Below the pieces are notes generated by a model. It did no database searches, was not told where the DNA came from, and saw nothing but the letters and a program-made list of their open reading frames with translations. This document shows positions 1 to 32,806 of a stretch of 32,806 nucleotides of DNA, in pieces. How positions within the stretch are numbered: the first letter of the stretch is position 1; every line of letters begins with the position of its first letter. Where the stretch lies: assembly GCA_044356455.1 (NCBI GenBank), contig JBIKWF010000043.1:1-32806 (forward strand). The letters are read 5' to 3'. Both the position numbers and the translations under genes were made by a program. The DNA comes from Bdellovibrionota bacterium. GTDB taxonomy: Bacteria > Bdellovibrionota_C > UBA2361 > JBGSMV01.

Positions 1-140
1 TTTAAGGTACTAAGTTCTGGTGGGTAGATGACGGCCACTGGTTGGTCTCGGTCGCATACCGTGATGGAACCGACGCTTCTTATTGTAGCTAATATAGCGC
101 TTAACTCGTTCTTTAATTTAGAAATTGATACCTTTCTCAT
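1..140 (-). CDS. Phd/YefM-family antitoxin, N-terminal part (runs off the window edge)
   Basis: Manual translation from ATG at 140: MRKVSISKLKNELSAILATIRSVGSITVCDRDQPVAVIYPPELSTL..., matching the Phd/YefM pattern (V-S-x-x-E/K-L-K-N-x-L-S ... I-x-x-x-D-R-x-x-P-V-A). Not in the ORF track. Confidence 0.8.
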   Translation of the reverse strand, partial: MRKVSISKLKNELSAILATIRSVGSITVCDRDQPVAVIYPPELSTL

Positions 141-175
141 ATGGCTATTATAGCTATGTAGTAGGCTGGCTGCAA
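141..175 (-). promoter_or_regulatory. sigma70-type promoter of the antitoxin with overlapping palindromic operator
   Basis: Minus strand reads TTGCAG (175-170), 17-nt spacer, TATAAT (152-147), 6 nt, ATG. The imperfect palindrome ATGGCTAT-T-ATAGCTAT (141-157) overlaps the -10. Confidence 0.7.
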
Positions 176-390
176 CGTTATTGACTCTTGCCCTTATCGG
201 GGACTGGCTCAGGAGGAGCGTATGGCTCGGGAGATGTCGTCTAAGTATATGATGGCACTATGTTTTTCCTGCCCGATGAAGTTTCGTTGGTGGTTCAGAG
301 CGAAACGATCCCGGCGCAGCTTGCATACGAGCCCCCTGCGGCCAAGAAGGACCTGGTGCCGCGCTATTCTAGCCGAGATATAACACCAGG

Positions 391-837
391 ATGAGGATCG
401 TCCCGCTTACATTATGCGCCATTCTTGGTCTCTGCTTTTGGGGATTTGGCGCTAACTCCATGGCTCAGGACCGAGTTGCCCCGAGCGAATTTCCTGTGCC
501 TGTCCCGGCCCCCTATATTCCACAGGGGTATAGAGCCATTACCATTGGGGGGAACGTAGCAATCGAGTCAGCACGCCCAGGCGACCGAGTGGCGGTTGCC
601 TACCGACCATCGACTGAGCCTGCGACAGGACGAGTTATTGAAATAGTTTCGAGTGCCCATGTGCTTTCGTTTGAATCTTCGGCGAACAGAGAGACCGCGG
701 AGAGTACAGGGGGGCAGGGGCAAATTACTCTTTTGGTAACTTCAGAAGATGCGGCCAGAATATCGCTTGCGTCGGAGAGGGGGGCGATTGTTCTCCGCAA
801 GGCAAGTAGTTCAAAGCTGCAGGTTCCAGGAGAGTGA
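391..837 (+). CDS. Secreted RcpC/CpaB (Flp pilus assembly) C-terminal-domain protein
   Basis: Signal peptide followed by IPQGYRAITI...RPGDRVAV...ITLLVTSEDAARISLASERGAIVLR, typical of the RcpC/CpaB domain; no SAF domain seen. Confidence 0.7.
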   Translation: MRIVPLTLCAILGLCFWGFGANSMAQDRVAPSEFPVPVPAPYIPQGYRAITIGGNVAIESARPGDRVAVAYRPSTEPATGRVIEIVSSAHVLSFESSANRETAESTGGQGQITLLVTSEDAARISLASERGAIVLRKASSSKLQVPGE

Positions 838-933
838 TCTTCGGGCCGCTTCGGATCACTCTAAATGGGATAAACGAGGCGATAGTCAGAGTGGGCAGGA
901 TTACGCCTACGAGACCAGAATAAATGGAAAACC

Positions 934-1902
934 ATGAAGCTTTCCCCGGTAGAGCTCAAAGTCTTAGGCACAGTTCAGCTTCGAGCCGATGCCACTGTTC
1001 CACAACTGTGTAAGCTCACCAAGCTTCGTCCGCATCAAGTGAGGTATGCGCTCAATAAGCTAATTGGGATGGGCTTGCTGCGCCGGCGCGTAGTAATTGA
1101 TATCTACCAGCTAGGCTATGCCATTTATGGCTATTGGTTTTCGCTCGCCTCCGCTGCCTATCGCTCGCGGAAGGCAATTGTGAAGTATCTGAGCGATCAT
1201 CCTCAAGTGGGATATTTGGGAGAGTTCGGCGGCGAGCTCGAATATAAAGTCGACATCCTTGGCAAGACTCCGTCGGAGGCGGCGCAAGTTCTTTCGTCGG
1301 TTTGTGAGCGTTTCGGAGAGGTTTTTGGTAATCGAACTCTGATAGTGACCGTTTCGCTTTCGGATTTCCCCTTAAAGTACCTAGCACCTGAGCAGCTACA
1401 CAGTCATGTAGTTACGCTCGGTGCTGTTGGGCAGAAGTCAGTTGATGCTTTAGATCACAAGATTCTCAAGGCTCTTTCAACGATTGAAGATTCTGCACTT
1501 TCTCAGATCGCCCGTAAGGTAGGGATTGCCATGTCGAGTTTGAATTACCGCGTGCAGCGCCTTGAAAAAGAAAAAGTCATTGTCGGGCATCAATATTGGC
1601 CTGAAGTGGAAGTAATGAGTTCGCTTGGCATGTCTGCGTTCGTCCATCGAATTCGCCTGCGGCGGTCTGACGCGAAGTCGCTGGCGCGCATCTTAGATTT
1701 TGCAAAGACCGATCCGTCTGTCTATAGCACTACAATCGGCGTGGGCGAGTGGGACGTCGAAATGTGTGCCTCCGTTTCCTCTCAGCGCGCCGAAGAGGAG
1801 TTTAGGACTCGTTTAGAGAATGGGCTAGATGGTGTTGTAGACAGCGTCGTGAGTGCGCCGGTGGTCCGGCACTATAAAGTGAGTAACTACCCGTTCCGCT
1901 AG
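934..1902 (+). CDS. Lrp/AsnC-family transcriptional regulator with tandem-duplicated HTH + ligand-binding modules
   Basis: Two wHTH motifs (ELKVLGTVQLRADATVPQLCKL...; LDHKILKALS...LSQIARKVGIAMSSLNYRVQRLEKEKVI), each followed by an AsnC-type domain (GGELEY; GEWDVEM). Confidence 0.85.
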   Translation: MKLSPVELKVLGTVQLRADATVPQLCKLTKLRPHQVRYALNKLIGMGLLRRRVVIDIYQLGYAIYGYWFSLASAAYRSRKAIVKYLSDHPQVGYLGEFGGELEYKVDILGKTPSEAAQVLSSVCERFGEVFGNRTLIVTVSLSDFPLKYLAPEQLHSHVVTLGAVGQKSVDALDHKILKALSTIEDSALSQIARKVGIAMSSLNYRVQRLEKEKVIVGHQYWPEVEVMSSLGMSAFVHRIRLRRSDAKSLARILDFAKTDPSVYSTTIGVGEWDVEMCASVSSQRAEEEFRTRLENGLDGVVDSVVSAPVVRHYKVSNYPFR

Positions 1903-1930
1903 CAGAAGCAACGCCTGCGCGGTCGGAGTC

Positions 1931-2048
1931 TTAGGTAGCCTCTGAAAAACTTACCTCTGTGGTGAAATTTTCATCAAGGAATTCACCACAGAGGAGACGA
2001 AGGTACACAGAGGTGTAGTTAGACTCGAGGATTTTCAGAGGTTCTTAG
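1931..2048. mobile_element. MITE family 1, copy 1 (IS5-like ends, internal CTCTGTG/CACAGAG hairpin)
   Basis: TTAG at 1931-1934 and 2045-2048 flank ends CCTCTGAAAA...TTTTCAGAGG; internal CCTCTGTGGTGAA...TTCACCACAGAGG; related copies at 4181 and 32242. Confidence 0.65.
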
Positions 2049-2093
2049 TATTGAGGCCTCTGAGTTGAGGTGTTCCCACGCCGTAGGCGCGGC

Positions 2094-2864
2094 TTAGCTG
2101 GCCTTGCCGAGCATTCCCCAAAGCAGCCGAAACAGTAAGCGCATGTTCTCAGCAAACACCGCGTCTTGAATGAGAAAGGCATAGTTGGGCTCGTTCCTTG
2201 TCATTACCAAAGAGATGTACTCGCCGCAGACCCAGATAGTGCTTGAGAAATTGAAATCTCCAGGGACTGGCAGGATCTGACGTCCTTGGACCTTTCCTTT
2301 TAGTTCCTTTTCTACGGGAGCATCGTTTGAAATGAGCTGTATCTTATTATCGGGGTGCTTTACGCTCCAATAATAATCGAGCCAGGCGCGGTAGCGCTCC
2401 ACAAAAGTGTGGTCTTGGTAGCCCCACCAAATGTTGTCAGTCATGCGCGCGCTTTCAATCCAGCGCGGCGTAAAATCATAGAGCATCGCTTCTACGGCTT
2501 CGCGTCCCTCGAAGAACTGAATTTTGGGGACACTGAAAAACTTCGAGCGAAAAAGTGGCTTTAGTTCCTCTACGAATAGTTCCGCAATCTTCTCGCGCTT
2601 AGAAAGTTCTTCTCGCTCGCGCTTCACCATGCGCAGGAGAGCTTGTGGCTGGTTGGCGACGAAAAATCGGGACGCTCCGCGCTTTTCTTCGGAGACCAGT
2701 CCCTTTTGCGCGAGTCCTTCTAGTACGGAGTAGGCAGTGGTGCGCGGTAGCTTCGCTCTCTTTGCGAGGAGCTGAATAGTGGACTTCCCCGTCTCGGCAA
2801 GCATGAGGTACAGGGCCGCTTCGTTGGCGGTGAATCCAAGGGCCTTGAATGTTTGTTCTATCAT
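2094..2864 (-). CDS. TrmB-family transcriptional regulator
   Basis: LGFTANEAALYLMLAETG...LAKRAKLPRTTAYSVLEGLAQKGLV HTH, then PKIQFFEGREAV. ATG at 2864 (MIEQTF) preferred over the track start 2918. Confidence 0.85.
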   Translation of the reverse strand: MIEQTFKALGFTANEAALYLMLAETGKSTIQLLAKRAKLPRTTAYSVLEGLAQKGLVSEEKRGASRFFVANQPQALLRMVKREREELSKREKIAELFVEELKPLFRSKFFSVPKIQFFEGREAVEAMLYDFTPRWIESARMTDNIWWGYQDHTFVERYRAWLDYYWSVKHPDNKIQLISNDAPVEKELKGKVQGRQILPVPGDFNFSSTIWVCGEYISLVMTRNEPNYAFLIQDAVFAENMRLLFRLLWGMLGKAS

Positions 2865-2874
2865 AGGCTGCGTC

Positions 2875-2916
2875 GTCGATAGATCGTCGTCAGATATATG
2901 ACGTAACTTAATCGAC
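2875..2916. promoter_or_regulatory. Three abutting 14-bp GTC-N8-GAC-type boxes, candidate TrmB operator
   Basis: GTCGATAGATCGTC (2875-2888), GTCAGATATATGAC (2889-2902), GTAACTTAATCGAC (2903-2916), in the divergent intergenic region. Confidence 0.5.
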
Positions 2917-3030
2917 ACTTTTATACGTAGTAAATACAGCTGGATATTGCCACAAAAAAATCAAAGTGACGAGTGCTCATAGAGTAGCGCTGACGGGTCC
3001 GTATGCTCATCCCTCAAGAGCTTTACGGAG

Positions 3031-4179
3031 ATGCCTATGAGACTTTTTTCGTTCTTTGTACTGACGTTCTTCATTTCCTCTGCCTTTCCTGCCTATGCAG
3101 AACCCTTCAAGGTAGGAGCCCTGCTTTGCCAAACTGGGCCCTGCGCCGAGTGGGGAGTTGCTGCCCTTAAGGGCGCCGAGCTTGCGGCAGAGGAGATAAA
3201 TAGAGCGGGGGGGATTAAAGGAGAGCGCCTTGAGCTTGTGGCGGAAGATAGTGCGGAGGATAGCCTTAACGCATCGCTTTCTGGTTACCGCAGTCTTCGT
3301 CTTAAAGGAGTGAACTTAATAATTGGACCTTCATGGAGCGCAGCCGGCAACGCCATATCTCCCGTCGCTAAGAAGGACCAGGATGTCATTATGATCTCCC
3401 CTTCTCTTGGCGTGAGAGATTTTAACGAGGCAGGCCCCAATCTTTTTAATATTTGGCCACATGACGAATACGGCGCGAGGCGCATGGCGGCTTATGCCCA
3501 GGAGTTAGGTCTCACAAAAGTAGCCATCTTTGGGGCCGAGCAGCCCTGGTCAATTACTCAGGCGCGCGTCTTTAAGGAGGAGTTCGAGCGCTTGGGGGGA
3601 AGCGTCGTAGCAGAAGTTGTCCCTACTCCAGATCAAAGAGATCTTCGCGTGGAGTCTACGCGCATCGTAAGCAGCGGGGCCGAGGCTGTGCTGTTTACCT
3701 GCTTTGCTGAGCAAATGGGGGTGGCGGCGCGCCAGCTCGCGCAGCTTGGATTTAAGGGGCAAAAACTTTCAGTTCTGATGTATGATTCCGCCCTTTCTAT
3801 TTCTCATGGGGCGCTCGACGGGACACACTATGCTGCGTATCCGGAGCCTAGCACCGAGTTCCAGGCAAAATTTTTCGCGCGTTACGGTGAGAAGCCGGGA
3901 ACCAGCGCTGATAAGGGATATGACGCTACCTGGATCGTCGCGCGTGCACTGCAGCGCGCCTCGTCTCGTTCTACTCAAGATATCCGCCAAGCCTTGCTCG
4001 GTACGAAAGATTTTTCGGGCGCTTCCGGTTCTATTTCCTTTACGCCTCAGCGCTCCGTTATGAGAGTTCCCGAGATATTCAGCGTCGAGTCCGGGCGCAT
4101 GGGATTTTCGGTCGCTTCGCGAAGCCCAAGCGCTCAGGACGCAGACGCTATGCGTGCGCAGCTCAAGCGTCAGCCGTAA
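3031..4179 (+). CDS. ABC transporter substrate-binding protein, branched-chain amino acid (LivJ/K-like)
   Basis: Signal peptide; KVGALLCQTG...GAELAAEEINRAGGIKGERLELVAED, IIGP, GYDA, FSGASGSISF motifs. Start may be 3037 (GGAG upstream). Confidence 0.9.
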   Translation: MPMRLFSFFVLTFFISSAFPAYAEPFKVGALLCQTGPCAEWGVAALKGAELAAEEINRAGGIKGERLELVAEDSAEDSLNASLSGYRSLRLKGVNLIIGPSWSAAGNAISPVAKKDQDVIMISPSLGVRDFNEAGPNLFNIWPHDEYGARRMAAYAQELGLTKVAIFGAEQPWSITQARVFKEEFERLGGSVVAEVVPTPDQRDLRVESTRIVSSGAEAVLFTCFAEQMGVAARQLAQLGFKGQKLSVLMYDSALSISHGALDGTHYAAYPEPSTEFQAKFFARYGEKPGTSADKGYDATWIVARALQRASSRSTQDIRQALLGTKDFSGASGSISFTPQRSVMRVPEIFSVESGRMGFSVASRSPSAQDADAMRAQLKRQP

Positions 4180-4180
4180 T

Positions 4181-4317
4181 TTAGGAAATCTCTGAAAAAG
4201 CCTGCTCTGTGAACTCTGTGCCCTCTGTGGTTGATAAAAATAGTTGAAAAACCACAGAGGACACAGAGCTCACAGAGAGAAGAGAAGAAATCTCGAGGTT
4301 TTTCAGAGATTCCTCAG
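4181..4317. mobile_element. MITE family 1, copy 2
   Basis: TTAG-GAAATCTCTGAAAAA ... TTTTTCAGAGATTCC; internal hairpin CTCTGTGAACTCTGTGCCCTCTGTGGTT / AACCACAGAGGACACAGAGCTCACAGAG. Confidence 0.65.
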
Positions 4318-4435
4318 CGGTTCTTTTACAAATTTCGTGCGGGTAAAGGGCAGGTCGTAGTCCCTTCGAGGGAGAGCTCCGTCGAAGGGATATCGATTCA
4401 CAAAGGTTCTTTAACTATTTGAAAGGAGATTCACT

Positions 4436-5275
4436 TTGAAGCTTTCTCACGCGAGGCGCGACGTGCTTTTGAGTGCGTTGCTGTTCGGGTTCGGTGCGGT
4501 ACTTGTCAAGACTGGCGGTTCTCACGCTATGGTTGCGGCGGTGATGCGCTGTCTACTTACGGCAGTGCTGCTTGCTGCCTTTAGGCCTGAAGTGTTTCGC
4601 CGTAAAGCGTGGGACCACGCGGCAATTATTGCGGCCTGCGCAGCGGTGCTTTGCAACTTTGCCTTTGTGGCGGGGTTTGCCTTCACCAAAACCGCGGTCG
4701 CAATTTCAATTGCCTATAGCTCTCCGCTTCTTTGCCCATGGATTGCCTGGCTCTGGAATGGTGAGCGCACAAAGGCTAGAGACCTGTGGTTGATTCTGCT
4801 TGGCACGGTCGGGGTATTTGTCGTGGCTTCGGGTACCGTCGGCGGGGGAGGTCATCATCTCCTCGGGGCAGCTGCAGCGGGCATCGCGGCAATTGCCTAT
4901 GCATTCTACATCGTCGCGCAGCGCAAAATCGGCGGCCGTTTGGATGTGGTGTTTGTTGGGAACTCAACAGCTGCGGTTCTTGGTGCGGTGGTCGTGGCAA
5001 TCTTTCTTTCCGCCGAGAAAGGAGCCGCAAGTAGTCTCGGGTGGTTCTCTCTAAATGGGGCCGCTTGCGCAGTGGCATTCTTGCTTGTGACTCGGGCGAT
5101 TCCGCGGCTTTCAGCAGCGGAGACTGGGCTTCTTGCGATTGCGGAGGTTCCGTGCGCTATCGTTGCGGCGGCGCTCTTTCTTGGTGAGTACCCGAGCTCC
5201 ACTGAGCTTGTGGGAGTCGGGATCGTACTTCTCTCTATTGTTCTTCACATTCTCGGGAAGAGAGGTGATGTTTGA
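4436..5275 (+). CDS. DMT/EamA-family transporter
   Basis: About 10 hydrophobic segments in two EamA repeats (SIAYSSPL...WLWNGER; LAIAEVPCAIVAAALFLGEYP); AAAGGAG RBS before TTG. Confidence 0.9.
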   Translation: MKLSHARRDVLLSALLFGFGAVLVKTGGSHAMVAAVMRCLLTAVLLAAFRPEVFRRKAWDHAAIIAACAAVLCNFAFVAGFAFTKTAVAISIAYSSPLLCPWIAWLWNGERTKARDLWLILLGTVGVFVVASGTVGGGGHHLLGAAAAGIAAIAYAFYIVAQRKIGGRLDVVFVGNSTAAVLGAVVVAIFLSAEKGAASSLGWFSLNGAACAVAFLLVTRAIPRLSAAETGLLAIAEVPCAIVAAALFLGEYPSSTELVGVGIVLLSIVLHILGKRGDV

Positions 5276-5589
5276 AACGCGCAAGGCAGGGATCTCTCGA
5301 GGTTTTTCTGAAAGGAGAATTTTGAATCGATGTCCCTGCCACATTTCTATATGAAGCGAATTCGCCCAAGAGCTTGGCGCCGGACTTGGTTCTAGTAGGG
5401 CATCGTTGGCTTCTAAGGCTTACGAAGTTTCGTTATCGAGGAGATCCCATAAGTAGCCTGAATGAAAAGTTCATGTTTGATGCCTAAAAAGTAACGGCGC
5501 CTGATTGCTTCGAAGAGGATTTTTCTTGGCATTGCTCAACCAATGCGAGAGAGTGCCCAAGGTCATTGGAACCTATTGTGAGGTGTCTT

Positions 5590-5730
5590 ATGGAACTTTT
5601 CAGCGGCCTCTTCAGTGATTCCGTGCTTTACCTGTCGCTCTTTACTCTCGTTGTTCTTCTTTTGATTCCCGTTATCATCGCCCGGGTTATCATCTCTGGA
5701 ATGAGGAATTCCAAAGGTGCTAGCCGATAG
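5590..5730 (+). CDS. 46-aa single-pass membrane protein (DUF3149-like)
   Basis: GAGGTG RBS; MELFSGLFSDSVLYLSLFTLVVLLLIPVIIARVIISGMRNSKGASR*. Below the ORF-track cut-off; family resemblance is from memory only. Confidence 0.6.
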   Translation: MELFSGLFSDSVLYLSLFTLVVLLLIPVIIARVIISGMRNSKGASR

Positions 5731-6018
5731 GATCAAGGTTCTCCACTGCCCTTATTGTGGTGAAAGGAATAATTGCTCTCGGTTTGTTCGTGGCGTTCCT
5801 TTTGTAATCATTTGAAATGACTCACAAAAAGCGCAGCTGATGCGCTGAGTTGTCTTTCCTCGAGCTATTGGCTCCGTGGGCTGGTGGGATAGCTTCCAAG
5901 GCTATCGACTTAGCGCGGTAGCAATTTTTGAAATTAATAACGCTCGTGCAGCATCAAACGTAGGTCCAGGGTCTATCGCTCCCATGAGGGACGGTCCCGC
6001 AGTGTTTTTTACTGAAAT

Positions 6019-7104
6019 ATGAGGATCTCGGCTATGAAGCCTTTTTTGCGTGCAAACCTTTTCCGCCTAGTCGCAACAAGCCTCGTTGGTGCATTGGTAT
6101 TTTCCTCTCTTACGCCGCTCTTTGCGGAAGAAGAGTCTGTTCCTTCTTGGAGCACGGTTGATGACTCGAGTTCTGCCTCAATTGCAGAAGAGAACGCAAC
6201 CCTGATTGCCCAGGACACTGGTCTGCCGTCTTGTGGATTTCAAGATGGTGGGCAATGTGGCGGTACCTGCCCGAATGGAAAGCTCTGCAAGGTTTCACCT
6301 TCTCCAACAGCCGCCCCCGCTACGGGGAAGGCCGGTGAGGTGGTTGCGTGGCGAACATCCCTCCCGGCCCCTGGAGACACCAAGGCACCCACCTGCTCGT
6401 GCGTAGACCCTCTTCCATGTCGTGGTACCGGTGGGTCTTGCGGCGGTGATTGCTCCCCCGCTTCGGATGGCAGCCCGCGAGGTTGTTATTCTCTCACTAT
6501 TGGAGATCAAACGGGATGCTCATGTCAGCCCGCAGTTGATAAGTGCAATTCCGGATTTGGAAATGACGGACAGCTCCAATGCTCAGGTCGTTGCGACAAG
6601 AGCCAAGGCGGAGAATGTGTAACTAATGACGCCGGGAACGGGTGTGCCGGTTGCGCGGATACTTGCAAGGCAAGTGGGTTCGACGACCAGGGACGAATAA
6701 AGTGCTCAGGATCCTGTACGAAGCAGGGAATTTGCATGGTAAATGAGACGGGTGATGGGTGTAGCTGCAAGCGAGCAGCGAGTCCTACTCCTGCTCCAAC
6801 TGTTACCGCGACACCTACACCTTCTCCGACTCCTGCCGCTCCTCCAGCATGTCAGAATGGCAAGCCACCTGCGGGAAGTGATTGCTGCATAGACTACGCT
6901 GATAGTTCGGGAGATACGATGCAGCAATCGTGTGTCAGTGTTGGTTGCCCTCCTCGCGGTGAGGCCGATATTCCAGGTCCCTGTTATGACAGAGGCACCT
7001 GTGCGAACGACTCAACCACAGGGAATAGGATGGCGTGCGTGGTGAATGATCCAGGCATGGTCCTCCCCAATATGTGCCGTTGCCGGCAGATTAAGTGCCG
7101 ATAA
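6019..7104 (+). CDS. Secreted cysteine-rich repeat protein
   Basis: Signal peptide, four 6-Cys modules, Pro/Thr linker, C-terminal 11-Cys domain; 35 Cys in total. Confidence 0.8.
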   Translation: MRISAMKPFLRANLFRLVATSLVGALVFSSLTPLFAEEESVPSWSTVDDSSSASIAEENATLIAQDTGLPSCGFQDGGQCGGTCPNGKLCKVSPSPTAAPATGKAGEVVAWRTSLPAPGDTKAPTCSCVDPLPCRGTGGSCGGDCSPASDGSPRGCYSLTIGDQTGCSCQPAVDKCNSGFGNDGQLQCSGRCDKSQGGECVTNDAGNGCAGCADTCKASGFDDQGRIKCSGSCTKQGICMVNETGDGCSCKRAASPTPAPTVTATPTPSPTPAAPPACQNGKPPAGSDCCIDYADSSGDTMQQSCVSVGCPPRGEADIPGPCYDRGTCANDSTTGNRMACVVNDPGMVLPNMCRCRQIKCR

Positions 7105-7114
7105 CGCAGCGAGC

Positions 7115-7149
7115 TCACGGCTCTCCTTTAGGAGAGCCGTGACTCTTTT
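7115..7149 (+). terminator. Intrinsic terminator
   Basis: TCACGGCTCTCC-TTTA-GGAGAGCCGTGA perfect 12-bp stem followed by CTCTTTT, 10 nt after the stop codon. Confidence 0.7.
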
Positions 7150-7195
7150 CAAAGGAGTGGGTTGTCCTTCTTCAAACTTCCTCCTTGGATTCTTC

Positions 7196-7699
7196 TCACG
7201 GCGTAATTTTTGTCTCTTCTGCCAAGTTAGTCCTTCCTCTCGTTTCTTTCTCTTCGACTTTCTCGAAGCCGCTACGAGTGATTCGCTTTACGGTCGCGGG
7301 GAGACTAAACGTGCCGTCGCCGACGGCGCTATAAGTTCCCATAGCTCCTGAGTATGAAGTGACTGTTCTCTAAGGAGACGCCCGATCGAAGAGACTGTTC
7401 AATGAGCCTTACGGCATCATAGCAGTTTCCCCCACTAAAGGGTGTCGCCCCGGGAAATCTCCGCGCGTATTCCTCCGAGAACTGCGCATTCGCCTCGTCT
7501 GCTTGAATGTAGAGCTGCTCAAGTAGGACGCCTTGAGAGGCATTTGCGTCATAATAAGGATTCATAAATGCTTCAATATCGATGAGCGAAACTCGATTCC
7601 CACTGGACGAGCCTGACGAAGGAAGATTCCTGCTTTGCCGAAGTAGGAATGAAGAAACACAGCATCGACGTCCGTGCCTTGAGTAGCGGATATCCTGCT
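7196..7699 (-). pseudogene. Degraded LivK-like ABC substrate-binding protein (C-terminal third, at least two frameshifts)
   Basis: Consecutive fragments in shifting frames: DVDAVFLHSYFGKAGIFLRQARPVGI / FSEEYARRFPGATPFSGGNCYDAVRLI / SYSGAMGTYSAVGDGTFSLPATVKRIT, colinear with the C-terminus of 3031..4179. Confidence 0.7.
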
Positions 7700-7801
7700 C
7701 TAATCAGGCCTGGCAGACATTTATAATGCCGTTTGAGCGAAGCAGCATTCCAAGAACCTACATCCAAATACGGTCTGCTGTATCCCTCCCTCGGCTTACC
7801 T

Positions 7802-10800
7802 ATGAACAAAATGCTATGCCTGCTCATTTTTGCCGCCACCTTGAGCGCATGCTCAGCTGGGGGAGCTCTGCGGCATAATCAATCATCTGGGAACGAAGGG
7901 CGCCCAGGCGAAAAAGCAAAGCTTCTGCAAGAGAACGCCGAAAAAGCCAACCAATTGGTGCTTCCCTTTATCGCCAATAAGGGTCAATTCGATCCGGCGA
8001 TAAAGTTCTACGCGCAAACCTTTACCGGCAGAGTTCTCGTTACCAACAATGAAGTTATCTACGAGCTACCCAAGGCCGGCGCAGCAAGCGAATCAAGGTC
8101 GGGGATCGTGCTTAAGGAGGTTTTCTCCAGTCCCAATTCACCCAACATTCTTCCCAAGGCAGGAGAGAAGAGTGACACGGTGGTTAACTTTTTCCTTGGT
8201 GATAACAAAAGCAAATGGATCTCAGGAGCAGAGACATACAAATCAGTGGGTCTCGGCGACCCCTGGCGTGGAGTTAAACTTGAGCTCATCGCCCACGGGA
8301 ATACCGTAGAGAAGTTGTTCACTGTCGCTCCGAGAGAAGACCCTAGTGCCATTTTGATGTCATTTGAGGGGATGCATAATCTTTCAGTAGATCCCTCGAC
8401 TGACGCGTTAGTTGTGTCAACTGATTTAGGCGACGTTCGCTTCTCAAAGCCCATTGCGTATCAAATCCACGACGGAACACAGGTGGCTATTGATGTCGCC
8501 TATCGATTGCACGGAAATAGCTACGGATTTAGCCTCGGCGAATATGACCGTTCAAAAGAACTCATCATTGATCCCTTCCTCGCCTCTACCTACTACGGAG
8601 GAGCAGCTGCCAATTACCTCTTCAATATGGCTCAAGATTCAAGCCAAAACATCTATGTGATAGGGTACACCGCGGATGCTACCGCTCTTCCTCTGGGCGG
8701 CGGATACAACCACACCATAAGTGGGAGCAACGATATTCTGGTTGCGAGATTTCTTCCTGACTTTTCTGGTATTTTAAGCACAACGTTTATAGGTGGCAGC
8801 TCAAGCGACACGGGTGGTTCTGTCGCGATTGATGAAAGCGGCAACGTCTATATCTCAGGAACTTCAAGTAGTAGCAACTATCCGACAACCAGCGGAGCCT
8901 ATTGCGAATCCTTCACCGGGTCAGCAATTGTGGTGAGCAAGTTTAATTCAACTCTCTCTTCACTGCTTGCATCAACGTGCCTTGCAAGTAATGGCTCCGT
9001 AATGACGGAAGACATTATGCTTGATGGTAGCACTGACGTGGTAGTGATGGGCTCAACAAATGGCTCGAACTTCCCAACCACCACCGGAGCCTATGATGAA
9101 GTTGCCAATGGTGGTTGGGACGTCGTCATCGCAAAACTTAACTCCTCACTGACCACACTTTTAGCCTCAACTTATATTGGCGGATCGGCGAACGATTTCT
9201 CGACCGAGATAGCACGGGACAGCGCGGGGAATTATTATTTAATTGGATTCACGGCAAGCTCAGACTTCCCTGTGACAGGGAGCGGCTACGATGTAAGTTA
9301 CAATGGAGGGAACGATGGGTTCATTAGTAAATTCACTCCAACCTTATCCACACTCTCCCGCTCAACTTTCTTGGGAGGCAGCTCGAACGACGTCCCTATC
9401 TCAGTTTCAATAAACTCGGCTAATCAACCGTATGCGCTTCTCAATACCTCGAGTTCAGATTTCCCCACAACAACCGGGGCCTATGATGAATCCCATAACG
9501 GAGGCAGTGATGCTGCCATTGCAAGGCTCGATACAAATCTCAGCTCACTTCTTAGCGCAACGTTCATTGGATCAGCTAGCGACGAGACTCCCGCATCAAT
9601 TGCGCTTGATTACTCGGGAAATGTGTATATCGGGGGCCGAACAAACGGTTCTGGATACCCCACGACTGCCGGTGCCTATGATACCACCTTCAATACTGGC
9701 GATGGCGCGATAAGTAAATTTGATTCTGGCCTCACCACCTTGCTTGCATCGACTTTCTTTGGGGGAACCTTATCGGAAGATCCGGCGGCGATCATTCTTG
9801 ATAATCGGGGGCACTTCTACATCACCGGATACACCTTAAGCGCTGATTACCCTACTACTTCTGGGGTCTTTCTCGATTTTGATCTGAGCGCTGCCTTTAT
9901 CAATAACGGTTTTGTCACCAAGGGATACACCACACTTTCAACCACCCCTCCAACGCTCAACGTACTTAATGTAACATCAGCAACCACCAATGGAACTTAT
10001 TCGACAGGAAGCACCATTAGTATTCAAGTTGTCTTTGATCAAATTGTGACCGTAACAGGGACTCCTCAGCTTACCCTTGAGACGGGAGCGAGTGATGCGG
10101 TAGTCAATTACGATTCAGGGAGCGGAACAAACATACTTAACTTTACGTATACAGTTGCCTCCGGTCACGCTTCTTCTGACTTAGATTACGTTTCAACCTC
10201 TGCATTAGGGCTTAATGCGGGAACTATAAAGGATTCCGAGGGAGGGGATGCCATACTAACGCTCCCTAGTCCGGGGGCGGCGGGATCGCTCGGTAGCAAC
10301 AAGAGCTTGGTGCTTGATACGGTAACAACAGCCCCCATGCTTTCTTCTCCCGCTACAGGAGCAGTAGGCCGTCACGTAGTGATTACCTACTCACTGCCTG
10401 AAACCCCAAGCGCAGGAAGCGTGCGTGTATCGTTCATAAACGGAAGTAGCGCTGTGGTGGCGAATCTCACCTTGAATAACGCCACCAGCAATTCCTTTAC
10501 TGAGGATATAAAATCTATTGGAACTGATAACCCCAGCATTGTACTAAGCTCCACTGCCAGCTCAGTTCCTGATGGGGCCTACACGGTCACTCTCACCTAC
10601 CAAGACGCAGCAGGGAATGCTGCGGCCTCGACTTCTGTATCCGGCGTGACCATTGACACTTCAAGCCCGGCGGTAACTATTAGTAGCTCAGCAGCGAACC
10701 CAACCCGAACATCCCCAATTCCGGTCTCGTTTACTTTTTCAAAATCAGTAACCGGATTTGTGGTGGGAGACATCACGGTCACCAATGGTTCCGCGGGAAA

Positions 10801-13657
10801 TTTCTCTGGCTCCGGAACTACGTATTCGGCAGACATTACTCCCGCAACTGACGGCTTGGTGCTGGTCAACGTGGGCTCAAGCGTTGCAGAGGATGGGCTA
10901 GGCAATTCGAATAGCGCCGCAACACAGCTTTCAAGAACCTATGACACGACCACTGATTCTCCCATGCTCACTACTCCTCTTACAGGAACAGGAGGAGCAA
11001 CTTTCTTGGTGAGTTACACTCTGCCTGAAGCCCCACAGAGTGGCAGTGTTGAACTGAGCTTTATCAATGCTTCCAGCACGGTGGTTGCAACCGCAACACT
11101 CACGAACTCTACAAGCGCTTCCTTTAGCCTTGATCCTAAAAACATAAATCTCGCTTCAGGGGTTGTCTCTACCACCGCGAATTCAATTGCGGATGGTGTC
11201 TATTCGATACGACTGAGGTATCAAGATGCGCTTGGGAACCCGCTGGCAAGCACCACAGCTTCAAGCATCACCGTTGATACGGTTCTACCAACGGTAGTCA
11301 TTTCAACTTCAGCAAGTAGTCCTACCAATACCTCCCCGATACCACTGACCATAACATTCTCGGAGCCCGTAAGCGGCTTTGTTGTTGGGGATATCACCGT
11401 AAGCCAGGCAACCCTCAGCAACTTCTCGGGTTCAGGTGATACTTATGCGGTGAGCGCTACCCCTTCCGCAAGCGGGAGTGAGGTTGCTATTGATATCGCC
11501 TCTGGGACCGCACAAGACGCGGTTGGAAATTCAAATAATGCCGCCTCCCAGTTCTCAATTACCTATGATAACGAAACGCTCGCTCCTCTTTTCATCTCCC
11601 CAGAGTCAGGCACAAGCTCCAATCCATTGCCAATCGAATATACCCTTCAAGAATCGCCGCTGACCGGTTCCGTGCAGCTACAATTCGTTGATGCTTCGAG
11701 TTCAACGGTGGCAGTCGCAGTTTTGAGTAATACGACCAGCGCTACTTTTGACCTAAACCCCAAACAGATACACCTCTCTTCAGGCGTAGTATCTACTAAT
11801 GCAAATTCGGTTGCTGATGGTGTGTACTCATTGATTCTTCGCTACCAGGATGCGCTCGGCAACCCGCCCGCAACCGAAACCATAACAAACGTAACTGTAG
11901 ACTCAGTCAATCCATCGGTTGAGATCTCTAGTTCGACCAGTGATCCCACCTCGGTTTCCCCGATTCCAATTACTATCACCTTCTCAAAGCCTGTCTTCGA
12001 CTTTACCATCAACGATATAAGTTCGGCGAACACCAGGCTCGAAAATTTTTACGCCGAAGGAGAAGGGGCGAGTAGTGCTACCTTCACCGTTGATGCGATC
12101 CCTTCCGAAGCGGCGAGTACAATATCGATCGACATCGCAGCGGGCGTAGCGGTAGATGCCTCAAGCAACCCGAACACCGAAGCGGTTCAATTTACGAGAG
12201 CGATTGATGGAACCGCTCCTTCAGTCTCGATCTCAAGTTCGGCAACGAGCCCCACGGCACTTTCTCCGATTCCCATCAGGATAACTTTCTCAGAGTCCGT
12301 AGCTGGATTCGTGGTTGGTGATATCAGTGCTGACAATGCACAGGTTACGAATTTTGCAGGATCCGGCGGTTCCTATACCGCGGACGTAACCCCGACTGCC
12401 AATGGAATAGTCACCGTTACTATTGCAAGTTCAGTGGCCGAGGATCTGGCGGGTAACGCAAACAGCGCAGCAGCCCCATTTTCGATTCAGTATCTGCTTC
12501 AGCCTGGAGTTCCGACTATTAGGACGTCCCCAGGATTCAAGTCTCTTCCACTCTCCAAGGTGTTTGGGACGTCCCAGCCTAATACTCGGATCGAAGTTTT
12601 CAGCGGTTCCCTTTCAGTGGGAACAACAACTTCAGATGAGAGCGGGAATTGGAGCGTAACCCTCGACCCCGTCCTTGTAGGGGGAACGTTTTCTTTAACC
12701 GCAGCGGCTGGAGAGCAGGGTGCTCAAAGCGAGTCGTCGGCACCTGTCGTTTTCTTAATTCCAGCTATGCCCCATGATTTCGATAAAGACGGAGTCTCTG
12801 ATGTAGTCATGTTCTCCAGTAAGGAAAAGTCGGGAGTTTTAAAAGTCGTATCCTCTGGAGTATCGAAGGATTACAAGATCAAGAAACCCTTCATTGTTCC
12901 AGCTCTTGGAGACTATGATGGAGATGGCGCTGCTGATATCGCTGTTTTAAGTAAGGGCAAGAAGAATTTCGACTGGTTTTTTGTCAATCGAGAGAGCTCG
13001 GTCATAACCAAGGAGCAGTTTGGGACAATCACCTCGGTAATTCTTATTGGCTGCAATTTTGATAGCTCTTTAGAAACTGAGATGGCTAGTTTTGCAAGGA
13101 GCACTCTCTTCGTGAAACGTAAGGGAGGGCCCAAGTCTAAGTTTAAACTAAGCAAAATCTATTCTGATAAATCGCTCAGAGGCTGCGGGGATGTCGATGG
13201 TGATGGAGTTGCTGAGTTAATCTTTAATACTTCCAGGACGAGAAAGGTCGGCAAGAAGAAAGTAACCTCTCTGGATCTCGATATAGTGAAGATTACTGGA
13301 AGTCTCTATAAAACCATTTCGCAAACCGGGAAGTTTCATTTCGCATTCGTGGGTGATGTCGCGGGTGATGAAACAGCTGATATTTCCATCCAGAGTAACC
13401 CTTCGAAGCCTATATTTTCAGTTTACGAAGGTGATACGGACCAAATCATGGGGCAATTCGATGTGAAGGTCGCTTCGAGTTATTCCTTTGGCGTGAGTCA
13501 GGATGTCGATTCTCGTACATTCTTTTCTTCGGTTCACTACGGGAAATCGAAGAGTCTTGTTACCACTAAAATAATCAAGAATGGCGCGAGCAGTTCAAGT
13601 TCTCTGCGCGTCACCGGCAAGCTTGCAAATTCAAACTATTTACATGTAGCTGAGTAG
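7802..13657 (+). CDS. Large surface lipoprotein/adhesin: SBBP beta-propeller repeats, Ig-like repeats, C-terminal FG-GAP-like region
   Basis: Lipobox LSAC after MNKML (start 7802 preferred); FIANKGQ...ELIIDP N-domain; repeated S-T-F/Y-I/L-GGS...GNVYI.G...S..FPTT.GAYD; Ig-like DT..P.V.ISS...PIP..ITFSE.V.GF repeats; DFDKDGVSD/GDYDGDGAAD/GDVDGDG motifs. Confidence 0.9.
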   Translation: MNKMLCLLIFAATLSACSAGGALRHNQSSGNEGRPGEKAKLLQENAEKANQLVLPFIANKGQFDPAIKFYAQTFTGRVLVTNNEVIYELPKAGAASESRSGIVLKEVFSSPNSPNILPKAGEKSDTVVNFFLGDNKSKWISGAETYKSVGLGDPWRGVKLELIAHGNTVEKLFTVAPREDPSAILMSFEGMHNLSVDPSTDALVVSTDLGDVRFSKPIAYQIHDGTQVAIDVAYRLHGNSYGFSLGEYDRSKELIIDPFLASTYYGGAAANYLFNMAQDSSQNIYVIGYTADATALPLGGGYNHTISGSNDILVARFLPDFSGILSTTFIGGSSSDTGGSVAIDESGNVYISGTSSSSNYPTTSGAYCESFTGSAIVVSKFNSTLSSLLASTCLASNGSVMTEDIMLDGSTDVVVMGSTNGSNFPTTTGAYDEVANGGWDVVIAKLNSSLTTLLASTYIGGSANDFSTEIARDSAGNYYLIGFTASSDFPVTGSGYDVSYNGGNDGFISKFTPTLSTLSRSTFLGGSSNDVPISVSINSANQPYALLNTSSSDFPTTTGAYDESHNGGSDAAIARLDTNLSSLLSATFIGSASDETPASIALDYSGNVYIGGRTNGSGYPTTAGAYDTTFNTGDGAISKFDSGLTTLLASTFFGGTLSEDPAAIILDNRGHFYITGYTLSADYPTTSGVFLDFDLSAAFINNGFVTKGYTTLSTTPPTLNVLNVTSATTNGTYSTGSTISIQVVFDQIVTVTGTPQLTLETGASDAVVNYDSGSGTNILNFTYTVASGHASSDLDYVSTSALGLNAGTIKDSEGGDAILTLPSPGAAGSLGSNKSLVLDTVTTAPMLSSPATGAVGRHVVITYSLPETPSAGSVRVSFINGSSAVVANLTLNNATSNSFTEDIKSIGTDNPSIVLSSTASSVPDGAYTVTLTYQDAAGNAAASTSVSGVTIDTSSPAVTISSSAANPTRTSPIPVSFTFSKSVTGFVVGDITVTNGSAGNFSGSGTTYSADITPATDGLVLVNVGSSVAEDGLGNSNSAATQLSRTYDTTTDSPMLTTPLTGTGGATFLVSYTLPEAPQSGSVELSFINASSTVVATATLTNSTSASFSLDPKNINLASGVVSTTANSIADGVYSIRLRYQDALGNPLASTTASSITVDTVLPTVVISTSASSPTNTSPIPLTITFSEPVSGFVVGDITVSQATLSNFSGSGDTYAVSATPSASGSEVAIDIASGTAQDAVGNSNNAASQFSITYDNETLAPLFISPESGTSSNPLPIEYTLQESPLTGSVQLQFVDASSSTVAVAVLSNTTSATFDLNPKQIHLSSGVVSTNANSVADGVYSLILRYQDALGNPPATETITNVTVDSVNPSVEISSSTSDPTSVSPIPITITFSKPVFDFTINDISSANTRLENFYAEGEGASSATFTVDAIPSEAASTISIDIAAGVAVDASSNPNTEAVQFTRAIDGTAPSVSISSSATSPTALSPIPIRITFSESVAGFVVGDISADNAQVTNFAGSGGSYTADVTPTANGIVTVTIASSVAEDLAGNANSAAAPFSIQYLLQPGVPTIRTSPGFKSLPLSKVFGTSQPNTRIEVFSGSLSVGTTTSDESGNWSVTLDPVLVGGTFSLTAAAGEQGAQSESSAPVVFLIPAMPHDFDKDGVSDVVMFSSKEKSGVLKVVSSGVSKDYKIKKPFIVPALGDYDGDGAADIAVLSKGKKNFDWFFVNRESSVITKEQFGTITSVILIGCNFDSSLETEMASFARSTLFVKRKGGPKSKFKLSKIYSDKSLRGCGDVDGDGVAELIFNTSRTRKVGKKKVTSLDLDIVKITGSLYKTISQTGKFHFAFVGDVAGDETADISIQSNPSKPIFSVYEGDTDQIMGQFDVKVASSYSFGVSQDVDSRTFFSSVHYGKSKSLVTTKIIKNGASSSSSLRVTGKLANSNYLHVAE

Positions 13658-13746
13658 TTACTGCCCTTATAGTAGAAGAAAGTTTCTTCAGGTTCGGCCC
13701 ATCAGGCGCATTGCCGCGATGCGCATCTTGTTCAAGACTGTCTTCA

Positions 13747-14346
13747 ATGTCGAACCTTAGTGCCTCAAACGAACTGCGTGCCCTAGCGGACCTCTGCAAG
13801 CAGGACAACGTTACCTATTCTATGCTTGCGAGCTCTCTTGCAGGGCGGACGCATGCGTTTGTTGCTCTGATAGCAGCAATCCCTCTACTTACTCCCTTAC
13901 CATTGCCCGGACTTTCCCTAATCCTGGGAGTGTTTGTTACGTTGGTTGGACTTCGTGTTGCGGCTAACAAAATGCCCTGGATTCCGGCGCGCTGGGGTAG
14001 TCGACTTGCCCCGCGGCGGCAGCTTGAGCCTGTATTCTCCTTGGCTGCAAAGATTCTTGGTCGACTTGAAGGGGTGGTGAAAGAGCGGCGCTTTCTTCCT
14101 TTCTCTACGGTTCGTTTTGGCGGAATTCTTATCGCGCTTGCGGGGGTTATGTTGGCGCTTCCTTTTCCGCCAGGCGCAAACTTTCCTCCGGCGTGGTCGA
14201 CCGTGTTTCTGGCGCTTGGGGTTGTTGAGGAAGATGACCTTTGCTGGCTCGCCGGGTTCTTGGGGGTTGTCATTTCTGTTGGCTTTTTTGTTGCCGTGGG
14301 CGTGTTTGGTGGCGAAGGGATTCGGGCTTTGGTGGGGGTGTTTTGA
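13747..14346 (+). CDS. exoD: ExoD-family (exopolysaccharide synthesis) membrane protein
   Basis: PLPLPGLS.ILG, PWIP, LALPFPPGANFPPAW...LALGVVEEDDL motifs; ATG 13747 preferred over TTG 13711. Confidence 0.85.
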   Translation: MSNLSASNELRALADLCKQDNVTYSMLASSLAGRTHAFVALIAAIPLLTPLPLPGLSLILGVFVTLVGLRVAANKMPWIPARWGSRLAPRRQLEPVFSLAAKILGRLEGVVKERRFLPFSTVRFGGILIALAGVMLALPFPPGANFPPAWSTVFLALGVVEEDDLCWLAGFLGVVISVGFFVAVGVFGGEGIRALVGVF

Positions 14347-14392
14347 GAGTCTTGGGAGTTTTTGCTTTGGATAGGGGGCTTTCGGGCTGGCT

Positions 14393-14632
14393 CGCCATAA
14401 AGCTTGCTCGCTTCGCCATAAAGCTTGCTCGCTTCGCTCGACGGCGCGTGGGGGAGCTGGGGTGGTTTGGGCACGCCCGGCTCCGCTTCGCTGTGCCGCG
14501 GCGCCATAAAGCTTGCTCGCTTCGCTCGACGGCGCGTGGTGAAACAGAGGTGATTCAAGCACGCCCGGCTCCGCTTCGCTGTGCCGCGGCGCCATAAAGC
14601 TTGCTCGCTTCGCTCGACGGCGCTTTATGGCG
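14393..14632 (-). repeat. 88-90 bp hairpin repeat array A (2 units plus partial, with a 21-bp tandem duplication); not attached to a tRNA
   Basis: Same unit as arrays B-E; begins on the minus strand with ...GTTCGCCATAAAGCGCCGTCGAGCGAAGCGAGC. Confidence 0.95.
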
Positions 14633-14759
14633 AACGCCCACTCTTTCCCCTTGCCGAAATCAGGCTGCGCTAGGGTGACTACTAATTCCAGCCCCTTAGC
14701 GGCATAAAGGGGACCTCGGGTCCCACTCTTGGCTGCGGAGATTGGGTGTCCCAAAGAGA

Positions 14760-15317
14760 TTACCCTGCAAAGTCAAGTGAACTCAATCGAAACTTTTCTT
14801 TGCCTACGGTAACAAAACTGAGAAACTCGATGAATTCTTTTTTGGTCTCATCGAGTGATCTTATGCTGGGGTAGCGAAGGTCAATCAATCCTTCTCCAGA
14901 AAGTATAAGCAAGATCAATGAGTGCTGCGTTTTGTTTTCAATTGCTGCGACGCAATGCACGAGGGCCGCATTCTCAATGATCCCCCTTGTCAATTCCTTC
15001 ACCACACTACAGCTCAACCCTTTCTTGCTTGATAGTCTTGCAAGGACTGACTTTTTGTATTCAGGGAAGAAAGGCTTTGAGATGGCAAGCACTCGACTCA
15101 CCTCTTTAACCGTCCCGTAGGATATCATGAAGGGGACTGGCATTGGCTTCACCATGTTCACAGGTGAGTAAGCGAGCAGGGTGTCCTTTTTGTTGTGCTC
15201 AACCCTCCAAGTCTCGGGCAACCGCAGAATGAATTGGTTCGTAGAGACGGTTTCAGCCTGAATAGGAGAAACTAGAAGTAGTGTGAGGGAGAAAATGAGG
15301 CTGCAGATTTTGATCAT
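14760..15317 (-). CDS. Secreted hypothetical protein (185 aa) between repeat arrays A and B
   Basis: Signal peptide MIKICSLIFSLTLLLVSPIQA-ET; F.LRLPETW motif reminiscent of PsbP/DcrB-like folds. The track's upstream 41 aa are translated repeat. Confidence 0.7.
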   Translation of the reverse strand: MIKICSLIFSLTLLLVSPIQAETVSTNQFILRLPETWRVEHNKKDTLLAYSPVNMVKPMPVPFMISYGTVKEVSRVLAISKPFFPEYKKSVLARLSSKKGLSCSVVKELTRGIIENAALVHCVAAIENKTQHSLILLILSGEGLIDLRYPSIRSLDETKKEFIEFLSFVTVGKEKFRLSSLDFAG

Positions 15318-15336
15318 AGAGATTGCTTTCACCTTG

Positions 15337-15561
15337 GCTTCGCTCTGCCATAAAGCTTGCTCGCTTCGCTTGGCGGCGCGCGGGAGGGCTGGGGTGGTTT
15401 GGGGCACGCCCGGCTTCGCTTCGCTGTGCCGCGGCGCCATAAAGCTTGCTCGCTTCGCTCGGCTGCGCTTGGGGGAGTTGAGGTGGTTTGGGGCACGCCC
15501 GGCTCCGCTTCGCTGCGCCGCGGCGCCATAAAGCTTGCTCGCTTCGCTCGACGGCGCTTTA
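15337..15561 (-). repeat. Repeat array B, fused to the 3' end of tRNA-Ser(GGA)
   Basis: 2 units plus a partial unit, starting directly at the tRNA CGCCA. Confidence 0.95.
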
Positions 15562-15651
15562 TGGCGGAGAGAGAGGGATTCGAACCCTCGATAAGGTTTC
15601 CCCTATACACGCTTTCCAAGCGTGCGCCTTCAGCCGCTCGGCCATCTCTCC
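15562..15651 (-). tRNA. tRNA-Ser(GGA)
   Basis: GGAGAGA acceptor stem, CACGC-TTGGAAA-GCGTG anticodon arm, long variable arm, GGTTCGAATCC, GCCA end. Confidence 0.97.
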
Positions 15652-15813
15652 AAATCTATTTGCTTCCTGCGGAAGCAGATAGATTTTAAGGGAACATGCC
15701 GATAAAGCTACAAGGCAAAAATGAATACCCGGGGAGGGGTGTTCAAGTTTGTTGTCGCGGGCACTTTTGCAAGAATGCCGTTGGGGGATTCTTGTTTGAG
15801 TGTCCTTTTTTAT

Positions 15814-15998
15814 TTGCTCGCTTCGCTGCGAAGAGCTTGGGCGATTTCAGCACGCCCGGCTCCGCTTCGCTGCGCCATAAAGCTTGCTCGCTTCGCTCGG
15901 CTGCGCATGTGAAAGCGGAGGTGATGCGATCACGCCCGTCTTCGCTTCGCTACGCCGCGGCGCCATAACGCTTGTTCACTTCGTTCACTGGCGCGTTA
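15814..15998 (-). repeat. Repeat array C, fused to the 3' end of tRNA-Ser(GCT); most diverged copy
   Basis: First unit CGCCATAACGCGCCAGTGAACGAAGTGAACAAGCGTTATGGCG carries compensatory changes; second unit has an internal deletion. Confidence 0.93.
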
Positions 15999-16092
15999 TG
16001 GCGGAGAGAGGGGGATTCGAACCCCCGATACAGGTTTGATCCCGTATAGCGGTTTAGCAAACCGCCGCCTTCAGCCTCTCGGCCATCTCTCC
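15999..16092 (-). tRNA. tRNA-Ser(GCT)
   Basis: GCGGT-TTGCTAA-ACCGC anticodon arm, long variable arm, canonical T arm, GCCA end. Confidence 0.97.
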
Positions 16093-16254
16093 GCGTGAGC
16101 TACACCTTACGAACATCTCAAATGGGAGACCCATTAGGAGACGCCGCCGATACAAAACGTTTCGGTTTTATATAAGACGAACCTGATATTAAACCAACCT
16201 TGCCCAACTGCTAGTAAGTTAGGAAAGAAAAAAAACTTTTTCTTAAAGCAATAG

Positions 16255-16344
<90 letters not shown>

Positions 16345-16481
16345 GCAGCGAAATGCCCAAAAAGCATTTCGTTGGGGGGAGGTTATCGTAGGTATCCGAG
16401 ACAATGCAATAATTCAGACCCTAACGTTTTTGCCTTCAGGTCATTTATCTGATAGAAATCCACCGCTCAAAGTAAGAATGC

Positions 16482-16558
16482 GCGCCCTTAGCTCAGCTGG
16501 ATAGAGCATCTGACTACGAATCAGAAGGCCGGTGGTTCGAATCCTCCAGGGCGCGCCA
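16482..16558 (+). tRNA. tRNA-Arg(ACG)
   Basis: GCGCCCT/AGGGCGC acceptor stem, TCTGA-CTACGAA-TCAGA anticodon arm, GCCA end; one T.T mismatch in the T stem. Confidence 0.97.
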
Positions 16559-16938
16559 TTTCTTCCTAAAAACCCGTCATTTTCTTGTTGCGGGCTGCCT
16601 TTTGCCCCTGTTTTTGGTGCCTATCGTTGGATAGGTAGCCTGCTTGCTTGCTGGTTCCTCGATTTTCGGGGCCCCTTGCTAGCCAGGGTGCTGTCTGGTT
16701 TTGGAGCAGGCAGGGTTTTCTACCGCCATGGCGGCCTACGCTTGTCTAAGAATGGACAGGTATCACAGAACATTTGCGCCTTCCTTCTTGTGGTCGAGGC
16801 CGTGTGATTTAGGATTGGCTGGGCCATTACTTGTTGGGATTTCGGCGATTCTCAGTTTGAGACGGCGGAAATTTCAACGGAGGCGAGGCGATTTGGTGAG
16901 ATCGGGAAGGACAGGCAGATTTAGGCGATATTGGGGCA

Positions 16939-17502
16939 ATGGAACTTTTTAGCGAAGTATTAAGTGGCAATCTGCTCGAAGAGCTTATGGCGCTGGCTTT
17001 GGCCGAAGCGCGGCGAGCTGCTGAGGAGTTGGAAGTGCCCGTTGGCGCGGTGATATGGACCGATACTGCGTCTTCATCTTCGCCGGCATCCTCGCCCGCA
17101 TCCTTTCTGGGGGGCGCCTTAGACGCCCAGGGGGTCTCGCGAGGGCTAATTCTAGGCCGTGGTCATAACAAGGTAGAACAGCTCCAGCGGGCTACCGCAC
17201 ATGCCGAAATGCTTGCAATTCAAGAGGCGAGCGCAACGCTTGAAAATTGGCGCCTTACGAACTCGCTTCTCGTCTGTACGTTAGAGCCTTGTGTCATGTG
17301 CCTTGGGGCCTTACGGCTCGCCAGGATTCCAGCGGTCGTGTTTGGGGCAGGGGATTCTCGCTTCGGGGCTATGGGATCCGTTTATAATCTTGTTCTCGAT
17401 GATCGTACGGGTCCTGCACCAAAATTCCTTGCCGGGGTGCGTAAAAATGAGTGTTCAGACCTTCTTAAGAGCTTCTTTGCTGCGCGGCGAGTCGCTGCCT
17501 GA
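16939..17502 (+). CDS. tadA: tRNA-specific adenosine-34 deaminase
   Basis: EVPVGAV, TAHAEMLAI, NWRL, TLEPCVMC.GA..LARI..VVFGA.D...GA.GS, ECS.LL..FF..RR motifs; next to its substrate tRNA-Arg(ACG). Confidence 0.93.
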   Translation: MELFSEVLSGNLLEELMALALAEARRAAEELEVPVGAVIWTDTASSSSPASSPASFLGGALDAQGVSRGLILGRGHNKVEQLQRATAHAEMLAIQEASATLENWRLTNSLLVCTLEPCVMCLGALRLARIPAVVFGAGDSRFGAMGSVYNLVLDDRTGPAPKFLAGVRKNECSDLLKSFFAARRVAA

Positions 17503-17548
17503 CCCCTTTCATGAAGTCCCTAGGGCTTCGGAATGTTCCCTGCAACAA

Positions 17549-18424
17549 CTAGCGCGCTTTTGTAAGCTCCGCAGCAGGCGCAGCCGCCTCACCTCGAAAC
17601 ACCCCCTCCGTAATATCTTCAGCTCGATATCCCCGATTGGTATCTAGGCCTTTAAGCCACCAGGTGTGCGCGTGCAGTCGGAGGGGAGCACGAATTCTTT
17701 CATCGAAATAGGTCGGCCAAAGAATACCGTTAATACGCTGGAAATTCTTGAAGGTTACATCGACTTCTGCTCCACGCGTCGAGGGAGAGCCATTTAAGGT
17801 TAGCAGCACGCGAAGTAATAGGTGATTTTCCTTGTCGATTGAGAGTAAGACTCGGTCCTCCTCTGAGAAGCCAAAACCAGGACGGAGAACCGCAGCTACG
17901 GAGTACGTATCTCGTTCATCCACCTTGCCATCCGGGGCCGAGAACCAAGTAACTCCCGATCTCTGGAAGTAAAAAGGGCCCAAAAGGAACAGCCGGTATA
18001 CTTGGGCGACAAGCGTCGAAGATTGGATAATCGCGTCGTCGGTGACGGGCGATGAATTGAGCCATACTTTGCTAGAAGTGGGCGAGGAGGCCACAAATTT
18101 GTTTCCAGCGGGGCCTGTGTGACTCTGACTTATTACTTGCTCAGAAATGAGAAGTCGTTCCTCCGAGCCCTGACGATGTTCAACGTCAGCTAGAATCTTT
18201 TGAAAGCTCGGACCAAGGTATGACCATTCTCCGGCGTATCGTACGTTCAGATCTCTAACCTCTGCAAAAGCTTCAGCTCCGTGCGCACTCATAGACTTGC
18301 GCCAGATACTCTCAGCCTCCCCAGAGGGAGCTTGCGTTTGCAGTCGGCTGAGAGTGGTGGGCGCACATCCGCTGCTCAGGACCAGCAGAGTTACCAATAG
18401 GCATCTTATCACCACAACTTCCAT
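17549..18424 (-). CDS. Hypothetical lipoprotein
   Basis: Lipobox LSSGC; SMSAHGAEAF...FKNFQRINGILWPT pattern suggests an outer-membrane lipoprotein-sorting-like fold; start 18424 preferred. Confidence 0.7.
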   Translation of the reverse strand: MEVVVIRCLLVTLLVLSSGCAPTTLSRLQTQAPSGEAESIWRKSMSAHGAEAFAEVRDLNVRYAGEWSYLGPSFQKILADVEHRQGSEERLLISEQVISQSHTGPAGNKFVASSPTSSKVWLNSSPVTDDAIIQSSTLVAQVYRLFLLGPFYFQRSGVTWFSAPDGKVDERDTYSVAAVLRPGFGFSEEDRVLLSIDKENHLLLRVLLTLNGSPSTRGAEVDVTFKNFQRINGILWPTYFDERIRAPLRLHAHTWWLKGLDTNRGYRAEDITEGVFRGEAAAPAAELTKAR

Positions 18425-18562
18425 CCTTGAGCTCCAAAGTAGTGTGTAAAGGGAAGTCAAACGTAACATTATGGTATTGCGGGACCAAGCGAACTTAAAA
18501 TCGCCAAGGTGTGGATGTGAGAGGCCTTTTTAACGAAGTGCGAGCTTCTACCCCCTAAACCA

Positions 18563-18592
18563 TTGACAGAAAAACCTCTATCGCTCTACCGT
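18563..18592 (+). promoter_or_regulatory. Candidate sigma70 promoter for tRNA-Ser(CGA)
   Basis: TTGACA (18563-18568), 18 nt, TACCGT (18587-18592), about 100 nt upstream of the tRNA. Confidence 0.5.
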
Positions 18593-18695
18593 CCTCCCCC
18601 TGTGGTTTGCTCGACTTGGCACTGCCAGGAGCACCCGAGGAGCGTAGCGGGTTCAGTCCCGCGTACTACCTTGTGGTAAGAGAAAAATCACCCGC

Positions 18696-18787
18696 GGAGA
18701 GATGGCCGAGTGGTTGAAGGCGCTTGATTCGAAATCAAGTATACGGTTAACGCTGTATCGGGGGTTCGAATCCCCCTCTCTCCGCCA
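18696..18787 (+). tRNA. tRNA-Ser(CGA)
   Basis: CTTGA-TTCGAAA-TCAAG anticodon arm, long variable arm, GCCA end. Confidence 0.97.
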
Positions 18788-18906
18788 TAAAGCGCCGCCG
18801 AGCGAAGCGAGCAAGCTTTATGGCGCCGCGGCACAGCGAAGCGAAGCCGGGCGTGCCCCAAACCACCTTAGCTCCTCCGTGCGCCGACTGAGCGAAGCGA
18901 AGGCGC
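18788..18906 (+). repeat. Repeat array D (1 unit plus terminal half unit) fused to tRNA-Ser(CGA)
   Basis: Same unit; ends GCGCCGACTGAGCGAAGCGAAGGCGC. Confidence 0.95.
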
Positions 18907-18911
18907 CCAAG

Positions 18912-19338
18912 CACGAATCCACAAAAAAGATAATAGATCACAGCTAAGAGCAGCTCGTTGCCCCACGCGCCCTGCCCGCATTAATCCGAAGTTCTCCTTT
19001 CCGTCGATCAACACAAGCCCCTGCGGATTCGGAAACTGAATTCATGAGCACCCCAGGAAAGGTTTGTAGTTATGATTGGCAGGGTGTCAATTCGCTCTAC
19101 CGAGTTGCATGCCGCTGAGTATTGGGGGGGGCTTGAAGGTGCTCGATAGAGACTGTGACCACTCTGCTATTTGAGTGCTTTGCATAATTGGAGCGAGGTG
19201 AAATGTTAATTGTTGCAATTGGGGCCTCTGTGCAACGTGCTGAAACGTATCCTAAATTGTGGGATTTTGTTAAATCCTCAGACTGGTGACTGCAAATGTT
19301 TAGAGTATTTGAGCAAGTTGACCAGCGAGCAGTAAGCC
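18912..19338 (+). repeat. ~430-bp non-coding direct repeat, copy 1
   Basis: Identical to 24483-24621 for 139 bp, then colinear with many substitutions up to about 19338/24911. Confidence 0.9.
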
Positions 19339-19577
19339 CGTCACGGCAGTAGACCCACGGGACGACTCTCCAATAGTTCCGGTAATCAATATCATTGCGG
19401 CCAGGAGCTCGAAGAGAGAGGAAGGATCCTCGGACACAAAGAGATCAATCGACGTGTCCTAGCGTCCGAAAGATAAGTGCTAACTCCTCGATGCCTCTTG
19501 TTGTGCTTGACTACTTGGTGCTGTCTGTTAGCGTTCAACAGCACTTTCAAACACCTGGCATCAACGAGGGAATCCCC

Positions 19578-20396
19578 ATGAGAATTATCGCGATTGCGAC
19601 TCTTCTATCTGCGCTCGTAAGTAGCGATGCATTCGCCGCTCCTCTTCGAGTGTGCCTTGATAAGAGTGGAAAACTTATTGCAGCTGCGAAGTGCGGGAGA
19701 GGTCAAATTCCAGTTACTTCCGCAACTCTTGATACTCTTGGATTCCGCGGTGCTCCAGGGACTCCAGGTGCCGCGGGCGCTCCGGGTGCCGCCGGGGCTA
19801 CGGGTGCAACTGGTCCGACGGGGCTGACTGGACCAGTCGGGCCGACAGGGATTGCGGGGCCACAAGGAGAGCCTGGGACGCCTGGTGCGCAAGGTCCAAC
19901 TGGAGAGCCAGGTCCTATAGGTCCAGTCGGCCCTGGTCTAGCTTTGTATGATGCAAATCAGCAGGAGGTCGGGCCGGTCCTCGGCTATGGATGTCCGCTT
20001 AATCCAGGCATCGCAGGCCCCTTCGCCGCGGTGCTAACCTCGCTCTCAATAGAGAGCAAAGTTTATCCCGTTTGCGCAACTCGGGCAGGATTTGTTTTGA
20101 TCCAAGATGTCTTCTTTACTTCGCCAGGTTGCACCGGTCCTATGTATGGGTTCCCGGGAGACTTTAGCGCCGCGCCCGACTCCCTCCTTGCCGGCAACAT
20201 CGTGAATAAACTAGGCGGGCGAACTGTTCTTCTGCGGCCAAATTTTGACCAGGGACGTCAAACTATCAGTAGGAACTCATATCTCAATAGTGAGGGCACG
20301 TGCCTTGAGAATTCCGCAACCATGACCAACGTGCTTTCACTCATCGAGGAAGCGGATCTTTCGGCGCTGTATCCCGCTCCTTTAGTGGTGCGATAG
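19578..20396 (+). CDS. Secreted collagen-like protein
   Basis: GAGGGA RBS, signal peptide MRIIAIATLLSALVSSDAFA, 22 consecutive Gly-X-Y triplets, Cys-containing N- and C-domains. Start 19578 preferred over 19395. Confidence 0.88.
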   Translation: MRIIAIATLLSALVSSDAFAAPLRVCLDKSGKLIAAAKCGRGQIPVTSATLDTLGFRGAPGTPGAAGAPGAAGATGATGPTGLTGPVGPTGIAGPQGEPGTPGAQGPTGEPGPIGPVGPGLALYDANQQEVGPVLGYGCPLNPGIAGPFAAVLTSLSIESKVYPVCATRAGFVLIQDVFFTSPGCTGPMYGFPGDFSAAPDSLLAGNIVNKLGGRTVLLRPNFDQGRQTISRNSYLNSEGTCLENSATMTNVLSLIEEADLSALYPAPLVVR

Positions 20397-20476
20397 ATTG
20401 AGCAAGGGTCATATGCGCAGCGGGACGATTCGTTGGTTATTTCGAAGCTGAGTCGCAGGGAAGCATCGGATCAAGC

Positions 20477-21799
20477 ATGGGAGAGCCGGCGAATCTCAAT
20501 GAGCCCCTCAGTCGAGCTGGTGTCGTAAGCTTAGCCTTCATTTTTTACCTCTGCATAAGTGCTCATCCGTGCCTCGGCGACTCGTCGGTTAACGATCGAT
20601 ACAAACAGCCGATGTCGTTCTCTAGATTCGAGCCTTGCGTTGGAACCGCCTCATTCTGCGGCGAGCACATTCTTGGAATTGGTGTCATTACCGAAAGCAC
20701 CGCGAGCGAGCTGTTAGCTCTGAAACCGGGGGCTGGGCAGGACTTGTATCTACACAGCCCAGGAGGGAGTCTGGTTGGTGGCCTGGCCCTAGGGTACGCG
20801 ATTCGATCGCTGCGACTGGATACAGTTGTCGGTGGTCCCTATGAAATGGAGGATCGGAAGACGGATGAGTTGGTCACGCTTGTTGAAGAGTCCTCTTGTG
20901 CCTCCTCCTGCGCGTACGCGTTTTTAGGTGGCCAAGCAAGAACGGTCGAGGAGGAAAGAGCTCTTCTCTTTCATCAGTTCTACTCCGAGACCGGCAAGGG
21001 AGATCTTTCAGTGACGCAGGACATGGTGGCGGCTCTCCTGTCTTATTTTGATGCAATGTCTGTAGATCGTAAGGGATTGGATGCCGCGTTGAGTACACAT
21101 CCGGGGCAACTGTCCTATCTTTCTCACCAGGAACTCACCCGTCTAAAAATTCATTTTCAGGGGGGATTCTCCGAATCGAGAGACGCTAGTGACGCTCTGG
21201 ATTGGAAGGTGCTTTTTTCGCCTGACAGAGTCCCCTATCTCGAGGCTGATGCTCGGACGAACAGAAATAAGGGAGATCTTACCCTCAAACTTTGGATGGA
21301 GGAAGAGAAAGTAAAATTACAGTTGAGTGTGCTTTGGGATAAAAATATTCCTGCTCAGGAACTAGGGGAGGTATTCAGCATTTTTCAAGCTAAGAATTGT
21401 TATGATTCGAAAGCCAAGGCAATGATACCGTGCGAGAACTCTGATTACCTTATTCACATTGTTAATTGCGCTAGTGCTTCGACATGCCCGACAATCGCCA
21501 CAGCGGATTCCCGAATCATTCTCGGCGAGGCACGGCAATGGATTCTCCCCGTTGCTCTAGATTTCTCTTCCCTCGAGAAGGTGGCTACTTCAAGTGATCC
21601 GAATCTTAAGTTCTTCACCTGTGTCCCAAATGTTTACATTGAGTATGACTTCTGCCCGGAAATTCCCGTGACTCGTCGACTCATTGAACTATTGTCGCTA
21701 TTGCGGGCGGCGGGAGCTGAGGTAGTGAAGCCAAAAGCCACGAAGGATGAGACTGGCAATTGGGTAGATTACTTTAGGCGTCTATTCGCATGGCCGTGA
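20477..21799 (+). CDS. Periplasmic ClpP/crotonase-like-fold protein (COG3904-like) with C-terminal extension
   Basis: LHSPGGSLVGGLALGYAIR...CASSCAYAFLGG..R....LFHQF motifs. Confidence 0.7.
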   Translation: MGEPANLNEPLSRAGVVSLAFIFYLCISAHPCLGDSSVNDRYKQPMSFSRFEPCVGTASFCGEHILGIGVITESTASELLALKPGAGQDLYLHSPGGSLVGGLALGYAIRSLRLDTVVGGPYEMEDRKTDELVTLVEESSCASSCAYAFLGGQARTVEEERALLFHQFYSETGKGDLSVTQDMVAALLSYFDAMSVDRKGLDAALSTHPGQLSYLSHQELTRLKIHFQGGFSESRDASDALDWKVLFSPDRVPYLEADARTNRNKGDLTLKLWMEEEKVKLQLSVLWDKNIPAQELGEVFSIFQAKNCYDSKAKAMIPCENSDYLIHIVNCASASTCPTIATADSRIILGEARQWILPVALDFSSLEKVATSSDPNLKFFTCVPNVYIEYDFCPEIPVTRRLIELLSLLRAAGAEVVKPKATKDETGNWVDYFRRLFAWP

Positions 21800-21909
21800 T
21801 TCGATCCTGCCAAAAGTCGGAAAAGCGTCTGAATAAAGTGTTTCACATTACTTGCGCGGCGCGCTAGTCTTTCGCGAAAGGTGGCCCTTTGACGCCATAG
21901 GAGAATCAT

Positions 21910-22689
21910 ATGCACTTTTCTTCTAAGCTAGCTTTCTCGTCTCTCGTGTTTTTATTCACAGCCTGTGGCGGAGGAGGGGGGGGGAGTTCGGACAGCTCTA
22001 ACGCATGCGACGATCTCAATTTAAGGGTGTTTGGTGGAGACCAATGCAACTACTCCCGAAGCCCTGTTGTCGCAATTGTGGGTTTTTCGTTAGAGGGAGC
22101 TCCGATTAGTAACTGCTCGGCCACGATGGTAACTGTGAATGATGCCCTGACCGCGGCGCATTGTGTTGCCGTGGCGTCTTCCCCGGGTGGTGCCGCGGTG
22201 TTTGCCGACGGTCGATTCCACAATATTGTAGGGGGCCGCAATCATCCATTCTATGACGGTCAGGTAGATTCTCCTTACGACGTAGCAATGATTACCATCG
22301 ATAGCGTTTTGGATATCGGCCCCGTTCCTCTACTGATTTCCGACCCGATAGCCACGGGCGAGCGCATTACTATTTTTGGTTATGGGCGCAACGAAAATTC
22401 TGGCTATCAGCCTCAGGCAGAGGATTTTCGGGCGGGTTTCATGGAGATTGGGGCGGTTACCCCTTTCCAGTTCAGCGCTTCGTTCGATAGCACCGGCAGC
22501 GCTATTTGCCAGGGGGATTCAGGGGGGCCCGCTACCCAGACCGTCGGTGGGATAACCTCCGTGGTTGGGGTTACAAGTTTTACCGTTAACGGCTGTCAGG
22601 ATGGGTCAATCTCTGGTTTCGTGAACGTTCAAAACCCAGAAATTTACGAGTTCGTTAAAGCATACGCGGCTGATGTAACTTTGCGGTAG
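21910..22689 (+). CDS. Trypsin-like (S1) serine protease, lipoprotein
   Basis: AGGAG RBS, lipobox FTAC, catalytic motifs LTAAHC, DVAM, CQGDSGGP. Confidence 0.93.
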   Translation: MHFSSKLAFSSLVFLFTACGGGGGGSSDSSNACDDLNLRVFGGDQCNYSRSPVVAIVGFSLEGAPISNCSATMVTVNDALTAAHCVAVASSPGGAAVFADGRFHNIVGGRNHPFYDGQVDSPYDVAMITIDSVLDIGPVPLLISDPIATGERITIFGYGRNENSGYQPQAEDFRAGFMEIGAVTPFQFSASFDSTGSAICQGDSGGPATQTVGGITSVVGVTSFTVNGCQDGSISGFVNVQNPEIYEFVKAYAADVTLR

Positions 22690-22753
22690 TCCCGGGTTTG
22701 AGAGAGGAATTCCGCATCTACGAAATTGATAGGGCCCGGCGTTTGAGGCGCGA

Positions 22754-23794
22754 TTAGGACACTCCCATTCCAGATAATTTTCGAAGTAGATTTTGTACGT
22801 TGTTCAATTCGCGGGTGAATTCTCGCTTTGTTCGGACAGTCGCTGCAGAATTTAGTGTAGAGATAATTTTCTTGAGAACAGCGCGTCTTCGACCATCCGC
22901 AAGGCGATTTAACTGATTGACCGCCTTTGCTAGAGCGTTAAAATTTTTGACAAGTGTGGGGAAGTCCTTCGCGCGAATCACGCTACCGCAGGTTTTAATA
23001 GCCTTATCGGCTTTGGTCTTGAATTCGATCAGGCGTCCGGAAACGAACTGAATATCAGCAAATTGGAATAAGAACGCCTGCGAAGAGGTGGATTGCAGGT
23101 CGACGTAGAAAGACGAGTCGTTCCCTGTAGCGACACAAATTCCAGCCAGTACTTGGGTAGAACCTCCTGAGACCACTCCTATAGCGGCAGAGATCTTTCC
23201 AAATTGCTGTACAAGAGGGCCCCCTGAATCACCGGAGCAGGTACTGGCGTTTGACAAGTTCAAGAGTGTTTCGAACATCCCCGGTGGGAGAGTTGCGATT
23301 CGCACGGGAGCTGCCTTGGCAAGCAAGTCGGTTGTTTCATTCGCCCCGAATCCCCCTACAACAGCCAGCTCGCCAGACCTCACTGGATCGTCCAAAAGAA
23401 TCGGGGTAGGGAGAGCCTCCGTAACGGGGTTGCTTAGTTCAAGGACTCCCAAATCATGACGGTTATTAAAGAGGCTAAAAGGAACGGATCTTATGTAGAA
23501 AGGATGGATGTATCGCTGGCGCACGGACCGTAGTTGACCGTAAAGCCCCACAACGTAAGCTTCGTTCGGAATTTCCGACTCAAGGCAGTGTGCCGCGGTT
23601 AGGACCGTACTGGATCCCACAAGTAATCCGGAGCAACGACTCCCGTCGCCGAACTCAATGTAAGCGAGGTTTGTGTTGTAAGGATCGATTGTTGTGCCGC
23701 CAAGTAAGGGGGATGTTCCATGCTCCTGTGCCGCTAAGGGTATAGTGAGAGCTAGGATGAATATAGAAAGAGAAATGAGCCCCCTGGTAAGCAT
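22754..23794 (-). CDS. Secreted trypsin-like (S1) serine protease with basic helical C-terminal extension
   Basis: Signal peptide, LTAAHC, DLGV, CSGDSGGP; about 90 Lys/Arg-rich residues after the protease domain. Confidence 0.93.
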   Translation of the reverse strand: MLTRGLISLSIFILALTIPLAAQEHGTSPLLGGTTIDPYNTNLAYIEFGDGSRCSGLLVGSSTVLTAAHCLESEIPNEAYVVGLYGQLRSVRQRYIHPFYIRSVPFSLFNNRHDLGVLELSNPVTEALPTPILLDDPVRSGELAVVGGFGANETTDLLAKAAPVRIATLPPGMFETLLNLSNASTCSGDSGGPLVQQFGKISAAIGVVSGGSTQVLAGICVATGNDSSFYVDLQSTSSQAFLFQFADIQFVSGRLIEFKTKADKAIKTCGSVIRAKDFPTLVKNFNALAKAVNQLNRLADGRRRAVLKKIISTLNSAATVRTKREFTRELNNVQNLLRKLSGMGVS

Positions 23795-24029
23795 ATTGGC
23801 CTCGCTGGTTCTTGAACTCTAAGCCTGGGATAGCACAGGGGAGCTAGAGAATCATCCGTTACCTTGGTGACCCTAAGTGCCTTAACGCTAGTTCGAGGCT
23901 CGTCCTTGGGACACTCCTGGGGCAATCCTTGGTAACTCATCATCGAAAAGCACTTTCAATCACCGTATCCGATCCACTCTAACTGCCTAGAAATATGGGA
24001 AAACATCGTCGTGATGTTTCGGAAGTGTG

Positions 24030-24091
24030 GATTCGAAATCAAGTATACGGTTAACGCTGTATCGGGGGTTCGAATCCCCCTCTCTCCGCCA
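24030..24091 (+). repeat. Displaced 3' fragment of tRNA-Ser(CGA) (att site)
   Basis: Exact copy of 18726-18787; the 5' half of the tRNA is absent. Confidence 0.92.
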
Positions 24092-24477
24092 TAAAGCGCC
24101 GCCGAGCGAAGCGAGCAAGCTTTATGGCGCCGCGGCGCAGCGAAGCGGAGCCGGGCGTGCTGAAATCACCCTATCTCTCCCGCGCGCCGCCGAGCGAAGC
24201 GAGCAAGCTTTATGGCGCCGCGGCGCAGCGAAGCGGAGCCGGGCGTGCTGAAATCACCTTAGCCCTTCCAAGCGCCGACTGAGCGAAGCGAGCAAGCTTT
24301 ATGGCGCCGCGGCACAGCGAAGCGAAGCCGGGCGTGCCCCAAACCACCTTAGCTCCTCCGTGCGCCGACTGAGCGAAGCGAGCAAGCTTTATGGCGCCGC
24401 GGCGCAGCGAAGCGGAGCCGGGCGTGCCTCAAATCACCTCAGCCCTTCCGTGCGCCGACTGAGCGAAGCGAAGGCGC
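24092..24477 (+). repeat. Repeat array E (4 units plus terminal half unit)
   Basis: Unit starts at 24096, 24184, 24272, 24362, 24452 (periods 88, 88, 90, 90). Confidence 0.96.
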
Positions 24478-24482
24478 TCACA

Positions 24483-24911
24483 CACGAATCCACAAAAAAG
24501 ATAATAGATCACAGCTAAGAGCAGCTCGTTGCCCCACGCGCCCTGCCCGCATTAATCCGAAGTTCTCCTTTCCGTCGATCAACACAAGCCCCTGCGGATT
24601 CGGAAACTGAATTCATGAGCATCCCAGCAAAGGTTTGTAGTGATGGTTGGAAGGGGGGGCAATTCGCTCTCCCGAGTTACATGCTGCTGAGTATTGGGGG
24701 GGGGCTATAAGGTGCTCGTTAGAGACTGTGGCCGCTCCGCTATTCGAGTGGTTTGTAAAATCGGTGTGAGGCGAGATGTTAATTGTTGTAATTGGGGCCT
24801 CTGTGTAACATGTTGAAATGCATCAAAAATTAGCGAGTTTTGTTAAATCCTCCGACTGACGGCTGTAAATGTCTAGAGTGCTCAAACCGTTCGATCTGCG
24901 AGTGGTGAGCC
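24483..24911 (+). repeat. ~430-bp non-coding direct repeat, copy 2
   Basis: Colinear with 18912-19338. Confidence 0.9.
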
Positions 24912-25102
24912 TGGCCTATAACTCTCATCTCACCAACACAGTCATGGACCTGCAATTCTTAAGGCGTATACCGTCTTGGGGGATCGACCCCGATGAGGCG
25001 CTGCTGAATTGGAGTAGTTATCTTCTTACGGGGCTTCTAGAAGAGATGCAAAAAATCGGGGAGCATGATTTTCTCAATTGCAGTAGATCCCGTTATTGAA
25101 AG

Positions 25103-25504
25103 CTATTCAAAAACTACCAGTTCACCTTTTGGTCCATTCATCTCAACGTGGAACTCTTTAATCAGATCAAAACCAAGCAAGCCATCAATGTTCGCATTTT
25201 CAAGATGGTCAAAATCAAAAGCAGCCACTAAAGGTTGAGAAAACTTTTTGCCCAACACCGTCAACTCTTTTAGGTGAAGCGTGTAGCCGACCTCCAACGG
25301 TCCGGTCGGTCCAGAAACCGTTGCTTCTTGAATTCCATCACGAGCTGAATAACCAAGACTTTCAATTATGCGGGTACTAAATTGCGTAAGTGCTGCTCCT
25401 GTATCAAACACAAGACGCACATTGATAGGTTTTCCGGTGCCGACCAATTTCCCAGAAATGAGAGGTGTATTCTTGTGAGGGTTAATTTTGTAGCAGCGCT
25501 TCAT
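25103..25504 (-). CDS. Retropepsin-like (clan AA) aspartyl protease
   Basis: LVFDTGA active-site motif and DGLLGFDLI; single domain, no signal peptide. Confidence 0.88.
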   Translation of the reverse strand: MKRCYKINPHKNTPLISGKLVGTGKPINVRLVFDTGAALTQFSTRIIESLGYSARDGIQEATVSGPTGPLEVGYTLHLKELTVLGKKFSQPLVAAFDFDHLENANIDGLLGFDLIKEFHVEMNGPKGELVVFE

Positions 25505-25770
25505 TTTACTGTACCAGAATACTGATGAAGATTAGCACTGAAGATGTGGTTCGACTGCTCAGAGAATATCTCACCAACATATACGATAGCAGCTTCACAG
25601 CCAGGTCGATTAAGAATGAGTTTGTGAAATTCCTTTTTATCCTTTGAATGAACTCTTACAACTCCCGATTGAGGGTCTGCTTCCGTTTCGTCCCATTCAA
25701 AATCCACTAGCTCTACCCACTCGCCATCGTATTGTTTTTTGATCTCATCCCAGCTTAGTTTTTTGCTCAT
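25501..25770 (-). CDS. Small acidic protein (DUF5678-like), coupled to the aspartyl protease
   Basis: EIKKQYDGEWVELVD...GVVRVHSKDK; GAGAGG RBS; ATGA overlap with the next gene. Confidence 0.7.
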   Translation of the reverse strand: MSKKLSWDEIKKQYDGEWVELVDFEWDETEADPQSGVVRVHSKDKKEFHKLILNRPGCEAAIVYVGEIFSEQSNHIFSANLHQYSGTVK

Positions 25771-26039
25771 GGGGCCTCTCGTTCATTTAGAATGATGGTT
25801 TGAGCCTATCATCTTATATCTAATTTTTACACAGTGTTCTTCAACCCCGCTTTCGGGAAAGTGGCGCCAGTGTCGCTTTTTAATGTGCCGAAATATTCTA
25901 CTTCACAACCTGTTTCTAAGCATCTTCATTCCCTTGTGAATATCTCTGCCTTGAACTGATCCAAGAATGACCATGAAGATAATGAGCATCGTTCAAACAG
26001 CCGCCGACCAAGCCAATTTTCCTGGCACAGTAGGTCAGA

Positions 26040-28094
26040 CTAGAACTTCGCCTCAATCGAAAAGCGCAGCTCTCTCCCCCTTCCGGGAATAGTGTCTTGT
26101 GTATGTTCGTTTCCTGCCGGGTAAGAAATCCTGCGGTCGAGCAGGTTGTATGCGGAAAGTGCCATGGTGAAGTGGGGAAGAAGTTTTTTCCCAAGAATGG
26201 TTACATTTACGATGGTATTTGAGCTCGAGGTAGAGCCTTGGATAGTTGAACGCGGGCCATTGTATCTAAATTCTGGGGAGAGGAAAATTTTCTCCTCAAG
26301 CATCGGCACTGAAAAGCCACCACGACCCAGAAGATAAGGGGAATTCGTTAGATGACTTCCTGAATTCTTATCTTCCGCATCGACATACGAGAGTCCTCCG
26401 AAATATTCGATCCCTTGGGTTGTGCGCGATCGCGCGTCGAGTTCAACGCCATGCGCCTCTACCCCGTCAAGATTCGAGAAGACAAAACGATCGTCTGCTC
26501 CAATCCCTTGGGTGATGATTTCATCGAGAGTGTAGTGAAAGTAGCTTGTGGTTATATGCGTATTTGAGCCGAGATTCTGCTCCCATATAACCTCGAAGTT
26601 CTCCATCTTTTCCGGTTCGAGGTTTGGATTGGGCGCAATTGATGGGCTTTCAAAGTGTAGTTCGTAGTCGTTGGGAGCACGAAAGGCTCTTCCGTAGGAA
26701 AACTTAAGGGCGCTGCCCTCAAGCGGCTTTACGATAATTCCAAGGCGGGGATTCCAGCTATTGCCAAAGGTGCTGTAGTGGTCAAGGCGTAAGCCGCCTT
26801 CTACAAGAAGAGAAGGCAGGATCTCTGCACGAAGATTGGCAAAAAGTGCGCCAAAGGAATAGTCGTTGGTTGTTCTTGAATCTTCTTCCACGTAGGGCTC
26901 AACTGTGCCACCGCCGTTCTCAAGGTCGAAATTGCTGTGGGCCTCGCCACCTAGAACAATTGAGATTGATTCTAAAGGGGAAAACGAGAAGCGGGTCTCG
27001 CCACCAATATGGCGAGCGTAAGAATAGTCTCGATACAGAGAGGAGCTCCCATCTTCCAGCGCGTAGGCGTAAAGCCCGTGATAGCGGGTGTAATCGTAGC
27101 CTGCTCGGACTATTAGTTTTCCTTCCTGCTCGGGGGCTACGGTGGTTTCGTAGCTCACTTCAGCACGCACGGACTCGTCAATAGAGTAGAGATCATCTGA
27201 GCCGAAAATGCTGCCATAGGAAGCTGTAGGAGTAGTCTTGCGCCGTCGCCCAGCTGCTACCAAGAAAGAGAATTCCTGGTAGCGTGCGCTAAGGTATCCA
27301 TTGCGATATTTTTCGTCGTCGTTGTAACGAGCTGTGCCCTCTGCAGGATCGCTACTGAACTCAGGGAAAAATAATTCGCTTGCGCCCTGTGAGTTAAGAG
27401 CAGAGACGGCGGCCGCAACATCAAGCCCATTCGCGTACTCTTTTCCAAACTGAGCGTATCCTTTGCGTCGTAGTTCTGATCCAACGTCTCCCCCAATAAC
27501 CGTTCCATCGATGTCTTTCCCTCGTTTGGTGAAGACGTTAATTACCGCAAGCAGTGCGTTGGTTCCCCAGACAGCGGATCCGGGGCCTTTAATGATCTCA
27601 ATACGCTCGATGTTTTCGATTGAAACCGGGAAGTGATTTCCGACTGGCCCCTCATCGTATATCGGATCGTTGAGACGATGCCCATCAAGCAGTACGAGAA
27701 CGCGCGTGTTGAAATCTCCCGGACGCGAGAATCCGCGCACGCCAAGGTACTCATAGTTTCGGTCGTCAGTTATATAAAACCCTAAGACATTCTGGAGCGC
27801 CTCGCTCAGCGATCGATAGCCAAATCGCTGTATGTCTTTTGAGGTTATAACTTGCACTGAAGCGGGGGTGTCCTCGATGGTCGAAGAGGTTTTCGAGGCC
27901 GAAACGATCTCGACCTGCATGAGATCTTCAAGAGACATCTCAAGTGCGCTATTGAGCGCAGGCTTCATGTCCTCGGCTTGGAGCGACGATGTCGAGCCAG
28001 CAAAAAAACTCGAGATAAGCGCGGCGACAAGGCGCAAAGTGCGAGGACCGAGCCGGCCAAGGCAGACTTTGGCTATAGAGGAGCGGGTTCGCAT
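26040..28094 (-). CDS. TonB-dependent receptor
   Basis: LEMSLEDLMQVEIVSASK...PASVQVIT, VRGF, VLVLLDG, IERIEIIKGPGSAVWGTNA..VIN plug motifs; LEPEK, NLLD, C-terminal Phe. Confidence 0.95.
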   Translation of the reverse strand: MRTRSSIAKVCLGRLGPRTLRLVAALISSFFAGSTSSLQAEDMKPALNSALEMSLEDLMQVEIVSASKTSSTIEDTPASVQVITSKDIQRFGYRSLSEALQNVLGFYITDDRNYEYLGVRGFSRPGDFNTRVLVLLDGHRLNDPIYDEGPVGNHFPVSIENIERIEIIKGPGSAVWGTNALLAVINVFTKRGKDIDGTVIGGDVGSELRRKGYAQFGKEYANGLDVAAAVSALNSQGASELFFPEFSSDPAEGTARYNDDEKYRNGYLSARYQEFSFLVAAGRRRKTTPTASYGSIFGSDDLYSIDESVRAEVSYETTVAPEQEGKLIVRAGYDYTRYHGLYAYALEDGSSSLYRDYSYARHIGGETRFSFSPLESISIVLGGEAHSNFDLENGGGTVEPYVEEDSRTTNDYSFGALFANLRAEILPSLLVEGGLRLDHYSTFGNSWNPRLGIIVKPLEGSALKFSYGRAFRAPNDYELHFESPSIAPNPNLEPEKMENFEVIWEQNLGSNTHITTSYFHYTLDEIITQGIGADDRFVFSNLDGVEAHGVELDARSRTTQGIEYFGGLSYVDAEDKNSGSHLTNSPYLLGRGGFSVPMLEEKIFLSPEFRYNGPRSTIQGSTSSSNTIVNVTILGKKLLPHFTMALSAYNLLDRRISYPAGNEHTQDTIPGRGRELRFSIEAKF

Positions 28095-28189
28095 AGGGAT
28101 GCCCCTTTTTTAGGAAATCTGTGGTGTTTATGCCACCCCCGTTTTTGCCGAGGACTCCGCTATTCGCCTATTTTTTTGGGGGGGCGACA

Positions 28190-28411
28190 ATGAAAGCGGA
28201 ACAGCTGAAAGCCAAGATCCCTCCCCTCGTCGTCTTCTATGAGCGGGCGCTCGGGCTTCCAAGACGTGGGGAGCGTTTATCTTGGGTTGATGGAGGCCTG
28301 TGTCCGTTTCGTCGAGACCAAAGGAAGGGAAACTTTCGAGTAAATTGGGAATCGGGGGCCTTCAAGTGTTTCGCCTGCGGCTCAAGGGCCGTAGCTGCCG
28401 TAAAGGCCTGA
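28190..28411 (+). pseudogene. Truncated CHC2 zinc-finger (primase N-terminal) remnant
   Basis: GLCPFRRDQRKGNFRVN...GAFKCFACG; the His of CPFH is replaced by Arg and the ORF stops 9 aa after CFACG. Confidence 0.65.
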
Positions 28412-29070
28412 TCGCTGCGCCAAGAATTGGCGGTTAGTTTTGCGTGCGCCGCCTCGCCTCTAAGGAGTTCTCCCGACAGATCTAGTCCGTCGAGCTGAGT
28501 AATGGGTCTTTTCACTTCTGCGAGTCTTCGGGCTGCGACAGCGCGGTCATGGGAAGTTGGGTTTGCCATACTGTAATTTAATATCTGCGGTGAGGCTTTG
28601 ACGAATGCCCGTCTCTCTCTTTGATTTTTGCCCGGGCTCGTGGCTTTTGCATTCTCTCGGTTACAGGAAGCCTAAACAAATGAGGCAGAGTTCTGGAGCT
28701 TCCAGTCTTCGTAGTCTTCACGGAAGCTACTGGAACCACTGGAATACTCATTCGCCAACGAAAACTTTTTCTGGACTACCCTCGCAGGCAGGCGTAAACG
28801 CATAAAGTCGCCCTATTTCGCGAGTCCGCATGATAGAGTCTTGGCACGTACTTCTTAGCGTCATTCTCTTCCTACTCATCTCGGGAGCAGAGGGAGAGGG
28901 GCTTCATCGAAAACGCTAAAGAACCTTCGCCTCACCCCTCAGGTAGACTATCTTGTCCTTGTCTCGTCCCTAATCCACCCATTAGTTGGAGCCATTTAGC
29001 CGCCTTGAAAGGTGGCTGGATGGATTGCGCTTAAGCTGGTACTACTTGCCCCAACCATTGGGAGCCAATA

Positions 29071-29319
29071 ATGAGCAACGATCCTGCAGACATGAAAGCC
29101 GAGCTAGAGAAACTTCGCGCCGAGAACGAGGCCCTTAAAAAGACCAAAGAAAAGGGCCTATCAATGAAAATTGGCGAGAAGGGCGGGCTTTCGGTTTATG
29201 GTCTTGGAAGGTTTCCCGTGACCCTCTACAAGGAACAGTGGACCCGGCTGCTTGATATGGCGGACGAGATTCGGGCCTTTATTGCCGCAAATGGGGATCG
29301 GCTTAAGTCGAAAGAGTAG
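29071..29319 (+). CDS. Conserved hypothetical small protein (coiled coil plus EKG..SVYGLGRFPVTLYKEQW domain)
   Basis: GGGAG RBS; recognisable widespread family of unknown function. Confidence 0.85.
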   Translation: MSNDPADMKAELEKLRAENEALKKTKEKGLSMKIGEKGGLSVYGLGRFPVTLYKEQWTRLLDMADEIRAFIAANGDRLKSKE

Positions 29320-29331
29320 AGGGAGCTTGGC

Positions 29332-30300
29332 CTACGGCATGGTATTCCGAAACGGATACATGCACCATTTAAGCACCGAGAGGCAGGGGGCGACGCGTAG
29401 ATCTACAAGGTCCCCGCCAAGTTGATTCTCAAGTTCTCGGGTGATTTCTGGTACATCGCTAAGATTGTTCACTTCTATTGAGACTTCAAAGTCCCAAGTG
29501 CCAAGGGCTTTTACCAATGAAGTGACTCTCGGGTGAGTGGAGCAGAAGTGAAGTACCTTATCCGCCGAGGCGGCGCCAAAGCTTTTCACAGCGATGAGAA
29601 GCCATACCACTTGAATTCCAATTCTTGAGGTTTCGAGCTGGAATATAGTGCCGTTGTATACCTCTGCTGCCTGAAGTTTTTTCATTCGATATTCTAAGGT
29701 GCTCGCAGGAGCTCGTGCCATTCGGCTTAGTTCCGAGATTGATGCGCGCGGACTCGCTGCTATGGCCTTAAGCAGCTGATGGTCTAATTCATCAATCGTA
29801 ATTCTGTTCTCTGGGCGCTTTGTGGTGAGGGAAGTCAACCCAGACTTTGTGGCATCAAGGTATCTTCTTCTGAACTGAGTATACTCAAGATACACTCCAT
29901 GGGTCTTTCGAAGGAGAGATACTCCTGTCTGGTTGCAAAGATCGGTAAGAAGTTGTGCCGCACTCCAGGGGTCGCGGTGCAGCAATGAAGCGCCAAATGA
30001 GAACTCTCCCCCAAGTTCCATCACTTGAAGCACTCGCTCCGAGTTAATAAGCGCCTGGAGAAACTTGTCACGTGCGCGTCCTCCCGAGCAGGAGAAGTAT
30101 ATTGAATATTCAAAAAGTCCCAGAGCATAAGGATTTATAAGCGCGTACTCTGAGAGCACTCCACGGGTATGATACGAAGCGATCGTGCGTCTTACGGAGT
30201 GTGGCTGGCAGCCGGCAAGTGTGGCGAGTTGAGAGATGGGAAGGTCTGCGCGAAGATGGATCTGAGAAAGAATTCTTCGGTCGCGCTCACTAAGGTTCAT
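29332..30300 (-). CDS. Lrp/AsnC-family regulator with tandem-duplicated modules (paralog of 934..1902)
   Basis: Same length (322 aa) and shared motifs LRAD, PH.VR, GGE, LDH..LKA, L.YR...L, G.WD.E, YPFR. Confidence 0.85.
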   Translation of the reverse strand: MNLSERDRRILSQIHLRADLPISQLATLAGCQPHSVRRTIASYHTRGVLSEYALINPYALGLFEYSIYFSCSGGRARDKFLQALINSERVLQVMELGGEFSFGASLLHRDPWSAAQLLTDLCNQTGVSLLRKTHGVYLEYTQFRRRYLDATKSGLTSLTTKRPENRITIDELDHQLLKAIAASPRASISELSRMARAPASTLEYRMKKLQAAEVYNGTIFQLETSRIGIQVVWLLIAVKSFGAASADKVLHFCSTHPRVTSLVKALGTWDFEVSIEVNNLSDVPEITRELENQLGGDLVDLRVAPCLSVLKWCMYPFRNTMP

Positions 30301-30471
30301 AAACGTGCATCATCACTGAGTTGGGGAGTGCGGCAAGTTCGAGGGAGGCAGCTAATACCTATGTTCCCAGACCTTGGCTAAACTTGGGGCTTATTCAGAG
30401 ATAGATCAAGGCGAAAAGTGCCTTAATCGCTCCGGAGCTTTGGTGTAAGAGCCATAGTTTGAGGGTGGGCC

Positions 30472-30587
30472 TTAGGAGCTCGTCTTGCAGGAAGCTTTCA
30501 CCACTATAAGTTGTGGAGGGCAGGGAGACACTCTCCTAGGAGTCTGTCCAAAATGCAAATTCATGTTTCTCCGGGACACGCTCCTAG
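30472..30587. mobile_element. MITE family 2, copy 1
   Basis: TTAG-GAG...GGGACACGCTC-CTAG; colinear with 32371-32487; internal CTCCTAGGAG junction at 30533-30542. Confidence 0.65.
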
Positions 30588-31255
30588 GTTGCCATCCGCC
30601 CAACACCTGCCCGCTTGAGAACCTCAAGCGCTTCTCCAAGTTGTTCCTCGGGCATGAGAAGCAGAAGTTCTCCACTCACCCCGATTATTTCAACCAAATT
30701 AATCTCGTTTCCTGAAAGCAAGGAAGTGAGCTGCGCAATCACGCCGCGAGTGTCGACGGCTTGAGCACTAAAGATGAAAGATACCTGAGCCAGCCCCTTT
30801 CGAATTGAGGCGGGGGTTACCTTCGATAGTTTGGTAAGGAGAAGCTGGTGCCTTTCGGGGGCAAGGATAATGGAGTGATTCTCTGCTTGAACGAAGGCAA
30901 CGGGAGTTCTCGGTGGCAGTAACTGTTTGAGCTTGATAATCGCTTCTCCGGGAAGCGCTCCTTCTATGGTTGCTACGCTCATCTGAGTTCGAATGACGAT
31001 CGAAGCTCCGCGAAGTACCGCGTCGGCACGAGGCGCGCTGGCGTTTGCCTTTTTCATGCGCGCCGCAAGCCGGCCTATCGCAATTGCATATGCTTCAATT
31101 CCCTTTCTCTGACGCTGCCCCGCAATTTCCCGGGCAAGAGCGCGGTGATTAAGGAGCCCCAGTCTCATGCACTCGAGCACAAGAGGGTGCGCATGCACGT
31201 AACTTCGGACTCTCTGCGCAACGGAATCTTCCTTCTTTTGGGGACGAATTGTCAT
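30584..31255 (-). CDS. ACT-domain protein with N-terminal HTH-like region
   Basis: SVAQRVRSYV..HP.V.ECMRLGLLNHRALAREI N-terminus; C-terminal TRGVIAQLTSLLSGNEINLVEIIGVSGELLLL ACT motif. Confidence 0.8.
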   Translation of the reverse strand: MTIRPQKKEDSVAQRVRSYVHAHPLVLECMRLGLLNHRALAREIAGQRQRKGIEAYAIAIGRLAARMKKANASAPRADAVLRGASIVIRTQMSVATIEGALPGEAIIKLKQLLPPRTPVAFVQAENHSIILAPERHQLLLTKLSKVTPASIRKGLAQVSFIFSAQAVDTRGVIAQLTSLLSGNEINLVEIIGVSGELLLLMPEEQLGEALEVLKRAGVGRMAT

Positions 31256-31256
31256 T

Positions 31257-31292
31257 TGTTATATATAAAACATTTCTGTTCCTTTTGATACA
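31257..31292. promoter_or_regulatory. Two TGT-N10-ACA boxes directly upstream of the HTH-ACT gene
   Basis: TGTTATATATAAAACA (31257-31272) and TGTTCCTTTTGATACA (31277-31292), 20-bp period. Confidence 0.4.
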
Positions 31293-31383
31293 TAGGCAAC
31301 CTCTTCGACAGCGCGTACGGATGCCTTAGGAGGAAGGGGTACGTAAGATTCTTTCTGCAATTAACAATTTGTGGAGAGAACCT

Positions 31384-32253
31384 ATGGACCCTATTACAAA
31401 CCGTAAGATTTCCGAGGCCAACGGGCAGCCCGCTCCTAAGGCCGTTCTCGGCGTGGGTGAAGGAATCGATGAACTGCTGGCACTGCTTGCTCATTGTGAA
31501 GCTAGTCACCTTGCTCGAATGGAGCCGGATAAGCTTCTTCGAAAGGAACTCGATTTTCATGCGGGGGCGGAGGCTTCATGGAATCTTATTGAGCAGCGCT
31601 GCGGGGCGCTTACAAGGATTCAGAGTGAGGTTGCCCAACAAATGTCCTTGGTGCATGAAGCGCTTAGTAAAGACATTCGTGAATTGCTACTTGAGGCAAT
31701 TGTAGGTTTCTACTCGAATCCAACATTCGAGTTAAGAGAATCTGTGGAGAGGGATCTAGAAGCAGCCCAAGATTCTAATACGCTTGAGCTCGTATACAAT
31801 AAGCACATGGGAGACTGGCCCGTCGAGCAATATTTTGCCGGCAATTCGCCGTTCGTTTGTCTTCGCACGCTTGAGCTAACCAAGGCGAGTGTAGAGTCGG
31901 TAGGGACAGATGCGCGCCGTAAACCTGAGGCGCGAACTCTATTCGATTTTCTCGCGGTCGAAATGTTTGCTCGTTTTGATGTCGCGCTAAGTGATTTTGG
32001 CCTTGCCCAGCGGAAAGAGTTTTTCTTGGCTGAATCGCCGGAAGTTTTGCTGCAGGAGCAAAGACTTCAATGCGTACTTAGTTTCCTGGTGAGAGTCGGA
32101 TTTATGGGAGAAGAGGACAGGCAATGGATTCGTGGGCTAGAGCCCGCGGTCTTTGAGGGGGAGGTTTGCCGGGCTTTTTGTCTCTTTCTCCGTGATCGGG
32201 GCGGAGTTCCTATTCAAGGTGACCCGCATGGGGGGAACTCTCTAGGCTTCTGA
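31384..32253 (+). CDS. Hypothetical protein
   Basis: Long ORF with GGAGAG RBS before ATG 31384; no recognised motif; the stop codon lies inside the following MITE. Confidence 0.65.
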   Translation: MDPITNRKISEANGQPAPKAVLGVGEGIDELLALLAHCEASHLARMEPDKLLRKELDFHAGAEASWNLIEQRCGALTRIQSEVAQQMSLVHEALSKDIRELLLEAIVGFYSNPTFELRESVERDLEAAQDSNTLELVYNKHMGDWPVEQYFAGNSPFVCLRTLELTKASVESVGTDARRKPEARTLFDFLAVEMFARFDVALSDFGLAQRKEFFLAESPEVLLQEQRLQCVLSFLVRVGFMGEEDRQWIRGLEPAVFEGEVCRAFCLFLRDRGGVPIQGDPHGGNSLGF

Positions 32254-32374
32254 AAAAACAACCTCTGTGCACCTCTGGAGCCTCTGCGGTGAATTTTCAT
32301 CAAGAAATTCACCACGGAGGACACGAAGGTACACAGAGGTGTAGTGAGAATGGGGTTTTTGGAGGTTCCCCTAG
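32242..32374. mobile_element. MITE family 1, copy 3
   Basis: CTAG-GCTTCTGAAAAAAC...GTTTTTGGAGGTTCC; interior closely matches 1954-2018 (TTTTCATCAAG.AATTCACCAC.GAGGA.ACGAAGGTACACAGAGGTGTAGT). Confidence 0.65.
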
Positions 32375-32487
32375 GAGTCTGTCCCGTAGAAAATTTCTAC
32401 CACCACATGTTGTGGTGGCAACGGAACAGCCCACCTACGGATTGTCTCCAAAATGAAGATTCATGTTTCTACGGGACACACTCCTAG
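32371..32487. mobile_element. MITE family 2, copy 2
   Basis: Inverted repeats GGAGTCTGTCCCGTAGAAA / TTTCTACGGGACACACTCC (19 bp, one mismatch) with CTAG at both ends. Confidence 0.75.
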
Positions 32488-32806
32488 TTGTCTTTCATTA
32501 GCTGGTAAGATTCCGGCTCAGCGCTTTTCGCCACCGGTTCCAATTTCTTTTGCAAATCCACCGCCGCAGCTTTCAAATAGTCGCTTGAAATCATCAGGTT
32601 CTCAGCTATTTGTTCAACCTTCTTGATAGCCGAGAGGAGGTCGTCGCGCCTCGTTTGGTCGCTTCCCCCCTTGATAGTGTTATTGCAAAACGCCTTAACG
32701 ATATTTATCTGAACGTCGAGCGGCTCATCGAGAGTGATTCGCTCCATGAGCCCAATTGCCATCAAGATTCTTTGCTGAACAAGGTCATACTGAATTTTTC
32801 GCATAA
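32484..32806 (-). CDS. Hypothetical protein, C-terminal part (probably 5'-truncated by the window edge)
   Basis: Open frame reaching the end of the window; helical, charged composition. Confidence 0.55.
   Translation of the reverse strand, partial: MRKIQYDLVQQRILMAIGLMERITLDEPLDVQINIVKAFCNNTIKGGSDQTRRDDLLSAIKKVEQIAENLMISSDYLKAAAVDLQKKLEPVAKSAEPESYQLMKDN

Follow-up and report, generated by a model that had tools for sequence, protein, structure and literature searches.

Tandem two-hairpin repeats at tRNA-Ser 3' ends of a Bdellovibrionota bacterium and their probable link to GIY-YIG nuclease leaders

Genomic islands integrated at tRNA genes carry displaced tRNA 3' fragments. Other systems are built on short repeats. 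One example is SsnA, a 94-aa GIY-YIG protein that cuts ssDNA only, acting on one strand of its own hairpin repeat (Chenal et al., 2025, PMC11893778). According to the main text of that study, the Ssn family (cd10448) joins a small single-domain GIY-YIG gene to an oriented hairpin repeat (NTS/SRM) that is also found gene-less; the system is strand-specific and REP-like expansion has been proposed for it. The repeats described here are oriented and found gene-less too, and may share the other features. However, the degenerate SRM pattern matches 0/5 of our arrays and 0/59 of the nuclease leaders discussed below, and our module has tRNA 3' ends as its anchor, whereas the words "tRNA" and "tandem" are absent from that main text. 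Another example is the REP/BIME family of short extragenic GC-rich palindromes, which carry GTAG or CGTC tags and are found clustered or reiterated in tandem (Di Nocera et al., 2013, PMC3733652); the available text of that article leaves GIY-YIG unmentioned, and its four occurrences of "tRNA" refer to tRNA-modifying enzymes and synthetases. Some of our copies have GTAG-like and CGTC-like tetramers, but GNAG is present here twice, as an internal loop, whereas the REP tag is single and terminal. The whole unit is, moreover, confined to tRNA-Ser ends and flanks no RAYT gene, the three Y1 matches of the genome having other palindromes beside them. In E. coli, one to five tandem repeats (TLRs) are located behind tRNA genes, as described in the available text of Stenum et al. 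(2021, PMC8144298), and here too tandem units follow immediately on tRNA genes. The last 18-19 bp of a TLR reproduce the tRNA 3' end exactly (PMC8144298), in contrast to the Ser units, which hold a 5-nt complement of it only.

The window, i.e., the whole stretch of 32,806 nt that was analysed, belongs to a 4.7-Mb assembly. The initial annotation had described five arrays in it, four of them adjoining tRNA-Ser 3' ends (GGA, GCT, CGA and a CGA fragment) and in tRNA sense throughout, with no array at Ser(TGA) or Arg(ACG); re-examination of the window sequence bore out these positions, neighbours and orientations. On the minus strand lie array 1 (14393-14632), which has a full hairpin 1 at 14590-14632, two hairpin-2 copies, a 21-nt partial duplication at its end and no tRNA upstream; array 2 (15337-15566), behind tRNA-Ser(GGA) (15562-15651), whose last five bases (15562-15566) are taken into hairpin 1; and array 3 (15814-16003), behind tRNA-Ser(GCT) (15999-16092), which shows internal deletions and whose first unit diverges most, compensatory changes included. 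Arrays 2 and 1 are separated by a hypothetical 186-aa ORF (14760-15320, minus strand) with no Pfam or NCBIfam match, and the array-free tRNA-Ser(TGA) lies at 16255-16344 (minus strand). On the plus strand, array 4 (18783-18906) stands behind tRNA-Ser(CGA) (18696-18787) and comprises hairpin 1 (18783-18825), hairpin 2 (18825-18852), a spacer and a partial second unit, and array 5 (24087-24477) comprises 4.2 units, with hairpin-2 copies at 24129, 24217, 24306 and 24396.

The 88-90-bp unit comprises two hairpins, 1 and 2, together with a spacer that varies. Tandem Repeats Finder reported three arrays (periods 88, 89 and 90; copies 2.4, 2.4 and 4.2; matches 90-92%), and the GCT and CGA arrays, which are shorter or deleted, were detected as repeat families. 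Hairpin 1 folds back on the CGCCA end of the tRNA. The left arm CGCCATAA, which the initial annotation had described as the tRNA's own 3' end, occurs in the first copy of each array only; later copies retain the right arm alone. Hairpin 2 has the form C-GNAG-stem-C-GNAG, and the GCGAAGC motif is restricted to the tRNA-sense strand (32 vs 0). The spacers, 23-24 nt long, are variants of one C-rich sequence and differ in every unit (10 spacers compared). This variation, together with the recovery of the first unit in five other genomes, makes it extremely unlikely that the arrays are an assembly artefact of the metagenome bin, even though the assembly is fragmented (216 contigs) and array copy number is known from it alone. 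A CRISPR array was rejected on the relatedness of the spacers and on the absence of cas among the 24 window proteins.

Among 124 genomes of the phylum, hairpin 1 was matched 13 times in six (0 matches for a reversed-pattern control), and it is present in five families of the order. All eight copies outside this genome (G000) abut tRNA-Ser 3' ends, seven of these tRNAs being called by ARAGORN and one being cut by a contig end. The isoacceptor that bears the hairpin varies between genomes: it is Ser(TGA) in three relatives (G008, G014 and G019), the Ser cluster of a fourth (G001) is interrupted by a contig end, and three genomes of the same family have Ser tRNAs followed by other trailers instead of hairpin 1. 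An exact-pattern scan of 185,579 species genomes with a strict pattern gave five loci in four genomes, three of these genomes having them at tRNA-Ser ends and one showing a chance match in a coding region. Identity over the first 70 nt is 0.92 within a genome (6 pairs) vs 0.70 between genomes (49 pairs, maximum 0.79).

Covariation over 11 copies of hairpin 1 indicates that its pairing is maintained: 98.8% of cells pair and 19 cells are changed on both sides, levels of pairing and double change reached by 0/500 shuffles, with two of the five measures not above shuffles (197/500 and 420/500) and the sequences being related. The loop is defined as a GAA triloop by a covarying pair (20-26) and an invariant C-G, and the G-A/G-A on its flanks is likewise invariant. 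In the available text of PMC13037366, d(GCGAAGC) is an exceptionally stable DNA mini-hairpin whose RNA counterparts are far weaker, and a GAA triloop closed by C-G and tandem G-A is more in keeping with a DNA than with an RNA structure. This DNA-type loop geometry bears on the suggestion that hairpin 1 acts in RNA, masking the CCA end or ending transcription and thereby modulating pre-tRNA 3' processing, with tandem copies arising by passive slippage. Such a role would suit a left arm made of the tRNA's last five bases, a position on the transcribed strand, an 11-bp stem in RNA and retention in five families, and E. coli has 22 tRNA-linked repeats described as of unknown function in the available text of PMC8144298. 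We nevertheless consider it unlikely: beyond the loop, the three same-family genomes do without hairpin 1 at their Ser tRNAs, the bearing isoacceptor shifts between genomes, none of the arrays has a terminator-like site, the 398-nt array folded as RNA does no better than shuffles (z +1.5), and the tRNA 3' sequence by which E. coli TLRs are defined is missing from later units.

Within the assembly, the whole unit is confined to the window, with a single 28-nt match elsewhere, and all 13 matches to the hairpin-1 core fall inside it. The scattering over the genome that the initial annotation had weighed against a tRNA-tied element is thus not seen for the whole unit, but it is for hairpin 2, of which 33 closer-scoring copies occur at non-tRNA sites elsewhere (150 of 2444 candidates of the model search were scored), 29 of them close to MITE-type ends and not one in the first 600 bp downstream of a tRNA. 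Hairpin 2 may therefore come from that dispersed family. Taken further, it would be a MITE- or RAYT-driven palindrome spread by a transposase, captured behind tRNA-Ser and amplified in a BIME-like manner with no role for GIY-YIG proteins; the three Y1 transposase matches of the genome, the frequent reiteration of REP clusters in tandem (available text of PMC3733652) and the adjacency of array 1 to a dispersed repeat are in line with this. We regard this origin as quite improbable, since the palindrome beside the Y1 gene at C172 is another one, of GTAG type, the unit is without terminal inverted repeats or target duplication, and canonical nuclease-leader modules follow hairpin 1 in relatives. 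The neighbour of array 1 is itself an unrelated dispersed repeat of ~120 bp with terminal inverted repeats (14633-14753, minus strand). Its other copies (7 aligned) finish in CCA at the right end; here array 1 takes the place of that end with its CGCCA hairpin and adjoins a truncated repeat end instead of a tRNA.

Tandem expansion is limited to this genome, where it touches many tRNA trailers. Tandem repeats stand behind 18 of its 47 tRNA/tmRNA genes, so that amplification is not Ser-specific; the other trailers carry their own, unrelated units, and those of Cys, Asp and Val-CAC repeat the tRNA end. The initial annotation had proposed a mobile or amplifying element that targets tRNA 3' ends. 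Amplification and the tie to tRNAs stand (hairpin 1 at tRNA-Ser in 8/8 cases; 18/47 trailers), whereas a self-contained, Ser-specific mobile family does not, given the dispersed hairpin-2 copies, the many amplified trailers and the lack of a mobility gene; the window holds no nuclease, integrase or transposase gene. In agreement with the earlier failure to recognise the unit, it matches no Rfam family: only the tRNAs reach the gathering threshold, and sub-threshold matches (sX4, plastid) overlap them.

An association with GIY-YIG genes, which had also been envisaged, was found at the family level, in the leaders of small GIY-YIG genes behind tRNA/tmRNA genes. Of the metagenomic homologues, 63 have 400 bp or more of upstream sequence; in 43 of these a tRNA/tmRNA 3' end lies no more than 600 bp away on the same strand, and within the order 18/26 homologues lie behind a tRNA or tmRNA. 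The sole small GIY-YIG gene of this genome, which encodes a 92-aa protein, lies behind tRNA-His and is preceded by an array in which the gene's own start is present four times. The C-GNAG-stem-C-GNAG form occurs in 26 of 59 distinct leaders vs 0.3 expected, the other 33 having no match to this strict motif. A model built from 23 leaders, none of them from this genome (L083, L087 and L129 were dropped from the 26 modules as mis-paired), placed all 11 hairpin-2 copies of the arrays among its top 12 window matches, all in tRNA sense, with weak single-copy scores (E 0.016-0.97). Pair counts in the leader alignment are inflated because the modules had been selected for pairing, and they were excluded as evidence. 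Additionally, the frame GCCGCGG...(A/C)CGGG recurs in the leader of the His nuclease as well as in the arrays (49 matches, 2 in the control), and in relatives a canonical nuclease-leader module follows hairpin 1. Because hairpin 2 matches the leaders of nuclease genes, the arrays are likely gene-less remnants of this nuclease system, which looks selfish and occurs at tRNA ends of many bacteria, and not a Ser-tRNA processing signal. On balance, we favor the reading that they are a tandem gene-less two-hairpin module, likely ssDNA-acting and likely derived from a GIY-YIG leader at tRNA 3' ends. Neither the window nor 11 scanned loci of relatives hold a GIY-YIG gene, so that no Ser copy is known next to its gene. 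The resident nuclease (Pfam PF01541; PDB 1zg2 UPF0213 match, E 4.6e-6; no NCBIfam match) groups with the His-linked clade in a quick tree (86 columns, SH-aLRT 97), which was used for this clade only, its "CGNAG" label being a loose pattern. The hairpin of that clade has a plain CCCC/GGGG stem and no GNAG loop, so the resident nuclease may not recognise the Ser arrays.

The arrays are best read as orphan ssDNA hairpin modules that act in the manner of REP/BIME and Ssn-SRM repeats, passed from one Ser tRNA to another by recombination and multiplied locally. In this view the hairpin would be nicked by a small GIY-YIG nuclease whose gene lies elsewhere, in single-stranded DNA as could be exposed at the replication fork or in the transcription bubble of a highly transcribed tRNA gene. 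Repair that draws on the almost identical 3' halves of the Ser tRNA genes in the cluster could transfer the module from one isoacceptor to another, and units might be gained or lost through slippage or repair at the recurring GCGAAGC motifs. These breaks may also have promoted the 5.3-kb insertion at Ser(CGA). It is possible, though doubtful, that this extends to an integrase-free, tRNA-targeted mobility in which GIY-YIG nucleases nick GNAG hairpins in trans, copy and amplify modules and create hot spots for cargo; the Ser(CGA) island would then be an example of cargo at such tRNA-end hot spots. If the nuclease link holds, it would account for the origin of tRNA-linked tandem repeats (their function is given as "unknown" in the available text of PMC8144298), add a tRNA-anchored branch to Ssn-like nuclease/hairpin pairs, and yield a new candidate motif for ssDNA recognition, readily tested with oligonucleotides. 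To this picture, the present locus contributes orphan copies and a genome-specific amplification. A literature survey that covered main texts, few of them from subscription journals, did not turn up any account of GIY-YIG hairpin arrays anchored on tRNAs, and GIY-YIG is unmentioned in the main text of Weinberg 2017 (PMC5737381).

The Ser(CGA) region resembles a tRNA-integrated island in that 18726-24030 is bracketed by a direct repeat of 62 nt from the tRNA 3' part: the fragment at 24030-24091 (plus strand) begins in the anticodon stem and is identical to 18726-18787. Between the two Ser(CGA) 3' ends, the cargo (19395-23794) encodes a collagen-repeat protein, an unknown protein and two trypsin-like proteases, with no integrase. 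It differs from such islands in this absence and in a duplication that runs through the array and ~400 bp beyond. The displaced anticodon-arm fragment around 5.3 kb of cargo, the duplication of array plus flank and the four integrase genes of the genome could suggest that the arrays are scars or arm sites of integrative elements targeting tRNA-Ser via a tyrosine integrase. We judge this very unlikely, as the window holds no integrase, the GGA and GCT arrays come without a displaced fragment, the units do not repeat the tRNA end, the single conserved copies of relatives have no islands in the flanks examined, and the viral contigs scanned with two hairpin-1 patterns gave 0 matches. The duplicated flank is non-coding, with no ORF, and a search of 90 other genomes yielded nothing convincing for it (three matches of 25-33 nt). 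Its two copies (18906-19305 and 24483-24879, plus strand) share 88% identity, which is 100% near the array and declines with distance.

The five arrays and their description in the initial annotation stand on re-examination of the window sequence. In tRNA sense, each begins with hairpin 1 (CGCCA-TAAAGC-[GCCGYC GAGCGAAGCGAG CAA]-GCTTTA-TGGCG, 43 nt), followed by hairpin 2 (CCGCGG-C-GCAG-C-GAA-G-C-GGAG-CCGGG) and a C-rich spacer of 23-24 nt. Because later units re-enter inside hairpin 1, its left arm is present in the first unit only. The spacers differ from unit to unit, yet all are variants of one sequence. An Rfam scan returned no family for the unit. By blastn against the 4.7-Mb assembly the whole unit is confined to the window; hairpin 2 alone occurs at 33 other sites.

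Hairpin 1 predates the arrays and is tied to tRNA-Ser. A degenerate pattern including CGCCA matched 13 sites, spread over 6 of the 124 genomes searched from the phylum (reversed control, 0), and all eight matches outside the present genome lie directly 3' of a tRNA-Ser end; another pattern, lacking CGCCA, matched Ser ends too, in three of four genomes. In relatives hairpin 1 is mostly in single copy, and the isoacceptor carrying it varies (GGA and GCT in genome G033; GGA and TGA in G008, G014 and G019). It was not found in three genomes of the same family (G002, G003 and G004; assemblies 81-93% complete). Copies in one genome resemble each other more (identity 0.92, 6 pairs) than copies from different genomes do (0.70, 49 pairs; 0.73 for 12 pairs with the same isoacceptor), an indication of spread or conversion across the clustered Ser genes. 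Across 11 copies, pairing in the stem reaches 98.8% and 19 changes affect both sides, a level that 0 of 500 shuffles attained; two other covariation measures gave no excess over shuffles. The covariation defines the loop as a C-GAA-G triloop, and the G-A pairs adjoining it are invariant. Since GCGAAGC is described, in statements within PMC13037366, as a very stable DNA mini-hairpin with weaker RNA versions, we read the structure as probably one of single-stranded DNA; at the RNA level, the hairpin may mask the CCA end.

Hairpin 2 appears to link the array unit to small GIY-YIG genes. Among the 63 metagenome homologue loci (80 in total) with at least 400 bp upstream, 43 lie within 600 bp of a tRNA or tmRNA 3' end on the same strand, six of these being tRNA-Ser; within the order, 18 of 26 small-gene loci stand behind a tRNA or tmRNA, mostly in opposite orientation. 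A C-GNAG-stem-C-GNAG module closed by three pairs occurs in 26 of 59 distinct leaders versus 0.3 expected by shuffling. A covariance model was built from 23 leader modules of other genomes. Its 12 best hits in the window include every one of the 11 hairpin-2 copies in the arrays; these all lie in tRNA sense, and each is individually weak (E 0.016-0.97). In relatives, the canonical nuclease-leader module comes after hairpin 1. A scan of the window, and of the surroundings of hairpin 1 at 11 relative loci, found no GIY-YIG gene.

The only small GIY-YIG gene of this genome (92 aa) lies behind tRNA-His, and between the two are hairpins and four repeats of the gene's start. In the protein tree its product clusters with His-linked proteins, whose hairpin is a plain stem, and hairpin type follows this tree (2 changes versus 7.8 when shuffled). 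An outer frame, GCCGCGG...(A/C)CGGG, is common to the arrays and the leader of the His-linked nuclease gene (49 matches versus 2 in the control). None of the 33 other hairpin-2 sites, which have a four-base loop, stands just behind a tRNA, so hairpin 2 is also a dispersed palindrome here; 29 of the sites have MITE-type ends no more than 200 bp away. MITEs may have captured hairpin 2 or donated it. The His locus (contig C146:9590-11480) comprises tRNA-His, a hairpin array, the GIY-YIG gene and two genes resembling a toxin-antitoxin pair, with His-type hairpins on either side of the pair; contig C191 has a comparable pair with these same hairpins. A second small GIY-YIG clade (loci L108, L109, L111, L116, L117, L122, L128 and L136) has genes facing tRNA/tmRNA ends and a different hairpin type.

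Array 1 (14393-14632) has no tRNA. It adjoins a different dispersed element (14633-14753; ~120 bp, 11-bp terminal inverted repeats, at least seven other copies in the genome) and stands in for the last CCA in one of that element's terminal inverted repeats, which suggests that short CCA-ending homology can act as a junction. At tRNA-Ser(CGA) there are two copies, 5.3 kb apart, of a 62-nt tRNA fragment starting in the anticodon stem, of the array and of ~400 bp of flanking sequence, with identity peaking beside the array; no integrase was found among the four cargo genes in between. The fold, homology and distribution of the module are documented at sequence level. Most likely the module is what remains of a nuclease leader without its gene, and it folds in the single-stranded state. 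The nuclease would nick the folded module in trans, repair on sister Ser tRNA ends would then spread it, and slippage at GCGAAGC would change copy number; we infer the nicking and every later step.

The Ser arrays are one instance of a genome-wide habit of tRNA-trailer repeats. Direct repeats of at least 40 nt begin near the 3' end of 18 of 47 tRNA/tmRNA genes (a few of these counts extend into the array of a neighbouring gene or an incomplete copy of a tRNA); on the 5' side the count is 3 of 47, and among 300 random positions it is 1. The units vary from tRNA to tRNA, with periods of 77-148. The arrays are real and are a variant of known repeat-nuclease kinds. The module resembles the Ssn-SRM and REP/BIME systems in its way of working, but the repeats lack the pattern of the SRM (the Ssn hairpin repeat), and the unit does not flank a RAYT transposase gene and does not close with the 18-19-bp copy of the tRNA 3' end seen in E. 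coli tRNA-linked repeats. The word tRNA is absent from the main text of the study on Ssn (Chenal et al., 2025; PMC11893778), and no description of tRNA-anchored GIY-YIG hairpins was found in literature searches of main texts.

Several further features were observed. A perfect hairpin lies directly 5' of tRNA-Ser(GGA) (15652-15686), where G014 and G019 hold different perfect hairpins. MITE-like repeats of families D13-D15 and D19 occur at 1931-2034, 4181-4310, 32239-32360, 30539-30587 and 32439-32487, and two double-length Lrp/AsnC-type regulators at 934-1902 and 29332-30300. Elsewhere in the genome, a tRNA-Leu(TAA) overlooked by ARAGORN (C209:10250-10690, with pieces at C101:56451 and at C69:4914) seems to be interrupted in its anticodon loop by an insert of ~360 nt, which bears GNAG hairpins, the His-type hairpin and putative group-I-intron-like motifs. 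A partial 5' copy of tRNA-Trp with an inserted hairpin lies upstream of the intact tRNA-Trp (C134:3560-3884).
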